Source: Alistipes putredinis (GTDB taxonomy: Bacteria; Bacteroidota; Bacteroidia; Bacteroidales; Bacteroidaceae). Taken from it: a DNA stretch of 64,000 nucleotides. This document shows positions 1-64,000 of this stretch, one piece after another. The translations under genes were made by a program, and so were the position numbers. The notes beneath the pieces were generated by a model, which saw nothing but the letters and a program-made list of their open reading frames with translations, was not told the DNA's origin and made no database searches. Numbering within the stretch: position 1 is the first letter of the stretch; the number at the start of each line of letters is the position of its first letter. The DNA lies in the NCBI GenBank assembly GCA_963602765.1, contig CAVCKM010000094.1:1479-65478 (forward strand), read 5' to 3'.

Positions 1-1296
1 GACAAGACGCTGAACCTCAAGGAACAACTGACGTGGAAACCAGTGAAGAATTTCAGTCTGACGGGACGTGCCGGGTACTTCTTCCGGCAGACAGTACGCA
101 GTGAAGCCACCCCGGAGCGTTACCGTGATTTCACCGGCGGACTGAAGGCACTTTGGGACATTACGGAGAACGATGCCGTCGAACTGAGCTACGCCTTCGA
201 CCAGTATGACAAGTCAGAATACCAGCGCATCACCAGTCTTGACGTACGTAAATACAGCAATGTGCAGAATACCTTCCGACTGCTCTACAATCATACTTTC
301 GGGAATGGAGACGTACTGACCACAGGTGCTGATTTCATGCATGACTATCTCTACAACACCAATCTGGACGGTACACGCAAGCAGGACAGTTTCGATGCTT
401 TCGCACAGTACGACTGGCGCATCTCAGACAAATGGGAGATGGTGGGCGCACTGCGCTACGATTATTTCTCGGACGGCAACATCTCGCGTCTGACTCCGAA
501 ACTTAACGTGTGCTACAAACCATTGCAGAATTTGGCTGTCAGGGCAGGATACGGTATGGGATTCCGTGCGCCGTCGCTGAAGGAGAAATACTATAACTTC
601 GACATGGCTGGCATTTGGATAGTAGAAGGCAATCCATACCTGAAGTCTGAGATGAGCCATAACTTCAACGTGTCAGCGGAATATACCAAGGGACACTACA
701 ACTTCACCGCCTCTGTATATTATAATAAGGTGAAGAACAAGATATCCACGTCTGCCCCTTACATGAAGGAAAAGACGGACAAACTGCCGTACCTGCCGTA
801 CTCCAACCTTGACGACTACAGTGTATGCGGTGGAGAGATAGGAGCGCAGGCACGCTGGAACAATGGGTTCTCTGCACGCTTAACGTATGCCTACACCAAG
901 GAACAACTGGCGAAGGACAAGGACGGCAATACCATAAACAACCAGTACATACCAGCACGTGAACACGCCGTCAACGCCCGTGTGGACTACGACCGTCAGT
1001 TTACGGAGAACTATGGGCTGAGTGTCGGGTTGAACGGACGGTTTCTCTCAGGTGTAGAAAACGTGGAGTACAAGAACTACAGTAACGTGAAGGAAGGAAC
1101 GCTGACTGTAAGCTACCCAGCCTACACCATCTGGAAACTCTCGCTCGTCCAGCGTTTCGGAAAGGCAGTGAAACTTAATCTCGCCCTCGATAATCTCTTC
1201 GGTTACAAACCGAAATACTACTATCTGAACAGTCCGGTAACAGACGGAGTGACGTTTCAGGCAGGAGTGTCAATAGACATAGACAAGCTATTCTGA
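1..1296 (+). CDS. TonB-dependent outer-membrane receptor, C-terminal beta-barrel part (5' end lies outside the window)
   Basis: The frame is open from nt 1; the track start at 43 is an internal GTG. Alternating beta-strand pattern, a RAPSLKEKYY-type motif, and a C-terminal ...DKLF aromatic terminus typical of TBDR barrels. Confidence 0.8.
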   Translation, partial: DKTLNLKEQLTWKPVKNFSLTGRAGYFFRQTVRSEATPERYRDFTGGLKALWDITENDAVELSYAFDQYDKSEYQRITSLDVRKYSNVQNTFRLLYNHTFGNGDVLTTGADFMHDYLYNTNLDGTRKQDSFDAFAQYDWRISDKWEMVGALRYDYFSDGNISRLTPKLNVCYKPLQNLAVRAGYGMGFRAPSLKEKYYNFDMAGIWIVEGNPYLKSEMSHNFNVSAEYTKGHYNFTASVYYNKVKNKISTSAPYMKEKTDKLPYLPYSNLDDYSVCGGEIGAQARWNNGFSARLTYAYTKEQLAKDKDGNTINNQYIPAREHAVNARVDYDRQFTENYGLSVGLNGRFLSGVENVEYKNYSNVKEGTLTVSYPAYTIWKLSLVQRFGKAVKLNLALDNLFGYKPKYYYLNSPVTDGVTFQAGVSIDIDKLF

Positions 1297-1327
1297 TAAA
1301 CAAAAGAGGGGCTTATATATGACAAAA

Positions 1328-1377
1328 ATGCAACGACTGTCATTGTTTCAAACAATTGATGTCGCTGCATTTTTTTT
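1328..1377. terminator. Bidirectional intrinsic terminator between convergent TBDR and umuC genes
   Basis: Long imperfect hairpin ATGCAACGACTGTCATTGTTT / AAACAATTGATGTCGCTGCAT, followed by T7 on the + strand and preceded by an A-run (a T-run on the - strand). Confidence 0.6.
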
Positions 1378-2650
1378 AATCATTATCTCCAATAGTCAAC
1401 AGGTCGTTGATGTCGGTGAGGTAGTCGCCGCTGCGATAGTCCGATTTGACAGTCCATGCCTGCTTGGCATCGCCTTCTGCCGCCATCTTTACTGTCTTTA
1501 GTCCGTAGCGGTGGTTTATCTTGTCGATAGCCTGCATCAGTTTGGCTCGCTCGGGACGGTTTCTGATGGTATCGAAGAGGTTGCCTTCCACGCAGTCCGA
1601 TGGGTGTATGTCGTTGAGGATAACGCCAGACCGCTTGTAGTGTATGCCCTGACGATAGATGCTCTTCAGTGCCTGCACGGCGGCTTGGGTTATCTCCAGA
1701 GTGTCGTTGGATGGAACGAGGAGGGTAGTGGTGGCGGAACTGTTGTACTGCGGCAAGTCCTCGCGGAAGCGGTTGCTGGCGATGAAGACGGTGACGCTCC
1801 TTGCGCCCGACTGCTGCCCGCGCAGCTTGCTGGCGCAACTGCTGGCGAAGGTAGCCACAGAGGCTTTCAGTGAGTCGAAGTCAGTTATCATCTCGCCGAA
1901 TGTGCGACTGGTGCAGATGCTTTTGCGGCGTGTGGACTCCGTGGTGTCGATGCACGGTCTGCCGTTAAGCTCGTACCACGTCTGCTGCCCGGGCTTCTGC
2001 AGGTGGGAGCGCACCCACGACTCACTCTTGTCGGCAAAGTCCAACGGGGTGTGTATGCCGTAATAGTGCAATTTGGAAAGCGTCTGGCGACCGATGCCCC
2101 ATACATCGTCGAGTGGAAAGACGGCAAGGGCCTTGCGGCGTTTCTCGTCGGTGTCGATGACGGCGACACCACGGTAGCCGGCATATTCCTTGGCGAACTT
2201 GCTGCCCATCTTTGCCAGCGTCTTTGTGGGGGCGATGCCTACGCTGACGGGGATGTCGGTATAGAGCAGTATCTTCTCGCGCAGAGAGCGCATGAGGTCT
2301 TCAAGGTTATAGAGGCGGTCGTAACCATGAAGGTCGCAGAAGCTCTCGTCGATGCTATATTGCTCCACGCGGTCAATCTCGCTGCGCATGATGTTGACGA
2401 TGCGTTTGCTCATGGCGGCGTAGAGCATCATGTTGGAGGAGAAGATATGGACTTTGTTGCGGACGATGATGTCCTTCACTTTGAAAATAGGGTCGCCACG
2501 GTGCAGTCCGACGGCTTTTGCCTCCGGGGTGAGCGCAACGATGCAGCCGTCGTTGCTTGAGAGCACGACAACGGGCTTGTTCTTCAGTCCCGGGTGGAAC
2601 ACCTTTTCTACGGAACAGAAGAAACTGTTGCAGTCAACGAGGGCAAACAT
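1376..2650 (-). CDS. umuC: Y-family translesion DNA polymerase, UmuC-like (Pol V catalytic subunit)
   Basis: N-terminus MFALVDCNSFFCSVEKVF... and SSNDGCIVA, typical of UmuC/DinB. ATG at 2650 was chosen; the track ORF's 77-aa R-rich 5' extension runs into umuD and is rejected. Confidence 0.85.
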   Translation of the reverse strand: MFALVDCNSFFCSVEKVFHPGLKNKPVVVLSSNDGCIVALTPEAKAVGLHRGDPIFKVKDIIVRNKVHIFSSNMMLYAAMSKRIVNIMRSEIDRVEQYSIDESFCDLHGYDRLYNLEDLMRSLREKILLYTDIPVSVGIAPTKTLAKMGSKFAKEYAGYRGVAVIDTDEKRRKALAVFPLDDVWGIGRQTLSKLHYYGIHTPLDFADKSESWVRSHLQKPGQQTWYELNGRPCIDTTESTRRKSICTSRTFGEMITDFDSLKASVATFASSCASKLRGQQSGARSVTVFIASNRFREDLPQYNSSATTTLLVPSNDTLEITQAAVQALKSIYRQGIHYKRSGVILNDIHPSDCVEGNLFDTIRNRPERAKLMQAIDKINHRYGLKTVKMAAEGDAKQAWTVKSDYRSGDYLTDINDLLTIGDND

Positions 2651-2715
2651 GATTCTACAGTAAGAGTCTTTTGGGGTTTGTAAGAGTCTTTTGGGATTTG
2701 GAGTAGGGGGGAGGG

Positions 2716-3201
2716 CTATTTTGTCTTGTGTATGACATAGGTGACAACGCCCCAGACGGAGAAGTCGTCGGCTTCTGTGACGCGAATCTCGGGGTAGTCG
2801 GGGTTGGCAGGAACGAGCCATCCTTCGCCGCCTTCCCGTTTCTCGAAATGCTTCAGGGTGTACTCGCCGTTCAGCTCGCAAACAGCCACTTCGGAGGGCG
2901 ACGGGTTGCGGTTGCTCTTGTCAACGATGATGATGTCGCCGTCGTGTATGTCAGCTTCTATCATGGAGTCCCCCTCTACGCGTATGAGATAGCTGGCATC
3001 GGGGTGAGGACAAATCATGCGTATCAGGTCGATGTCCTGACTGCGCTCGTCATTGTCCAAAGGGATGGGGAAGCCCGCCTTGATGCCGAGGTCGAAGAAT
3101 GGCAGTTGCAGTCCGCGTATGTCTTTGGCGGGGTATGCCTTGCCAATCTTGCCGAAGTCTACCTCGGTGGTGTCTGTTAAGTTCGTAATGTCAAATTTCA
3201 T
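2716..3201 (-). CDS. umuD: S24 LexA/UmuD-like self-cleaving peptidase (Pol V accessory subunit)
   Basis: Ala-Gly cleavage site (GIKAGFP), catalytic Ser in GDSM and a downstream Lys (TLKHF). Lies 65 nt upstream of umuC on the same strand. Start taken at ATG 3201 (MKFDITN). Confidence 0.8.
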   Translation of the reverse strand: MKFDITNLTDTTEVDFGKIGKAYPAKDIRGLQLPFFDLGIKAGFPIPLDNDERSQDIDLIRMICPHPDASYLIRVEGDSMIEADIHDGDIIIVDKSNRNPSPSEVAVCELNGEYTLKHFEKREGGEGWLVPANPDYPEIRVTEADDFSVWGVVTYVIHKTK

Positions 3202-3241
3202 GATGGGGATATGCTGGAGACAAATCTTGAATAATCGCGCG

Positions 3242-3249
3242 CAAAGATA
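3242..3249 (-). promoter_or_regulatory. Bacteroidota-type -7 box (TATCTTTG) for umuDC
   Basis: Plus-strand CAAAGATA is TATCTTTG on the - strand and matches TAnnTTTG. It lies 41 nt upstream of the umuD ATG. Confidence 0.45.
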
Positions 3250-3313
3250 ATAAAAGAGTTTAATTCTGACAAACAAATCAGCGGAAAGTGCGCCAACCTG
3301 CGGCTTTTTTTAC

Positions 3314-3321
3314 TAACTTTG
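3314..3321 (+). promoter_or_regulatory. Bacteroidota-type -7 box (TAACTTTG) for the aldo/keto reductase gene
   Basis: Exact TAnnTTTG match 30 nt upstream of ATG 3351. Confidence 0.45.
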
Positions 3322-3350
3322 CAACGCGAACATTTTTAAACAGTATAGAC

Positions 3351-4319
3351 ATGGAACTAAAAGGAACTTACGTAGCTGACGCACAGCGGTATGCTGATGC
3401 GCAGGTGCTTTACAAGCGTTGCGGCAGGAGCGGTGTCCTGTTGCCAAAGATAAGCTTGGGCTTCTGGCACAATTTCGGTGGCGTGGACACGTACGAGCGT
3501 GCACGCGAGATAACCCATTATGCTTTCGACCACGGCATCACTCATTTTGACCTTGCCAACAACTACGGTCCGCCGTACGGCAGTGCGGAGGAGACAATGG
3601 GCAGACTCATGGACGATGACTTCCGTCCGTATCGTGACGAGTTGTTCATCTCCACGAAGGCAGGCTACGACATGTGGGAGGGTCCTTATGGCAACTGGGG
3701 CTCGAGGAAGTACCTCATGGCGAGTCTTGACCAGAGTCTCAAGCGTATGCACCTGGACTATGTAGACCTCTTCTACAGCCATCGCTACGACCCTGAGACA
3801 CCGTTGGAGGAGACCCTTCAGGCAATGGTGGACATCGTGAAGCAGGGCAAGGCTCTCTATGTAGGCATCAGTAGATGGCCGTTGAAGGCATTGCAGTTTG
3901 CCGACAAATACCTTCGTGCGCATGATGTCCCGCTACTTATATATCAAGGGAGGCTCAACCTCCTTGACCGTGCTCCGCAGGAAGAGGGAATCTTGGACTA
4001 TTGTGCCGGGCACGGCATCGGGTTCATCTCCTTCTCGCCCTTGGCGCAGGGACTGCTGACCGACCGCTATCTGCACGGCATACCGTCGGACAGCCGTATG
4101 GCACGCGAGCATTTCCTGAAGCATTCCGCGCTGACACCAGAGTTGTTGCAGTACATCCAGTCGCTGAACGTCGAAGCGGCATCATACAATATGACTCTTG
4201 CGGAAATGGCACTTACATGGGTGCTCCAGCAGAAGGGCGTGACGTCGGTACTTGTAGGTGCCAGCTCGGCCACACAGTTGGCAAAGAATCTTCGTTGCGT
4301 CTACCACGGGAATGAATAG
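3351..4319 (+). CDS. Aldo/keto reductase, YghZ/Gpr-like (L-glyceraldehyde-3-phosphate reductase family)
   Basis: GITHFDLANNYGPPYGSAEETMGRL and SHRYDPETPLEET closely resemble E. coli YghZ. Start taken at ATG 3351, downstream of the -7 box. Confidence 0.85.
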   Translation: MELKGTYVADAQRYADAQVLYKRCGRSGVLLPKISLGFWHNFGGVDTYERAREITHYAFDHGITHFDLANNYGPPYGSAEETMGRLMDDDFRPYRDELFISTKAGYDMWEGPYGNWGSRKYLMASLDQSLKRMHLDYVDLFYSHRYDPETPLEETLQAMVDIVKQGKALYVGISRWPLKALQFADKYLRAHDVPLLIYQGRLNLLDRAPQEEGILDYCAGHGIGFISFSPLAQGLLTDRYLHGIPSDSRMAREHFLKHSALTPELLQYIQSLNVEAASYNMTLAEMALTWVLQQKGVTSVLVGASSATQLAKNLRCVYHGNE

Positions 4320-4323
4320 GGGG

Positions 4324-4369
4324 ACGCCAATGACTCTTTTACGCCAATGATTTTTTGGAACGCCAATGA
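4324..4369. repeat. Three direct copies of ACGCCAATGA, each followed by a T-run
   Basis: Copies at 4324-4333, 4341-4350 and 4360-4369, in the gap between convergent genes. Confidence 0.9.
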
Positions 4370-4381
4370 TTTTTTTAGACT

Positions 4382-4419
4382 TTAATTCTTGCTTTGCCGC
4401 TTGCCAGAGCAAGAATTAA
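4382..4419. terminator. Hairpin between convergent genes (probable bidirectional terminator)
   Basis: Perfect 12-bp inverted repeat TTAATTCTTGCT / AGCAAGAATTAA with a 14-nt loop. A T-run precedes it on the + strand. Confidence 0.55.
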
Positions 4420-4440
4420 CGTTACCCGAAAATCTTTTCG

Positions 4441-5265
4441 TTAAATATTGGTGTTTAGCAGGTTGCCGAGAGCTACTGCTACGCCGTCCTCGTCGTTGGA
4501 GAGCGTGACGTAGTCTGCTTGCGACTTTATCTCGTCGTCGGCGTTGGACATGGCAACGCCGACAGCAGCCAGTTTCAGCATGGAGAGGTCGTTCCATCCG
4601 TCCCCGAAGGCAATGAGGTTGTCCTTGGTGAGGTTTAGACGCTCGAGCAGACGCAGTAGCGACTGTGCTTTGTCGATGCCCTGCGGCACGAGTTCCACGA
4701 AGAAAGGGGCGGAGCGGTAGATTTCCATCTTGTCGCCGAGGAGACTCTTGAGTTCTTGGTCGGCTACCGCCATGTTGTCCGGGTGTCCCGTCATGAGCAA
4801 CTTTGTAGGATGCGTGCCTACGTGGTCGAGAATATTGTCGACCTGTTCCACCGGCATCTTGTTGATTCGTGCCTCTTCGTGTACGTATTCGTCGTCGGCT
4901 ATTTCGGTAACTATCGTATTCCCTTTGTAGCCGAGTAGTGCGTAGTTGTGCTCGTGGGCGTAGTTGTGCAGGACGGGCAGTACCTCTTCCGGCAAGTTTT
5001 GCGAGAAGAGCACTTCGCCCGTTTTTGCGTCAACGATGTTTCCGCCGTTGTACGAGAGGATGTAGCCTCCGTTCTTGTCCAGTTCGAGAGTCTGCGCTAT
5101 GGGCACGATGCCGTATGTCGGGCGTCCCGATGCCAGTATGATGTGAATGCCGTCGGCTTGGGCTTGCATTAGTGCTTCCCGTGTACGAGGAGTGACGATT
5201 TTGTCGGAGTTGGTGAGAGTGCCGTCAAGGTCGAGTGCGATGGCACGGAATGGAGTAGTGTTCAT
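4441..5265 (-). CDS. Cof-type HAD-IIB family sugar-phosphate phosphatase
   Basis: DLDGTL motif I (IALDLDGTLTN), SGR motif II and GDGWND motif IV. Start taken at ATG 5265. Confidence 0.85.
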   Translation of the reverse strand: MNTTPFRAIALDLDGTLTNSDKIVTPRTREALMQAQADGIHIILASGRPTYGIVPIAQTLELDKNGGYILSYNGGNIVDAKTGEVLFSQNLPEEVLPVLHNYAHEHNYALLGYKGNTIVTEIADDEYVHEEARINKMPVEQVDNILDHVGTHPTKLLMTGHPDNMAVADQELKSLLGDKMEIYRSAPFFVELVPQGIDKAQSLLRLLERLNLTKDNLIAFGDGWNDLSMLKLAAVGVAMSNADDEIKSQADYVTLSNDEDGVAVALGNLLNTNI

Positions 5266-5272
5266 GTTGTTT

Positions 5273-6079
5273 CTATTGGTCTGGGTTTTCAACGAATCCT
5301 TGGTACTCTGGTACGAGTGCAGAGTTGATGGCAGCATAACTTTCTTCCTGCAGGCGCTGTATGTTTTCCGGTCCTTGCGACGTAGGGAATATGGGCTTGT
5401 GTATGGTAAGTCGCAGCGGATGATGCTTGACGAACTTGTGTCCCTTCATTCTTGGCATGACATCGAACGAGCCGTTGATGGTGAGCGGTACGACGGGCAA
5501 CTGAAGTTCGTCGGCCAGGGTGAAAGCTCCTCTGCGGAACACTCCCATGTGCCCCGTGAAGGTGCGTGCTCCCTCGGGGAATACCATGAGCGATGCTCCG
5601 CCCTTCAATGCAGCTTCGGCGCGGCGGTATGTGGCACGTACCTTTCCGGCACTTCCCTTGTCGACGTAGATGTAGCCAGCATGGCGGCATCCTGTGCCGA
5701 GGAAAGGGACCTTCTCCAGCGCACGTTTCATCATCCATCGAATCTCGACCCCAAGGTAACCGCAGACGAGGAAGATGTCATAAGACCCCTGATGGTTGGC
5801 GACGAAGACATACGACTGTCCGGGACGGATGTTCTCTCTACCTTCCACCGTCACGGACAGCAGTGAGGTGCGTATAATAATCTTCGCCCATACGCGTCCT
5901 GCAAAAGTGCCCCACCAGTCAGGACGTGTGAGGAGGCCCAGCGAACACGGCAGTTTGGAGCGCAACCATCCTGTGAGGGTGCACATTGTAGCCATAGTGG
6001 TGCCTGCCCACACCGTGGCAAGAAAAGTGACGGGTGCGAGAATGAATATTTGGTATGTTTTATAGAGAAAAGAAATCAT
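5273..6079 (-). CDS. plsC: 1-acyl-sn-glycerol-3-phosphate acyltransferase family protein
   Basis: HX4D motif (ANHQGSYD) and FPEGART motif, with an N-terminal TM segment. Start taken at ATG 6079; the track's 5' extension is R-rich and overlaps pyrC. Confidence 0.8.
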   Translation of the reverse strand: MISFLYKTYQIFILAPVTFLATVWAGTTMATMCTLTGWLRSKLPCSLGLLTRPDWWGTFAGRVWAKIIIRTSLLSVTVEGRENIRPGQSYVFVANHQGSYDIFLVCGYLGVEIRWMMKRALEKVPFLGTGCRHAGYIYVDKGSAGKVRATYRRAEAALKGGASLMVFPEGARTFTGHMGVFRRGAFTLADELQLPVVPLTINGSFDVMPRMKGHKFVKHHPLRLTIHKPIFPTSQGPENIQRLQEESYAAINSALVPEYQGFVENPDQ

Positions 6080-6117
6080 TGGATTGTCTTGAGGTGATGT
6101 GGGGGAGCGAGAGCGTA

Positions 6118-7464
6118 TCAATCTCTGAATGTCAGTCGTTGACCGCGTACGTCGTTGTGGAAGTCGCCGTTGTCGTAGACCAGTTGTCCGCTGACGAAGG
6201 TTTGCATCACCCTCCAATGCAGCTGCATGCCTTCCATGGGACTCCAGTTGCATTTGCTTTGTATGTCGTCCTTCGTAATGGTCCATGGAGTGTCTGAGTG
6301 TCGCACAATGGCAATGTCGGCCTTGTAGCCTTTACGCAGAAAGCCGCGTTTGTTTACGGAGAACAGTGTAGCGGGATTGTGTGCCATGAGTCGTACGAGT
6401 TGCTCGATGGAGAGCACCCCCTGACTTACCAGTTCCATCATGCACGGCAGGGCGTACTGCACCGAAGGCATTCCCGACATGGCTTTTGCCGCACCGCCCA
6501 GTTTTTCTTCTATAGCGTGCGGGGCATGGTCTGTGCCAATGGTACAGACGGGCGACTCTTGTGCGATGGCTTTTCGGAGAGCCGTGCGGTCGTCGGCACA
6601 CTTTATGGCAGGGTTACACTTGATTAGTGCGCCGAGCGTGCGGTAGTCGTCGTCGCAGAAGGTGAGGTGAGCGACGGTGGCTTCTCCTGTGACGAGCGTA
6701 TTGTTTTGTTCCTGAAGCAGGCGCACTTCCTCTTCGGTGCTGATGTGTGCTATGTGCAGTCGGGTGTTGTGCTTCTGTGCCAGTTGGAGAGCGAGTGTAC
6801 TGCTCTTTATGCAGGCTTCTCGTGAGCGGATTTGTGGGTGCAACGTGACGTCCGGGTCGTCCGTATGCTGCTCCTCCTTTATCCGTGCCATGTTGTCGTT
6901 GATGGTCTCCGTGTCCTCGCAGTGTGCCATGAGTGGCAGTTGTCGGTCGTGTGCCAGTTGGAAGATGCTGTCGAGTGCCTGTCCCTTGTCTACGAGCATG
7001 TTGCCAGTGCTGGAACCCATGAAGAGTTTGATGCCAGGGATGTCGTGTGCGTCAAGCGAACGTAGGAACTCGATGTTGTCGTTTGTGGCACCGGGGAAGA
7101 AGGTGTAGTTGACGTGCATCTTCTCCTGTGCGATGCGGTGCTTCTCCGCAAGAGCGTCGGCATCGGTGGTTTGGGGCTTGGTGTTTGGCATTTCGAACAC
7201 GGTGGTGACTCCGCCGTATGCAGCAGCCCTGCTTTCTGTCTCCATGTCCGCCTTGTGGGTTAGCCCGGGTTCACGGAAGTGTACGTGTGTATCGATGATG
7301 CCAGGCAGTACGCAGCAGTCCGTTGCGTCTACAATACGGTCGAAATCAGTGTCGCGGAATTCTTCTGTCGAGATGTCCGCTATAGTGTCGTCCTCAATGA
7401 CGATGTTTTGCTTGGTCTTGATGCCTTCGTTGACGGTGTAGCCGCCTTTTATAAGTGTACGCAT
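6118..7464 (-). CDS. pyrC: Dihydroorotase (amidohydrolase superfamily)
   Basis: DTHVHFREPG metal-binding motif. Length and layout match long-type dihydroorotase/allantoinase-family enzymes. Confidence 0.8.
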   Translation of the reverse strand: MRTLIKGGYTVNEGIKTKQNIVIEDDTIADISTEEFRDTDFDRIVDATDCCVLPGIIDTHVHFREPGLTHKADMETESRAAAYGGVTTVFEMPNTKPQTTDADALAEKHRIAQEKMHVNYTFFPGATNDNIEFLRSLDAHDIPGIKLFMGSSTGNMLVDKGQALDSIFQLAHDRQLPLMAHCEDTETINDNMARIKEEQHTDDPDVTLHPQIRSREACIKSSTLALQLAQKHNTRLHIAHISTEEEVRLLQEQNNTLVTGEATVAHLTFCDDDYRTLGALIKCNPAIKCADDRTALRKAIAQESPVCTIGTDHAPHAIEEKLGGAAKAMSGMPSVQYALPCMMELVSQGVLSIEQLVRLMAHNPATLFSVNKRGFLRKGYKADIAIVRHSDTPWTITKDDIQSKCNWSPMEGMQLHWRVMQTFVSGQLVYDNGDFHNDVRGQRLTFRD

Positions 7465-7488
7465 ATAGAGGGAGGTGTGTGCAGTGTG

Positions 7489-7803
7489 TTAGTTTTCTTC
7501 TCGCTTGTCTGTGCTGAGCACAAAGATTTCTTCATTTGGACGCTTCATAAAATATCGTTCGCGTGCAATGCGTTCCACGCCTTTTGCGTTGACTTTCAGT
7601 GCGTTCAGCCGGAGCGAGTCTCTTTCGAAGTCTTCTTCAAGCTGTGTCAGTTCGGCCTGCAGCTCAGCAATCTTCATTTGATAGATGAAGTACTTGCGCA
7701 GACTGTTCTCGTCGGTGACACCGATGATGAGAATGCCTATCGTGATAGTGATGAGATACTTATGTCGGGCCAGATACGACCAGACGACATTTATTTTCCC
7801 CAT
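7489..7803 (-). CDS. Septum formation initiator family protein (FtsB/DivIC-like)
   Basis: 104 aa with one N-terminal TM helix followed by a coiled coil (KIAELQAELTQLEEDFERD). Confidence 0.6.
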   Translation of the reverse strand: MGKINVVWSYLARHKYLITITIGILIIGVTDENSLRKYFIYQMKIAELQAELTQLEEDFERDSLRLNALKVNAKGVERIARERYFMKRPNEEIFVLSTDKREEN

Positions 7804-7856
7804 GATAACAGGTTGTTAATACGTTTGTTTTGAGGACAAAATTAGTAATAATAATT

Positions 7857-9179
7857 TTAATTGCAAAGAAAAGCCGGCGTTTTTCTCTTCCAAATGACCC
7901 ATTGTGCCACTCCGCGCATGAAAAGGTAGGCATTGAATGCCAGCCACAGAGCGTGGTTGTGCATTATGGGGAAGAGTGTGAAGTATATGATGAAGAAGGC
8001 AATGGCCCCCGACATGGTGCCCCACATCATGCCCTTCGTCTCGGTGAGTCCTACGAATACGCCGTCCCAGACGAATGCTGCCACGCCGCAGAACGGTATG
8101 GCCCATGCCCACGGCAGGTATGGCTTGGCAACGGTGCGGATGGTGTCATCGTTGGTAAGTAGGCTGAGGAAGGTGTCGCTGCCCACCATATATAATAAGG
8201 TATACATAGTGGTCAGAGCCAGTGCCCATCGCCATACGCCGCGAAGGGCAAGGCGGAAATTGATGGCATCCAGTGCTCCGTAGAACTTGCCGCAGAGTGC
8301 TTCGGCGGCGAAGGCGAAACCGTCCATGACGTACGTGTAGAGGATGAAGAGCTGCATGAGGACGGAGTTGACAGCCAGTATGTCCGCTCCGCTTCGTGCT
8401 CCAGCCTCGATGACGTAGAGATTGACGGCGACGAGGAAGAGCGTGCGGTAGAAGAGTATGCGGTTGACGGCAAAGAAACGCTTGAGGTCGGAGAGTCTGA
8501 CCATGTCGCACCATTTGATGCCGCGTAGTATGTGGCGGTATTTCAGCCGAAGTAGCAGGAGTGCCATGAACACGCCGCACCACTGGGCGGCAAGCGTGCC
8601 GAGTGCTACGCCCTCAATCTTCATGTGGAAGACGTAGACGAGGCAGAGGCTTACGAGGATGTTGACGATGTTCTGCGTGATGCTGACGCACATTGGAATC
8701 TTCGTGTTCTGCATGCCGACGAACCACCCGTTGAAGGCGTACATGGCGAGTGAGGGTACGGTGCCCCAGATGAGGATGTAGTAGTATGTACGGACGAGTC
8801 CGATGATGTCTTCGCCTGGAGAGAGAAACCACATGGCGAGTTGGAAGACGGGCCACTGGAGCAGGACCAGAGAGAGGGAGCAGAGGAGGCACGTCAGTTG
8901 CGACTGCATGAGTATGCGGCAAACCTCCAGTTTGTCGCCCGTAGCTCCCTCGGTATAAGCAGCCCCGTAAGCCTGCGCCGTCATACCGCCTGTGCCGAAG
9001 CGCAGGAAGGCGAAGAGCCAGTAGGTGATGTTGAATATCATGGAGCCTACGGCGATGGCTGCCATGTAGTGTGCGTCGCCCATGTGCCCTGTGATGGCAA
9101 CGTCGACAAGTCCCAGAAGGGGGACGGTGATGTTGGAAACGATGGACGGTAGGGCGATGTGGAGTATTTGCTTGTTCAC
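7857..9179 (-). CDS. MATE family efflux transporter
   Basis: N-terminal LPSIVSNITVPLLGLVD motif and about 12 predicted TM segments. It appears to start at a GTG (9177-9179), because no in-frame ATG lies near the N-terminus. Confidence 0.8.
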   Translation of the reverse strand: MNKQILHIALPSIVSNITVPLLGLVDVAITGHMGDAHYMAAIAVGSMIFNITYWLFAFLRFGTGGMTAQAYGAAYTEGATGDKLEVCRILMQSQLTCLLCSLSLVLLQWPVFQLAMWFLSPGEDIIGLVRTYYYILIWGTVPSLAMYAFNGWFVGMQNTKIPMCVSITQNIVNILVSLCLVYVFHMKIEGVALGTLAAQWCGVFMALLLLRLKYRHILRGIKWCDMVRLSDLKRFFAVNRILFYRTLFLVAVNLYVIEAGARSGADILAVNSVLMQLFILYTYVMDGFAFAAEALCGKFYGALDAINFRLALRGVWRWALALTTMYTLLYMVGSDTFLSLLTNDDTIRTVAKPYLPWAWAIPFCGVAAFVWDGVFVGLTETKGMMWGTMSGAIAFFIIYFTLFPIMHNHALWLAFNAYLFMRGVAQWVIWKRKTPAFLCN

Positions 9180-9180
9180 C

Positions 9181-9246
9181 TTCTGGATTTTGTTTTTTCG
9201 CTTTCTGGATTATTGTCTTTAGCTTTCCGGATTCATTTTCTTCAGC
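9181..9246. repeat. Three 22-bp phased repeats sharing a TTC(T/C)GGATT core
   Basis: Units at 9181-9202, 9203-9224 and 9225-9246; units 1 and 2 match at 17/22. The array spans the MATE start region and the last codons of mfd. Confidence 0.8.
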
Positions 9247-12200
9247 ACCCCCATAGCGTCCTTTACGCTGGTGACGTTCTTGACGACGAGGCGGTTGTGG
9301 CCACCGACAACTTTGAAGTCGCAGTATTTTGGATGTGTGGAGACGTAGTTGAGTATTGAAGTGAAGAATTTGCTTCTGTAGAAGACGCTCTGTTCGTTAC
9401 TGACGAACTGCATCTGCATCTGGTGCTGCTTGAGTATGAGCCGTTCGCAACCGAGTCGGCGTCCCAGTCGTCTGAGCAGCACAACCTTCATAAGTTCTTC
9501 ACCCTCCGGCGGCACAGGGCCGAAGCGGTCCTCCATGCGTTTGCGGTAGGCATCGAGGTCGGCTTCGGTCTGTATGCTGTCGAGTTCGCGGTAGAGTGTC
9601 ATTCGCTCGCTGCTGCCGGGGACGTACGTGTCAGCAAAGTACATCTGCAGGTCGGACTCTACGTTGCAGTCGTCCACGAAGTCCTCGCCGGTAAGGTTCT
9701 CGCCGTCCTTCAGCTGTTCGGCGTAGAGGTCCTGGAACTCGTCGTTCTTCAATTCGTTGACCGCCTGCGACAGAATCTTCTGGTACGTCTCGTAGCCGAG
9801 GTCCTCCATGAATCCCGACTGTTCTGCTCCCAGCAGATTTCCGGCACCGCGGATGTCAAGGTCCTGCATGGCAAGTGAGAACCCGCTGCCCAGTTCGGAG
9901 AACGTCTCCAGAGCTTCAAGCCGGCGTCGGCTTTCGGTGGGGAGGTACGCCAGAGGTGGAGCGAGGAGGTAGCAGAACGCCTTGCGGTTGCCGCGTCCCA
10001 CACGTCCGCGCATCTGGTGCAGGTCGGAGAGTCCGAAGTGGTTGGCATCGTTGATGATGATGGTGTTGGCGTTGGGCACGTCGATGCCGTTCTCCACGAT
10101 GGTGGTGGATAGGAGCACGTCGTAGTCGTGGTTGATGAAGTCCATCACGATTTTCTCCAGGTCCTCGGGCTTCATCTGGCCGTGCCCGATGGCGATGCGG
10201 CAGTCGGGTACGTGGCGCTCTATTATCTCGCGCATCTTGTCGAGAGTGGCAATGCGGTGGCAGACGAAATAGACCTGTCCGTCGCGGCTCATCTCGAAGT
10301 TGATTGCCTCGGTGACGAGTTCGGCTGAGAACGTTGCTACCTGTGTGTCAATTGGGTGGCGGTTTGGCGGTGGTGTGCGCATGATGCTCATGTCTCGTGC
10401 GCCCATTAGTGAGAACTGCAGGGTACGCGGTATCGGCGTTGCGGACATGGTGAGCGTGTCGACGTTGCTCTTCAGTTGGCGCAGCTTCTCCTTGGTGGAG
10501 ACCCCGAACTTCTGTTCTTCGTCGATGATGAGCAGTCCGATGTCGTGCCATTTCACGGACTTTGTCAGCATACGGTGTGTGCCGACGAGGATATCTATCT
10601 TTCCGTCGGCAAGGTCCGCCAGTACGTCTTTAGCCTGTTTTGTGGAGCGTGCGCGCGAGAGATAGTCTACGCGTACGGGCAAGTTCTTGAGGCGTTTGGA
10701 GAAAGTCTGGTAATGCTGGAAGGCGAGCACCGTAGTAGGTACGAGCACCGCCACCTGCTTTGAGTCGCAAGCCGCCTTGAAGGCAGCGCGCACCGCCACC
10801 TCCGTCTTGCCGAAGCCTACGTCGCCGCAGACCAGGCGGTCCATCGGGCGTGCCGACTCCATGTCGCGCTTCACCTCCTGAGTAGCCTTGAGTTGGTCGG
10901 GCGTATCCTCATACAAGAAGGAGCCTTCCAGTTCCGCTTGCAGATACGAGTCGGCAGAGAATGCGAATCCCTTTTCGTGTCGACGTTTGGCGTAAAGTTT
11001 GATGAGGTCGCGTGCGATGTCCTTGATGCGTGTCTTAGCCTTCTCCTTGATGCGCTCCCATGCTCCTGTACCAAGCGTGGAGAGCCGTGGCGGTTCTCCG
11101 CTGTCAGCGCGGCGGTATTTGCTTATTTTATATAAGGAGTGGATAGAGACATCCACCTTGTCGTTCTTCTGGTAGACAATGCGTATGACTTCCTGGTAGC
11201 CGTTTGTCTCAGTGCCGTCGGCGTTGCGCGTTTTGGTGGGCACGCGTACCAGTCCTCCGAACTTTCCTATGCCGAAGTCCACGTGCACGATGAAGTCTCC
11301 CGGTTCCATCTCCTGCAGCTCCTTCATCGTCAGAGCCATCTTGCCGCGCTTCGCTGTCTGTGCCTTTAGTTGGTACTTGTGGAAACGCTCGAATATCTGG
11401 TGGTCGGTGAAGAGAGCCAGTTTCAGGGTATTGTCGATGAACCCTTCGTGGAGTGTGCCTTTCACGGGTGTGAACTTCATACCAGTCCTTATGCCCTCCA
11501 TGATTTCGGTGAGACGCTCCAGCTGCTTGTCGCTGTCGGAGAGCACGCAGACGTTGAAGCCCTGCAGTTGTAGGTCCTCGATGGTCTGCGCGAGCAGGTC
11601 GAAATTTTTGTGGAAGAGCGGCTGCATCGTGGTGTTGCCGCAGAGCGTATTGGTAGAAGGGCTGTCGCTGTTGCCCGAGAGTTCGATTGTTTTAAAACCG
11701 GCAATCAGTTGCTTGAAGACACTTCCTCGGCATAGGTTCAGGTCGGCAGTCAGTTCGCGTACTATCTCCGCCTTCTCCATTTCCGTCACGCCGACGGTGC
11801 GGTCGGTAAGTGCCTGATTGGAGAATCCGTCCTTGTAGATGAAGTCTACGGCATCGACGGTGTGGACCAGGTTCTGTACAATGATGACGGTGTCCTGTGG
11901 GAGAAACTCCAGTAGCGGTATTTTCTCCGTCTCCGTACGTGATATTTCTGGTACGATACTTACCGCCTCCTGCATCTCGAGCGAGAGCTGGTTCTCTACG
12001 TTAAACGTACGCAGAGAGTCTATCTCATCGTCGAAGAAGTCGATGCGGAACGGCTCTTCCGAACTGTATGAGTACACATCGATGATGCTGCCGCGCACGG
12101 CGTATTGTCCCGGTTCGTAGACGTAGTCCTGTAGGCGGAAGCCCAGTTCCTGCAGTTGCTTCTCAAGTAAGGCAGGTTGTATGGTCTGCTCCTTTTTGAG

Positions 12201-12620
12201 TGTGATGCATCGTGTGTCGAGATTCTTTTGCGAGATGACGAGTTCTGCAAGTGCAGCAGGGTATGTGACCATGATGAAGGGTGTTCCGTCAGCGATGCGC
12301 GTGAGTGCTTCCGTACGCATTATCTCGTTTGCGGCGTCCTTCTGTCCGAACTTCGCGGCGCGCTTGTAGCTTGACGGGAAGAAGAGCGGCTGTATAGGAG
12401 CAAGGTCCTGATAGAAATATCCAGCTTCGTCGGCATCGTTCATGACGAAGAGCAACGGCAGATGAATGTTGTCTGCCACGGCCATTGTGTTTACTGCCAC
12501 GGCGGACTGCGTAAGACCGCTCAGCGTGGCCCTACGTATCGTTTTGTCTTTCAGCAATGCCGTGTACGCTTTTCCCTGTGCATGCTTGGCATATAGTGCC
12601 AAAATGTCTTTTATTTCCAT
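9219..12620 (-). CDS. mfd: Transcription-repair coupling factor
   Basis: About 1130 aa. Has a superfamily-2 helicase core (GDVGFGKTEV, DEEQKFG), a CarD-like domain and a TRCF C-terminal domain. Start taken at ATG 12620. Confidence 0.9.
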   Translation of the reverse strand: MEIKDILALYAKHAQGKAYTALLKDKTIRRATLSGLTQSAVAVNTMAVADNIHLPLLFVMNDADEAGYFYQDLAPIQPLFFPSSYKRAAKFGQKDAANEIMRTEALTRIADGTPFIMVTYPAALAELVISQKNLDTRCITLKKEQTIQPALLEKQLQELGFRLQDYVYEPGQYAVRGSIIDVYSYSSEEPFRIDFFDDEIDSLRTFNVENQLSLEMQEAVSIVPEISRTETEKIPLLEFLPQDTVIIVQNLVHTVDAVDFIYKDGFSNQALTDRTVGVTEMEKAEIVRELTADLNLCRGSVFKQLIAGFKTIELSGNSDSPSTNTLCGNTTMQPLFHKNFDLLAQTIEDLQLQGFNVCVLSDSDKQLERLTEIMEGIRTGMKFTPVKGTLHEGFIDNTLKLALFTDHQIFERFHKYQLKAQTAKRGKMALTMKELQEMEPGDFIVHVDFGIGKFGGLVRVPTKTRNADGTETNGYQEVIRIVYQKNDKVDVSIHSLYKISKYRRADSGEPPRLSTLGTGAWERIKEKAKTRIKDIARDLIKLYAKRRHEKGFAFSADSYLQAELEGSFLYEDTPDQLKATQEVKRDMESARPMDRLVCGDVGFGKTEVAVRAAFKAACDSKQVAVLVPTTVLAFQHYQTFSKRLKNLPVRVDYLSRARSTKQAKDVLADLADGKIDILVGTHRMLTKSVKWHDIGLLIIDEEQKFGVSTKEKLRQLKSNVDTLTMSATPIPRTLQFSLMGARDMSIMRTPPPNRHPIDTQVATFSAELVTEAINFEMSRDGQVYFVCHRIATLDKMREIIERHVPDCRIAIGHGQMKPEDLEKIVMDFINHDYDVLLSTTIVENGIDVPNANTIIINDANHFGLSDLHQMRGRVGRGNRKAFCYLLAPPLAYLPTESRRRLEALETFSELGSGFSLAMQDLDIRGAGNLLGAEQSGFMEDLGYETYQKILSQAVNELKNDEFQDLYAEQLKDGENLTGEDFVDDCNVESDLQMYFADTYVPGSSERMTLYRELDSIQTEADLDAYRKRMEDRFGPVPPEGEELMKVVLLRRLGRRLGCERLILKQHQMQMQFVSNEQSVFYRSKFFTSILNYVSTHPKYCDFKVVGGHNRLVVKNVTSVKDAMGVLKKMNPES

Positions 12621-12650
12621 CTGTGAGTCTAAAATCCTTGTACGACACGG

Positions 12651-12658
12651 CAAAAGTA
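12651..12658 (-). promoter_or_regulatory. Bacteroidota-type -7 box (TACTTTTG) for mfd
   Basis: Plus-strand CAAAAGTA, 31 nt upstream of the mfd ATG. Confidence 0.4.
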
Positions 12659-12727
12659 CAAAAAAATCCCGAGAACAAGCCCCTTTCGGTTGCTTTTTGT
12701 GCTTGGTCGCCCGATTTTAGGTGCTGT

Positions 12728-13282
12728 TCAGATGTCGGTCAATGCTATGCGGGCGTGGTTTTTCTGCTCTCTGAACGTCTTTGGTGTCATACCTGTCACC
12801 TGTTTGAACTGTGTCGACAGATGTGCCGGCGAACTGTAGCCTAAGGCGTAGGCTATTTCGCTGGTTGTCTGCTGGCTGTAGCAGAGAAGCTCCTTGGCGT
12901 ATTCGATGCGGTGAAGGATGGCGAACTTCTCTATCGTGATGCCGTTGACGTCGCTGAAGAGTTTGCTGAGTGTACTGTAGTCCTTTGACAGCCGTCTGGC
13001 CATATAGTCGGACATCTTGGGACGCTCTCCCTTCATGCGCACCCATTCCAGGACGGCGATACGCATCTGCTCCACCAGTTGTGCACGGGGGTCGTCGAGC
13101 AGTTCGAAGCCCAAGGCCGAGAGGACCGCAGACAGCTGCCCCTTCTTGCCGTCGTCAATGTCTTCACGCACTTCTACTTCTCCCAGTTCTACGGTAACGG
13201 GGGTGAGTCCGATAGAAACGAGAGTTGTCCTCACTGCCGTGATGCAGCGAGGACAAACCATGTTCTTGATGAGTAACTTCAT
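12728..13282 (-). CDS. AraC-family transcriptional regulator with an N-terminal HMA-like (CxxC) metal-binding domain
   Basis: The N-terminus MKLLIKNMVCPRCITAV resembles a heavy-metal-associated fold with a CPRC motif. The C-terminus has an AraC HTH (GYSSPAHLSTQFKQVTGMTP). Confidence 0.75.
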   Translation of the reverse strand: MKLLIKNMVCPRCITAVRTTLVSIGLTPVTVELGEVEVREDIDDGKKGQLSAVLSALGFELLDDPRAQLVEQMRIAVLEWVRMKGERPKMSDYMARRLSKDYSTLSKLFSDVNGITIEKFAILHRIEYAKELLCYSQQTTSEIAYALGYSSPAHLSTQFKQVTGMTPKTFREQKNHARIALTDI

Positions 13283-13304
13283 GTTGTGTCAGTATTCAGG
13301 GGAC

Positions 13305-14537
13305 TTATATGGTACACTTGAATCCGACTTCGTCTACGGCCTTGCAGATTTCCTCAAACGAGGCGGTACCTTCCACTTGTGCCTCCTTTGTCTGGAGATT
13401 CACGGTGACTGCCGTTACGCCTTCAACACCCAGTATGGCCTTCTCTACCGAAGCGCGGCAATGGTTGCAGTTCATTCCTTCGATGTGATAAACTTTCATG
13501 TTTTCCTTTTTTATGTTATTGTTGTCCGAATCCTTCTTGAAGTAACGCTCTATGACGAGTGCGTTGAACAATAGGAGCAGCAGTACGACTCCTGACCCTA
13601 TTTCAAGCCACGAGTTGGCCGTCATGCAGCAAGCGTCTGTCGTAATCAGCTGGCTGAGGAAGTCCGTCATGCGGTTGAACTGAAGATAGTCCACAAGACT
13701 TCCGAAGCACACCGCTCCGGCAACGATGGACACCATGTAGATGAGCATAGTCTTCAGTCCCAGTACCTTTCTGACCACCAGTATGGAGGCAAGATTGCAA
13801 GCTGGTCCGGCCATCAGGAGTACCAGTGCCGCTCCCGGTGTCAGTCCCTTCATCATCAATGCCACCGCTACGGGTATGCTGCCCGTGGCACAGATGTACA
13901 TAGGGACGGCAATGAGCAGCACCAGCAACATAGACGCCCACGTGTTGCCGTTCAGCATGGTGAACCATTCGTCAGGCACGCAGATGGTGATGATGGCGGC
14001 AACGGCCAGTCCCAAGACGAGCCATCTGCCGATGTCCTGCATCATTTCCACGAAACCGTAGTGAAACGCTTCCTTTAGACGGCGGGCGAACGTTTTGCGC
14101 TCAGTTGCCGTTCGTGCCCCGTGTGCTGCTTCCGCAGTCCTTGGAGTCTTGTCGCCCATCATGGCGAGCGAGCCTCCGAAGAGCGCCGTACATAGTGCTG
14201 CCAGTGGACGTACTATGGCAAAGGGCAATCCCATCAGACCGTAGGTGGCAATGATGCTGTCCACGCCAGTCTGTGGAGTGGCAATGAGGAATGCCACAAC
14301 AGCGCCATGTGAGGCTCCCTCCTTGCGTAAGGACATCGCCGTGGGGATGACGCCGCACGAGCACAGAGGCAGCGGGATGCCAAGCAATGTGGCGTTGACG
14401 ACAGAACTGAATTTGCCGGCAGAGAGATACCTGCCGTAGAACCGTCCGGGGATGAAGGCGTGCATCAGACCGGAAAGGAAGAATCCCAACAACAAGTAGG
14501 GAGCCATCTCGCAGATTAAGTGTATAAACTGTTCCAT
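13305..14537 (-). CDS. Polytopic permease (SO_0444 / DUF318-like putative Cu/Zn efflux family) with a C-terminal HMA domain
   Basis: Multiple TM segments with paired Cys (PLCSCGVIP). The C-terminal 65 aa form a classical HMA domain (GMNCNHCRASVEKAI). Start taken at ATG 14537 (MEQFIHL). Confidence 0.75.
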   Translation of the reverse strand: MEQFIHLICEMAPYLLLGFFLSGLMHAFIPGRFYGRYLSAGKFSSVVNATLLGIPLPLCSCGVIPTAMSLRKEGASHGAVVAFLIATPQTGVDSIIATYGLMGLPFAIVRPLAALCTALFGGSLAMMGDKTPRTAEAAHGARTATERKTFARRLKEAFHYGFVEMMQDIGRWLVLGLAVAAIITICVPDEWFTMLNGNTWASMLLVLLIAVPMYICATGSIPVAVALMMKGLTPGAALVLLMAGPACNLASILVVRKVLGLKTMLIYMVSIVAGAVCFGSLVDYLQFNRMTDFLSQLITTDACCMTANSWLEIGSGVVLLLLLFNALVIERYFKKDSDNNNIKKENMKVYHIEGMNCNHCRASVEKAILGVEGVTAVTVNLQTKEAQVEGTASFEEICKAVDEVGFKCTI

Positions 14538-14784
14538 TTCTTTTTTTTTGCTTCTTTGTACTATTTCGATTTCGGGTGCAAAGGTGCAAAAAAATCTTCG
14601 TCCGACAATTACAGAATTATGGATAAAGATTACAAGTGACAGTTTCACGTGCAAAAGTAGGAAAAAGTTTCATTTTGGAGCCAATTTGGGCAAGTATTCT
14701 CACGATAATGGCCGATAACGTGTGAAAGTTGTAGTTTTCGGGCGCATTTTCGCACAGTATCGGAGTCTTTTCCGGTAAAATGTT

Positions 14785-14792
14785 TAACTTTG
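14785..14792 (+). promoter_or_regulatory. Bacteroidota-type -7 box (TAACTTTG) for the ThiD-like/AraC gene
   Basis: Exact TAnnTTTG match 19 nt upstream of ATG 14811. The track start (TTG 14790) lies inside this box and is therefore unlikely. Confidence 0.45.
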
Positions 14793-14810
14793 TACCCACA
14801 AAAAAAAGAT

Positions 14811-15743
14811 ATGTCTCCTCACATTCTCAGTATAACGGGTTCGGACGGTGCCGGCGGTGCTGGCATCCAGGCCGACATAAAGGCAGCCCACTCGCTTGGT
14901 GCCATGGTGGACACGGTGATAACGACTATTACCATGCAGAACTCCCTCGGCATTCAGGAGTATTACGACATTCCAGCCGAGATAGTGGAACAGCAGATAG
15001 ATGCCGTGGCGGACGACGTGGTGCCTGCCGTGATGAAAATCGGCATGATACGCAACGTCTATACCCTCTCGGCCATAGTCCGTTGCATCCGGCGCTACAA
15101 GCCGCAGTGGGTGCTTTTTTCGCCTGTGGTGTCGTCAAGTAAGGAGGAGCAACTGATGAGTGACGAGCTGATTCTGCGCACGCGTGAAGACTTGGTCCCC
15201 CACTGCTCGCTCGTTGTGGTGCGCAAGCGCGATGCAGCGTTTTTCCACGTGGAGGGCGAGGCAAATGCGACAAAGATTGTTGAGGCTGATGACAACCATG
15301 GCCGTTGTAACGAGCTATGCTCAGCCGTAGCCGTCTACCTTACGCAGGGATGCAGTACGGAGGATGCGGTACGCAAGGCGAAGTTGGCGCAGTTGCCTAT
15401 GCACGTGGGCGACGACACGTCGGCGCGCACGGTGGAGCTGTATCGCCGTTTTCTCGAACTGCAGTCAGACGAATGTCTCAACAGCCATGACGTCAACTAT
15501 TATGCAGACAGGCTGAACGTGTCTGCCCGTTATCTTGCGCAGGTGACCCGCCGTGTGGCGGAGCAGACTCCGAAGAGCATCATTGACGCGACCCTGCTTG
15601 ACCGTATAAAGCAACTTCTGGCAGACCCGTCGCTGACGGTTCAGGAGGTGGCCTACCGTCTGGAGTTCTCGTCGCAGGCCCACCTCTCCAATTTCTTCAA
15701 GAAACTGACAGGTCTGTCGCCGACGGAGTTCAGACGCGGTTAG
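14811..15743 (+). CDS. Fusion protein: ThiD-like (HMP/HMP-P kinase family) N-terminal domain plus a C-terminal AraC-type HTH
   Basis: The N-terminus ILSITGSDGAGGAGIQADIKA...MKIGMI is ThiD-like. The C-terminus (NYYADRLNVSARYLAQVT...FSSQAHLSNFFKKLTGLSPTEFR) is an AraC HTH. Confidence 0.7.
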   Translation: MSPHILSITGSDGAGGAGIQADIKAAHSLGAMVDTVITTITMQNSLGIQEYYDIPAEIVEQQIDAVADDVVPAVMKIGMIRNVYTLSAIVRCIRRYKPQWVLFSPVVSSSKEEQLMSDELILRTREDLVPHCSLVVVRKRDAAFFHVEGEANATKIVEADDNHGRCNELCSAVAVYLTQGCSTEDAVRKAKLAQLPMHVGDDTSARTVELYRRFLELQSDECLNSHDVNYYADRLNVSARYLAQVTRRVAEQTPKSIIDATLLDRIKQLLADPSLTVQEVAYRLEFSSQAHLSNFFKKLTGLSPTEFRRG

Positions 15744-16923
15744 ACGTTATGATGATGTGTGAGCCGTCCAGCCGTGTGGTGGCAAAGAGATAGTCATTGC
15801 CGCCGTCCTTCAGTTTCAGCCGTTTGCGCAGTTCGGCTACGGAGGCAGGGAAGTTGCGCACGGTGATGTTTGCCTGTTTCATTCCGCCGAGTAGCCTTTT
15901 TAGTCCCTTTTTGGAAAAGTCGCTTGTTGACGAGATGCGGAATTGTCGGGCAGGGACATCGGGTATGGGCTGCGTCCCCACAAACAGGTTGCTTTGTGGG
16001 TGTAGTTTCTGCAAATCGTAGTGAGAGCCGAAGGCGTCCTGTTGCGCTGCTTTCAGTATGGAGGCATTAGGCTCGAAAAGGTATAGTCCCTCCAGACTCA
16101 TGTGGGAAGGCGCAAGTGCCACCGTAGGCTGTGGAGTGGGGGAGCATATAATAAAAGGTGCATCTGGCGTGTTGAGGTTGACGCAGTGGTAAGTCGGAGC
16201 GTTTGCGTCAGTGCTGCTGTCAGTTTCTTTGTGCAGAACGAGAAGAAGCTCTTTGCACTCCCCTTTGTAACTTACCACGTGTACCTCTACGACATGGTGC
16301 AGGGCGCGCAGTGCCTGGGTGATGTCGAGCATAGGAGACAGTTTTATGATGGCGTAGGAGGCTTTTTCGAGCAGCAGGTCCTGCAGGTTGCTTACGTCTG
16401 GGGTGCAGTCTTCGATGGCAACGGTCTTGCGTCCGGCATCGTCGCGCCGTGCCGGGTCGATGAAGACGGCGTCAGCATGGCTGAGTTGGCGCAGCGTCTC
16501 CTCAGCGTCTCCGTTTACAATTTCAGCGTCGGGGAGCCCGAGTAGGGGGAAGTTGTGTCGTGCCGACTCGCACAGTCCCTCTTGGCGTTCAACGTATGTG
16601 GCACGCTGCAGCCCGTGAGCCATATAGGTAAAGTCGACGCCGAACCCTCCCGTGAGGTCGACAAGGGATGTGGCACCGAGCCTCGTGATGATGCCCTTCT
16701 TATAAGTGGCGGTGGACTCTGAGGAGCACTGCTCCATGGACAGACGTGGCGGAAACCTGATGCCTTCCGTTTCTGCCCATCGCGGCAGTTTCTTTTGTGC
16801 CAGCTGCCACCCCTCTATCTGCTGCAGACACCAAAAAAGACGTACCCCCTCCGGCGCTTTCTTTAGCGCCAAAGAGCGTACGTCCTTGTCTCTGTTCTGT
16901 ATGATGAATTCAGTGTCAGTCAT
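15730..16923 (-). CDS. Class I SAM-dependent methyltransferase (THUMP-like C-terminal region)
   Basis: SAM-binding motif LVDLTGGFGVD and FIDPARR. Start taken at ATG 16923 (MTDTEF). The 3' end overlaps the convergent upstream gene by 14 nt. Confidence 0.65.
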   Translation of the reverse strand: MTDTEFIIQNRDKDVRSLALKKAPEGVRLFWCLQQIEGWQLAQKKLPRWAETEGIRFPPRLSMEQCSSESTATYKKGIITRLGATSLVDLTGGFGVDFTYMAHGLQRATYVERQEGLCESARHNFPLLGLPDAEIVNGDAEETLRQLSHADAVFIDPARRDDAGRKTVAIEDCTPDVSNLQDLLLEKASYAIIKLSPMLDITQALRALHHVVEVHVVSYKGECKELLLVLHKETDSSTDANAPTYHCVNLNTPDAPFIICSPTPQPTVALAPSHMSLEGLYLFEPNASILKAAQQDAFGSHYDLQKLHPQSNLFVGTQPIPDVPARQFRISSTSDFSKKGLKRLLGGMKQANITVRNFPASVAELRKRLKLKDGGNDYLFATTRLDGSHIIITSNRV

Positions 16924-16943
16924 GCTTTCTTCTCTGCCAGTTT

Positions 16944-19826
16944 TTAGTACCATCTGATGTTGTTGGAAGACGATGAACGCTTGTCGTACTTCAGAGCGTC
17001 GGTAAGCGTTGCCGCATTGCATCGGAAGGAGAAATTGTATGAGGTGTATGGCGAAATAACGACAGAGCACGACATGGAGAAGCAGTGGAGGTCGCGGGCA
17101 AGCGATGCAGTGGTCATGGAGAGCTTGTGGTAGTTGAAGTCATAGCCGGAGGAGAAGGAGATGTTCCAGCCGTCAGCTATGCGCACGTTGCCGGAGAAGT
17201 TGAGGTTCTGTGTGAACCGGTATGGGAATCGTCCCGTCTCGGGGTTGAATCCGCTTGCCGAACGGTCCTCGCTCATAGAGATGCCGTAGCTGAATGTGAG
17301 GCTCCACGGCATGGAGAACTTGAGGTATCCGTCGGCATCGGTCTCCGCCATGCTTCCGCTCTGGTTGTCTGCCCCTTTTGTGGCGGCCACCATCTTGTCG
17401 TCGACGTTGCTCTCTACGCCCGTGTCGGTGTCGGTTTTCTTGGCCTCTTCGGTCTTTTTGCCTTTGTCCCTTCCGAATAGCTTGCGCAGCTTCTCGGGGT
17501 TGAGTGTGTAGGAGATGTTCTGCGACATACCCTGGAAGCGTCCGAATCGGCCCTTGCTCCATTCCGTATGGTTTGACTCAAACAGGTTGCCGTTTTCGTC
17601 GAGCTCGTAGGCGTACGTAGCGAAGGTGGCGTTGACTCTGAACGTGTAGTTCTTCCACCATTTTAGTTGCAGTGCCACGGAGAGGTCGCTCCAGTTCTTT
17701 GTCTTTGCCGCCATGTTGTACGACAGAGAAGCTGAGAGCAGGTCGATGATGCTAATTTTCTTGTAGCCAGTAGAGTCTTTGTCCGACTTTACCTTCATCT
17801 CGATGTTGTTGTCAATCGACATGTTGATGGTTCCCTGCATGCCCTGCGATGGGCCGCCCGTCATTCCCTGGTAGTAGCTGTAGTCATGGTAGGTGACGTT
17901 GCCGTCCTTGTCCGTCTTGGTGTATGTGCCCCAGTATCCGTACCGCGAGGACGAGAAGTCCGGTGCGTAGGTGAAGGAGACCTTAGGGCTGATGGTGTGT
18001 CGTATGGCCTGTATTTTGTCGCCGAAGATTTTGCGGTTTGGGACGAAGTATCCGTACAGCGTGGTGTTTGCACTGACGGAAGCGTTCCACGTAAGCACGT
18101 TATTGAACCCGGAGACGGTGTCGCACACCTCCTTTTGATTTTCCACGTCCCACGAGCGGTTCACCTTGTAAGTGTACATCATGTCCTTGAGGGTGACCGA
18201 AGGTGTGACGTTGAGGTACTTTAGCACGGTGAAGTTGCCCTGTATGGGGATACTGTGCGAGAAGTAGTTTGTCCAGTCGCGTGAGAGGCTGGAGTGGAAG
18301 AGCTTGTTCTCCTTGGTGGAGATGGAGTTCTTCAGCTGTCCGGTATATGAGAAGTTTATCTTCTCGTACCACCTCTCGTTGCCCACCTGGCGTTTGCGTT
18401 TGAAGGGGTACACGCGGCTGAGTCTGAGGTCGAGGCTCGGGAAGGAGACATCGATGGTGGAGTCGCGCATATTCTGCGAGAGGTTGAGTGCGGTGCTGAG
18501 CGAGAGTCCGATGCTGGAGAACAGCGTGCTCCATGCTACGGATGAGGTACGTGTGCTCTGCGTGCGCGTGGTGGGGTTGTAGAAGGAGGTGAGGTTGCTG
18601 CTCTCGTAGCTTGACGTGGCGAAGTTCACGCTGGCGGAGAGCGAGGAGTAGGGGTTCGCCTTGGTGTCCTGGCGGTGCGACCATTGTATTTTGAAACTGG
18701 TCTGCTTGCTGTAGTCCGGGAATCCCTCGTCGCCCGAGCGTGAGTCGAGGTAGGAGGCGTAGAACTGTCCCGAGAATTTGTATCTCACCTTATAGTTTGA
18801 AGCCGCCGAGATGCCCCATGAGCCTTTTGTGTATATTTCGCCGAGCAGTTTGAGGTCAATCTTGTCGGAGATGGCGAAGTAGTATCCGCCGTCCCTGAGG
18901 TAGAAGCCCTTGTTTGAGTCGTCGCCGTATGTGGGCATGATGAATCCGCTGGCGTAGTTGCTTTTTGTGAAGGGGAAGAAGCCGTACGGTATGGCCAGCG
19001 GTAGGGGCACGTCCTGTACGACGAGGTATGCAGGTCCGAAGATGACCTCCTTTCCTGGTCGCACCTTTGCTCTTGTCAGGGCGAGGTAGAAGTCTGGGTC
19101 TGGGTCGTCGCAGGTGGTGTAGCGTCCGCGTTTTAGGTAGAAGTTGCCTTCCGCGTCGCGTTTCGACTTCTCAGAGACGAGGAATCCGCCGTCTTGTTCC
19201 GTGTATGCGTTCTGTATGAGACCTCGTTTGGACTTGAAGTTGAAGGCCATGGTGTCGGTCTCGTATTTGTCGCTTCCCATGAGGAAGACAGGTAGTCCGT
19301 AGCGTTCGTTCTTTGCGGTGTCCATAGCTCCTGTGGCGTGTACGACTGACGAGTCGAGCGACATGTTTATCTTTGCGGCTGTGAGGTCCATGTTGTCGTA
19401 CTTGACGTTGGACGAGCCGTAGAGGAATGCGCGTTTGATGTCGGCGAAGTATACGATGGAGTCCTTTGCCTCGTAGTTGACGGGCATGTCGATTGTGCCG
19501 CTCTTGGTGCGGTTGATGGAGTCGGCGTGGAGCGAGTCGTCGATGGCTTTGTTGCGTGCAAGGATAGCCTGGTGCAAGGAGTCCAGGACGACGGTATCTT
19601 TGCTGAGGGAGTCGCCGGTGAGTAGTGAGTCGGCGGCGGGCAGTGAGTCAGCGGTGATGGTGTCGGGTATGATGAGTGCCTCGTCACGGGGCTCTGTCTC
19701 AACGGCAGACGCAGAGTCGTCGGGAGTGGCTGCCTTGGCCACTCTCGTGGGAGTCTGCATTACGTTGGATGCCATGACAAGCGTTATGGCGAAGGGGAGT
19801 ATATATATTATTACACGTGTGCGCAT
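16944..19826 (-). CDS. Large outer-membrane protein, putative LPS-assembly protein LptD-like
   Basis: About 960 aa with a signal/TM N-terminus, an OstA-like N-terminal region, then a long beta-rich, Y/S/N/T-rich barrel ending in ...NNIRWY. Family assignment comes from pattern recognition only. Confidence 0.55.
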   Translation of the reverse strand: MRTRVIIYILPFAITLVMASNVMQTPTRVAKAATPDDSASAVETEPRDEALIIPDTITADSLPAADSLLTGDSLSKDTVVLDSLHQAILARNKAIDDSLHADSINRTKSGTIDMPVNYEAKDSIVYFADIKRAFLYGSSNVKYDNMDLTAAKINMSLDSSVVHATGAMDTAKNERYGLPVFLMGSDKYETDTMAFNFKSKRGLIQNAYTEQDGGFLVSEKSKRDAEGNFYLKRGRYTTCDDPDPDFYLALTRAKVRPGKEVIFGPAYLVVQDVPLPLAIPYGFFPFTKSNYASGFIMPTYGDDSNKGFYLRDGGYYFAISDKIDLKLLGEIYTKGSWGISAASNYKVRYKFSGQFYASYLDSRSGDEGFPDYSKQTSFKIQWSHRQDTKANPYSSLSASVNFATSSYESSNLTSFYNPTTRTQSTRTSSVAWSTLFSSIGLSLSTALNLSQNMRDSTIDVSFPSLDLRLSRVYPFKRKRQVGNERWYEKINFSYTGQLKNSISTKENKLFHSSLSRDWTNYFSHSIPIQGNFTVLKYLNVTPSVTLKDMMYTYKVNRSWDVENQKEVCDTVSGFNNVLTWNASVSANTTLYGYFVPNRKIFGDKIQAIRHTISPKVSFTYAPDFSSSRYGYWGTYTKTDKDGNVTYHDYSYYQGMTGGPSQGMQGTINMSIDNNIEMKVKSDKDSTGYKKISIIDLLSASLSYNMAAKTKNWSDLSVALQLKWWKNYTFRVNATFATYAYELDENGNLFESNHTEWSKGRFGRFQGMSQNISYTLNPEKLRKLFGRDKGKKTEEAKKTDTDTGVESNVDDKMVAATKGADNQSGSMAETDADGYLKFSMPWSLTFSYGISMSEDRSASGFNPETGRFPYRFTQNLNFSGNVRIADGWNISFSSGYDFNYHKLSMTTASLARDLHCFSMSCSVVISPYTSYNFSFRCNAATLTDALKYDKRSSSSNNIRWY

Positions 19827-19870
19827 ACTGAGGTGCAAAAGATGGACGGGTTGGGCGTTCCAATCGAGTG

Positions 19871-19878
19871 CAAAGGTA
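19871..19878 (-). promoter_or_regulatory. Bacteroidota-type -7 box (TACCTTTG) for the LptD-like gene
   Basis: Plus-strand CAAAGGTA, 45 nt upstream of ATG 19826. Confidence 0.4.
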
Positions 19879-19965
19879 ATAAATTATTTTGGTACAGACG
19901 TGTTTTTGTGTACTTTTTGTTTTCGCGGAAGCGATTTTGCGTTGCTTAACTAAGAGGTGGAACGT

Positions 19966-20030
19966 GTAATTCTTAGGTTCGGGTGGGTAATTCTTACGTT
20001 TGTTGGGCGTAAACCTTAGAGTTGCTGGGC
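19966..20030. repeat. Three degenerate tandem repeats of about 22 bp (GTAAttCTTAgGTTnnnnGGG)
   Basis: Units at 19966-19986, 19987-20008 and 20009-20030, in the 330-bp rarA/LptD-like intergenic region. Confidence 0.8.
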
Positions 20031-20156
20031 CGGGGACGCTAATAGATGCCCCATTTGTCCGCACATTTTGTAGTTTTTGTTGTCGGAGTACGTAAATATA
20101 GTGTCGGTGAGATGAGCTGAAAGAGCAGGTATTGCCATCGGAATGAGCACTTTCTG

Positions 20157-21428
20157 CTAATCCTTAAACCTGTCGCCCCAGGTACGCAGCATTTGCTGGT
20201 ATTGCTTTTCTTCAGCAGTGGAGTGCTGGGCGTGCCAAATGCGCTGGGTTTGCAGGGTGTCGGGCAGGTACTGCTGTGGCGTGAAGTTGCCGGGGAAGTC
20301 GTGGGGATATTTGTATCCGTCCTTGTATCCGAGGTCTTTCATCAGTTTTGTCGGAGCGTTGCGCAGGTGCAGAGGAACGGGGAGGTTGCCAGTTTGCCGT
20401 ACGAGTGCGAGGGCTTGGTCTATGGCGAGATAGGCGGAGTTGCTCTTGGGCGACGTGGCTAGGTAGACGCAGGCCTCGGCAAGGGCGATGCGTGCTTCCG
20501 GCCATCCTATCTTCATCACGGTGTCTAAGGCGGCATTGGCGAGGAGCAGGGCGTTTGGGTTTGCCAGTCCGATGTCTTCTGAGGCTGAGATGACGAGTCG
20601 GCGTGCGATGAACTGCGGGTCTTCGCCGCCCTCTATCATGCGTGCCATCCAGTAGAGTGCGGCGTCGGGGTCGCTGCCGCGTATGCTTTTGATGAATGCC
20701 GAGATGATGTCGTAGTGCATCTCGCCCTGCTTGTCGTAGGCGAGTGGGTTCTGCTGCAAGCGGCTCTCGACGAGGGTGTCGGTAATCTCTACCGTGTTCG
20801 ATGACTCAGACTCTACGACGAGTTGTAGTATGTTGAGCAGTTTTCTGGCATCACCACCGCTAAACCGTAGTATTGCGCCCGTGTCTTTGATGTTGATGGT
20901 GCGTTGCTTCAGTTCTTCGTCTGTGGTGACGGCGCGGTGGAGCAGTTCGAGGAGGTCTTCCTTTCCGAGGCTTTTCAGGATGTACAGCTGGCAGCGCGAG
21001 AGCAGCGGACGGATGACTTCGAAGGAGGGGTTCTCCGTGGTGGCTCCGATGAGAGTCACGACCCCTTGCTCCACAGCCCCGAGCAGGGAGTCCTGTTGCG
21101 ACTTGGAGAAACGGTGTATCTCGTCGATGAAGAGTATGGGGGAGGCAGCGGAGAAGAAGCGGTTGCTCTTTGCCTTTTCGATGACTTCGCGTACGTCTTT
21201 CACGCCGCTTGTGACGGCGGAGAGCGTATAGAACGGTGTCTCCAGTTTGTGGGCAATGATTTGTGCAAGTGTCGTCTTGCCGACTCCCGGAGGTCCCCAG
21301 AGTATGAACGACGAGATGTGTCCGGAGTCTATCATGTTTCGGAGAACGGCACCCTCTCCGACGAGGTGCTTCTGACCTATGTATTCGTCCAGTGTTTTCG
21401 GACGGAGTCTTTCTGCTAGGGGTTGCAT
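20157..21428 (-). CDS. rarA: Replication-associated recombination protein A (AAA+ ATPase)
   Basis: Walker A GPPGVGKTT, FIDEIHRF, and the MgsA C-terminal domain (DAALYWMARM..GEDP). Confidence 0.9.
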   Translation of the reverse strand: MQPLAERLRPKTLDEYIGQKHLVGEGAVLRNMIDSGHISSFILWGPPGVGKTTLAQIIAHKLETPFYTLSAVTSGVKDVREVIEKAKSNRFFSAASPILFIDEIHRFSKSQQDSLLGAVEQGVVTLIGATTENPSFEVIRPLLSRCQLYILKSLGKEDLLELLHRAVTTDEELKQRTINIKDTGAILRFSGGDARKLLNILQLVVESESSNTVEITDTLVESRLQQNPLAYDKQGEMHYDIISAFIKSIRGSDPDAALYWMARMIEGGEDPQFIARRLVISASEDIGLANPNALLLANAALDTVMKIGWPEARIALAEACVYLATSPKSNSAYLAIDQALALVRQTGNLPVPLHLRNAPTKLMKDLGYKDGYKYPHDFPGNFTPQQYLPDTLQTQRIWHAQHSTAEEKQYQQMLRTWGDRFKD

Positions 21429-21460
21429 GATACTACAGTTGCGGGGGATTATGGGGGATG

Positions 21461-24376
21461 TTACTTACAGAATTGTGCGAAAGCGCAGTTGTCGCAGTGC
21501 TTGGTTGTCGGTGTGGGGCGGAAGGGGGTGTCGATGTCGAAAATCTCCTTGATGAGAGCATTCAGCTGCTCCATGTAGTCTTTGGAGTAGACGGAGATGT
21601 CCGTCACGGGGTGGCTGTCCAGTGTCAGTAGTGGGTTGAAGTCCTGTTTGTGTGCAGCCTGCACGAAGAGCAGTCCCGCGGCAACGGGTTGCAGTCCGGA
21701 CTTTTGTGCCGAGAGTATAGTGGCGTAGAGGAATGCCTGCAGGTAGTAGTCCGAGTGCTCTGCAATGTTGGCGGGGTTGAAGATGTCCTCGACGGACTTT
21801 ATCTTTGAAGTGCTGTGCGCGCGTCCCGTTTTGTAGTCGATGATGCGTAGGAGCGGCAAGCCGTCCGGACCAGTCACTTGGTCAATGCGGTCGGCGATAC
21901 CCCCGACAGCAATGGTATGCTCAGCACCGTCGGCTAGGGTCACGGTAGTGTTGTGGTAGAGTTTGTCCTCCACGCCCACAATGGTGAGCGGTGCCAGCGA
22001 GCGGTCGTAAGTCAGCATGCTGCGCAGGAAACGGATTATCATCTGCCTGTTTATGAGCAGCAGACCTCCGAGGCGCGGCGTAGGGCGACGGTCGTTCTCT
22101 CCGATGTTGAACAGCTCCGTGCGGAATGCGTTGTCAACGAGCTGTTCAATGGTTGTGTCGTCCTTGGCGAGCAGTTTGTCGAAGAACTCGCGCGGCAGTT
22201 CGCGTCCCAGATATGGGCGGTAGAGACATTCTGCGGCACGGTGGAAGATGTTGCCGAACGTGCGCTGGTCCATCTCCTCTTCGTCGGTCTGGTTGGTGTC
22301 GTCGATGCCGGCGATGTGTTTGTAGTAGAACTGCAGCGGACAGCGTAGGTATTTGCCCAATGCCGAGGGTGACAGTCTTCCCCGGTCGAGCATCTTTTGG
22401 ATGATGTCCTGGGTCTTCGGAATGTCCTGACGCGCCACCTTGCCCACGTCCTGGCCAGCCTCTAGGGCAAGACGTTGGATGGGGTGGGGGTATTCGGCGA
22501 GCATCTGTAGCATGAAGCGTGACATGTCCCCAGTGTGCCCGAGGTCTGCCGTGCTGTTGTAGCTGATGCTGACGTCTGAGGCGCGCTGCAGTAGGCGGTG
22601 GAAGTAGAAGGCGTTGATGGCCACCTTGTTGTCGATGGTGGTCAGTTCGTATGCCTTGCGTATGGAGTGTGGGATGAACGACGAGTCGCTGACCTTTGAC
22701 GGCAGGTTGCCGTCGTTGCAGGACAGTATGAGCAGGTGGTCGAAGTCAAGGTTGCGCGTTTCCAGCACCCCCATAATCTGTATGCCCTCTATCGGTTCGC
22801 CGTGGAAGGGGATGGTGGTGGTGTTGACAATCTGTTGGAGCAGTTTCTGGAAGAGCGGGGCTTCGATGCTTATGCCGTTGTCTGCAATAAGCTGCTTCAT
22901 CCTGTTGAGTAGTGTGTACATACGGTAGAGGGCCTCGGCGGTGAAGTCGTCGTGAGGTGTGGCGGCGGACTGTGGGTCGTCCGTCTTCTCGGACGCGGCA
23001 ACAGCGAGGGCTATCGTCTGTACCAGCCACAGGAGACGTGCAGTCATCTCTTTGACGCTGCTCTTGTCTGCCAGAGGCGAGAAGAGCTGGGCGAGGTTCT
23101 CGTCGGCAGAAAGCTCCGTCAGTGTGGGGTAGTAGATGCACTTTGCGTTGAGGGTGTTGCAGAGATCTTCCGCTTTGGGGGAGATGAACTTGGCGTACGG
23201 ATGGCGCAGTATGGCGTTGACGGTGTGCAGCGTGTAGTGTCCGCCGCGTTGCATCAGGGCCAGAGCAATAATGACCAGCGGCGTGACGGGCGACTGGTTG
23301 AGCGGATAGCCGGTGGTGATGTTGACGTGCTCCACGGCCGGTGGCAGACAGTGCAGCACCGTCGTGAGCAGTGACTCGTCAGCCATCACGATGGCAGTTC
23401 GTCTGCCTGCAGCAATGCGCTCGGGGGTGAGCCACTGGGCGACGTAGCGGGCCTGTATGTCCTCCGTGGATGCCGTGATGAAGGAGACGTTCTTGGGCTT
23501 AGAGAAGTTGTTGTAAGTGTCCGAGTCGGCAGGAAGCTCATTGGGGAAGTGCTTGAGGTACTGTGCGATGTACCTGCCAGCCTCGCTCTTCATGTAGTAG
23601 TGGTCGTAGTCCCAGTAGAACTTTGCGCGACCTTCCTTCATGTAGTATGAGAAGAAAGTCTGCTCTACGGGGTTGAGGAGATTGAAGCCGACGAAGACGA
23701 GTGTGGTGTCCGTTGCCAGCGTGCCCTTGGGGACGGAGGCTGTTCTGTCGTCTGGTGTGCCCAACATCCGTTTCTGCAGCTGTTCCGCCACTTGTCTGTA
23801 GAGGAGTCCTTCGTAGGCTATGCCCTTTTCGGTCAGTCGCTGGCGGTAGATGGTGTATATGTCATAGAGCTTGCTCCATAGGTTGAGGAAGCGTTCTTTG
23901 AGCTTGCTGTTGTGGTCGGGCGAGAAGTTGCTGAAGAAGTGTAGTATGGCCTGGTGCTGTTCGGGGGTTAGGTAGTCCACGCTGTCCAGTTCGTGGATGT
24001 CGCTCAGGTTGGCGAACACTTGCTTGGCGTTTGCCAGATGCTTGTCCACATCGTCGAAGTCGCTGAGCATGAGCTCTCCCCAAGCGTAGAATTGGTCGAG
24101 CGTCTCGTCGGAGTTCTTCACTACTTCGAGGTAAACTTTGTGCAGTTCGCTGACGAGCATGATGTGGTCGGCAATCTCCAGTGAAGACTGCTCGCGGAAG
24201 AGTTCGCTGATGGTGATGTACTGCGGACTCCATACTGGTGCGGTGCAGATGTCCTGCAGGGCTTTGTTGAAGAAGAGTGATGCTCGTTTGTTAGGGAAAA
24301 CCAGCGTCACGTCAGCGAAGTTGCCGTTATGCTTGCGGTATAGGTCTGCCGCAACGATGTCGAGGAATGTTTGCAT
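21461..24376 (-). CDS. AddB-like PD-(D/E)XK nuclease subunit with a C-terminal Fe-S (CX2CX5C) motif
   Basis: IIDYKTG and QAFLY nuclease motifs. Cys in ...RCPLQFYY plus a terminal CDNCAFAQFC match the AddB/Cas4-type iron-staple pattern. No Walker A at the N-terminus. Confidence 0.7.
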   Translation of the reverse strand: MQTFLDIVAADLYRKHNGNFADVTLVFPNKRASLFFNKALQDICTAPVWSPQYITISELFREQSSLEIADHIMLVSELHKVYLEVVKNSDETLDQFYAWGELMLSDFDDVDKHLANAKQVFANLSDIHELDSVDYLTPEQHQAILHFFSNFSPDHNSKLKERFLNLWSKLYDIYTIYRQRLTEKGIAYEGLLYRQVAEQLQKRMLGTPDDRTASVPKGTLATDTTLVFVGFNLLNPVEQTFFSYYMKEGRAKFYWDYDHYYMKSEAGRYIAQYLKHFPNELPADSDTYNNFSKPKNVSFITASTEDIQARYVAQWLTPERIAAGRRTAIVMADESLLTTVLHCLPPAVEHVNITTGYPLNQSPVTPLVIIALALMQRGGHYTLHTVNAILRHPYAKFISPKAEDLCNTLNAKCIYYPTLTELSADENLAQLFSPLADKSSVKEMTARLLWLVQTIALAVAASEKTDDPQSAATPHDDFTAEALYRMYTLLNRMKQLIADNGISIEAPLFQKLLQQIVNTTTIPFHGEPIEGIQIMGVLETRNLDFDHLLILSCNDGNLPSKVSDSSFIPHSIRKAYELTTIDNKVAINAFYFHRLLQRASDVSISYNSTADLGHTGDMSRFMLQMLAEYPHPIQRLALEAGQDVGKVARQDIPKTQDIIQKMLDRGRLSPSALGKYLRCPLQFYYKHIAGIDDTNQTDEEEMDQRTFGNIFHRAAECLYRPYLGRELPREFFDKLLAKDDTTIEQLVDNAFRTELFNIGENDRRPTPRLGGLLLINRQMIIRFLRSMLTYDRSLAPLTIVGVEDKLYHNTTVTLADGAEHTIAVGGIADRIDQVTGPDGLPLLRIIDYKTGRAHSTSKIKSVEDIFNPANIAEHSDYYLQAFLYATILSAQKSGLQPVAAGLLFVQAAHKQDFNPLLTLDSHPVTDISVYSKDYMEQLNALIKEIFDIDTPFRPTPTTKHCDNCAFAQFCK

Positions 24377-24400
24377 GAGTCGTGTAGGGAAGAGGTGGGG

Positions 24401-27400
24401 TTAGATGGAGACTATCTCGTTTCTGCTGATGTACCAGAGGTATCCGTGTACGTTTGGTAGTCCCATTTGGGTGAGTAGCTTGACGTAGGTGTCAACCTGT
24501 TCGTGATAGCCGGGGTGCGGACTGCCGAACTTGAAGTCGATGACGATGGTTTCCTTTCCGTCAGTTATGACGCGGTCGGGACGCTGCTCGCCTTCTTTGG
24601 GGAGGATGATACTGCGTTCGTTGTATACTCGCCAACGGCTAGAGAACCAGTCCTTTACCTGTGGGTCGGCGAACTTCTGGCGTAGCGTGTCGAGGAGTTC
24701 GTCCTTGGTGAGCGATTCGTCGTAGAGGGTACCGTCGAACTCCATGCGCTGCAATGCCGGTTCCAGGTCGTCCAACGTTTGTATGGTGGAGAATATCTGG
24801 TGCATGACGGTGCCGAGCCGCACCATGCGCTGGCGGTCGGACTCACTGGCGCAGTCGTCGGCAAAGCGACGGCTCTCGTTGCTCTGACGGTATTTGCCCT
24901 TGCTGTCGTAAGAGCAGATGCCGACGGTTACTGGTGTGCTGGCGGGGATGAAGACGTTCGTGCTGGCAGTCTTCGATTTCTTCTCTACGTCCTTCAGAGT
25001 GCCGAACGTAAGGGTGATGGTACCGCTCTCAAGTCCGTCGACATGCAGTGGCACGCCTGCCACCTCCTTGGGCAGTTGCTCGACGACCTTCTGGATGAGT
25101 CCGTCGCATTTGCTGCCCTCTTTCAAGTCGCGTTGTCCGAATATGAACAGCGAATGCCCCGCACGTGTCATGGCGACGTAGAGAAGGTTGAGGTTGTCGA
25201 CGTATGTCTGTACCGTCTCGTCAAGCCCCTCGTCTTCATAGATGGAGTTTTTGAGTGTGTCTTTGTTGGTGAACGTCACGGGCAGTACGGGGATGTCGCT
25301 GAAGGGAGCTACCTGGGGGTTCACCCATATTGTCGTGCCGTGTGAGGAGAAGAACTTCCAGTTGCAGTACGGCAGCAGGACGTGTTTGAACTCCAGACCT
25401 TTGCTCTTGTGTATGGTGAGAAGGCGGATGCCGTTGGTGTCGGAAGACTGTATCGACATTCGGAATATTTCTGCGTCCCACTCTTTGAGGAAGTCCTCAA
25501 TGACGGGAGTGCTGTTGGTGCAGAACTCGTGCAGCTTGTCCATGAAGCAATTGACGTATGCCGCCTGTCCGTCCGCCTGTCCGTTGACGGAGAAGAGGAC
25601 GATGAGTTGTTCCGCCATGTCCGTCAGAGGCATGGTGAGCAGTCTGCGGCGCTGTTCCTCGGAGAATCCTTCGGGCAACATCTTCCACAGACTCTCACCA
25701 TAGAGAGCGGAGTCGTCGGCGGTTTGGCGTATAACGCCGTTTTGGTAGTCCTTGACGAGCGTGGCGAGAGAAATGTCGTCGTCTGGGTGTGCGAGAACCT
25801 TCATCGCATTCACGATGACGCGCACTGCCGGCGAGGCACCCAGTTGGAATGCCTCGTTGGAGATGACGTGGTAGTCGCTGTTCTCTTCGATGTACTTTGC
25901 CAGTTCTTTCATCTCCTTCGTGTTGCGTGTGAGGATGGCGATGTCGCCGGGGCGTTCGCCACGTTCTATCAGGAACCGTATGGTGTCCAGCGTCAGCACG
26001 GGAATGTTCTCCATCTCGTCTTTCGTGAGCAGTTCGATGTGCACCATTCCGCTGAGGGTCTCTTTCTTGTTGTCGGGGATGAGCTGCTCCACGTCTTTGT
26101 AGGCTTGCTTCAGTTGCGCTGCCCATGCGTCGGCACGTACGGAAGCGTCTGCGCCGATGATGTTCTCGGTAATCTGTGCCGCCAGTTCGAAGAATATGTT
26201 GTTGAACGCCACGATGTTGTGCGAAGAACGGTAGTTTGTCAGTCGCGGCTCGAACGCCAGTTGTTCCGGTCGGAACTCCTTTTGTATGTCGTTGAGCAGA
26301 CGCCAGTCTCCCGAACGGAATCGGTAGATGCTTTGCTTTACGTCGCCCACGATGATGTTCTGGCTCAGTTTTCTTTCGTCAGTCTGTGGTTCGGTGTGGC
26401 TCATGCACTCGTTGAGCAGCGTCTTAAAGTTGGCCCACTGCACGACGCTCGTGTCCTGAAACTCGTCAATCATGATGTGCTCCAGGTGCGCCCCGATTTT
26501 CTCGAAGACAAACGGCGAGTCGTCCTCGCCAATCATCTCCCGCAAGAAAGCCTGCGTGTCGCTGAGCATGAAGCGTTGTACGTCTTCGTTCTGACGGTGT
26601 GAGGTGTCTTCGATAAATTTCAACAGGCGTATGTTGTTGATGTTCTGCAGCGTAATTTTAGCCGAGTTGTAGCGGCGGTAGTCGCGGCTGCGGCTTTCCT
26701 CTATTTCGTTCAGCAGAGGAATGAGTTTTGATTTTGCCAGATTGACGACGGCTTCGTACTGCGGTGTGCTCTTCTTGCCCCATTTCGAAGGATTCCCCTT
26801 GGCGTCCTCCACACGCTTGCCTACGATGTCGTCGCTAAACACGGCTGCAGCCAGTTTGAAGAAGTAGTTTATGACGCCGGACTTGCCGTATAAGAAATCG
26901 GTCACACCAAGTCCTGCCTTCTCCATTTCAGCTATCCCCTCCTTGCCCTTTGACACGTATTTCTCCTTTACCTCCCTGATGATGACGTTGAGGGTGCGTT
27001 TGAATTCCGTGAAGAACTTCTGGTTGCCGAGTACCTGATCGAGTGCTTCACGGTTTTGCTTGTATTCCTCTTCGTAGATGTTCTTGCCGAACGACTTGAT
27101 GGAGCCTATAGGATTCCAGCTCTTGTCGGCATCCATGTTGTCGTGTATGTACTCCATGACGATGCCCATGAGTTGCTTGTCCTCAGCCAAAGAGTCGATA
27201 ATCTCGTCCACTGCCTGGTCTATCACCTGTTCCTGGTTCAGTCCCACGCGCAGGTTGGCATTGAGCTGCAGTTCGCGCGCCATATTCTTCAGCACGGTCT
27301 GGAAGAACGCGTCTATGGTCTGCACGCGGAAATAGTGGTAGTTGTGCAGCAGGTTTGTCATGGCCCTTGCTGCCTGAGAGCGGATGAGCTCAGGGCTGTC

Positions 27401-27658
27401 GTGCAGGTCGTTGGCTATCACGTCCATATAGGCCTTCGAGTCCGGCAGACCGTGTGACAGTCCATAGAGTTGCGAGAGGATACGCATCTTCATCTCGTCG
27501 GTAGCCTTGTTGGTGAAGGTGACGGCGAGTATGCTACGATAGGCCTCGGGGTTGACAATGAGTAACTTGATGTACTCCACGGCGAGAGTGAAAGTCTTGC
27601 CGCTGCCGGCACTGGCCTTGAATATTGTTAGGGGAGCTGATTGTACTGACTGTTGCAA
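24401..27658 (-). CDS. AddA/RecB-like UvrD-family helicase with a C-terminal PD-(D/E)XK nuclease domain
   Basis: Walker A SAGSGKTFTL, DEFQDTS, and a C-terminal VIDFKFG nuclease motif. The start is uncertain; TTG 27658 is proposed. The track start at 27805 overlaps the divergent gene and both promoters. Confidence 0.75.
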   Translation of the reverse strand: MQQSVQSAPLTIFKASAGSGKTFTLAVEYIKLLIVNPEAYRSILAVTFTNKATDEMKMRILSQLYGLSHGLPDSKAYMDVIANDLHDSPELIRSQAARAMTNLLHNYHYFRVQTIDAFFQTVLKNMARELQLNANLRVGLNQEQVIDQAVDEIIDSLAEDKQLMGIVMEYIHDNMDADKSWNPIGSIKSFGKNIYEEEYKQNREALDQVLGNQKFFTEFKRTLNVIIREVKEKYVSKGKEGIAEMEKAGLGVTDFLYGKSGVINYFFKLAAAVFSDDIVGKRVEDAKGNPSKWGKKSTPQYEAVVNLAKSKLIPLLNEIEESRSRDYRRYNSAKITLQNINNIRLLKFIEDTSHRQNEDVQRFMLSDTQAFLREMIGEDDSPFVFEKIGAHLEHIMIDEFQDTSVVQWANFKTLLNECMSHTEPQTDERKLSQNIIVGDVKQSIYRFRSGDWRLLNDIQKEFRPEQLAFEPRLTNYRSSHNIVAFNNIFFELAAQITENIIGADASVRADAWAAQLKQAYKDVEQLIPDNKKETLSGMVHIELLTKDEMENIPVLTLDTIRFLIERGERPGDIAILTRNTKEMKELAKYIEENSDYHVISNEAFQLGASPAVRVIVNAMKVLAHPDDDISLATLVKDYQNGVIRQTADDSALYGESLWKMLPEGFSEEQRRRLLTMPLTDMAEQLIVLFSVNGQADGQAAYVNCFMDKLHEFCTNSTPVIEDFLKEWDAEIFRMSIQSSDTNGIRLLTIHKSKGLEFKHVLLPYCNWKFFSSHGTTIWVNPQVAPFSDIPVLPVTFTNKDTLKNSIYEDEGLDETVQTYVDNLNLLYVAMTRAGHSLFIFGQRDLKEGSKCDGLIQKVVEQLPKEVAGVPLHVDGLESGTITLTFGTLKDVEKKSKTASTNVFIPASTPVTVGICSYDSKGKYRQSNESRRFADDCASESDRQRMVRLGTVMHQIFSTIQTLDDLEPALQRMEFDGTLYDESLTKDELLDTLRQKFADPQVKDWFSSRWRVYNERSIILPKEGEQRPDRVITDGKETIVIDFKFGSPHPGYHEQVDTYVKLLTQMGLPNVHGYLWYISRNEIVSI

Positions 27659-27697
27659 AGTGTATGTGGCAATTATAAATTTTACTAAAATTATGAG

Positions 27698-27705
27698 CAA
27701 AGGTA
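27698..27705 (-). promoter_or_regulatory. Bacteroidota-type -7 box (TACCTTTG) for the addA-like/addB-like/rarA gene string
   Basis: Plus-strand CAAAGGTA, 40 nt upstream of the proposed TTG start at 27658. Confidence 0.4.
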
Positions 27706-27737
27706 TGATATTTTTTTGAGAAACGGCGGAAAAATTG

Positions 27738-27745
27738 TAATTTTG
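27738..27745 (+). promoter_or_regulatory. Bacteroidota-type -7 box (TAATTTTG) for the MBL-fold hydrolase gene
   Basis: Exact TAnnTTTG match 20 nt upstream of ATG 27765. Confidence 0.45.
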
Positions 27746-27764
27746 CGCAAAATACAAACTAAAA

Positions 27765-28568
27765 ATGCTGAAATTTCTGTCCTTGGGCAGTGGAAGCAGT
27801 GGCAACTGCTACTTTCTTCAGACTGCCAACGACGCCCTCCTGATTGACTCAGGCGTGGGGATACGAACTATAAAGAAATATCTACGCGAATATAACCTGA
27901 AGTTGGACGACGTCAAACGAATACTGATAACTCACGACCATGCCGATCATATACGCTCGGTGGGGGTCTTGAGCCAAGAACATAACCTGCCCGTGTACGC
28001 CATAAAGGAAGTGCATGCCGGGATACAGCGCAACTACTGCGTTACGAAGAAAGTGCCCGCCGAGAATGCCAAGATGATAGAACGTGGTGTTCGTGTCAAG
28101 TTGGGCGACTTCAGCGTAACTCCCTTTGCTGTGCCGCACGACAGTTCAGGTAACGTGGGGTATTGCCTTGAGGTGGAAGGCATCACGTTCTGTCTGATGA
28201 CAGACGTTGGCCACATCACGGAGGAGATGAAACAGTATATCGGCGAAGCGAACTATCTGGTGCTCGAGGCAAACTACGACAAGGAGATGCTTGCCAACGG
28301 TCCCTACCCGGTACACCTGAAGGAACGCATAAAGGGCGGAAACGGACACCTGTCCAATTTGGAGTGCGCTGAGGCTATAGCCAACTACGCCACGCAGAAA
28401 CTCAAGCACGTCTGGCTCTGCCATCTGAGTGAGGAGAATAACCATCCTATCCTGGCCTTGAAGACCGTCGAGCAGACACTCCGCTCCTACGGACTCATCC
28501 CTGGCAAGGACTTTATGGTGGAAGACCTCAAGCGCAAGACACCGTCGAAACTTTACGAACTGACATAA
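27765..28568 (+). CDS. MBL-fold metallo-hydrolase (YycJ-like)
   Basis: HxHxDH motif (ITHDHADHI) and typical beta-lactamase-fold spacing. Confidence 0.8.
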   Translation: MLKFLSLGSGSSGNCYFLQTANDALLIDSGVGIRTIKKYLREYNLKLDDVKRILITHDHADHIRSVGVLSQEHNLPVYAIKEVHAGIQRNYCVTKKVPAENAKMIERGVRVKLGDFSVTPFAVPHDSSGNVGYCLEVEGITFCLMTDVGHITEEMKQYIGEANYLVLEANYDKEMLANGPYPVHLKERIKGGNGHLSNLECAEAIANYATQKLKHVWLCHLSEENNHPILALKTVEQTLRSYGLIPGKDFMVEDLKRKTPSKLYELT

Positions 28569-28595
28569 AAACATTATTGCAAGAAGACAACTGAA

Positions 28596-28985
28596 ATGAA
28601 ACGCATATTTGTTACAACACTTGCCCTCGCAGGCATGACTATAGGGCTCATGGCAGCCCCGCAGGCAGAATTTGAAAAGACAACACAAAGCTTCGGGACT
28701 TTCTCGGAAAGCAGCCCGGTGCAGAAGGTCACTTTCCCGTTCAAGAACACGGGTGATGCGCCGCTCGTCATCAATCAGGCTGTTGCCTCCTGCGGTTGTA
28801 CGGTGCCGAAATACACCAAGACACCTATTAAACCTGGCGAATCGGGAGTAATCGAAGTTACATACAACGGAGCAGGGAAGTTCCCCGGTCACTTTAAGAA
28901 AGCTATCACCATAAACACCAATGGCGTCCCTAAAGCAATACGCCTCTACATAGAAGGCGACATGACGGCGGCTGACGCAAAGTAG
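28596..28985 (+). CDS. DUF1573 domain-containing secreted protein
   Basis: Signal peptide, then FxFKNTGDAPLVI...SCGCT..., which is characteristic of DUF1573. Confidence 0.7.
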   Translation: MKRIFVTTLALAGMTIGLMAAPQAEFEKTTQSFGTFSESSPVQKVTFPFKNTGDAPLVINQAVASCGCTVPKYTKTPIKPGESGVIEVTYNGAGKFPGHFKKAITINTNGVPKAIRLYIEGDMTAADAK

Positions 28986-28986
28986 T

Positions 28987-31200
28987 ATGCTATCATTCAC
29001 AAACACAGAAAAAGAACTGGCGCTCGAACTCATAGAAGACCTGCGCCACCGTGTCGCCTCCACTCTTCAAGAGGGTGACGAGGATAAATTGCGCTGTATC
29101 TTCTTCGACGTCATGAACGCCGGGAAGGTGCAGCGCGATGTTTTTGGACTCAATCCGCTGCTCCTTGCCATACAGACGGCACTCATCGCTGTGGAGGAGA
29201 TAGGGCTGCGCCGCGACGGACTCGTCGCCACACTGCTCTATCCGCTCGTGCTCGGTCAGGAGATGTCCCTTGACGAGGTGAGCAAACAGTTTGGCGAGGG
29301 ACCGCGCACCATTCTCAATGGCTTGCTGCGCATACAGGAGCTGTACAAGAAGACACCCGTCATCGAGACAGAGAACTTCCGCAACCTCCTGCTGTCCTTT
29401 GCAGAGGACATGCGCGTCATCCTTATCATGATAGCCGACCGTGTCAACATCATGCGCCAGATACGCGATGCCAGCGACAAGGAGGCACAGCAGCGTGTGG
29501 CAGAGGAGGCAAGCTATTTGTACGCCCCGCTTGCGCACAAATTGGGACTGTACAAACTCAAGAGCGAACTGGAAGACCTCTCCCTCAAGTATCTCGAGCA
29601 CGACGCCTACTATCATATAAAGGAGAAACTGTCCGCCACGAAGCGTGCCCGCGACAAGTATATCGAGGACTTCATCGGTCCGATACAGAAAAAGTTGGAG
29701 GCACTCGGGCTCAAGTTCCACATGAAGGGACGCACGAAGTCCATACACTCTATATGGCAGAAGATGAAGAAGCAGAAGTGCCCCTTCGAGGGTGTCTACG
29801 ACCTCTTTGCCATACGCATTATCCTCGACTCCGAGCTGGACAAGGAGAAGATGGAGTGCTGGCAGGTGTACAGCGTTATCACCGATATGTACCAGCCCAA
29901 TCCGAAGCGTCTGCGCGATTGGCTCTCCGTGCCCAAGAGCAACGGCTACGAGTCGCTTCACATCACCGTGCTCGGTCCGGAGAACAAATGGGTGGAAGTG
30001 CAGATACGCACGGAGAGGATGGACGAGATAGCTGAGCGCGGTCTGGCTGCCCATTGGCGCTATAAAGGCGTGAAAGGCGGTGGCGGTGGCATCGACGAGT
30101 GGCTGGCTGCCATACGCACAGCCCTGGAAGCCGGCGACGACATGCAGGTGATGGACTCCTTCCGTCGTGACCTCTACGAGGACGAGGTGTTTGTATTTAC
30201 CCCGAAGGGCGAGATACGCAAGTTCCCCGTAGGGTCTACTGTCCTCGACTTTGCCTACCGCATCCATTCGCGCATAGGCAACCAGTGTGTGGGTGGCAAG
30301 ATCAACGGCAAGACGGTGCAGATGCGTGAGGTGCTCCACTCCGGGGACACCGTGGAGATAAAGACTTCCGCCACGCAGAAACCGAAGCAGAGTTGGCTGC
30401 AAATCGTCAAGACTTCGCACGCACGTGGCAAGATACGTTTGGCTCTTAAGGAGTCGCAGGCAAACGAGGGCATCTTTGCCAAGGAACAGTTGCAGCGACG
30501 CTTCAAGAACCGCAAGATAGAACTGGACGAAAGTCTCATGCAGCAGCTTATAAAGAAGATGGGCTACAAGGAGGTGTCCGAGTTCTACGTGGCTATCACG
30601 CGCGAACAACTCGACATCAACACCGTCATCGAGCGTTACCTCGAGATGAAGCAGCGCAACGAGCAGGGCGGCAGCAACGCACAGGAAACCGTCGTGCAGT
30701 CGGCTGAAGGTTACCACTACGAGCAGCAGGCATGCGAGGTGAAGCAACGGGCGGACGACACACTGGTCATCGACCGTGGTATGCGCGGCATAGAATACAC
30801 ATTGGCCAAGTGCTGCAAGCCAATCTACGGCGACCCCATCTTCGGTTTCGTCACGGTAAGCGGCGGCATCAAGATTCACCACGAGAACTGCCCGAACGCA
30901 GCAGACCTCAAGTCGCGCTGTGGCTACCGCATCGTGCGTGCCCGTTGGAGCGGCAAGGGACAGACGCAGTACAACGTGACCCTCCGCGTGGTAGGTAACG
31001 ACGACATAACAATTGTCAACAACATAACCTCCGTTATTTCAAAAGAAGAAAAGATAACCCTCCGCGGCATCACCCTCGACAGCAACGACGGACTCTTTCA
31101 GGGCAACATCACCGTGCAGCTCGAGGATACCTCGCGTCTGGATGCTCTCATCAAGAAGATACAGGGAGTAAAGGGCGTCAGAGTGGTGCAGAGAGTGTAA
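28987..31200 (+). CDS. relA: Long RelA/SpoT-homologue (p)ppGpp synthetase, RelA-type with a degenerate HD hydrolase motif
   Basis: Synthetase core (YESLHITVLGPENKWVEVQIRT) plus TGS and ACT-like C-terminal domains. The usual LLHDV position reads LLYPLV, as in E. coli RelA. Confidence 0.9.
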   Translation: MLSFTNTEKELALELIEDLRHRVASTLQEGDEDKLRCIFFDVMNAGKVQRDVFGLNPLLLAIQTALIAVEEIGLRRDGLVATLLYPLVLGQEMSLDEVSKQFGEGPRTILNGLLRIQELYKKTPVIETENFRNLLLSFAEDMRVILIMIADRVNIMRQIRDASDKEAQQRVAEEASYLYAPLAHKLGLYKLKSELEDLSLKYLEHDAYYHIKEKLSATKRARDKYIEDFIGPIQKKLEALGLKFHMKGRTKSIHSIWQKMKKQKCPFEGVYDLFAIRIILDSELDKEKMECWQVYSVITDMYQPNPKRLRDWLSVPKSNGYESLHITVLGPENKWVEVQIRTERMDEIAERGLAAHWRYKGVKGGGGGIDEWLAAIRTALEAGDDMQVMDSFRRDLYEDEVFVFTPKGEIRKFPVGSTVLDFAYRIHSRIGNQCVGGKINGKTVQMREVLHSGDTVEIKTSATQKPKQSWLQIVKTSHARGKIRLALKESQANEGIFAKEQLQRRFKNRKIELDESLMQQLIKKMGYKEVSEFYVAITREQLDINTVIERYLEMKQRNEQGGSNAQETVVQSAEGYHYEQQACEVKQRADDTLVIDRGMRGIEYTLAKCCKPIYGDPIFGFVTVSGGIKIHHENCPNAADLKSRCGYRIVRARWSGKGQTQYNVTLRVVGNDDITIVNNITSVISKEEKITLRGITLDSNDGLFQGNITVQLEDTSRLDALIKKIQGVKGVRVVQRV

Positions 31201-31220
31201 TAAATATAAGGTAAAAAGAG

Positions 31221-32018
31221 ATGTCATTAATATTCAATCCCGTGGAGCAACCGCAGGAACTCTGTCTTGCTTTCCAAGGAAAAGATGTAGTATTGGCTTC
31301 CGATGGTAGACTGCCGTCGTTTGAAGAACTGAAGGAACTGCAGGAGAAGTGCCCGACCTACGGCTTCCTGGCAGAACCCGAGTATGGCTTCTGTGCGTTG
31401 GGCATAGAGGCAGACGCAGAACTGCCTGCAGGCTTTACCACCCAACAGGTACGTCTATACAACTACAACCGTAGCGAAGACGTATCGTTGAGAGTACTGC
31501 GTGCGAAGGCGTTACTGCACTGGCGACAGCAGCTGCAGTACTGCCCCAAGTGTGGCGCAAAGCTGACCACACCGCATCCAACGCTGACTGCGATGCAGTG
31601 CGACGGGTGCGGTGCAGTACATTTCCCGCGCCTCCAGCCCTGCATCATCGTGCTGGTCAACAAGGGCGACAAGCTCCTTCTCTGTCGTCATGTGCAACGC
31701 CATCAGACCATCTACGCCTGCGTTGCTGGATTTATGGAAGCCGGCGAGACGGCAGAACAGACCGTACACCGTGAAGTGATGGAGGAAACGGGTCTGACGA
31801 TAAAGAACCTGAAGTACTTCGGTTCGCAAAGCTGGCCCTTCCCCGCCCAACTCATGATAGCCTTCACGGCCGAATACGAGAGCGGCGAGCTACACCTGCA
31901 GGAGGACGAGATAGCCGATGCTAACTGGTACTCCATTGACAACCTGCCGTCCCTTCCTCAACCAGGCTCCATAGCCTACGAAATGATTCACGCTTTCATC
32001 CGTCAGCAGGCTAAGTGA
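31221..32018 (+). CDS. nudC: NAD+ diphosphatase (NADH pyrophosphatase), Nudix family
   Basis: Zinc ribbon CPKCG...CDGCG followed by Nudix box GFMEAGETAEQTVHREVMEETG and the SQSWPFP motif. Confidence 0.8.
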   Translation: MSLIFNPVEQPQELCLAFQGKDVVLASDGRLPSFEELKELQEKCPTYGFLAEPEYGFCALGIEADAELPAGFTTQQVRLYNYNRSEDVSLRVLRAKALLHWRQQLQYCPKCGAKLTTPHPTLTAMQCDGCGAVHFPRLQPCIIVLVNKGDKLLLCRHVQRHQTIYACVAGFMEAGETAEQTVHREVMEETGLTIKNLKYFGSQSWPFPAQLMIAFTAEYESGELHLQEDEIADANWYSIDNLPSLPQPGSIAYEMIHAFIRQQAK

Positions 32019-32047
32019 CCAAAGCGTGTTTGGATATTACGATTCTT

Positions 32048-32761
32048 TTAGTCTTTCTTGCCACCGAAAATACGGAGCAGATAGAGGAAGAGGTTCACGA
32101 AGTCGAGATACAGGGTCAGAGCTCCGAGTAGTGCCAGTTTCTGTGCCCCCTCGTCCATATAGTCGGCATCGGCGAGCATGAGCTTGATCTTCTGTGTATC
32201 CCATGCGGTGAGACCTACAAAGATGACCACCCCGACGTAACTGGTGATATAGCTGACCATCGGACTGTGCAGGAATATATTTACCACCGTCGCAATAATC
32301 AGTCCAAAGAGAGCCATATACAGCATCTTTCCCACGGAGGACAGGTCTGTCTTGGTTAACAAGCCGTACGCCGACATGACCCCGAACGTGCCTGCACAGA
32401 TAAAGAACGTAGAGGCGATGGACGATGCCGTGTATGCCAGGAAGATGGCCGACATCGTAATGCCGTTGAGCACCGAGTACGCTATGAACATTAGCGTGCC
32501 GGTCAGCAGCGACAGCTTGTTGATACGGGCGGAGAGAATCAGCACCAACGCCAATTCTGCACCTATCAACCCATAGAACGTCAGTCGGCTTCCAAACACC
32601 AGTTCGATAAAGTGAGGGTTGGTAGCCACACCGTACGCCGTAATTCCAGTGATGGCAAGTGCCAGAGCCATCCACGTATACACTTTCCTGATTAGCGCAG
32701 GAACAGAAACGGAGCGTCCTTCCGACTGCTCCACTTGTCTGTAAAATTCATCAAGTTCCAT
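32048..32761 (-). CDS. Bax inhibitor-1/YccA family membrane protein
   Basis: 237 aa with seven predicted TM helices and a typical C-terminus ...LYLDFVNLFLYLLRIFG. Confidence 0.8.
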   Translation of the reverse strand: MELDEFYRQVEQSEGRSVSVPALIRKVYTWMALALAITGITAYGVATNPHFIELVFGSRLTFYGLIGAELALVLILSARINKLSLLTGTLMFIAYSVLNGITMSAIFLAYTASSIASTFFICAGTFGVMSAYGLLTKTDLSSVGKMLYMALFGLIIATVVNIFLHSPMVSYITSYVGVVIFVGLTAWDTQKIKLMLADADYMDEGAQKLALLGALTLYLDFVNLFLYLLRIFGGKKD

Positions 32762-32916
32762 TTTTTCTTTTCAATTAATAGTGAGTTGTAAGTCGATTTT
32801 ATTGCGAGAAATCGCCTGTAAAGGTATACGCCGTCTACCTTTTAAAGCGTTTTCTTGCAAATTTAGACACTTCTTGACCTAAAAAAATTGCAGATGAGTA
32901 TAACGAAATCGGGCGT

Positions 32917-33870
32917 TTAGACCATGCAGGAGTAGTGGTCTACTACACCGAGGACGTGGCGGGAGTCGTCCGTGACCAGCACCATGTGTATCTTGTTCTT
33001 TTGCATCACCTTCAGTATGTCCGTTACTTTCGTTGACAAGGAGACACACTTAGGGGTGCGGGTCATTATGTCGCTGACTGTATGGTCGAAGAAGGCTGCC
33101 TGCCATTTCTCCATGGCACGTCGGATGTCGCCGTCCGTAATTATGCCGGCAAGGGTGTTGTCGTCTGTCAACGAGATGCCCAGACCGAGTCTTCCGGCGC
33201 TGACGCGTATGATGGCTTGTCCGAGGTGCATGTCCTCGGGGATGATGGGCAGGTCCTCCGAACGCATTACGTCGGCGGCTGTGGTGAGCAGACGCTTGCC
33301 CAGCGAACCGCCGGGGTGGAACTGTGCGAAGTCGCGCGGCTGAAAATTGCGTAGTTCCATGAGGGCTATGGCAAGGGCGTCGCCCATGGCGAGGGCTGCT
33401 GTCGTACTGCTGGTAGGGGCGAGGTTGAGCGGACACGCCTCTTTCTTGACCTTGACATTGACGTGGCAGGTGGAGTATTTGGCAAGGAGAGAGTCGGGAT
33501 TGCCGCTCATGCCTATAATCTTTGCCTGCATGTGCAGTATCATTGGGATAAAGCGCAGCAGCTCGTCGGTCTGTCCGCTATTGCTGAGGGCGAGTACTAC
33601 ATCGTCTGACGTGATGACACCCAAGTCGCCGTGATACACGTCGAGGGGATTGACGAAGACTGCGGGTGTGCCTGTGCTGGATAGCGTGGCGGCTATTTTT
33701 GCGCCTACGTTGCCGCTCTTGCCGACTCCCGTGACGATGACTTTTCCCTTGCATTGGAGCATCAGTTCGACGGCTTGCTCGAAGCCTTTGTCCAGTTGGG
33801 GGATGAGGTCAAGGATGGCTTGCCCTTCGTCTTGTAGTGCCTGTGTAGCTATTTCGAGAATTGTCTTCAT
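32917..33870 (-). CDS. kdsD: KpsF/GutQ family arabinose-5-phosphate isomerase (SIS + tandem CBS)
   Basis: SIS motif VTGVGKSG followed by two CBS domains. Adjacent to kdsA. Confidence 0.85.
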   Translation of the reverse strand: MKTILEIATQALQDEGQAILDLIPQLDKGFEQAVELMLQCKGKVIVTGVGKSGNVGAKIAATLSSTGTPAVFVNPLDVYHGDLGVITSDDVVLALSNSGQTDELLRFIPMILHMQAKIIGMSGNPDSLLAKYSTCHVNVKVKKEACPLNLAPTSSTTAALAMGDALAIALMELRNFQPRDFAQFHPGGSLGKRLLTTAADVMRSEDLPIIPEDMHLGQAIIRVSAGRLGLGISLTDDNTLAGIITDGDIRRAMEKWQAAFFDHTVSDIMTRTPKCVSLSTKVTDILKVMQKNKIHMVLVTDDSRHVLGVVDHYSCMV

Positions 33871-33886
33871 AGGGAAGTTGGCGGAT

Positions 33887-34651
<765 letters not shown>

Positions 34652-34700
34652 ATATATAATGTATAAAAGGGCTGATAACTAAAGGGTATGAGGGACGGTA

Positions 34701-35165
34701 CTACTTCTTCCAGAATCGATGGGTGATGTCGGTAAGTTTGCCGTTGCGTCCTACATGGTACAGCCGTTGGTTTGTTGTAGGTTTGTTGAGCGGACCATGC
34801 GACTCGAGGTATGGTCCCAACTTGATGTAGTCGAAGTGCTTAAGGTTGATGTCTGGGGAGAGCAGAGCCCTTCCGCTGTACCACCCTACAGCGAGGTGTG
34901 GCCAATGGGTCTTAATCCAAGCGGCGAGGTCGTCGACAGCTTTTGTTTCTGCGTCGCCGCCCATGAGACAGACGCACGTGATGTCGTCGCCGTACTGTCG
35001 GAGCAGCTCGCCCATCGACATGGCGTTCAGCGGGTCCCCGATGTCCTCCCAGAGGTACTGGCTGTGGCAACCGGGACAATGGCAGGGACAACCGGATATA
35101 TTGACGGAGAGCGTGACCTCGTCAGGAATTTCCTGAAAGACCACGCCCGTGTTTACGTATTTCAA
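34701..35165 (-). CDS. nrdG: Anaerobic ribonucleoside-triphosphate reductase activating protein (radical SAM)
   Basis: Cys cluster GCPCHCPGCHS, 154 aa, immediately downstream of nrdD. The start appears to be TTG (35163-35165), because no in-frame ATG is available. Confidence 0.85.
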   Translation of the reverse strand: MKYVNTGVVFQEIPDEVTLSVNISGCPCHCPGCHSQYLWEDIGDPLNAMSMGELLRQYGDDITCVCLMGGDAETKAVDDLAAWIKTHWPHLAVGWYSGRALLSPDINLKHFDYIKLGPYLESHGPLNKPTTNQRLYHVGRNGKLTDITHRFWKK

Positions 35166-35216
35166 ATGTATGTGTGTTCAATTATGGTTTAGCTTTACAG
35201 TACACTCTGTGTTCTC

Positions 35217-37337
35217 TTATCCCACCTGTTCGTCGCCCATCTTGGATTGACCTGCATAGTAGCGGCGTTCAGCCTCCTTCTGACGTGGAGCGGAGAAGTT
35301 GCTCACGCGCTTGAGGTAACCGATGATGCGGGTCATGTAGTCGATGTTGGTAGACTGGCATGAGGGGCACTGCTTGAGGTAGCGCTTGTCGATGTGTCCG
35401 CACTCGTTGCAGATGGTGTTGGGGATGTTGAACGTAAAGTAGTTGCAACCCTCCTTTGCAGCCACGCGCAGCAGCTGCAGGTACTGCTTCTTGGAGAGGT
35501 GCTCCTCCAGGTTCATGTGCAGAGCCGAACCGCCCGTGAGGTGTTCGATGTACGGTGCGCCGTGCAGTTTGAACTTGTCGATTATGTTCAGCGAGTCGTC
35601 CTCTACGACGTAGAAGTAAGAGTTGTAGCAGTCGCGTGGCACGAAGTATCCGTCCTCGCGGTCCCACTTGGCATGCTTTACGCCGACGTTCTCTGCAGGA
35701 ATCATCTCGCAGTTGAAGAGAACCTCCTTGGAACGGTACTGCTTGTTGTACTTCTCGACGATGGACAGGATGCCTTGCACGAATTCCTTGTACTGGTCGT
35801 TGGCAGTAATCTTGAGTCCCATGAACTCGGCAGCCTCAACAAGACCGTTGACGCCGATGGTGAGATACTGGCGGTTCATCGTGATGTAGCCGGCATCGAA
35901 GAGTGGCAGCATTCCGTGAGCCTGCAGCTCCTTCAGGTTTTCGTTGTAAGCCAGCTGTACCTTGTGGCATACGTCGATGACATCCTCGAGGAATTCCTTG
36001 TAGTCCTTGCCGTTGTTTACGGCATACTGGATGCAGCGGTTGAGGTTGACGGTGAGTACCGACTTTGAACCCGTGCTCACGCCGCCAGCACCGAGGGTGT
36101 ATGAGAAGCCGTTGTCCTGAATCTCGTTGCGCAGACGGCAGCAAGAGGAGAGGGAGTCGGCGTTGTCGCTCATGTAGGTGAAGAAGGAGTGTCCCTCGGA
36201 GTACATCTGTGCTGTGAAGTCACCCCATTCCTGGTCGCGGCACTCGCCGTTGTCGGCAAGGAGTGCCATGGTCTCTACCGGGAAGGTAAGGACGGTCTTG
36301 CAACGCTCGGCGTTGAACCACTTCATGAAACGCTTCTGCAGCCAAGAGAGACTGTTCCAGTCAGGCTGCGAGCCGTCCGGGAAGTAGAAGTTGCCGAAGA
36401 GCGACTCAAAGTAGTACTTGTCATAGTAGGCGATGTTCCAGAATACGGCCTGGAAGTTGCGTGCTCCCGTCGGCTGGTTGATGGAGTAGACGATCTGCTC
36501 GAAGCAGTCTGTGATGATTTTGTCGATGGTGCGCTGGCGGAGCGAGAGGTCCACCACCTTGTCTGCGTGCTCGTAGTAGTCCAGTCCGTACTCTTTTCCG
36601 ATGAAGTAGTTGAGGTACATGAGGAACTCTGGTGTGGCGCAGGCACCTGACAGCATGGAGCTGACGATAAACACCATATTGATGAATCCGCCGCAGAACG
36701 ACTTGAGGTTCGTCGGGGCAGAAGAGTTGCCGCCGATAGCCGTGGTGCCTCCGATGAGCCATGGGTACATGGTGATGGACGCACAGTAGGGCGCGATGGA
36801 AGTCTCGTCGTTCTTATATATAAAGTGGTGATCGAGCAAGTCGATGTACTTGTCCGCAAGGTCTTTGCTGTACATCTTCTTGATGCGGTTGGTGAGCAGA
36901 CGGCGGTTCAGGCGGATAAAGTTCGACTTCGGCAGTTCGCCGATGAGAGTTGCAATGTTTTTGTGCTCTACGTTTGCATTAGCGTCAAACTTTGAACCTG
37001 TTGCAGCGTTTGCTGCTTCCATGTAGTCTGTCAAAAAGTTCAACTTCTCCAAAGTCTCTCGGTCCTCCAGATGGCTTTGGCGATAGAGCATGAAACCCTT
37101 CGCTACCTTGTAGTAGCCTTCGCGCATGAGAGCTTCCTCGACCTGGTTTTGAATATCCTCTACGGTGATGTCGTCCTTCACGTCCAAGTGGCTGATAATC
37201 TTGGAGATATTCGAAATGTTGCAGGACTCGCCAACGGCTTCGAAAGCCTTGACTATCGCGGTCATAATCTTGTCGAGAGAGAACACGTCTTTCGATCCGT
37301 CGCGCTTTGTGATAGAGAATGTTTTAATCTGTACCAT
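35217..37337 (-). CDS. nrdD: Anaerobic ribonucleoside-triphosphate reductase (class III)
   Basis: N-terminal ATP-cone, C-terminal Zn ribbon CNECG...CPSC, and glycyl-radical region TRIIGYL. Confidence 0.9.
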   Translation of the reverse strand: MVQIKTFSITKRDGSKDVFSLDKIMTAIVKAFEAVGESCNISNISKIISHLDVKDDITVEDIQNQVEEALMREGYYKVAKGFMLYRQSHLEDRETLEKLNFLTDYMEAANAATGSKFDANANVEHKNIATLIGELPKSNFIRLNRRLLTNRIKKMYSKDLADKYIDLLDHHFIYKNDETSIAPYCASITMYPWLIGGTTAIGGNSSAPTNLKSFCGGFINMVFIVSSMLSGACATPEFLMYLNYFIGKEYGLDYYEHADKVVDLSLRQRTIDKIITDCFEQIVYSINQPTGARNFQAVFWNIAYYDKYYFESLFGNFYFPDGSQPDWNSLSWLQKRFMKWFNAERCKTVLTFPVETMALLADNGECRDQEWGDFTAQMYSEGHSFFTYMSDNADSLSSCCRLRNEIQDNGFSYTLGAGGVSTGSKSVLTVNLNRCIQYAVNNGKDYKEFLEDVIDVCHKVQLAYNENLKELQAHGMLPLFDAGYITMNRQYLTIGVNGLVEAAEFMGLKITANDQYKEFVQGILSIVEKYNKQYRSKEVLFNCEMIPAENVGVKHAKWDREDGYFVPRDCYNSYFYVVEDDSLNIIDKFKLHGAPYIEHLTGGSALHMNLEEHLSKKQYLQLLRVAAKEGCNYFTFNIPNTICNECGHIDKRYLKQCPSCQSTNIDYMTRIIGYLKRVSNFSAPRQKEAERRYYAGQSKMGDEQVG

Positions 37338-37403
37338 GGATGGAAAAGGTGAATTTTATGGTTTACTTTCTGTCGTTTGGGATAGGTGAAAGTTGTCTGT
37401 TTT

Positions 37404-37456
37404 GGAAAACTTTTTGGTTTGAAGTTTTGAAAAAGTTTTCCGTTTTGGAAAACTTT
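37404..37456 (-). promoter_or_regulatory. Three-segment alternative-hairpin element in the predicted nrdDG 5' leader
   Basis: Plus strand carries GGAAAACTTTTT (37404-37415), AAAAAGTTTTCC (37430-37441) and GGAAAACTTT (37447-37456). The middle segment is complementary to either flank: 12 bp with a 14-nt loop, or 10 bp with a 5-nt loop. Confidence 0.5.
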
Positions 37457-37495
37457 GCGTTCTGTTTCTGTCAGCTTCTATCCAGAAAACGGTTG

Positions 37496-37503
37496 CAAAG
37501 TTA
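37496..37503 (-). promoter_or_regulatory. Bacteroidota-type -7 box (TAACTTTG) for nrdDG
   Basis: Plus-strand CAAAGTTA. It implies a 5' leader of about 150 nt before ATG 37337. Confidence 0.4.
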
Positions 37504-37538
37504 GTAATTATTCTCTATATATCCAAAGGCTTTTCAAA

Positions 37539-37580
37539 GAAAAAAAAGTAGGCGAGCAACCCCATGGTGTTACCCGCCTA
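37539..37580 (-). terminator. Intrinsic terminator downstream of aroC
   Basis: On the - strand, stem TAGGCG...CGCCTA with a 20-nt loop, followed by a T-rich run (plus-strand A-run 37539-37548). Confidence 0.55.
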
Positions 37581-37663
37581 TTGTAATTGCACCATTCACA
37601 AAGTATTACATCGTTATCGTGCAGTAAAAAATATTTTTACCTCCAACAGGCGTTCTTGACCTA

Positions 37664-38740
37664 TCATAATTTTGCTGTTTTGGCGATAAGATAGTGGTCG
37701 AGAATGGTGATGGCGACCATTGCTTCTACGATGGGCACAGCACGTGGGAGAACGCACGGGTCGTGTCTTCCGCGTGCCTTGAGGGTCGTGGCGTTTCCTT
37801 CCATGTCCACGGTAGGTTGCTCGCGCAGTTGCGTTGCTACGGGCTTGAATGCCACTCTGAAATAGATGTCCTCGCCGTTGCTTATTCCGCCCTGGATGCC
37901 GCCGCTATGGTTTGTGAGGGTGTGTATGTGTCCGTCCTCATCGGTGGTGAAGATGTCGTTCTGCTCTGAACCGCGTTGGTCGAGTCCCTGAAAGCCTTCG
38001 CCATACTCGAATCCCTTGACGGCGTTGATGCTGAGCATAGCCGCCCCGAGTGACTGGTGCAGCTTGCCGAACTCTGGTTCGCCGAGCCCTACGGGGCATC
38101 CCTTGATGACGCACGTTATGGTGCCTCCAATCGTGTCGCCTGCCGCCTTTACGTCCATGATGAGTGCTTCCATCTCACGTGCTTTGTCGGGGTCAGGACA
38201 GCGGACTATGTTTGTCTCCGTCACGGACAGGTCGTACTTGCGGTAGTCTCTGTCGAGTGCTATAGAGCCGACCTGTGAGGTGTACGCCTCAATGGTGATG
38301 CCCAATTGTCGCAGGGCAAGTTTGGCTATAGCTCCGGCTACGCAGCGTCCTATGGTGATGCGTGCTGAGGAGCGTCCGCCGCCGCGATGGTCGCGTATGC
38401 CGTACTTCTGTTGGTATGTATAGTCAGCGTGTGAGGGGCGGTAGAGGCAGCGCATATTTTCGTAGTCCTGCGAGTGCTGGTTGGTGTTGCGTACCAGGAA
38501 GCCGATGGGGCAGCCCGTCGTCTTTCCTTCGAAGATGCCGCTGAGCAACTCTACCTGGTCGGCTTCGTTGCGTCCTGTAGTCACGGCACTCTGTCCCGGT
38601 CGGCGTCTTGCCAGTTCGCTTTGTATGAAGTCCATGTCGACAGCGATGCCTGCAGGAACTCCGTCGATGACACCGCCGACACCTGCGCCATGGCTTTCGC
38701 CGAAGGTTGTTATGGTGAATAGTTTGCCGAAAGTATTCAT
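37664..38740 (-). CDS. aroC: Chorismate synthase
   Basis: TFGESHG, RPGHADYTY-like (RPSHADYTY) and GGGRSSAR signatures. Confidence 0.95.
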
Positions 38741-38791
38741 TTCGTGAAATAGTCTGATTCGTTTTGATACTGCGTGACCATGGTGGGATTA

Positions 38792-39388
38792 TTAGTGACA
38801 ACCTCCGCAGCCGCCCCCGTTGCATCCGCCCTCGCCGTCGCAACCTTCTCCGTCGCTGTGGCAACCGCCTCCACAGCCTCCGCATCCTCCGTGGCAACCT
38901 CCGCCTGACATACGGTTTATGATCATCTGAATCTCCTCGTTGCTGGCCTCCCGGCACTCCGTTACGCAGCCCTGGAAGTTCAGTTCGCAACCGGCTAGCG
39001 GGTGGTTGAGGTCGATGCGCACTTTGTCATCGGAGATTTCAAGCACGTGTCCCATGAAGCGGTTGCCGTCTTCGTTCTGCAGAGGTATGATGGCATCCAC
39101 GTAGACGTTCTCGCTGTCAAACTTTCCGTTGGGCGAGAATATCTGCTTGTCCAGTTCGATGATGCGCTCTGCATAGTGGTCACCGTACGCCTCGTCCTTG
39201 GTGAGGGTGAAGTCGAATGTGTTGCCCTTCGCCAGGGTTTCGATGTGCTTTTCGAATCCCGGTATTGTAGTTCCGAAACCTGTGATGAAAACGAAAGGGT
39301 CTGAAGCCGGAGCTTCCTCTTCCATGTTGCGTACGCCGTCCTTGATGGTGTATAGCTTGTAGGCTATCTCGTAGTATTTGTTTGTCAT
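38792..39388 (-). CDS. slyD: SlyD-like FKBP-type peptidyl-prolyl isomerase with a Cys/Gly/His-rich C-terminal tail
   Basis: FKBP + IF-domain pattern (FVFITGFG...HPLAGCELNF). Tail reads GGGCHGGCGGCGGGCHSDGEGCDGEGGCNGGGCGGCH. Start taken at ATG 39388. Confidence 0.8.
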   Translation of the reverse strand: MTNKYYEIAYKLYTIKDGVRNMEEEAPASDPFVFITGFGTTIPGFEKHIETLAKGNTFDFTLTKDEAYGDHYAERIIELDKQIFSPNGKFDSENVYVDAIIPLQNEDGNRFMGHVLEISDDKVRIDLNHPLAGCELNFQGCVTECREASNEEIQMIINRMSGGGCHGGCGGCGGGCHSDGEGCDGEGGCNGGGCGGCH

Positions 39389-39427
39389 TATATATGTAAT
39401 GTGTATGTTGTTCGTGTCTTGCTTCTG

Positions 39428-39435
39428 CAAAGGTA
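39428..39435 (-). promoter_or_regulatory. Bacteroidota-type -7 box (TACCTTTG) for slyD
   Basis: Plus-strand CAAAGGTA, 40 nt upstream of ATG 39388. Confidence 0.4.
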
Positions 39436-39543
39436 GTAAAAAAAACGTACGTGGGCAATAATAGCAAGCCTTTTCTCGTAATCTTTGTATTTTTGACGCT
39501 AGTCAAGAATTGTCTTGTGTACGCCCACAAATAGGCGTAACAA

Positions 39544-39575
39544 TTTGCAGAAAATTGGTAAAGTCCGTAATTTTG
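39544..39575 (+). promoter_or_regulatory. Candidate full Bacteroidota promoter (-33 TTTG, 20-nt spacer, -7 TAATTTTG) with no downstream ORF
   Basis: TTTG at 39544-39547 and TAATTTTG at 39568-75. No credible + strand CDS follows. Confidence 0.4.
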
Positions 39576-39581
39576 CACTCG

Positions 39582-39800
39582 TAAACACAAGGGTAGTGGA
39601 TATGTAATAGTATCCACGAAATAAAGGACACTTTTAAAGGTCCCAATCTCAATAGGATTATGACTCTTGGGGTAGACAGAATCCCACGTTAGGCTTAATC
39701 GCTATACCCAAGAGTTGAAAAGTAAAAAGATTTTTTAAGGTGGGTAGTCCGCTCCGACTAAGCTGAATTCGTTTGGCGATGGTTGGGCGGACTTTTTTTT
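39582..39800 (+). ncRNA. Candidate small non-coding RNA of about 215 nt, family unknown
   Basis: Bounded by the promoter above and a strong + strand terminator. Internal helices: GTGGATA/TATCCAC (39596-39617), GGATT/AATCC (39655-39684), CTCTTGGGGTA/TACCCAAGAG (39664-39714). I did not recognise tmRNA, RNase P, SRP or riboswitch signatures. Confidence 0.3.
39746..39800 (+). terminator. Intrinsic terminator (+ strand orientation)
   Basis: Stem AGTCCGC(T)CCGAC ... GTTGGGCGGACT followed directly by T8 (39793-39800). On the - strand the U-tract is not adjacent to the stem. Confidence 0.6.
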
Positions 39801-39803
39801 GTT

Positions 39804-40532
39804 TTAGAACATCCTCAGATACTTTTCCTGCGTACCGTCAATGTGCCATGTGTCGGGGGTGCCTGTTTCTATGGGCTTTCCCGGGTGCATCAGCCATATT
39901 TGGTCGGCGAGGGGGAGGGACTGCTCCAGGTCGTGGGTGGAGAGGAAGATCGTTTTGCCGCATTCGTGGGCCAGTTTGCAGAGCAGTTGCATCATCTCTA
40001 CTTTACTGGGATAATCGAGAAAGGCTGTCGGCTCGTCAAGGAAGATGACGGGCGTCTCCTGTGCAAGAGCCTTTGCTATCATTACTTTTTGCCGTTCTCC
40101 GTCGCTGAGCGTTCCGGTCATGCGTTGCGAAAGGGACTCTATGCCAACGGTCTGTATGGCTTGGTCAATCTTTTCGTTGTCCTCAGGGCGTAGTCTGCCC
40201 CAGAAGTCGGTGTATGGGTTTCGTCCTTTGGCTACCGTTTCCCTTACGGTCATGTTCTGCACGTCGGGGCGTTCCGTCAGAACTACGCTGAGGGTTTGTG
40301 CCAGTTCGTGCGCCGTGTATTCGTCCGTGTCACGTCCGTTGAGGATGATTTTCCCGTCAAGTCTCGGTTGAAAAGTGGAGAGCGTTCGGAGCAGGGTGGA
40401 CTTGCCCGCGCCATTGCTGCCCACGAGGCACGTGACTGTGCCCCGTGGAATGTGTGTGCTTATTCCGCTTGCCACAATGTGTTTGCTGCGGCCGCGCTTA
40501 TATCCGATGGATAAGTCTTGGAGGATTAGCAT
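39804..40532 (-). CDS. ABC transporter ATP-binding protein (FecE/BtuD-like type); no cognate permease in the window
   Basis: Walker A GSNGAGKST, signature LSDGERQ, Walker B IFLDEPTAFLD. Confidence 0.85.
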   Translation of the reverse strand: MLILQDLSIGYKRGRSKHIVASGISTHIPRGTVTCLVGSNGAGKSTLLRTLSTFQPRLDGKIILNGRDTDEYTAHELAQTLSVVLTERPDVQNMTVRETVAKGRNPYTDFWGRLRPEDNEKIDQAIQTVGIESLSQRMTGTLSDGERQKVMIAKALAQETPVIFLDEPTAFLDYPSKVEMMQLLCKLAHECGKTIFLSTHDLEQSLPLADQIWLMHPGKPIETGTPDTWHIDGTQEKYLRMF

Positions 40533-40544
40533 TTAGATATCTGC

Positions 40545-42038
40545 TTATAGCTTTACTTTCACCTTCTTTCCCGTGCCCTCGTTGCCGATGCGGTTTACGG
40601 GTGTGATGACGTAGACGTACTTTGTCTTGCCGTTGACGTATGGGAGATTGTACCACGGTTGGCGTGTGATGGCTACGATGTGTGAGGCATCGTCGGTGTT
40701 TATAGCCTCTTTTTTGCCAAACTGATAGACGACGTACTGCGTAGCCTCGTCTCGCCAGTCCTTGCTCTTCGGTTCTTGCCAGAAGAGGGTGTAGCCATCG
40801 CTGGTCCATGTTGCTTTGGGCTTCTTCACTTTGTCTGGGGCTTTTGTGTCTATGAACGACATGAGGGGTTGGAGCACGGGTCGTGTCCAGTATCTCGTGC
40901 GCAGTTGTGTGCCGTAGCCTCCGATGTTGTCAACGGCGGCCTTGGCGTACCAGAGGACGGTGCCCTGCACGTTGGCCGCCTCGTCGTGCAGTCGGAACTT
41001 TGCGTTCATCTGGTTGACGGATGGGTTGTTTACGTCTGCGTACTTGACCGTGCGTTCCACGTCCTCTCCGATGTACAGTGGTCGTCCTCCGGCATTCTCG
41101 TCCCACCAATGGAGGAGCGTCTTGTAGTCAGCCGCAGGGTGGCCTATCTGCCAGTACAGTTGCGGCACGCAGTAGTCTATCCATCCTTTGTCCACCCACA
41201 GGAGGACGTCGGCGTAGAGGTCGTCGTAGTTCTGTAGTCCGTTCGTCTGCGAACCGTTGGGCGAGTTCTTTGCGTTGCGGTAGATGCCGAATGGCGAAAC
41301 GCCGAACTTTACCCATGGCTTTGTGGCGCGCAGTGTTTCGTAGAGCTGCTTGATGAAGAGGTTGACGTTGTCGCGTCGCCAGTCGCCGATAGTGCTGAAC
41401 CCTCGTGGGTCGGCGGCGAAGTCTTTTGCGTCGGGAATGGTCTGTCCTGGGGCAGGGTAGGGGTAGAAGTAGTCGTCGATGTGTAGTCCGTCCACGTCGT
41501 ATCGGTTTACGATGTCAGCAGCCACCTGGCAGATGTAGTCGCGGTTTTCCTGCTTGGCGGGATTGAGGATGTAGAGTCCGTCGTACTCGAAGACGAGGTC
41601 GGGTCTCTGCACGGCGATGTGTTGCGTGCAAAGTTGTTGGGTTACTTTCGTCTTGGCGCGGAAGGGGTTTATCCAAGCGTGCAGCTCCATGCCGCGTTTG
41701 TGGCATTCGTCAATCATCCATTGGAGTGGGTCCCAGTATGGCGACGGAGCCGTGCCCTGTTGCCCTGTGAGCAGGCGGCTCCACGGTTCAATTTGGCTAG
41801 GGTATAGTGCGTCGCATTCGGGGCGTACCTGGAAGATGATGGCGTTCACGCCGTCCTTCTGCAGTTCGTTGAGTTGGTATGTGAGAGTCTGTTGCATCTG
41901 CGCAGTGCCGATGCCCTGGAACTGTCCGTTGACGCATTGTATCCAAGCTCCGCGGAATTCGCGTTTTTTGATGGTCTGTGAGTAGGATATGGTAGTGATG
42001 GAAAGAGCTAAGAGCAGTAGTGTGAATAGTCTTTTCAT
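40545..42038 (-). CDS. Glycoside-hydrolase-like family 10 (GHL10/DUF187) secreted protein with a C-terminal beta-sandwich domain
   Basis: Signal peptide, then EFRGAWI..., GVNAIIFQVRP and HAWINPF motifs typical of GHL10. Confidence 0.7.
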   Translation of the reverse strand: MKRLFTLLLLALSITTISYSQTIKKREFRGAWIQCVNGQFQGIGTAQMQQTLTYQLNELQKDGVNAIIFQVRPECDALYPSQIEPWSRLLTGQQGTAPSPYWDPLQWMIDECHKRGMELHAWINPFRAKTKVTQQLCTQHIAVQRPDLVFEYDGLYILNPAKQENRDYICQVAADIVNRYDVDGLHIDDYFYPYPAPGQTIPDAKDFAADPRGFSTIGDWRRDNVNLFIKQLYETLRATKPWVKFGVSPFGIYRNAKNSPNGSQTNGLQNYDDLYADVLLWVDKGWIDYCVPQLYWQIGHPAADYKTLLHWWDENAGGRPLYIGEDVERTVKYADVNNPSVNQMNAKFRLHDEAANVQGTVLWYAKAAVDNIGGYGTQLRTRYWTRPVLQPLMSFIDTKAPDKVKKPKATWTSDGYTLFWQEPKSKDWRDEATQYVVYQFGKKEAINTDDASHIVAITRQPWYNLPYVNGKTKYVYVITPVNRIGNEGTGKKVKVKL

Positions 42039-42070
42039 GAAGTTAAAAGTAGAGTGTCGGTTATAAATGA

Positions 42071-42158
42071 TTTAGACTGGGCCGTCGGGGCACTTGAGTG
42101 AGTGTTGACAGACGAAGAGTCTGACTCGTCCTCGAGTACCGGGAAGACCCAGTCTAAA
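42071..42158. repeat. 88-bp imperfect palindrome between PBP1A and the GHL10 gene
   Basis: Perfect 11-bp arms TTTAGACTGGG (42071-42081) / CCCAGTCTAAA (42148-42158), with further partial internal complementarity (GACGA...TCGTC). Confidence 0.8.
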
Positions 42159-42166
42159 CGGTTTAT

Positions 42167-44668
42167 TTACAGTTCGTCGAAGTTGATTTCTTTTTCTATA
42201 GATGTAGGTTCAGCGGGGTTGTTGCCCTCGCTTGGGATAGTCTTTTCGATAGGGTTGCCGTCTTCGTCGATTAGGATTTCCTCTTCGAAATTGAGGGAGT
42301 CTGTGTCGAGTGTGTCTCTGCGGCTTGTTCCGGCGTAAGAGCATTCGTACATGCTGCGGTCTATGTCCGTGCCGTCAGGCTTCTGGAACTTGCCGTGGTA
42401 CTTCTGGAATGCCGGGTCACCGAAGACAGACTCGAGGAAGTAGCCGCAGATGGGCAATGCCGTGCGCGAGCCCTGTCCCAGTGCTCCCGTGCGGAAGTGT
42501 ATGCAGCGGTATTCGCCTCCTACCCATGCGCCTACTACGAGGTTGGGTGATACGCCCATGAACCATGCGTCCGAGTGGTTGTTCGATGTTCCGGTCTTTC
42601 CGCCGAACTCCGTGTCGGTGTACTTTCCTATGTATCCCCACAGGCTTTGTGACGTACCGCCGCTTTCGCGCAGTCCAGCCTGCAGGAGCTGCTGTACGAG
42701 GAATGCCGACTTGATGGTGATGGCCTGCTTCGTTTCCGTCGGCGCGGTATAAATCTCTTTGCCGTTGCGGTCTACGATGCGTGTGATGAGAATCGGTTCT
42801 GCGTGAGCCTGTCCGTTGTTGCTGATGGTGCTGTATGCGTTGACCATCTCAAGCAGGGTAACGTCGCTCGAACCGAGAGCCAGGGACGGCGCATCGTCCA
42901 GTTTGCTCTTGACACCCATGTTGTGTGCCGTCTCGATGATGTTCTTTATGCCCATCTCCTGTCCGAGCCGTACGGCAACGGAGTTGATACTGCGTGCGAA
43001 TGCTGTGCGCAGGGGCATGGAGTCGCCCGTGAAATATCCGTTGGCGTTGGTCGGAGCCCACGTCACTTCCTCCTTCTTCTGTGCGTCCCAGACTTTCATG
43101 GAGAAGTACTCGTCGCGTCGCTTGTCGCAAGGAGTCAGTCCCTGTTCCATTGCCTCGGTGTAGACGAAGAGTTTGAAGGTGGAACCAGGCTGTCGCATTG
43201 CCGTCACCTTGTCGTACTTCCAATGGTCGAAGTCGATGTCTCCCACCCACGCCTTGACGTGTCCGCTCTGTGGCTCCATGGCAACGAAGGAGCAATGCAT
43301 GAAGCTGACCATATAGCGAATGGAGTCCATGGTTGACATCTCCTGTTCTATCTCGCCCTTGTCGTAGTCGAACACCTTCACCATGTGCGGTTTGTTGAGG
43401 TAGTAGTCGATGGAGTCCGGCTGACCGGGGTACTTCTGTTCGAGGTATTTGTAGACAGGCTGCTGCTTGGCAATGTCCTCGATGAAGTTGGGTATGACTT
43501 GATGCTTCTCGTCCTGCCACGGCTGCTGACCGCTCCAATGCGACTTGAAGTTGCGCTGCACCTGCTTCATCTGTTTGCGTGCTGCGTCCTCGGCGTACTT
43601 CTGCATACGCGAGTCCAGTGAGGTGTAGATCTTCAGACCGTCGTTGTAGAGGTCTATGTCCTCCAGGTTCTCGTTCTCGGCGCAGAGCTGTTTGATGTAC
43701 TTTGCTATTGCTTCGCGGAAATACTTTGCCTGACCGTCGTAGTTGTCCTCCACCTTAAATTCAGAGACGTCGATGCTGACGCTCTTGAGCGAGTCGAAGC
43801 GTGCGTTGGTGAGGTCGCCGTGCGTGCGCATATTGTCGAGCACGACGTTGCGTCGCTTGAGTGAGTTTTCGGGGTGCGAGATGGGGTTGTAGAATGTAGT
43901 GGCCTTGAGCATGCCTACGAGCACGGCAGCCTGTTCGGTCTTCAGTTCCTTTGGCGAGCAGTTGAAGTAGGTCTTCGCCGCCGTCTTGATGCCGAAGGCG
44001 TTGTGTCCGAAGTCGACGGTGTTGGCGTACTGTACGAGGATTTCCTTCTTGCCTTCGGTGCGTCCCTTTGTGACGGCGAAGTAAAGCTCCAGTTTCATGG
44101 CGGTAATCCACTCCTTCGTCTTCATGACAAGGATTTTGACGCCCGGAATCTTTCCTACCAGTCCCGTGCTGTACTGCGTGCGTACGCGGAACATATTCTT
44201 CGCCAGCTGCTGCGTGATGGTCGAAGCGCCGCGTCCGCCGTGTCCCGTAGCAGCGTCCTTTGCTGCGGCGAGCAGACCGAGCGGGTCGATGCCCCAATGT
44301 GAGTAGAAACGCTCGTCTTCGGTGTCGATGAGAGCCTTCCAGAATTCGGGGTTTACGTCGGCGTATTCTACTGGCGTACGGTTCTCGTTGAAGTATTTTC
44401 CGAGCAGCACGCCGTCTTCGGAATAGAGTTCCGAAGCCTGACTGGTCTTGTGTTCGCTGATTTCCACCCATCCAGGCGACTTGCCGAAGAGCCAGAAGAG
44501 GTTGATGTCCACGGCTCCGAGGTACAGTACGAACGCAACGACGAGCGATGCGACGGCTGTGGTGGTCTTGATGTACCAAGGTCGGCCGATGTAGCAACCT
44601 TTGTACCATGTCCAGAATTGTTGTAACTTCCCGACAAAGAGTGCGAGAATTTGCTTGATCTTTTTCAT
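42167..44668 (-). CDS. mrcA: Penicillin-binding protein 1A (bifunctional glycosyltransferase/transpeptidase)
   Basis: GT51 motifs (EDERFYSHWGID, GASTITQQLAKN) and transpeptidase motifs (STFK, KTGTSN). Confidence 0.9.
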   Translation of the reverse strand: MKKIKQILALFVGKLQQFWTWYKGCYIGRPWYIKTTTAVASLVVAFVLYLGAVDINLFWLFGKSPGWVEISEHKTSQASELYSEDGVLLGKYFNENRTPVEYADVNPEFWKALIDTEDERFYSHWGIDPLGLLAAAKDAATGHGGRGASTITQQLAKNMFRVRTQYSTGLVGKIPGVKILVMKTKEWITAMKLELYFAVTKGRTEGKKEILVQYANTVDFGHNAFGIKTAAKTYFNCSPKELKTEQAAVLVGMLKATTFYNPISHPENSLKRRNVVLDNMRTHGDLTNARFDSLKSVSIDVSEFKVEDNYDGQAKYFREAIAKYIKQLCAENENLEDIDLYNDGLKIYTSLDSRMQKYAEDAARKQMKQVQRNFKSHWSGQQPWQDEKHQVIPNFIEDIAKQQPVYKYLEQKYPGQPDSIDYYLNKPHMVKVFDYDKGEIEQEMSTMDSIRYMVSFMHCSFVAMEPQSGHVKAWVGDIDFDHWKYDKVTAMRQPGSTFKLFVYTEAMEQGLTPCDKRRDEYFSMKVWDAQKKEEVTWAPTNANGYFTGDSMPLRTAFARSINSVAVRLGQEMGIKNIIETAHNMGVKSKLDDAPSLALGSSDVTLLEMVNAYSTISNNGQAHAEPILITRIVDRNGKEIYTAPTETKQAITIKSAFLVQQLLQAGLRESGGTSQSLWGYIGKYTDTEFGGKTGTSNNHSDAWFMGVSPNLVVGAWVGGEYRCIHFRTGALGQGSRTALPICGYFLESVFGDPAFQKYHGKFQKPDGTDIDRSMYECSYAGTSRRDTLDTDSLNFEEEILIDEDGNPIEKTIPSEGNNPAEPTSIEKEINFDEL

Positions 44669-45612
44669 TTGGTAGATGTAATAATGTGCTCGACGATGTC
44701 GTCGTATTGTTCAGGGTGAAACCAAGTCATGTCCGTGTCGCGTTTGTACCAAGTCAGTTGTTTTCGTGCGTACTGGCGTGTATTGCTTTGTATCTGTCTG
44801 ACGGCTTCCTCGAAGGGTATTTCTCTGTCGAAATACTTGAACATCTCTTTGTATCCGACTGTGTTCAAGCCGTTTTCGTTGCGGTGGGTCATGTTGTTGC
44901 GTGCTTCCTCTTCCAGGCCGTCATCCACCATTTGCAGCACCCTTGCATTTATACGTTCGTAGAGTTCCTCGCGGTCGCGTGTTAGTCCTATCTTGATGGT
45001 GCGGAAGGGTCGCGGTTTCTTCTCGCCCGTACGGAACGACGTGTATGTTTTTCCAGTCTGGTGGCATATTTCCAGAGCGTGTACCACTCGGCGCGGGTTG
45101 TTCCTGTCTACGACGGCCCAATGCTCGGGGTCCAGCCTCTGCAGTTCGTTCACGAGGGCGGGCAGTCCTTCCGTAGCCAGCCGTTCCTTCATCCGGATGC
45201 GGATGTCGTCGCGCACGGTGGGGATGTCGTCAATGCCGTTGCAGACGGCGTCGATGTACATCATGGACCCTCCTGTGAGTATGGCAATCGGGCGTGGTGT
45301 GCCTCCCTGCGCAACATCTGTCCCGTCGGCGGTCTGCTGCTCCTTGATACGTGCAATGGTCTTCAGTACGTCCTGCTCGTACATCGAGGCGGAGTAGTAG
45401 TCTCCCACGTGGTGTGTTGCCACGAAATGGTGGCGCACGCGTTGCCTTTGTTCTGCTGTGGGTGCGGCAGTTCCAATGGGCAGTTCTGCAAAAATCTGCC
45501 GTGAGTCGGCGTTGATGATGTCGACTCCGAAACGTTCCGCCAGTCGCAGGCACAATTCCGTCTTGCCTACGCCCGTCGGACCAGTTACAACAATCAGCGT
45601 GTTGTCTTGCAT
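44665..45612 (-). CDS. miaA: tRNA dimethylallyltransferase
   Basis: P-loop GPTGVGKT and DSRQIF motif. Its stop overlaps the PBP1A start by 4 nt. Confidence 0.9.
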   Translation of the reverse strand: MQDNTLIVVTGPTGVGKTELCLRLAERFGVDIINADSRQIFAELPIGTAAPTAEQRQRVRHHFVATHHVGDYYSASMYEQDVLKTIARIKEQQTADGTDVAQGGTPRPIAILTGGSMMYIDAVCNGIDDIPTVRDDIRIRMKERLATEGLPALVNELQRLDPEHWAVVDRNNPRRVVHALEICHQTGKTYTSFRTGEKKPRPFRTIKIGLTRDREELYERINARVLQMVDDGLEEEARNNMTHRNENGLNTVGYKEMFKYFDREIPFEEAVRQIQSNTRQYARKQLTWYKRDTDMTWFHPEQYDDIVEHIITSTK

Positions 45613-45632
45613 TCTGTACGTTGTGTGTTTCT

Positions 45633-46406
45633 CTATCTGATTATTCCGCGCTCGGCGGTGGTGATGAAGTCGAGCACGTACTGTATCTCTGGAGTTACCT
45701 CCATCGTGTTCTTTACCTCCTCGATGCCTTCCTTTATGATGCCTTTGGAGTAGATGGTGTTGTAGGCTTCTCGGATGGCCAGAATCGTCTCGTTGGGAAA
45801 GCCGCGTCGGCGCAGTCCGATGAGGTTGAGTCCGGCGAAGCGAATAGGCTCCTTGCCTGCGATGACGTACGGCGGGATGTCCTGAGAGGTGCGGCTGCCA
45901 CCCTGCACCATGACGTATCCTCCGATGTGTACGAACTGGTGTACGAGCACTTCGGCAGAGATGATGGCGCAGTCGTCCACGGTCACCTCTCCGGCGAACT
46001 TTGTGGAGTTTCCGATGATGCAGTTGTTTCCGATGACGCAGTCGTGTGCCACGTGCATGTTCTCCATGAGCAGGTTGCCGTTGCCCACTTTTGTAGTTCC
46101 CTTGGAAGCCGTGCCTCGGCTGATGGTGACGTTCTCGCGGATGGAGTTGTTGTCTCCAATCTCGCAGACGGTCTGTTCGCCGTGGTATTTGAGGTCCTGC
46201 GGTTTTGTGCTGATGCTTGCTCCAGGGAAGATTTCGTTGCCCGAACCCATGCGTGTGCCTTGGTTGATTGTCACGCTGTTTTGCATGATGTTGTTGTCGC
46301 CGATAACCACGTCTGCGTCAACGTAGCAGAATGGGCCTATAACGTTTCCGTCACCCATCTTAGCGTCGGGGTGGACGAAAGCCATTGGACTGATTGTATT
46401 TGCCAT
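45633..46406 (-). CDS. lpxA: Acyl-ACP--UDP-N-acetylglucosamine O-acyltransferase
   Basis: Hexapeptide-repeat left-handed beta-helix, about 257 aa, in the lpx cluster. Confidence 0.9.
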   Translation of the reverse strand: MANTISPMAFVHPDAKMGDGNVIGPFCYVDADVVIGDNNIMQNSVTINQGTRMGSGNEIFPGASISTKPQDLKYHGEQTVCEIGDNNSIRENVTISRGTASKGTTKVGNGNLLMENMHVAHDCVIGNNCIIGNSTKFAGEVTVDDCAIISAEVLVHQFVHIGGYVMVQGGSRTSQDIPPYVIAGKEPIRFAGLNLIGLRRRGFPNETILAIREAYNTIYSKGIIKEGIEEVKNTMEVTPEIQYVLDFITTAERGIIR

Positions 46407-46484
46407 GGTCTTGATTCTTTTATAATTATTAAGCGGCAGACCCCCAAGCGTAGCGAGGGAGCCTGCCTATTTTTCTTTGTTCAG

Positions 46485-47870
46485 TTATTTGTTCTTTACC
46501 ATCTGTCCAGTGAACTTTGCCTCTGCCACGAGGGTGTCTCCGACGAAGATGTATCCCTGCATCGTGGAGATGCCGTGGCGTACGGGTGCGAGTAGTTCTA
46601 CCTTGAAGATGAGCGTGTCGCCGGGCACTACCTTCTTGCGGTACTTCACGTCGTCAATCTTGAGGAAGTAGCTAGTCCAGCGTTCGGGGTCTTCGAGGGT
46701 GTTGAGCACGAGGAGCGCACCGCATTGCGACATGGCCTCAATCATGAGTACGCCCGGCATTACGGGCTCTTCGGGGAAGTGTCCGGTGAAGAACGGCTCG
46801 TTTGAGGTGACGTTCTTTACGCCTACGATGGTGGTGCCGCTGATGCTGATGATTTTGTCCACGAGCTGCATGGGGTAGCGGTGCGGCAACACCTGGCGGA
46901 TGCGGTTGACGTCGAGTACCGGCTCCATGTTGGGGTCGTAGATAGGAGCCTGAATCTCGTGCTTGCGAATCTCGCTGCGCATCAGTCGTGCGAACTTGTT
47001 GTTGATGGTGTGCCCGGGGCGAGTGGCCACGATGCGTCCCTTGAGGGGCTTGCCGATGAGGGCCATGTCGCCGATGATGTCGAGTAGCTTGTGACGTGTA
47101 CACTCGTTCTCCCACGTCAGCGGTTTGTGCTGTAGGTAACCCAGTTTCTTGGCGTCGATGCGGTCGGTCTTGAGGAAGTCGCAGAGTTCGTCGAGCTTCT
47201 CCTGCGGCTGCTCGTGTTCGTAGATGACGATGGCATTGTCGAGGTCGCCGCCCTTGATGAGGTTAGCCTGGAGGAGCGGAATGAGGTCGCGCACGAAGAC
47301 GAAGGTGCGTGCGGAGGCAATTTCTGAGGGGAACTGCTTCACGTCGTCGATGGTGGCGAACTGCGAGTTGATGAACTTCGACTCGAAGGAGCACATCGCC
47401 GTGATGGAGAACTCGTCGTCGGGGAGTATGGTGATGCAAGAGCCCGTTTCCTCGTCCTTCACCTCAATCTTCTTGCGAATGATGTAGAAGTCCTTCGGTG
47501 CGTTCTGCTCCAGAATGCCAATCTCGTTAATCTTGTCGACATACTGGATGGCTGAGCCGTCCAGAATGGGGAACTCCGGTCCGTTGACCTGCATGAGACA
47601 GTTGTCTATGCCCATGGAGTAGAGAGCCGCCAAGGCGTGCTCTACGGTGCTGATGCGTATGTCTCCCTTGCCGATGACCGTGCCGCGCTGTGTGTTCACC
47701 ACGTGTTCGGCCACGGCATCTATGGTAGGCATCCCCTCGAGGTCGATGCGCTGTATCTTGTATCCTGTGTTCTCGGCTGCGGGGTTGAAGGTGACCGTGA
47801 GGCTAAGGCCCGTGTGCAGTCCTTTTCCGCAGAGCGAGAAACTACCTTTAAGTGTTTTCTGTTTGTTCAT
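46485..47870 (-). CDS. lpxC/fabZ: Bifunctional UDP-3-O-acyl-GlcNAc deacetylase / 3-hydroxyacyl-ACP dehydratase
   Basis: N-terminal LpxC (GKGLHTG..., HTINN) fused to a C-terminal FabZ hot-dog domain (LPHRYPMQLVD, FTGHFP), as is typical of Bacteroidota. Confidence 0.9.
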   Translation of the reverse strand: MNKQKTLKGSFSLCGKGLHTGLSLTVTFNPAAENTGYKIQRIDLEGMPTIDAVAEHVVNTQRGTVIGKGDIRISTVEHALAALYSMGIDNCLMQVNGPEFPILDGSAIQYVDKINEIGILEQNAPKDFYIIRKKIEVKDEETGSCITILPDDEFSITAMCSFESKFINSQFATIDDVKQFPSEIASARTFVFVRDLIPLLQANLIKGGDLDNAIVIYEHEQPQEKLDELCDFLKTDRIDAKKLGYLQHKPLTWENECTRHKLLDIIGDMALIGKPLKGRIVATRPGHTINNKFARLMRSEIRKHEIQAPIYDPNMEPVLDVNRIRQVLPHRYPMQLVDKIISISGTTIVGVKNVTSNEPFFTGHFPEEPVMPGVLMIEAMSQCGALLVLNTLEDPERWTSYFLKIDDVKYRKKVVPGDTLIFKVELLAPVRHGISTMQGYIFVGDTLVAEAKFTGQMVKNK

Positions 47871-47894
47871 TATAAGTGGTAGAGTGGGGTAATC

Positions 47895-48944
47895 TTACTT
47901 TTCTAGTTCCTTCAGTCTTGCCTGTAGTTCCGCGATGGTCTTCTGCATGTTGTTCACGTCGCGGTACATGTCGGGCAGGCGTTTGAATACGGCAGACGAG
48001 CGGAAGTAGTTTGTCATCGGCATGGGTGGCGTGCCTATGAGTTCCTGGTTGGACTTGAGGCTACCCGGTACTCCGGACTGTGCTCCGAGCATCACCTTGT
48101 CTCCGATTGTAATGTGTCCTGCCAGACCTACCTGTCCTCCGAACATGCACCACTGTCCCACCTTCGTTGAGCCGGCGACGCCTACCTGAGCAGACATGAC
48201 TGTATTCTCGCCGATGTCGGTATTGTGGGCAATCTGCACGAGGTTGTCCAGCTTGACACCCTTGCGTACGTACGTGCTGCCCATGGTGGAGCGGTCTACG
48301 CAGGTGTTGGCACCGATCTCGACGTTGTCCTCGATGGTGACGATGCCGATCTGCGGTATTTTGTCGTAGCCCTCGGCGGCAGGTGCAAAGCCGAAGCCGT
48401 CAGCACCAATGACGCACCCGGAGTGCAGTACGCAGTTGTTGCCCACCTTGCATCCGTGGTAGATGGAGGCGTTGCTGTAGATCTCGGTGTTGTTGCCTAC
48501 GGAAGCTCCCTCGCCGATGCATACGTGCGGATGGAGTACGCAGCCGTTGCCGATGACTGCCTTGGCTTCAATCACTACGAACGGGGCGATGTAGCAGTCT
48601 GTGCCTACCTTTGCCGTCGGGTCGATGAAAGCGAGCGAGCTGATGCCCTTCTTCTTCGGTTTCATAGAGTCGTACATCTGCAGCAGTTTTGCCACGGCCT
48701 CGTATGCGCTCTTAACTCGGATGAGTGTGGCGGAGACTGGCTTCTCCAGCTGCAGTGCCTCGTCGACGAGTACTACGCTCGACTGCGTGTCGTAGATGTA
48801 GGGTGTGTATTTGGCGTTCGAGAGGAAGGAGATGGCCCCTGGCTTTCCCTCCTCAATCTTTGCGAAAGAGTTGATCGTGGCGTTGGGGTCGCCTTCGACA
48901 CGTCCGTTGATGAGCTCGGCTATCTGTTGTGCTTTGAATTCCAT
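47895..48944 (-). CDS. lpxD: UDP-3-O-acylglucosamine N-acyltransferase
   Basis: LpxD N-terminal domain plus hexapeptide repeats and a C-terminal coiled tail. Confidence 0.9.
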
Positions 48945-48965
48945 GACAGGGGTTGTTTACGTGGG

Positions 48966-49796
48966 TTAGATTTTTGCCAGTTCTATGGCCATCTGCTCCT
49001 GCAGTTCCTTTGCCTTTTCTCCGGCCACTTTGGCAAAGTTTTCCGTGTTGTCTGCGAAGATGATGCCACGGCTGGAGTTGACGAGCAGTCCGCACTCCTT
49101 AGTCATGCCGTATGTGCACACGTCCTGCAGCGAACCTCCCTGTGCGCCGACACCAGGTACGAGAAGGAAGTGTTCTGGAGCCACCTTGCGGATGTCCTTG
49201 AACATCTCGCCGCGCGTAGCTCCTACGACGTACATGAGGTTGTCCGGTGTGCCCCATTCCTGGCTCTTCTTTATCACCTTCTCGAAGAGTCGCTGTCCGT
49301 CGGTGTCCGTTGTCTGCTGGAAGTCGAACGAGCCTTTGTTGCTGGTCAGGGCGAGGAGGATGACCCACGGTTTCTTCTCGGCCTCATAGTCGAGGAAGGG
49401 GACTACGCTGTCCTCGCCCATGTATGGTGCGACGGTCAGGGCGTCCACCTTGTATTCGCCGAAGAAGGTCTGTGCGTACATCTTGGATGTGTTGCCGATG
49501 TCGCCTCGCTTTGCGTCAGCTATGATGAACTGGTCGGGGTAGTTCTGCTGTATGTACTTGACGGTCTTTTCGAACGAGACGAGTCCTTTCACGCCGTATG
49601 CCTCGTAGAAGGCGAGGTTTGGCTTGTATGCTACGCAGTATGGCGCTGTAGCGTCGATGATGGCCTTGTTGAAGGCGAAGATGGGGTCTTCTTCAGCAAG
49701 CAGGTGCTTAGGCACTTTGTTCAAGTCCACGTCCAGTCCTACGCAGAGGAAAGACTGTTTCTTCTTTATGTTTTCGAATAGCTCTTGTCTTTTCAT
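48966..49796 (-). CDS. pyrF: Orotidine 5'-phosphate decarboxylase (long type 2)
   Basis: [17 protein letters not shown] and PGVGAQGG motifs. Confidence 0.85.
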
Positions 49797-49892
49797 GTCC
49801 GTAAAGTATTAATTGGTCTCCGTTGTGGAGACGCTGTGTATAGTTGCTGTGAAATGTAATTGTTGTCCCTCTATCTCTTCCGTCCCGTTTTC

Positions 49893-51002
49893 CTACAATT
49901 CCGCTTCCTTCATTCGCTCGGCGTTTTCTGCTACGGTGAGGGCGTCTATCATGGCTTGGATGTCGCCTCCGAGGAAGCCGCTGAGATCGTGTGTAGTGTA
50001 GCCGATGCGGTGGTCTGTGACGCGTCCCTGTGGGAAGTTGTACGTTCGTATCTTGGCTGAGCGGTCGCCTGTGGAGACGAGTGTCTTGCGTCGGTTGGCG
50101 ATGTCGTCGAGGTACTTCTGGTGCTCCCTGTCATAAATGTACGTGCGCAGGCGTGAGAGCGCGCGTTCCTTATTTTTTGGCTGGTCACGCGTCTCGGTAC
50201 ACTCGATGAGGATTTCCTCCACTTCTCCCGTGTTGGGGTTCTTCCACATATAGCGTGCGCGCACGCCGGACTCCACCTTGTTGACGTTCTGACCGCCGGC
50301 ACCGCTGGAGCGGAAGGTGTCCCACTTGATTTCGCCCTCGTTTATCTGCACGTCGAAAGGCTCAGCCTCGGGGAGTACGGCCACGGTGGCAGCCGATGTC
50401 TGCATGCGTCCGTTGCTTTCCGTCACGGGTACGCGCTGCACGCGGTGAACGCCGGACTCGTACTTGAGAATACCATATACACCGTCTCCGCTTACGGCGA
50501 AGTCAATCTCCTTGAATCCGCCGACGGCACCTTCGTTGGCATCCGTGACGCTGAGTGACCATCCCTTCGACTCGCAGAAGCGTTTGTACATGTTGAAGAG
50601 GTCTCCAGCGAAGAGGCAGGCTTCGTCGCCGCCCGTTCCTGCGCGTATCTCCATCTGCACGTTCTTCCCGTCCTCGGGGTCCTTGGGGACGAGAGCTATC
50701 TTTATCTCCTCCTCGAGCCCTGGCAGTGCAGCCTCGTTTTCGCTGAGTTGCTCGCGTGCCATTTCCTTCATTTCGGGGTCGCTCTCGTTGGCAATGATGT
50801 CCTTAGCCTCCTTGATGCCCTCGAGACAGTCGATGTAGCGTTTGCGTACGTTCATGATGTCGCCGAGGTCCTTGTATTCGCGTGTGAGTTTGACGAAGCG
50901 TTGCTGGTCTGAGATGACGGAGGGGTCGGTGATGAGCGTGGTCACTTCTTCGTAGCGCGACTCTAGTCCGTCGAGTTTCTGTAGTATGCTGTTTTTTTCC
51001 AA
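49893..51002 (-). CDS. prfA: Peptide chain release factor 1
   Basis: PVT codon-recognition tripeptide (RVPVTES) and GGQ motif (SGAGGQNVNK). The only in-frame start after the upstream stop is TTG at 51000-51002. Confidence 0.95.
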   Translation of the reverse strand: MEKNSILQKLDGLESRYEEVTTLITDPSVISDQQRFVKLTREYKDLGDIMNVRKRYIDCLEGIKEAKDIIANESDPEMKEMAREQLSENEAALPGLEEEIKIALVPKDPEDGKNVQMEIRAGTGGDEACLFAGDLFNMYKRFCESKGWSLSVTDANEGAVGGFKEIDFAVSGDGVYGILKYESGVHRVQRVPVTESNGRMQTSAATVAVLPEAEPFDVQINEGEIKWDTFRSSGAGGQNVNKVESGVRARYMWKNPNTGEVEEILIECTETRDQPKNKERALSRLRTYIYDREHQKYLDDIANRRKTLVSTGDRSAKIRTYNFPQGRVTDHRIGYTTHDLSGFLGGDIQAMIDALTVAENAERMKEAEL

Positions 51003-51029
51003 AGTAGTCTCTGTGTGAAGGTGGTGGGA

Positions 51030-52193
51030 TTAGTAGTTGAACTCTCCGAATTCGCTCTTTATGGTGAGCGACTTCTCGCCCTCTTCGATGCGTCCGATTA
51101 TCTGTGCGTCGATGTTGAAGCTCTTGCTGATGGCGATGACCTTTTCGGCCTGCTCGGGTGAGACGTATATTTCCATGCGGTGACCCATGTTGAATACCTT
51201 GTACATCTCCTTCCAGTCGGTGCCGCTCTGGTCGTGTATGAGTTTGAAGAGCGGCGGTACGGGGAACATGTTGTCCTTGATGACGCGGCAGTTGTCGCTG
51301 ACGAAGTGTAGCACCTTTGTCTGTGCTCCTCCGGTGCAGTGTACCATGCCGTGAATCTCGGGGCGCATCTCGTCGAGCATCTTCTTGATGACCGGTGCGT
51401 AGGTACGGGTGGGGGAGAGGACGAGTTTTCCTGCGTTGACGGGTGCTCCCTCCACGGTGTCCTCGAAGCGGCATTTTCCGGAGTAGACCAGTTCGTCGGG
51501 CACGGCGTGGTCGTAGCTTTCGGGGTATTTCTCGGCGTAGTATTTGGAGAACACGTCGTGGCGTGCAGAGGTGAGTCCGTTGCTGCCCATACCTCCGTTG
51601 TACTCTTTCTCGTACGTGGCCTGTCCGCAGCTGGAGAGACCTACGATGACGTCTCCCGGGCGTATGTTGGCATTGTCGATGACGTCGCCTCGTTTCATGC
51701 GGCAGGTGACGGTGGAGTCGACGATGATGGTACGGGCCAGGTCGCCCACGTCAGCCGTTTCGCCTCCTGTGGCGTATATGCCGACTCCCATTTGGCGCAT
51801 CTCGGCGAGCAGTTCGTCTGTGCCGTTGATGATGGCGGAGATGACGTCTCCTGGTACGAGCATTTTGTTTCTGCCGATGGTGCTAGAGACGAGGATGTTG
51901 TCCACGGCTCCGACGCAGAGCAGGTCGTCCGTGTTCATGATGAGGGCATCCTGTGCGATGCCTTTCCAAACGGAGAGGTCGCCCGTCTCTTTCCAGTACA
52001 TATATGCGAGGCTTGACTTGGTGCCGGCTCCGTCTGCGTGCATGATGTTGCAGTACTCGGGGTCTCCTCCGAGTATGTCGGGTATAATCTTACAGAAAGC
52101 CTGTGGGAAGATACCCTTATCGATGTTCTTGATGGCGTTGTGCACGTCTTCTTTCGCGGCGCTTACTCCACGAAGCATGTATCTGTTGTCCAT
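51030..52193 (-). CDS. purM: AIR synthase-related protein (phosphoribosylformylglycinamidine cyclo-ligase-like)
   Basis: PurM-type N- and C-domains (HADGAGTKS, DDLLCVGA, GHRMEI). Start taken at ATG 52193 (MDNRYMLRGVS). Confidence 0.8.
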   Translation of the reverse strand: MDNRYMLRGVSAAKEDVHNAIKNIDKGIFPQAFCKIIPDILGGDPEYCNIMHADGAGTKSSLAYMYWKETGDLSVWKGIAQDALIMNTDDLLCVGAVDNILVSSTIGRNKMLVPGDVISAIINGTDELLAEMRQMGVGIYATGGETADVGDLARTIIVDSTVTCRMKRGDVIDNANIRPGDVIVGLSSCGQATYEKEYNGGMGSNGLTSARHDVFSKYYAEKYPESYDHAVPDELVYSGKCRFEDTVEGAPVNAGKLVLSPTRTYAPVIKKMLDEMRPEIHGMVHCTGGAQTKVLHFVSDNCRVIKDNMFPVPPLFKLIHDQSGTDWKEMYKVFNMGHRMEIYVSPEQAEKVIAISKSFNIDAQIIGRIEEGEKSLTIKSEFGEFNY

Positions 52194-52246
52194 TGGTCGT
52201 GTATTACGTTTTTGGGTGTTTAATGTTCTGTGTGTATAGTTTCGGT

Positions 52247-52254
52247 GCAAAGTT
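52247..52254 (-). promoter_or_regulatory. Bacteroidota-type -7 box (TAACTTTG) for the purM-like gene
   Basis: Plus-strand CAAAGTTA, 54 nt upstream of ATG 52193 and outside the inverted-repeat-bounded cassette. Confidence 0.4.
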
Positions 52255-52335
52255 ACGGAAAATATTTAAGACTGCCAAAAATATACAATTCATAATTCGG
52301 CTCAACAGATTTTTCCTGTGGCAGCATATAAGCCC

Positions 52336-52358
52336 AAAAGTATCATCAAAGTATCATC
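52336..52358. repeat. Two tandem AAAGTATCATC units (inverse orientation of the right-hand ATGATACTT array)
   Basis: AAAAGTATCATC at 52336-52347 and AAAGTATCATC at 52348-52358, starting 3 nt inside IR-L. CAAAAGTA (52335-52342) reads TACTTTTG on the - strand, which is an exact TAnnTTTG. Confidence 0.85.
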
Positions 52359-52386
52359 TCTCCGTGTCCTTTTGTACCGCTGAGAT

Positions 52387-52474
52387 GCCCGCGGCTTGGG
52401 CATCGTGTGCCCACGGCTTGAGAATCGTGTGCCCGCGGCTTGAGCATCGTGTGCCCGCGGCTCGGGCATCTAGC
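52387..52474. repeat. Four tandem copies of a GC-rich 22-bp unit (GCCCGCGGCTTGGGCATCGTGT)
   Basis: Units at 52387-52408, 52409-52430, 52431-52452 and 52453-52474. They are contiguous with no spacers. Confidence 0.9.
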
Positions 52475-52587
52475 GTCCTCCAAGTGGGGAAGTACTAGGG
52501 ACTTAGCAAATGGATAGACACTACCTGTCGGTGTTGTCCAGGTGATGAGACATAGCCCCGAAAGTCTTTTGGCTAAAACAGACTTAG

Positions 52588-52631
52588 ATGATACTTTTAT
52601 GATACTTTGATGATACTTCTATGATACTTTT
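52588..52631. repeat. Four tandem 11-bp units with an ATGATACTT core
   Basis: Cores at 52588, 52599, 52610 and 52621, an exact 11-bp period. Extra solitary GATACTTT copies lie at 52711-52718 and 52764-52771. Confidence 0.9.
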
Positions 52632-52855
52632 TACAGAAAAGCACAAAAGATACACTTGTTTTATGTCGCTGTAGATCAGGGCAATACGGCACACACAAAA
52701 GCTCAGAAGTGATACTTTGAGACTTTTTCGATAAAAAAACTTTTTTGCACAATGTAGCCCGGCGATACTTTTATACGATGGAGTCAAGGCGACAGTCCAC
52801 ATTTCACTTCTATGCTGCCACAGGAAATATCCGTTGAGCCTACTTTGCCATGTTT

Positions 52856-54334
52856 TTATGCGTGTCTTTTCAGCACGATGCTGTCGGTGATGCATGGGGG
52901 GAGTGCCTCCTTGTAGTGGGTGACCATGATGAGGGTCTTGTTGCGGCGCTGGCAGAAGGTGTTGATGATTTCCTTTACCATTTCGCCGTGCGGGGCGTCG
53001 AGGCCGTGGAGGGGCTCGTCGAGGATGAGCAGCTCGGGGTCTTTGACGAAGGCGCGGGCAAGGAGCACTAGGCGCTGCTCGCCGCTGGAGAGCTTGAGGA
53101 AGGTGCGGTCGGCAAGGCTCTCGATGCCGAAGAAGCGCATCCACATGCGGCAGACGTCGTAGTCCTTTTCTGAGGGCTTGACGTAGAGGCCTACGGAGTC
53201 TTTCAGTCCGGAGGCCACGATGCGTATGGCGGGCATGTCGCGGTTGTAGGCGCGGTGCATCTCGGGGGAGACGTAGCCGATGTGCTTCTTGATGTCCCAG
53301 ATGCTTTCGCCGTGTCCGCGCTGCTGGTCGAAGAGGACGATGTCGCAGGCGTAGCTCTGGGGGTTGTCGGCGCAGACGAGGCTGAGCAGGGTTGACTTTC
53401 CGGCGCCGTTCTGGCCGGAGAGTGCCCACTTCTCGCCGTTGCAGACGGTCCAGTCGAGGTCCTGCAGTATGGTGCGTGTGCCGTAGCGTATCGAGACCTT
53501 GTTCATGCGCACCACCTCGTGGGTGTTGTAGTCGTCGTTGCGGTAGGGGAGGTTGAGGATTTCCTGCTTGACAGCTTCGCTGAGGAAGGGGGGAGCGACG
53601 TGCTCGGTTTGTGCCATGTATTCGGAGCGAGTTACCTTTGGCAGTACCTTCATGTCCCTTACGGGCACTACGTGTGTGATGAACTTGGGGATGTCCTCGT
53701 CCTTTGCCAGTACGAGTATTATCTGGAGGGCGCGTTCGGCACTCATTATCTCGAGCACCTCGCGCAGCTGCTGGCGTGTCTCCTTGTCGAGTCCGATGAA
53801 GGGGTTGTCCATGATGAGCACGCGGGGGTCTGCCATGAGTGCCTTACAGAGCTGCAGCTTGCGCAGTTCGCCGCTGGAGAGGAGTATGATGTATTTGTCG
53901 AGCAGGTAGCGCAGGTTGAAGACGTCGTAGAGGTGCTCCTTGAAGGTCTGGCGCTCGGGGGTGTCGTCGCCGTTGCGCAGGTATTCGTCCTCGAGGAGCT
54001 TGCCCACGGTGGGTGTGGAGCTGTCTATCTCGGTCTGGTTCCAGCGTTGCTGAAGGTAGTAGGTCTTGTCGTTGTCGCCTCCGTAGGTGTCGCGGAAGGT
54101 GATGTGCTTGATGTTGTCCGAGGCGAGTCTGGACTTCTTTGGCGAGAAGTCGTAGACGGCGTCTGGAGCGAGGAGTGGGTGGGCTCCTGTAATGATGTCC
54201 ACGAGCATGGACTTGCCTGCGGCGTTGGGGCCTACGATGGCGATGTGTTCTTTGTCGTCGAGTTCGAAGTGTACGGGTTCTGCCATACGCCAGGCGGGCA
54301 TACGGGTGACGCCGTGTTCTATCCTGATAATCAT
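52856..54334 (-). CDS. Soluble double-ATPase ABC protein (ModF-like), no transmembrane domain
   Basis: Two Walker A sites ([17 protein letters not shown]) and two signature/Walker B sets ([13 protein letters not shown]; [17 protein letters not shown]). Confidence 0.8.
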
Positions 54335-54903
54335 CTTATTTTGTTTTTGTTTTTAATGGCGAAATCTTTCCAACTACTGTATTTCTTGTCGCTGACGGGT
54401 GACTGGAGCTGCATGAAGTGGCAGTAGGCAGCTCCGAGTGCGTCCGTGGCGTCCATGAATTTGGGCATGTCGTCCTTGCTTATCTTCAGTATACGCTGGA
54501 GCATGCCTGCCACCTGTTCCTTGGCGGCGGAGCCTGTGCCCGTGATGGCCATTTTTATTTTCATCGGGGCGTATTCGTGTATGGGGACGCTGTGCCTTAT
54601 GGCGGCCGCAATGGCAACGCCTTGTGCGCGTCCGAGTTTGAGCATAGACTGCACGTTCTTTCCGAAGAAGGGTGCTTCGATGGCCATCTCGTCGGGGAGG
54701 TATTCGTCGATGAGTCCCGTGACGCGCTCGAAGATGTGTCCGAGCTTGAGGTAGGGGTCGTCTTCCTTGCGCATGTCGATGACTCCCATGGCGAGCATCT
54801 CTGCCTTTTGTCCCTGGCAGCGTATAATGCCGTAGCCCATGACGTTGGTGCCGGGGTCTATGCCCATTATTATCTTTTCGGGCTTCTCTGCTGGTGCGTG
54901 CAT
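54331..54903 (-). CDS. ruvC: Crossover junction endodeoxyribonuclease RuvC
   Basis: [19 protein letters not shown] and [11 protein letters not shown] motifs. An alternative start is ATG 54867 (MGIDPG). Its stop overlaps the downstream gene's start by 4 nt. Confidence 0.9.
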
Positions 54904-54907
54904 GATG

Positions 54908-55549
54908 TTAGCGGTCGAGGTAGGGGTTGTGGGCGAGTTCGTAGCCTATGGTGGTGGCGTCGCCGTGGCCGGGGAATACCTGTGTCTCGTCGGGCAGTTG
55001 GGTGAGCTGTCGGAGTGACTGTATTATCATGAACGTGGAGCCTCCGGGGAAGTCGGTGCGCCCTATGCCGAGGTGGAAGAGGGTGTCGCCCGTGAAGGCT
55101 ACGTGCTCTGTCTCGCTGTAGTAGACGACGCTGCCTTTGGTGTGTCCTGGGGTCTCGATGACGCGGAGGGACTTGCCGTTGCCGAAGGTGACGGTGTCGC
55201 CGTCGTTGAGGCATTTGCCGATGACGGGAAGGTCGTCTATGATGAGTCCCATGGCGGCGGCCATCTGCTTGGCTCCCTTGTACTGCTCGGCGTCGCGTTC
55301 GCAGAGGGTGGGGAGGAGTCCCCACGTGTCGTGGACGAACTTGCTGCCCATGGCGTGGTCGAAGTGGCCGTGGGTGAGCAGGTGCATGACGGGGGTGAGC
55401 TGCTCGGCGGCGATGTATTCCTTGATGGCTGACTGCTCGAAGGGGCTGTGTGCTCCGCAGTCGATGATGATGCACTCGCGGCTGTCGTCGCTGACGATGT
55501 AGCAGTTCTCGGCCAGCGCGTTGCATTGTATGGTTTTTATCTTTAGCAT
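54908..55549 (-). CDS. MBL-fold metallo-hydrolase (glyoxalase II-like)
   Basis: THGHFDH motif, TPGHTKGS, 213 aa. Confidence 0.8.
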
Positions 55550-55573
55550 TGTCTGGGGTGTTTGTGCAGGGGG

Positions 55574-56197
55574 TTATGCGGGCAGGTAGATGAGGTGTTT
55601 TTCCTTGAACCACTCTTCCTCGAACCATGTGGAGAGCTCTGTCTTCTCCACGATGTTCTTGAAGGGGTGTGTCTCTGCCTGCAGGTCGCCTCCCTTCAGG
55701 CAGAGTATGCCGTTGGGGAGTGGGTTCTGCTGGTTTTTGCGGTCGATGTTTTTCTTTACTATCTTGACGAGGTCCGGCAGGGGCATCACGGCGCGCGAGA
55801 CGACGAAGTCGAACTTGCCTTTCTCCTCTTCGCCACGGCGCTGCTCGGCGACGACGTTCTTCAGTCCGATGGCGGCGGCCACTTCCTGGCAGACGCGTAT
55901 CTTCTTCGCTGTCCCGTCGATGAGTTTGAACTGGCACTCCGGGAACATGATGGCGAGCGGGATGCCGGGGAAGCCACCGCCACACCCGAAGTCCATGATG
56001 CGCGTGCCGGGGCGGAAGTTGATGGCGCGGGCTATGGCGAGCGAGTGGAGCACGTGGTGCTCGTAGAGGTTGTCGATGTCCTTGCGGGAGATGACGTTAA
56101 TCTTCGAGTTCCAGTCGTGGTAGAGGTCGTCGAGGGCGGCAAACTGCTGCTGCTGTTCGGCGGTCAGGGTGGGGAAGTATTTCTGGATTATCTGCAT
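55574..56197 (-). CDS. rsmG: 16S rRNA (guanine527-N7)-methyltransferase
   Basis: DFGCGGGFPGIPLAI SAM motif and RsmG/GidB length. Start taken at ATG 56197 (MQIIQKY). Confidence 0.85.
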   Translation of the reverse strand: MQIIQKYFPTLTAEQQQQFAALDDLYHDWNSKINVISRKDIDNLYEHHVLHSLAIARAINFRPGTRIMDFGCGGGFPGIPLAIMFPECQFKLIDGTAKKIRVCQEVAAAIGLKNVVAEQRRGEEEKGKFDFVVSRAVMPLPDLVKIVKKNIDRKNQQNPLPNGILCLKGGDLQAETHPFKNIVEKTELSTWFEEEWFKEKHLIYLPA

Positions 56198-56243
56198 GTG
56201 TGTATGGGGTTGTATGGCACTTGTGTAGGGGAAGGGCATGTGT

Positions 56244-57947
56244 TTACTCCTCCATGAGTTTGCGGTAACGTCCCTTCTTTATTTCGGTGTCGCCGAGTCG
56301 GCGTGCCTTGTTTATCTCGTATTCGGAGTAGCTGCCTTCGAAGAAGAACACCTCTCCGTTGCCTTCGAAGGCGAGGATGTGGGTGCAGATGCGGTCGAGG
56401 AACCAGCGGTCGTGGCTGATGACGACGGCGCATCCGGCAAATGCCTCTAGGCCTTCCTCGAGGGCGCGTAGGGTATTCACGTCGATGTCGTTGGTAGGCT
56501 CGTCGAGGAGGAGCACGTTGCCTTCCTGCTTTAGGGCGAGGGCCAGCTGCAGGCGGTTGCGCTCACCGCCGGAGAGTACGCCGCAGAGTTTGCTCTGGTC
56601 GGTGCCGGAGAAGTTGAAGCGTGAGATGTAAGCGCGTGCGTTGACGTCGCGTCCTCCCATGCGGAAGAGTTCCGTGCCGCCGGAGATGACCTCGTAGACG
56701 GTCTTCTTGGGGTCGATGTCCTTGTGCTGCTGGTCTACGTAGGAGAGCTTGACGGTCTCGCCGACGGAGAAGGAACCGTTGTCGGGCTGGTCCAGTCCCA
56801 TGATGAGTCGGAAGAGGGTTGTCTTGCCTGCTCCGTTCGGTCCGATGACACCCACGATGCCGTTTGGCGGCAAGGCGAAGTTGAGGTCGTTGAAGAGCAC
56901 CTTCTCGCCGAATGCCTTCTGCACGTGCGCAGCCTCGATGACCTTGTTGCCGAGGCGCGGGCCGTTGGGGATGAATATCTCGAGTTTCTCCTCGCGGTCC
57001 TTCTGCTCCTGGTTGAGCATCTGCTCGTATGAGTTCAGACGTGCCTTGCCCTTTGCCTGACGTGCCTTGGGTGCCATGCGTACCCACTCCAGCTCGCGCT
57101 CGAGGGTCTTGCGGCGCTTGGAGGCGGTCTTCTCCTCCTGCATCATGCGCTTTGTCTTCTGGTCGAGCCATGAGGAGTAGTTGCCCTTCCAGGGGATGCC
57201 CTCGCCGCGGTCGAGTTCGAGAATCCACTCGCTGACGTCGTCGAGGAAGTAGCGGTCGTGGGTGACGGCAATGACGGTGCCCTCGTACTGCTGCAGGTGC
57301 TGCTCGAGCCAGTCGATGCTCTCGGCGTCAAGATGGTTGGTAGGCTCGTCGAGGAGGAGCACGTCGGGCTTCTGCAGGAGCAGCCGGCAGAGTGCTACGC
57401 GACGGCGTTCGCCGCCCGAGAGGTTGTCCACTTTCCAGTCGGCTGGCGGACAGCGCAGGGCGCTCATGGCGCGGTCGAGCTTGGAGTCGATGTTCCATGC
57501 GTCGGTGGCGTCGATGATGTCCTGCACCTCTGCCTGGCGTGCCATGAGTTTGTCCATTTTGTCGGGGTCGGAGTAGTACTCCTCCAAGCCGAATTTGTTG
57601 TTGATGTCTTCGTATTCGGCAAGTGCGTCGTAGATGTGCTGCACGCCTTCCATGACGTTCTCCTTGACGGTCTTCTGCTCGTTGAGCGGCGGGTCCTGCG
57701 GCAGGTAGCCTACGGTATAGCCGGGACTCCAGACTACTTCGCCCTGGGTGGGCTGCTCCAGTCCGGCGATGATTTTCATCAGGGTGGACTTACCTGCGCC
57801 GTTCAGACCGATGATGCCTATCTTGGCACCGTAGAAGAAGGAGAGGTATATGTTCTTGAGTACTTGTTTCTGGTTCTGCGGGATAATCTTTGATACTCCC
57901 ACCATGGAGAAGATGATCTTCTTGTCGTCTGTCTGTTGTTGTGCCAT
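56244..57947 (-). CDS. ettA: Energy-dependent translational throttle protein EttA (ABC-F)
   Basis: Two ABC domains with an inter-domain linker. The N-terminal ...IIFSMVGVSK..KQVLKNI pattern is typical of EttA. Confidence 0.9.
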   Translation of the reverse strand: MAQQQTDDKKIIFSMVGVSKIIPQNQKQVLKNIYLSFFYGAKIGIIGLNGAGKSTLMKIIAGLEQPTQGEVVWSPGYTVGYLPQDPPLNEQKTVKENVMEGVQHIYDALAEYEDINNKFGLEEYYSDPDKMDKLMARQAEVQDIIDATDAWNIDSKLDRAMSALRCPPADWKVDNLSGGERRRVALCRLLLQKPDVLLLDEPTNHLDAESIDWLEQHLQQYEGTVIAVTHDRYFLDDVSEWILELDRGEGIPWKGNYSSWLDQKTKRMMQEEKTASKRRKTLERELEWVRMAPKARQAKGKARLNSYEQMLNQEQKDREEKLEIFIPNGPRLGNKVIEAAHVQKAFGEKVLFNDLNFALPPNGIVGVIGPNGAGKTTLFRLIMGLDQPDNGSFSVGETVKLSYVDQQHKDIDPKKTVYEVISGGTELFRMGGRDVNARAYISRFNFSGTDQSKLCGVLSGGERNRLQLALALKQEGNVLLLDEPTNDIDVNTLRALEEGLEAFAGCAVVISHDRWFLDRICTHILAFEGNGEVFFFEGSYSEYEINKARRLGDTEIKKGRYRKLMEE

Positions 57948-57966
57948 GAATATTTGTTGTTGGGGG

Positions 57967-59805
57967 TTATTTTCGTTTTTTATTGGGGTCGTCCTTGATG
58001 CTGGCTTTTGCCCTTAGCTTAAGGTACTCGTTGAGCTTGAAACCATTGGAGGCTATGTGCAGCAGGAGGGAGAACTTCTGGTCGTATGCCTGCTGGATGT
58101 TTTGCAGGATGTTGTCGCGACGCTCTATGATGACTTTGTTGTTCGTTGTGAGGTTGGTTCGCCGCTGTAGGGCTGCGATGCCCACTATGCGCGAGGAGAA
58201 GTAGTCGGCTCCCTTCTTGATGCGCTCCTGCAGGAAGGCATCGTCGGGGTAGTCCTCCTTTTGCATGATGATGGGTCCGTATTGGGTGCGGAAACGCATG
58301 ACGACTTCCTCGTCCTTCATCAGGTCTGCCTGTGCCTCCTGCCAGTCTTGGTACTCTATGGGGCATGAGCTGTAGAAATGCTCCCTCATGAGTCGTACGA
58401 GGGCATCGATGCCGAAACGTAGTTGGGAGAGGTCGAAGAGGTCGTTGACGGTGCGCAGGAAGAAGCTACGCTCCATCGAGTTGAGCTGCTCGGTATTGGG
58501 CTGCTGGTGGCGCGGGTCGTGCGTGAATTTGTCGACCTGCTCATCATTGATGATGGCTTGCGGAGGGATGGGTGCGCTGAGCACCATTCCTTCGAGAGTC
58601 TTGCAGCGCGACAGGGCGACGTACGTCTGACCGTGTGCGAAGCTGTGCTGGACGTCGATGATGGCGTGTTCGAAGGTGAGGCCCTGCGACTTGTGTACGG
58701 TGATGGCCCAGGCTGTCTTCAGCGGGTATTGCGTGAAGGTGCCGATGACCTCTTTCGTTATCTCCTTCGTCTTGGGGTTCAGGGTGTAGCGTGAATTCTC
58801 CCACTTGACGCGCGGCACGTTGACGTAGGTGTTCTCCTTTGTGGTGTGTACGACGATGATGTCCTCCTCGAATGAGGTGACTTCGCCTATCATGCCGTTG
58901 TAGTAAGCCTTTTCGGATGTCGGGTCGTTTTTGATGAACATTACCTGCGCCCCCACTTTCAGCGTGAGGTCTCTGTCGGTGGGGAAGGAAGACTCGGGAA
59001 AGTCCTTCTCGACAGTGGCGTGGAATGTCTGGGGCATCCCCCGTAGTGTGGCAAGCTCCCGCTGATTGATGGCTTCGGCCTGACTGTTGTGCGTGGTGAG
59101 GCGTATGTAGCCGTCCTCCTTCTTGGGTTTGAAATCGGGGATGCAGCGGCTGTTCAGCTGGGCGAGCGTCGGTTCGTCCACCGTGTTCGTGCGTACCTTA
59201 TTTAATATAGAGATGAAATGTTCGTCGGCCTGGCGGTAGACGTGCTTTAGCTCGACGGTGACAAACTCCGACTGCTCCAGGGCGTGGCTGGAGAAGAAAT
59301 ACTGAGTGGCATAGTACGGGCTGAGCATACGCCATTCGTCCTCCTTGGCAACGGGGGCGAGCTGCTGCATGTCGCCGATGAGGAGCATCTGTACGCCGCC
59401 GAAGGGACGTTGGGAGTGGCGGTACTGGCGCAGCACCTCGTCGATGGCGTCGAGGATGTCGGCGCGGACCATACTTATCTCGTCGATGACGATGAGGTCG
59501 ACGGAGCGCAGGATGTTGATCTTTGACTTGCGGAACAGGAAACGTTTGCTCTGGCTGCCGGCGGTGTGCGTGCCGGGTATGTGCGGACCGAAGGGAAGCT
59601 GGAAGAAGGAGTGGATGGTGACCCCGTCGGCGTTGATGGCGGCGATGCCCGTAGGGGCGACGACTACCATGCGTTTAGGCGACTCCTGGCGCAGGGAGCG
59701 CAGGAAGGTGGTCTTTCCCGTTCCGGCTTTACCGGTAAGAAAAAGATTCGTGTCGGTTTTGGCAATGATTTGCCATGCTAGTTCGAGCTCAGGATTGGAG
59801 GACAT
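57967..59805 (-). CDS. Pif1/RecD-like SF1B DNA helicase with a C-terminal extension
   Basis: Walker A GKAGTGKTT, VVAPTGIAA, DEISMV, the Pif1 signature-like GDMQQLAPV, and TVHKSQG. Confidence 0.75.
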   Translation of the reverse strand: MSSNPELELAWQIIAKTDTNLFLTGKAGTGKTTFLRSLRQESPKRMVVVAPTGIAAINADGVTIHSFFQLPFGPHIPGTHTAGSQSKRFLFRKSKINILRSVDLIVIDEISMVRADILDAIDEVLRQYRHSQRPFGGVQMLLIGDMQQLAPVAKEDEWRMLSPYYATQYFFSSHALEQSEFVTVELKHVYRQADEHFISILNKVRTNTVDEPTLAQLNSRCIPDFKPKKEDGYIRLTTHNSQAEAINQRELATLRGMPQTFHATVEKDFPESSFPTDRDLTLKVGAQVMFIKNDPTSEKAYYNGMIGEVTSFEEDIIVVHTTKENTYVNVPRVKWENSRYTLNPKTKEITKEVIGTFTQYPLKTAWAITVHKSQGLTFEHAIIDVQHSFAHGQTYVALSRCKTLEGMVLSAPIPPQAIINDEQVDKFTHDPRHQQPNTEQLNSMERSFFLRTVNDLFDLSQLRFGIDALVRLMREHFYSSCPIEYQDWQEAQADLMKDEEVVMRFRTQYGPIIMQKEDYPDDAFLQERIKKGADYFSSRIVGIAALQRRTNLTTNNKVIIERRDNILQNIQQAYDQKFSLLLHIASNGFKLNEYLKLRAKASIKDDPNKKRK

Positions 59806-59829
59806 AATGTAATCGTTTTTACCCCACGC

Positions 59830-61131
59830 CTACATGGAGTAGCTGAAGCCTACGCTGAGGTATTCCTTGAACTGCAGATACGACAGGTCGTTCACTCGCT
59901 TGGCACTATCGTCAAAGCGCGGATAGAGGAATAGCTTGGTAGAGATGTAGCGGTTGAAGTTGAACGTCAGCGTGTTCTCCCACTCCAATTCAAACTTGTG
60001 GTATGTGGTGTAGGCGTAGAAACGGCTCTGCCACGTCATCGTGTCGAACGGCTTCCATAGCAGTTCTACGGTACATTGCGAACCCCAGTCGCTCAAGGTG
60101 TTCTCGCCCTCGTCCAGACCGAAGCTGGGACCGAGGTCTGTGCGGCTGACGTACTTGAGGTTGTAGGCAATAGGGGCAAGGTGTGCCGAGCCGGTGAGGC
60201 GTTTGTCCTTGGTCTCAATGGTATAGTCCATACCGAGAGAGAGATTGACGTTCAGAGGGGAGCAGAAGTCGGAGTATACCGTCTTGTTGTTGTTCTTGCG
60301 GCCTTTGGTGAACTGCGTGTTCGCCACCATTTGCAGCGTGTAGTACCAACGCTTCGTGGCCTGCAGACCGAATTTGGAGGTAAGGCGGAGCAAGTCTTCC
60401 GAGGTCTTGAACGTGTTGACGGTGTCGGCCTCGGTATTGAGGAAACCGAGCTTCATCTCCAACTTGTTGTCCCACTTCACTTTCTTCTTGTTGTCGTAGT
60501 TGTACTGCAGCGTGACTGAACCGAGCAGGGAGTAGTTGCTCGAACCGCTCTTGTACCAGTTTTCCGAGACGTGGTTCTGCATGAACTGCAGGTAGTAGTC
60601 TCCGGCAAAGGTCCACATCTTTGGTTTGGCAACGTAGAAGTCGATGACATCGTCGTAGGTGGTGGGACTAGAGGGAGTGAACAGCGGGTCGACCGTTTTG
60701 GGGCGTGGAGCAGGGGCACTTGGCGCAGGCATGATGGAGACCCCGTTGTCTGTATAACCGTCCAGCGTACGCGCTGACTGCCTGACGTACTCAGGGTGGC
60801 GGAGATATATGTCCATGAGAGTGCGGTCGACGGTGTTTGTCGTGTCGCCGTCAAGACGGAAGCTGTTGGAGGTGACATCTCCATAGTACGTCATGGGGGA
60901 GAATAGACGGTACAGTCGGCTTGAGGACGTTTGGAGCGAGTCGTTGGCACGTCGGAGCGAATCGAGTGTCTGCCGGTATGCGGCAAGCGAGTCGGTGTAG
61001 GATTTTGCGATGGATTCCGCCGGAGAAATCTGTTTGGCGTGGCTGCGTGTGCGGCGTTGAGCCGTACTGGCGACGGTGCCGATTGTTAGGAAAAAGATGG
61101 CGGCTGCGTATGTTTTAGTATTTTGATACAT
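59830..61131 (-). CDS. DUF3078-like outer-membrane beta-barrel protein
   Basis: Signal peptide, then alternating beta-strand pattern (NWYKSGSSNYSLLGSVTLQYNYD...) with a C-terminal ...VGFSYSM. Start taken at ATG 61131. Confidence 0.55.
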   Translation of the reverse strand: MYQNTKTYAAAIFFLTIGTVASTAQRRTRSHAKQISPAESIAKSYTDSLAAYRQTLDSLRRANDSLQTSSSRLYRLFSPMTYYGDVTSNSFRLDGDTTNTVDRTLMDIYLRHPEYVRQSARTLDGYTDNGVSIMPAPSAPAPRPKTVDPLFTPSSPTTYDDVIDFYVAKPKMWTFAGDYYLQFMQNHVSENWYKSGSSNYSLLGSVTLQYNYDNKKKVKWDNKLEMKLGFLNTEADTVNTFKTSEDLLRLTSKFGLQATKRWYYTLQMVANTQFTKGRKNNNKTVYSDFCSPLNVNLSLGMDYTIETKDKRLTGSAHLAPIAYNLKYVSRTDLGPSFGLDEGENTLSDWGSQCTVELLWKPFDTMTWQSRFYAYTTYHKFELEWENTLTFNFNRYISTKLFLYPRFDDSAKRVNDLSYLQFKEYLSVGFSYSM

Positions 61132-61165
61132 GTGAGTTGGTTGGTACAACAACGGGATTGAACCG

Positions 61166-61173
61166 CAAAGTTA
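61166..61173 (-). promoter_or_regulatory. Bacteroidota-type -7 box (TAACTTTG) for the DUF3078-like gene
   Basis: Plus-strand CAAAGTTA, 35 nt upstream of ATG 61131. Confidence 0.4.
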
Positions 61174-61278
61174 CATTAAATAAATGGGAAAAGGGCGATT
61201 TTACTTGATAAATGTGGCATAAAGCGCGGAAGAATAAAAGAAAACAAGCAAATCGCGCAGACTTTCAGAAAAAAATAG

Positions 61279-61286
61279 TAATTTTG
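61279..61286 (+). promoter_or_regulatory. Bacteroidota-type -7 box (TAATTTTG) for pyrG
   Basis: Exact TAnnTTTG match 69 nt upstream of ATG 61355. Confidence 0.4.
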
Positions 61287-61354
61287 CAACTTAATAGTAA
61301 ATAACGGGCGATACCTGCGCATGGGTACGCTTAAACACACACACAACAATAACA

Positions 61355-62959
61355 ATGGCACAGACCAAGTACATCTTCGTAACGGGCGGTGTAGTATCAT
61401 CGCTGGGTAAAGGAATCATTTCTTCTTCCATCGGCAAACTGCTGCAGGCAAGAGGCTACAGTATCACAATACAGAAGTTTGACCCTTACATCAATATCGA
61501 CCCTGGTACGTTGAATCCATACGAGCACGGAGAGTGCTACGTGACCGTGGACGGAATGGAAACTGACTTGGACCTTGGACACTACGAGCGTTTCACAGGT
61601 ATACAGACTACCAAGGCCAACTCCATGACTACCGGCAGAATTTACAAGGCCGTAATCGATAAGGAACGCCGTGGCGACTATCTGGGCAAGACTATTCAAG
61701 TAGTTCCTCATATAACTGACGAAATAAAGCGCAGTATCAAGTACTTAGGACAGAAGGGTAAGTACGACTTCGTCATCACGGAGATTGGCGGTACCATCGG
61801 CGACATTGAGAGTGCCCCGTTCCTGGAGGCAATACGCCAGTTGCGTTGGGAACTCGGACACAACGCCATCAACGTGCACCTAACATACGTCCCTTACCTG
61901 AGAGCTGCCGGCGAGCTGAAGACGAAACCTACGCAGCACTCCGTGAAGGAACTGCAGTCTGTCGGCATCCAGCCCGATATCCTCGTGCTCCGCACAGAGA
62001 AGCACCTCTCAGACGGCGTGCGCCAGAAGGTAGCTTCCTTCTGTAACGTAGACCTCGAGTGCGTGGTGCAGAGCGAAGACCTGCCTAGCATTTATGAGGT
62101 GCCAGTGAGCATGCAGCAGCAGGGACTCGACGCTGCTATTCTGCGCAAGATGGACATCCCTGTAGGCGAGACTCCTGCCCTCGGACCTTGGCGCAGCTAT
62201 CTCGAGCGCCGCAGCAAAGCTACTGAGGAAATCAAAATTGGTCTCGTCGGCAAGTACGACCTGCAGGATGCCTACAAGTCTATCCGCGAGTCGCTACTCC
62301 ACGCCGGAGTGTACAACGACCGCAAGACGGTTATCACGTTTATCAACTCTGAGAATATTACCGAAGAGAACGTGGCTGAAATGCTTGCAGGTCAGGACGG
62401 TATAATGATTTGCCCAGGATTCGGTTCACGCGGTATTGAAGGAAAAATCATAGCTGCACGCTACACCCGAGAGAACGACATCCCGACCTTCGGTATCTGT
62501 CTTGGAATGCAGATGATGGTGATAGAGTTTGCACGTAACGTGCTGGGCTACAAGGATGCCAACTCACGTGAGATGGACGCAAAGACCGTCCATAACGTCA
62601 TCGATATCATGGAGGACCAGAAGAACATCTCCAATATGGGCGGCACGATGCGTCTCGGCGCATACGACTGCATGCTGAGAGAAGGCTCGCGTACGTACGA
62701 TATTTATAAGGAACAGAACATACAGGAGCGCCACCGCCACCGTTATGAGTTCAACAACGCCTTCATCAACGAGTACGAGAAGAACGGCATGATGTGCGTG
62801 GGTACAAACCCGGACAGCAACCTGGTGGAGATTGTGGAAATCCCTAACCTGAAATGGTACATCGGAACACAGTTCCACCCAGAGTACCAAAGCACCGTGC
62901 TCAAACCACACCCTCTCTTCCTCGACTTCATAAGGACAGTAAAAGAAAACAAGAAATAA
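61355..62959 (+). CDS. pyrG: CTP synthase
   Basis: KYIFVTGGVVSSLGKG N-terminus and glutamine amidotransferase domain (GICLGMQ, HRHRYE). Confidence 0.95.
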   Translation: MAQTKYIFVTGGVVSSLGKGIISSSIGKLLQARGYSITIQKFDPYINIDPGTLNPYEHGECYVTVDGMETDLDLGHYERFTGIQTTKANSMTTGRIYKAVIDKERRGDYLGKTIQVVPHITDEIKRSIKYLGQKGKYDFVITEIGGTIGDIESAPFLEAIRQLRWELGHNAINVHLTYVPYLRAAGELKTKPTQHSVKELQSVGIQPDILVLRTEKHLSDGVRQKVASFCNVDLECVVQSEDLPSIYEVPVSMQQQGLDAAILRKMDIPVGETPALGPWRSYLERRSKATEEIKIGLVGKYDLQDAYKSIRESLLHAGVYNDRKTVITFINSENITEENVAEMLAGQDGIMICPGFGSRGIEGKIIAARYTRENDIPTFGICLGMQMMVIEFARNVLGYKDANSREMDAKTVHNVIDIMEDQKNISNMGGTMRLGAYDCMLREGSRTYDIYKEQNIQERHRHRYEFNNAFINEYEKNGMMCVGTNPDSNLVEIVEIPNLKWYIGTQFHPEYQSTVLKPHPLFLDFIRTVKENKK

Positions 62960-62977
62960 ACAAACAACATTTTCAAC

Positions 62978-64000
62978 GTGGATAAAAACACCATCATTGG
63001 TTTTACGCTCATCGCAGCGGTCCTCTTCGGATTCTCCTGGTACAACCAGCCCTCCCAAGAGGAAATGGAAGCTAAGCGCATCAGTGACTCAATCGAAAAC
63101 GTTACGCGCCAAAAGGCTGAACAACAGCGACAAGTTGCCGAAGCACAGCGCAAAGCGAAAGCGGCAGAGGCTGCTATAGCCGATACGACAGCACTGTTCC
63201 ACTCCGCTCTTCAAGGACAAGCACAGAACGTAGTCCTGCAGAACGATAAAGTGGCTCTCACTATCTCCACGCATGGCGCAACGGTAAACAAGGCTGTCAT
63301 AAAGGGATATGAGGACATCAACGGAAATCCCGATGTAGTGCTCTTCGAGGGAAACGACCAAAAGCTGAACTACACCCTCGCGGCAAAGGAGGCAAACATC
63401 TCTACCGCCGACCTTTATTTCACCATAGCGGCAAAGACGGCAAACTCCGTCTCGCTCGTTGCTGAGGCTGCACCAGGCAAGACTATCGCCATCGACTATA
63501 AGCTCGGAGAGGACTACCTGCTGCACTGCTCCATAGCAGCAAAGGGAATGGCAGGACTCTTCTCGCCAAACACACAGACGATGGATGTCAACTGGCAGGA
63601 GAACTGTAAGCAGCAGGAGAAGGGCTTCACCTTCGAAAACCGCTATGCGTCTCTCACTTACCATTTCACAGATGGCGGAACGGACTATCTGACCGAGACG
63701 AGCGAGATAAAGAACGAGACCATAGACGAACCCATTGACTGGGTGGCATTCAAAAACCAGTTCTTCTCGGCTGTGATGATTGCAAAGGACGGGTACGGAA
63801 AGGATGTCTCCCTCACAAGTGTACCTCAGGAGAAGGGCAACGGGTACCTGAAGTACTACGAAGCAAAACTGAAGGCCAACTTCGACCCCACGGGCGTTAC
63901 GCCGACAGAGTTTGAGTTCTACTACGGACCGAACGACTTCCGTCTCCTACAGACCATGGAGGACAAGTCTTCCTTCGGAAAGGACCTCGAACTGGAGCGT
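62978..64000 (+). CDS. yidC: Membrane protein insertase YidC, N-terminal part (3' end lies outside the window)
   Basis: Absent from the ORF track because it has no stop in the window. My own translation from GTG 62978 gives (M)DKNTIIGFTLIAAVLFGFSWYNQP..., a TM helix then the periplasmic domain (FKNQFFSAVMIAK, FEFYYGPNDFRLL), open to nt 64000. Confidence 0.75.
   Translation, partial: MDKNTIIGFTLIAAVLFGFSWYNQPSQEEMEAKRISDSIENVTRQKAEQQRQVAEAQRKAKAAEAAIADTTALFHSALQGQAQNVVLQNDKVALTISTHGATVNKAVIKGYEDINGNPDVVLFEGNDQKLNYTLAAKEANISTADLYFTIAAKTANSVSLVAEAAPGKTIAIDYKLGEDYLLHCSIAAKGMAGLFSPNTQTMDVNWQENCKQQEKGFTFENRYASLTYHFTDGGTDYLTETSEIKNETIDEPIDWVAFKNQFFSAVMIAKDGYGKDVSLTSVPQEKGNGYLKYYEAKLKANFDPTGVTPTEFEFYYGPNDFRLLQTMEDKSSFGKDLELER

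Follow-up and report, generated by a model that had tools for sequence, protein, structure and literature searches.

A repeat-rich segment of 542 bp in the gap between purM and an ABC-type ATPase gene appears on balance to be a gene-less relic, about 518 bp long, of a small Bacteroidales mobile element that lodged at the apex of the terminator hairpin of the ABC gene. Profile matches and alignments indicate that its end module and its block of 22-bp repeats are homologous to the non-coding parts of a family of larger elements, which is best read as very common in gut Bacteroidales yet undescribed. The features of the segment and its neighbours within the window (the whole 64-kb stretch of DNA that was analysed) are as follows, from the purM side to the ABC side; TIR denotes a terminal inverted repeat.

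51030..52193, minus strand: purM (AIR synthase; PF00586, PF02769), the downstream neighbour
52248..52279, minus strand: Bacteroidetes-type promoter of purM, TTTG-N20-TAACTTTG, outside the cassette
52299..52310, no strand: hairpin arm on the purM side, GGCTCAACAGAT, the outer 12 bp of the left inverted repeat
52311..52332, plus strand: TIR_B, the purM-side TIR, TTTTCCTGTGGCAGCATATAAG, identical in all conspecific copies
52337..52358, minus strand: two 11-bp GATGATACTTT units, inverted relative to the main array
52386..52473, no strand: four tandem repeats of 22 bp, each forming a TGCCC-N7-GGGCA mini-palindrome
52474..52575, no strand: central non-repetitive stretch, nearly invariant among conspecific copies
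52576..52744, plus strand: complete end module of about 170 nt, from profile match and alignments
52745..52806, no strand: stretch from the module to TIR_A, with a solitary GATACTTTTAT at 52764
52807..52828, minus strand: TIR_A, the ABC-side TIR, with ATTTCCTGTGGCAGCATAGAAG as its reverse complement
52829..52840, no strand: hairpin arm on the ABC side, ATCCGTTGAGCC, the outer 12 bp of the right inverted repeat
52856..54334, minus strand: gene for a 492-aa double ABC-ATPase (ModF-like), stop included at 52856, whose terminator hairpin is split by the cassette

The initial annotation had described the gap as a non-coding cassette bounded by inverted repeats and organised into short internal arrays, and all the repeats that it listed were found where it had placed them. 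The two arms (52299-52332 and 52807-52840) match at 31 of 34 positions and extend to 39 nt at 87% identity in a repeat search of the window; their 17-bp core, TTTCCTGTGGCAGCATA, occurs at only two sites in the 64-kb window, both of them in the arms (0.01 expected by chance). Between the arms lie two AAAGTATCATC units (52337-52358), the 4x22-bp array (52386-52473; strict palindrome copies at 52386 and 52452, 66 nt apart), a 4x11-bp ATGATACTT array (52588-52630) and solitary copies of GATACTTT at 52711 and 52764, a motif with 11 matches in the window compared with 1.5 expected, 7 of the 11 being inside the cassette. The interior holds no ORF; the cassette is non-coding and non-autonomous. A tblastn search of the window gave no match to one tyrosine integrase, IS66 orf1 and orf2 or an HTH protein, nor to the primase, DUF6078 protein or neighbouring 96-aa ORF of the element family described below, and blastn of the cassette against phage and plasmid collections likewise returned no match.

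The relatives of the segment take two forms. Form A units, about 3 kb long, open with an inverted end module and a DUF6078 gene. A spacer of about 280 nt follows, containing a TGCCCG-N5-CGGGCA palindrome as well as 22-nt repeats in tandem; then come a gene whose product joins an AEP primase (BT4734-like N domain) to a VapE helicase and DUF3874, and a second end module that begins at the primase stop codon. The end module of the family, about 170 nt long, carries ATGA(T/G)ACTT 9-mers at 11-bp phasing, laid out as direct units followed by one inverted unit, a TATCAG box, AATGAKACTTTGAKAC and a T-run/A-run hairpin. A module is found about 75 nt upstream of DUF6078 in L126, L157-L162 and L167, and all of these but L157 have a second one that starts at the primase stop codon, while L163-L166 show the primase-side module only. 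Form B relatives, about 0.6 kb long, keep the modules and the spacer repeats and have lost both genes; in one such gene-less unit, L148, the centre aligns over 108 nt at 77% identity with the spacer between DUF6078 and the primase gene in L158 (E = 7e-20) and over 48 nt at 83% with the 3' end of the primase gene, and alignment indicates that form B arose from form A by deletion. CIMEs (cis-mobilizable elements, ICESt1/ICESt3 family) are non-autonomous deletion derivatives of integrative elements, and the cassette is, like them, a gene-less remnant in which only the ends or recognition sites of a larger element survive, and on which machinery supplied in trans could in principle act; however, CIMEs are bounded by the direct-repeat att sites of a tyrosine integrase, whereas the bounds here are inverted repeats and the family has no integrase linked to it.

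In the protein collection the primase has thousands of homologues, with some 90% clusters of up to 15,867 member sequences, and the BT4734-like proteins form a family of AEP primases associated with mobile elements (PMC5862659). Because no integrase or transposase was identified in form A, we infer the mobility of these units from their differing flanks only. The DUF6078 protein had no match among NCBIfam and PDB sequences, and a further unit of the family (L129) had none in phage and plasmid collections (blastn) and none of note in Rfam. A weak Rfam match to BTnc231 was observed in L148, outside the unit and far below the gathering score of that family. Literature string searches with the TIR and the 9-mer returned irrelevant primer matches only, and no account was found of the ends of the element, its origin or the way in which it moves.

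The membership of the window copy in this family is carried by its module and its 22-bp block. By using an nhmmer model built from four modules in other contigs, with the window left out (leave-one-out), the module at 52576-52744 was recovered at E = 2.9e-21 (75.5 bits; model positions 4-173 of 176), and it contains, in order, four direct ATGATACTT units, one degenerate inverted unit, a TATCAG-like box, GTGATACTTTGAGACTTTTT and a T-run/A-run hairpin; its identity to left-type and right-type modules is 58-62% in both cases, and its type is ambiguous. The 22-bp block aligns with the L126 and L157 spacers (E = 1.5e-4, at 70-73% identity over 64-74 nt), and pairs of strict TGCCC..GGGCA palindromes exactly 66 nt apart were present in the window, L121 and L148, a cluster found nowhere else in 1.49 Mb (background 0.02 per kb). 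The inverted units at 52337-52358, of which L115, L116 and L119 have three compared with two in the window, are probably a truncated second end module, cut off 4 nt before TIR_B; nhmmer matched them weakly (E = 0.005-0.009) to positions 37-72 of the module. The window copy, which has neither the DUF6078 gene nor the primase-helicase gene, is thus a form B-like, gene-less derivative that keeps one whole module and the 4x22-bp version of the spacer repeats, and is incomplete as a form B in that the second module is cut to 2-3 units. The remaining parts have no such counterpart: the central stretch (52474-52575) and the 62 nt adjoining TIR_A showed no similarity among the fetched loci and 0 IMG/VR matches, and the 21-bp TIRs had no relative in the fetched loci, IMG/VR or JGI metagenomes, the other family members being without them.

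Three other associations of the arrays were considered and set aside. An XRE/HipB-like HTH gene does not travel with the module, as ten other contexts of the gene are without it; a reading of the arrays as attP-like arm sites of a tyrosine integrase in L148 is unsupported, since form A is without an integrase and the orientation of the modules is unlike that of attL/attR; and IS66 is rejected as a parent because its inverted repeat (GTAAGCGG...) is unrelated and IS66 was found inserted into the arrays, not bounding them.

The point of insertion was revealed by comparison with a sister clade. The outer 12 bp of the two arms (52299-52310 and 52829-52840) are complementary except for one G/A difference, and the sister-clade loci L107-L114 carry, at the same position after the ABC stop codon and without any insert, the sequence GGGTCAACGGAT[T/A]ATCCGTTGACCC, a hairpin that is followed by AATTTTT and lies where an intrinsic terminator is expected. 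The 34-bp inverted repeat had been taken as the end of the element; 12 bp of each arm most likely belong instead to a host hairpin, since they are present in the sister clade where the cassette is not, and the element proper therefore measures about 518 bp (52311-52828) with 21-bp TIRs. The reported absence of a target-site duplication is borne out, with CATAATTC and TACTTTGC as the flanks of the 34-bp repeats; if the 21-bp TIR is the end, the duplication amounts to 1 nt (A/T) at the most, and even this is ambiguous because the target is a palindrome. The case shows that an apparently long transposon inverted repeat can include part of a host terminator hairpin. Some insertion sequences choose such sites, IS1397 and ISKpn1 inserting into REP loops and IS110/IS1111 into palindromes and attC sites; the cassette resembles them in that it sits in the middle of a palindromic hairpin and shows hardly any duplication of the target, if any, whereas they are autonomous, have known transposases and do not carry 9-mer arrays at their ends, and nothing found in this analysis connects the cassette with them.

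The cassette was found at the same locus, at 95-100% identity, in L001/L117, L115, L116, L119 and partly in L120. All carriers belong to one Prevotella species-level clade, in which every conspecific assembly fetched has the cassette here, and its orientation is the same in the window and in all of them (6 contigs from at least five samples). The sister clade L107-L114 (ABC gene 91.5-92% identical at the nucleotide level) has the hairpin only; in L106 (84%) the gap measures 145 bp and holds another hairpin and the same purM promoter, but neither the cassette nor TIR-like sequence; and the cassette was absent from 80 related purM loci. The segment had been called foreign-looking, and it is indeed an indel relative to two sister lineages, from which it is absent; parsimony over these three lineages suggests that the difference is an insertion. 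Divergence of the cassette between strains is 3.3%, compared with 3.5% and 11.7% at the four-fold sites of the flanking genes, and as it falls within the flanking range it fits vertical inheritance. Its value below that of the ABC gene could reflect some constraint or simply a recombination mosaic; the substitutions lie mostly in the ABC-side half of the cassette, and divergence in the purM-side half is low. A second copy of the cassette was looked for in IMG/VR, JGI metagenomes, the window and about 1.5 Mb of fetched loci, and none was found. A TIR-only pattern gave 0 matches in JGI metagenomes, and the exact inverted-repeat pattern gave 0 in species-representative genomes and JGI metagenomes, a pattern that included the host GAT and could match this locus only. 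The 17-mer had 22 matches in IMG/VR, which form a few sets of near-identical contexts in unrelated coding genes and share nothing with the cassette beyond the core.

Taken together, these comparisons suggest a course of events in which the unit entered a pre-existing hairpin in the ancestor of the carrier clade and was then inherited vertically. The 9-mer and 22-mer arrays would be candidate binding sites for proteins of the parent element, serving either as iteron- or origin-type sites for the primase-helicase or as end-recognition sites. The SaPI/PICI origin has two iteron sets around an AT-rich stretch just after pri-rep, and among iteron plasmids the R6K gamma origin has 7x22-bp and pPS10 4x22-bp repeats. 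The modules share with all of these helically phased short repeats (11 and 22 bp), and with the SaPI/PICI origin two opposed repeat sets around an AT-rich spacer, the form A module lying at the primase-helicase stop codon; they differ in that the modules double as inverted unit boundaries, which is not usual for origins, and the 22-bp units are G+C-rich palindromes. As the 64-kb window yielded none of the family's genes, this copy is probably inert but for its side effects, namely the 518 nt that it adds inside the ABC terminator and a weak outward promoter that it may contribute.

The ends of the cassette had also been likened to those of a transposon or MITE. The likeness is sound in that the arrays are of the same kind as the inverted end modules of the family; a transposase-driven MITE was not demonstrated, as searches for a target-site duplication, another copy and a parent insertion sequence with these TIRs found none of them. 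We nevertheless regard an IS-derived MITE as possible, if unlikely: a DDE transposase whose gene lies elsewhere in the genome would recognise its 21-bp or 34-bp ends, and the short repeats would be extra transposase-binding sites or a passenger fragment from a primase-encoding element, with which an incomplete form B inside TIRs agrees. The small size, the lack of coding sequence, the TIRs with a perfect 17-bp core unique to them in the window and the clean-bordered presence/absence polymorphism between clades all accord with such an origin. A target-site duplication of at most 1 nt speaks against it, as do the want of any other copy in the window, the roughly 1.5 Mb of fetched loci, IMG/VR and JGI metagenomes, and of any insertion sequence with these ends in the sequence collections scanned or the literature string search, and the three uncompensated changes of TIR_A in four strains (its core reads TTTCCCAGGGCAGCATA in L115, L116, L119 and L120, a 3-nt change with no counterpart in TIR_B).

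Bacteroidales precedent for MITEs with internal tandem repeats is provided by BrickBuilt and MITEPgRS/MITE464 of Porphyromonas gingivalis (Klein et al. 2015; PMC4596501), for which outward promoter activity was also reported (PMC4596501). Like the cassette, these are strictly intergenic, non-coding Bacteroidales sequences of 0.1-1 kb that lie between housekeeping genes, with short TIRs around leader and tail segments and internal tandem repeats, in their case of 23 or 41 nt. They differ from it in that they have an IS5-type 12-bp TIR, GAGACCTTTGCA (GAGACC...TGCA), from which a parent insertion sequence can be named, and occur about 19 times per genome, whereas the cassette has an unrelated TIR (TTTCCTGTGGCAGCATA), was found in one copy and has an interior from a primase-encoding element, not from an insertion sequence. 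The published TIR and repeat sequences differ from those in the window, which places the cassette outside that group.

Rather improbable, in our view, is the reverse polarity, in which the cassette was already present in the ancestor of both clades: its true ends would be the 34-bp repeats in full, and near-precise excision, of which Tn10 remnants are an example, would have left the sister clade with its 12+1+12 hairpin. The sister hairpin does equal exactly the outer 12 bp of both arms, head to head. The sister-clade junction is moreover rearranged, a radical SAM gene standing where purM would be, and its palindrome is perfect to 28 bp and spans the ABC stop codon, which suggests a repair or fold-back event. 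Excision requires two events, a gain and a loss, compared with one insertion; the outgroup L106 has neither the cassette nor TIR-like sequence; the hairpin stands at the position expected of an intrinsic terminator, with AATTTTT after it in the sister clade; and the joint GAT+TIR pattern had no match elsewhere in the scans.

An invertible promoter upstream of purM, flipped by a recombinase encoded elsewhere so that a TACTTTTG box drives purM in one orientation, had been offered as an alternative and is now very hard to sustain. The box (TAnnTTTG; minus strand, 52335-52342) was confirmed to be present, 3 nt inside the purM-side repeat and pointing at purM, and inverted repeats a few hundred base pairs apart (here about 0.5 kb) in an intergenic region with TAnnTTTG inside are the architecture of Bacteroidales invertible promoters (Mpi/fin, PhaseFinder invertons), some of whose invertases act in trans. 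Unlike those invertons, the cassette was found in no second orientation (one orientation in 6 contigs from at least five samples), no adjacent recombinase was found in a search of the window with one tyrosine integrase, and its repeat arms are decaying, complementarity not being kept in four strains. A single TAnnTTTG box in 518 bp is no more than chance provides at 0.58 per kb, and there is no -33 TTTG at a spacing of 17-23 nt. purM is preceded by a full promoter of its own, which is conserved in two loci without the cassette, L106 and L024; the -7 box of purM had been correctly recognised with coordinates one base off, the true position being 52248-52255. The interior is homologous to mobile-element ends and not to known switch regions, and a housekeeping purine gene is an unlikely target of phase variation.

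A host-encoded structured spacer or small RNA gene of the ABC-purM locus can practically be dismissed. Predicted folding is strong on both strands (z = -6.2 and -6.9) and divergence on the purM side is low, but such folding is a trivial result of inverted repeats and arrays, Rfam 15 gave no covariance-model match at E <= 1 over positions 51500-53500 of the window, and the absence of the segment from the sister lineages and the 80 related purM loci largely refutes it.

For the locus itself the effect of the relic is small: the purM promoter is intact, and the insert has the look of an old passenger that one Prevotella species has inherited vertically. Its wider value lies in pointing to small elements of gut Bacteroidales in which inverted 9-mer modules of about 170 bp bracket DUF6078 and an AEP-primase/helicase, together with gene-less derivatives. 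A more far-reaching proposal, to which we give little credence at present, is that the units of about 3 kb form an undescribed and very abundant class of Bacteroidales element, with the AEP primase-VapE helicase as the sole recognisable enzyme, DUF6078 as a possible end-binding or recombination factor, replication and movement that need no classical integrase or transposase, and gene-less miniatures (such as L148 and the window cassette) served in trans; if this were true, the position at the tip of a hairpin would suggest that integration is directed by single strands or hairpins. The conserved arrays, 9-mers at 11-bp phasing and 22-bp palindromes at a fixed spacing of 66 nt, are candidates for binding and replication assays.

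The cassette between purM and the ABC-ATPase gene (52299-52840) held, all in place, the repeats and arrays that the initial annotation had listed there.

Features of the cassette and its flanks
start 52193, - strand: purM, one flank of the cassette
52299-52332 and 52807-52840: inverted repeats, 31/34 positions matching (a repeat search extends the arms to 39 nt at 87%)
52337-52358: two AAAGTATCATC units
52386-52473: G+C-rich 4x22-bp array
52588-52630: 4x11-bp ATGATACTT array
52711 and 52764: two more copies of the 9-mer, beyond the 4x11-bp array
stop at 52856, - strand: double ABC-ATPase gene (492 aa), the other flank

The 17-bp core of the inverted repeat occurs at only two sites within the 64-kb window, both in the repeat arms, against 0.01 expected by chance. 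Predicted folding of the cassette was strong on both strands (z about -6 to -7), which is what any sequence with such repeats yields, and an Rfam search of the region returned zero family matches.

The interior was traced to a family of mobile elements. When IMG/VR was scanned for pairs of adjacent 9-mers, three contigs emerged that share far more than the motif, namely a module of about 170 nt whose order and spacing are kept in the alignment; a profile built from four foreign modules alone matched the window at 52576-52744 over its full length (E = 2.9e-21). Further contexts, collected by a second motif scan and from relatives of the adjacent primase, revealed two forms. Form A, of about 3 kb (contigs L126, L157-L162 and L167), carries an inverted module about 75 nt upstream of a DUF6078 gene, followed by a spacer of about 280 nt and a gene with BT4734-like AEP primase, VapE helicase and DUF3874 domains, at whose stop codon the second module starts. 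Within a single element the two modules share 63-68% identity, and the flanking genes vary by context (lactate permease, GH3, AAA-ATPase/PDDEXK_9 genes, an IS66 insertion). Form B, gene-less and about 0.6 kb long, is present in L148 and, broken by an IS66-family element, in L121 and L129; the central part shows homology both to the spacer of form A (77% over 108 nt, E = 7e-20) and to the final ~50 nt of the primase gene (83%), and by this double homology form B arose from form A by internal deletion. In the form A spacer, the 22-nt tandem repeats are the match for the window's 4x22-bp array (E = 1.5e-4). Strict TGCCC-N(4-10)-GGGCA palindromes form pairs with a spacing of exactly 66 nt in three sequences (the window, L121 and L148), with no other cluster across the 1.49 Mb of sequence scanned. 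Judged by the module match, the array match and the palindrome pairing, the cassette is a gene-less relative of this family that retains the spacer repeats and one module in full, the other being reduced to a stump.

Several neighbouring features were recorded during these comparisons. An IS66-family element (inverted repeat GTAAGCGGCTCCGC..., orf1 and TnpB_IS66) adjoins or breaks the 9-mer arrays in three contigs, at the same relative position after ATGAKACTTCYATG (L121:11192-11312, L129:31-95, L157:~3755-3906), which may reflect target preference or a common ancestral insertion. Contigs with the family primase are often 3.9-4.0 kb long (protein hits P0255-P0374), and some 90% clusters of this primase have thousands of members, up to 15,867, together suggesting a unit that is either highly repeated or small and circular. 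In a separate viral group (L122, L125, L131, L132; for example L122:4298-4362), direct GTATGATACTT units occur as 2+2, separated by about 45 nt, and have the same core 9-mer as the cassette in an unrelated setting. Two Prevotella contigs (L134 and L136, ~6690-6770) have three to four 22-nt tandem repeats (ATTTCCGYAGTTGGCGCGATTTT) upstream of hipB-hipA, adjoining an AAA_14/DUF4143 gene. An HTH gene considered as module partner was a HipB-type antitoxin gene lying beside the module in two contigs, with no general link. In L148, positions 3710-3799, flanked by a tyrosine integrase gene on one side and by the gene-less unit on the other, weakly match the Bacteroides sRNA BTnc231 in Rfam (29.7 bits; gathering score 80.4).

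The outer ends of the cassette most likely have a different source. In a sister clade (contigs L107-L114; 91.5-92% nucleotide identity in the ABC gene), a perfect 28-bp palindrome ...CAAAGGGTCAACGGAT[T/A]ATCCGTTGACCCTTTG... and then AATTTTT follow the ABC stop, and the outer 12 bp of the window's inverted-repeat arms equal the inner 12 bp of the palindrome arms, at homologous distance from the stop. The 34-bp inverted repeat first described stood as a repeat, but shares its outer 12 bp with the hairpin of cassette-free relatives. Such empty junctions were found in this clade and in the outgroup L106 (84%), where a 145-bp gap contains a different hairpin and the purM promoter is unchanged. The simplest reading of these alignments is one insertion at the hairpin tip: a single event, dating to the ancestor of one species-level clade (ABC identity of at least 96%), would have placed the element in the apex of a terminator hairpin already present there. 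The inserted unit (52311-52828) would then measure 516-518 bp and end in 21-bp terminal inverted repeats, with a duplication of no more than 1 nt; as initially noted, no target-site duplication was found. These terminal repeats are private to the cassette, and neither they nor the 62 nt adjoining the ABC-side repeat had a relative in the collections searched. The polarity could be the reverse, with the sister hairpin a footprint of near-precise excision; this requires two events. The sister clade is rearranged at the ABC junction, with a radical SAM gene where purM would be. Its palindrome (for example L107:3974-4030) straddles the ABC stop codon, with T at the centre in five contigs and A in three; together with the new junction it suggests that fold-back or repair took place at the hairpin.

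The proposed likeness to a transposon or MITE held in part: the cassette derives from a mobile element, is gene-less and non-autonomous, and is of a kind already known, but a classical IS-derived MITE was not established, with no second copy and no parent IS found in the window, about 1.5 Mb of retrieved loci, IMG/VR or JGI metagenomes. Porphyromonas MITEs resemble it in general architecture, but no similarity to them was found. The alternative proposal of an invertible promoter was not supported: all six contigs, which represent at least five samples, show the cassette in a single orientation, its arms are decaying and not kept complementary, its TAnnTTTG box occurs at chance frequency without a correctly spaced -33 element, and purM has its own canonical TTTG-N20-TAACTTTG promoter close by but outside the cassette, kept in cassette-free relatives.

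The intergenic region is 100% identical on contig CAVDRV010000184.1 (MAG GCA_963611505.1), which also encodes the window's purM and ABC proteins; the best purM matches are Prevotella MAGs. No part of the cassette occurred in any of 80 related purM loci from species-representative genomes, and L025 alone among them has ABC and purM in the same order. There, the gap of ~230 bp is occupied by an unrelated tandem repeat (3x35 bp) with a GC-rich mini-hairpin (TCGCGCTTCGCGC; L025:2041-2145). In the closest species representative (L024; purM 96%), opposed arrays of 8-bp units (GACAATAAG / CTTAATGTC), 103 nt apart, lie 5' of purM (L024:3417-3587), like the cassette in architecture and unlike it in sequence. 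Among conspecific contigs, collected via the 90%-identity cluster of the ABC protein, L115, L116, L119 and, partly, L120 carry the cassette at ~95% identity, in the same site and orientation as the window. These copies have three inverted 9-mer units versus two in the window, and their ABC-side repeat core differs at 3 nt (TTTCCCAGGGCAGCATA), a difference unmatched in the opposite arm. L120 is cassette-like for ~150 nt (L120:2099-2256) and then unrelated to the contig end, which may be an assembly artefact or strain heterogeneity within the sample. Nested in the cassette-bearing clade, L104, L105 and L118 have wholly different sequence after the ABC stop, with a hairpin (AATTGCCGTCCGGAC...GTCCGGACGGCAATT) and CTATGATC repeats, and all terminate 73-267 nt downstream, as if at a repeat.

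Between the window and L115, the cassette diverges by 3.3%, while four-fold-site divergence is 3.5% for purM and 11.7% for the ABC gene; this is in keeping with a long period of vertical descent and is not, on its own, proof of constraint. The threefold contrast between the genes on either side of 52193-52855, with 14 of the 18 cassette substitutions in the ABC-side half, points to a recombination breakpoint in the cassette or close by.

By their homology, the arrays are shown to be conserved non-coding parts of a primase-helicase element. The 9-mers, at 11-bp phasing, form two opposed sets around an AT-rich spacer, and with the 22-bp palindromic repeats they are candidate protein-binding arrays. 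One module lies directly at the stop codon of the gene for the primase-helicase, the element's only recognisable enzyme. SaPI-type satellites have their origin right after the pri-rep gene, and R6K and pPS10 have 22-bp iterons; by analogy with this placement and these repeats, the arrays may serve the primase-helicase as iterons or as an origin, or else be end-recognition sites. None of the family's genes was found in the 64-kb window, and the window copy is therefore probably inert; its residual effects would be confined to interruption of the ABC terminator and, at most, weak outward promoter activity. No entry for the form A/B family was found in Rfam or NCBIfam, a PDB sequence search with DUF6078 gave no match, and the literature searched on DUF6078, BT4734 and DUF3874 held no description of the family's ends. 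The element family thus appears undescribed, and it is in this seemingly new and very abundant family that the further interest lies.
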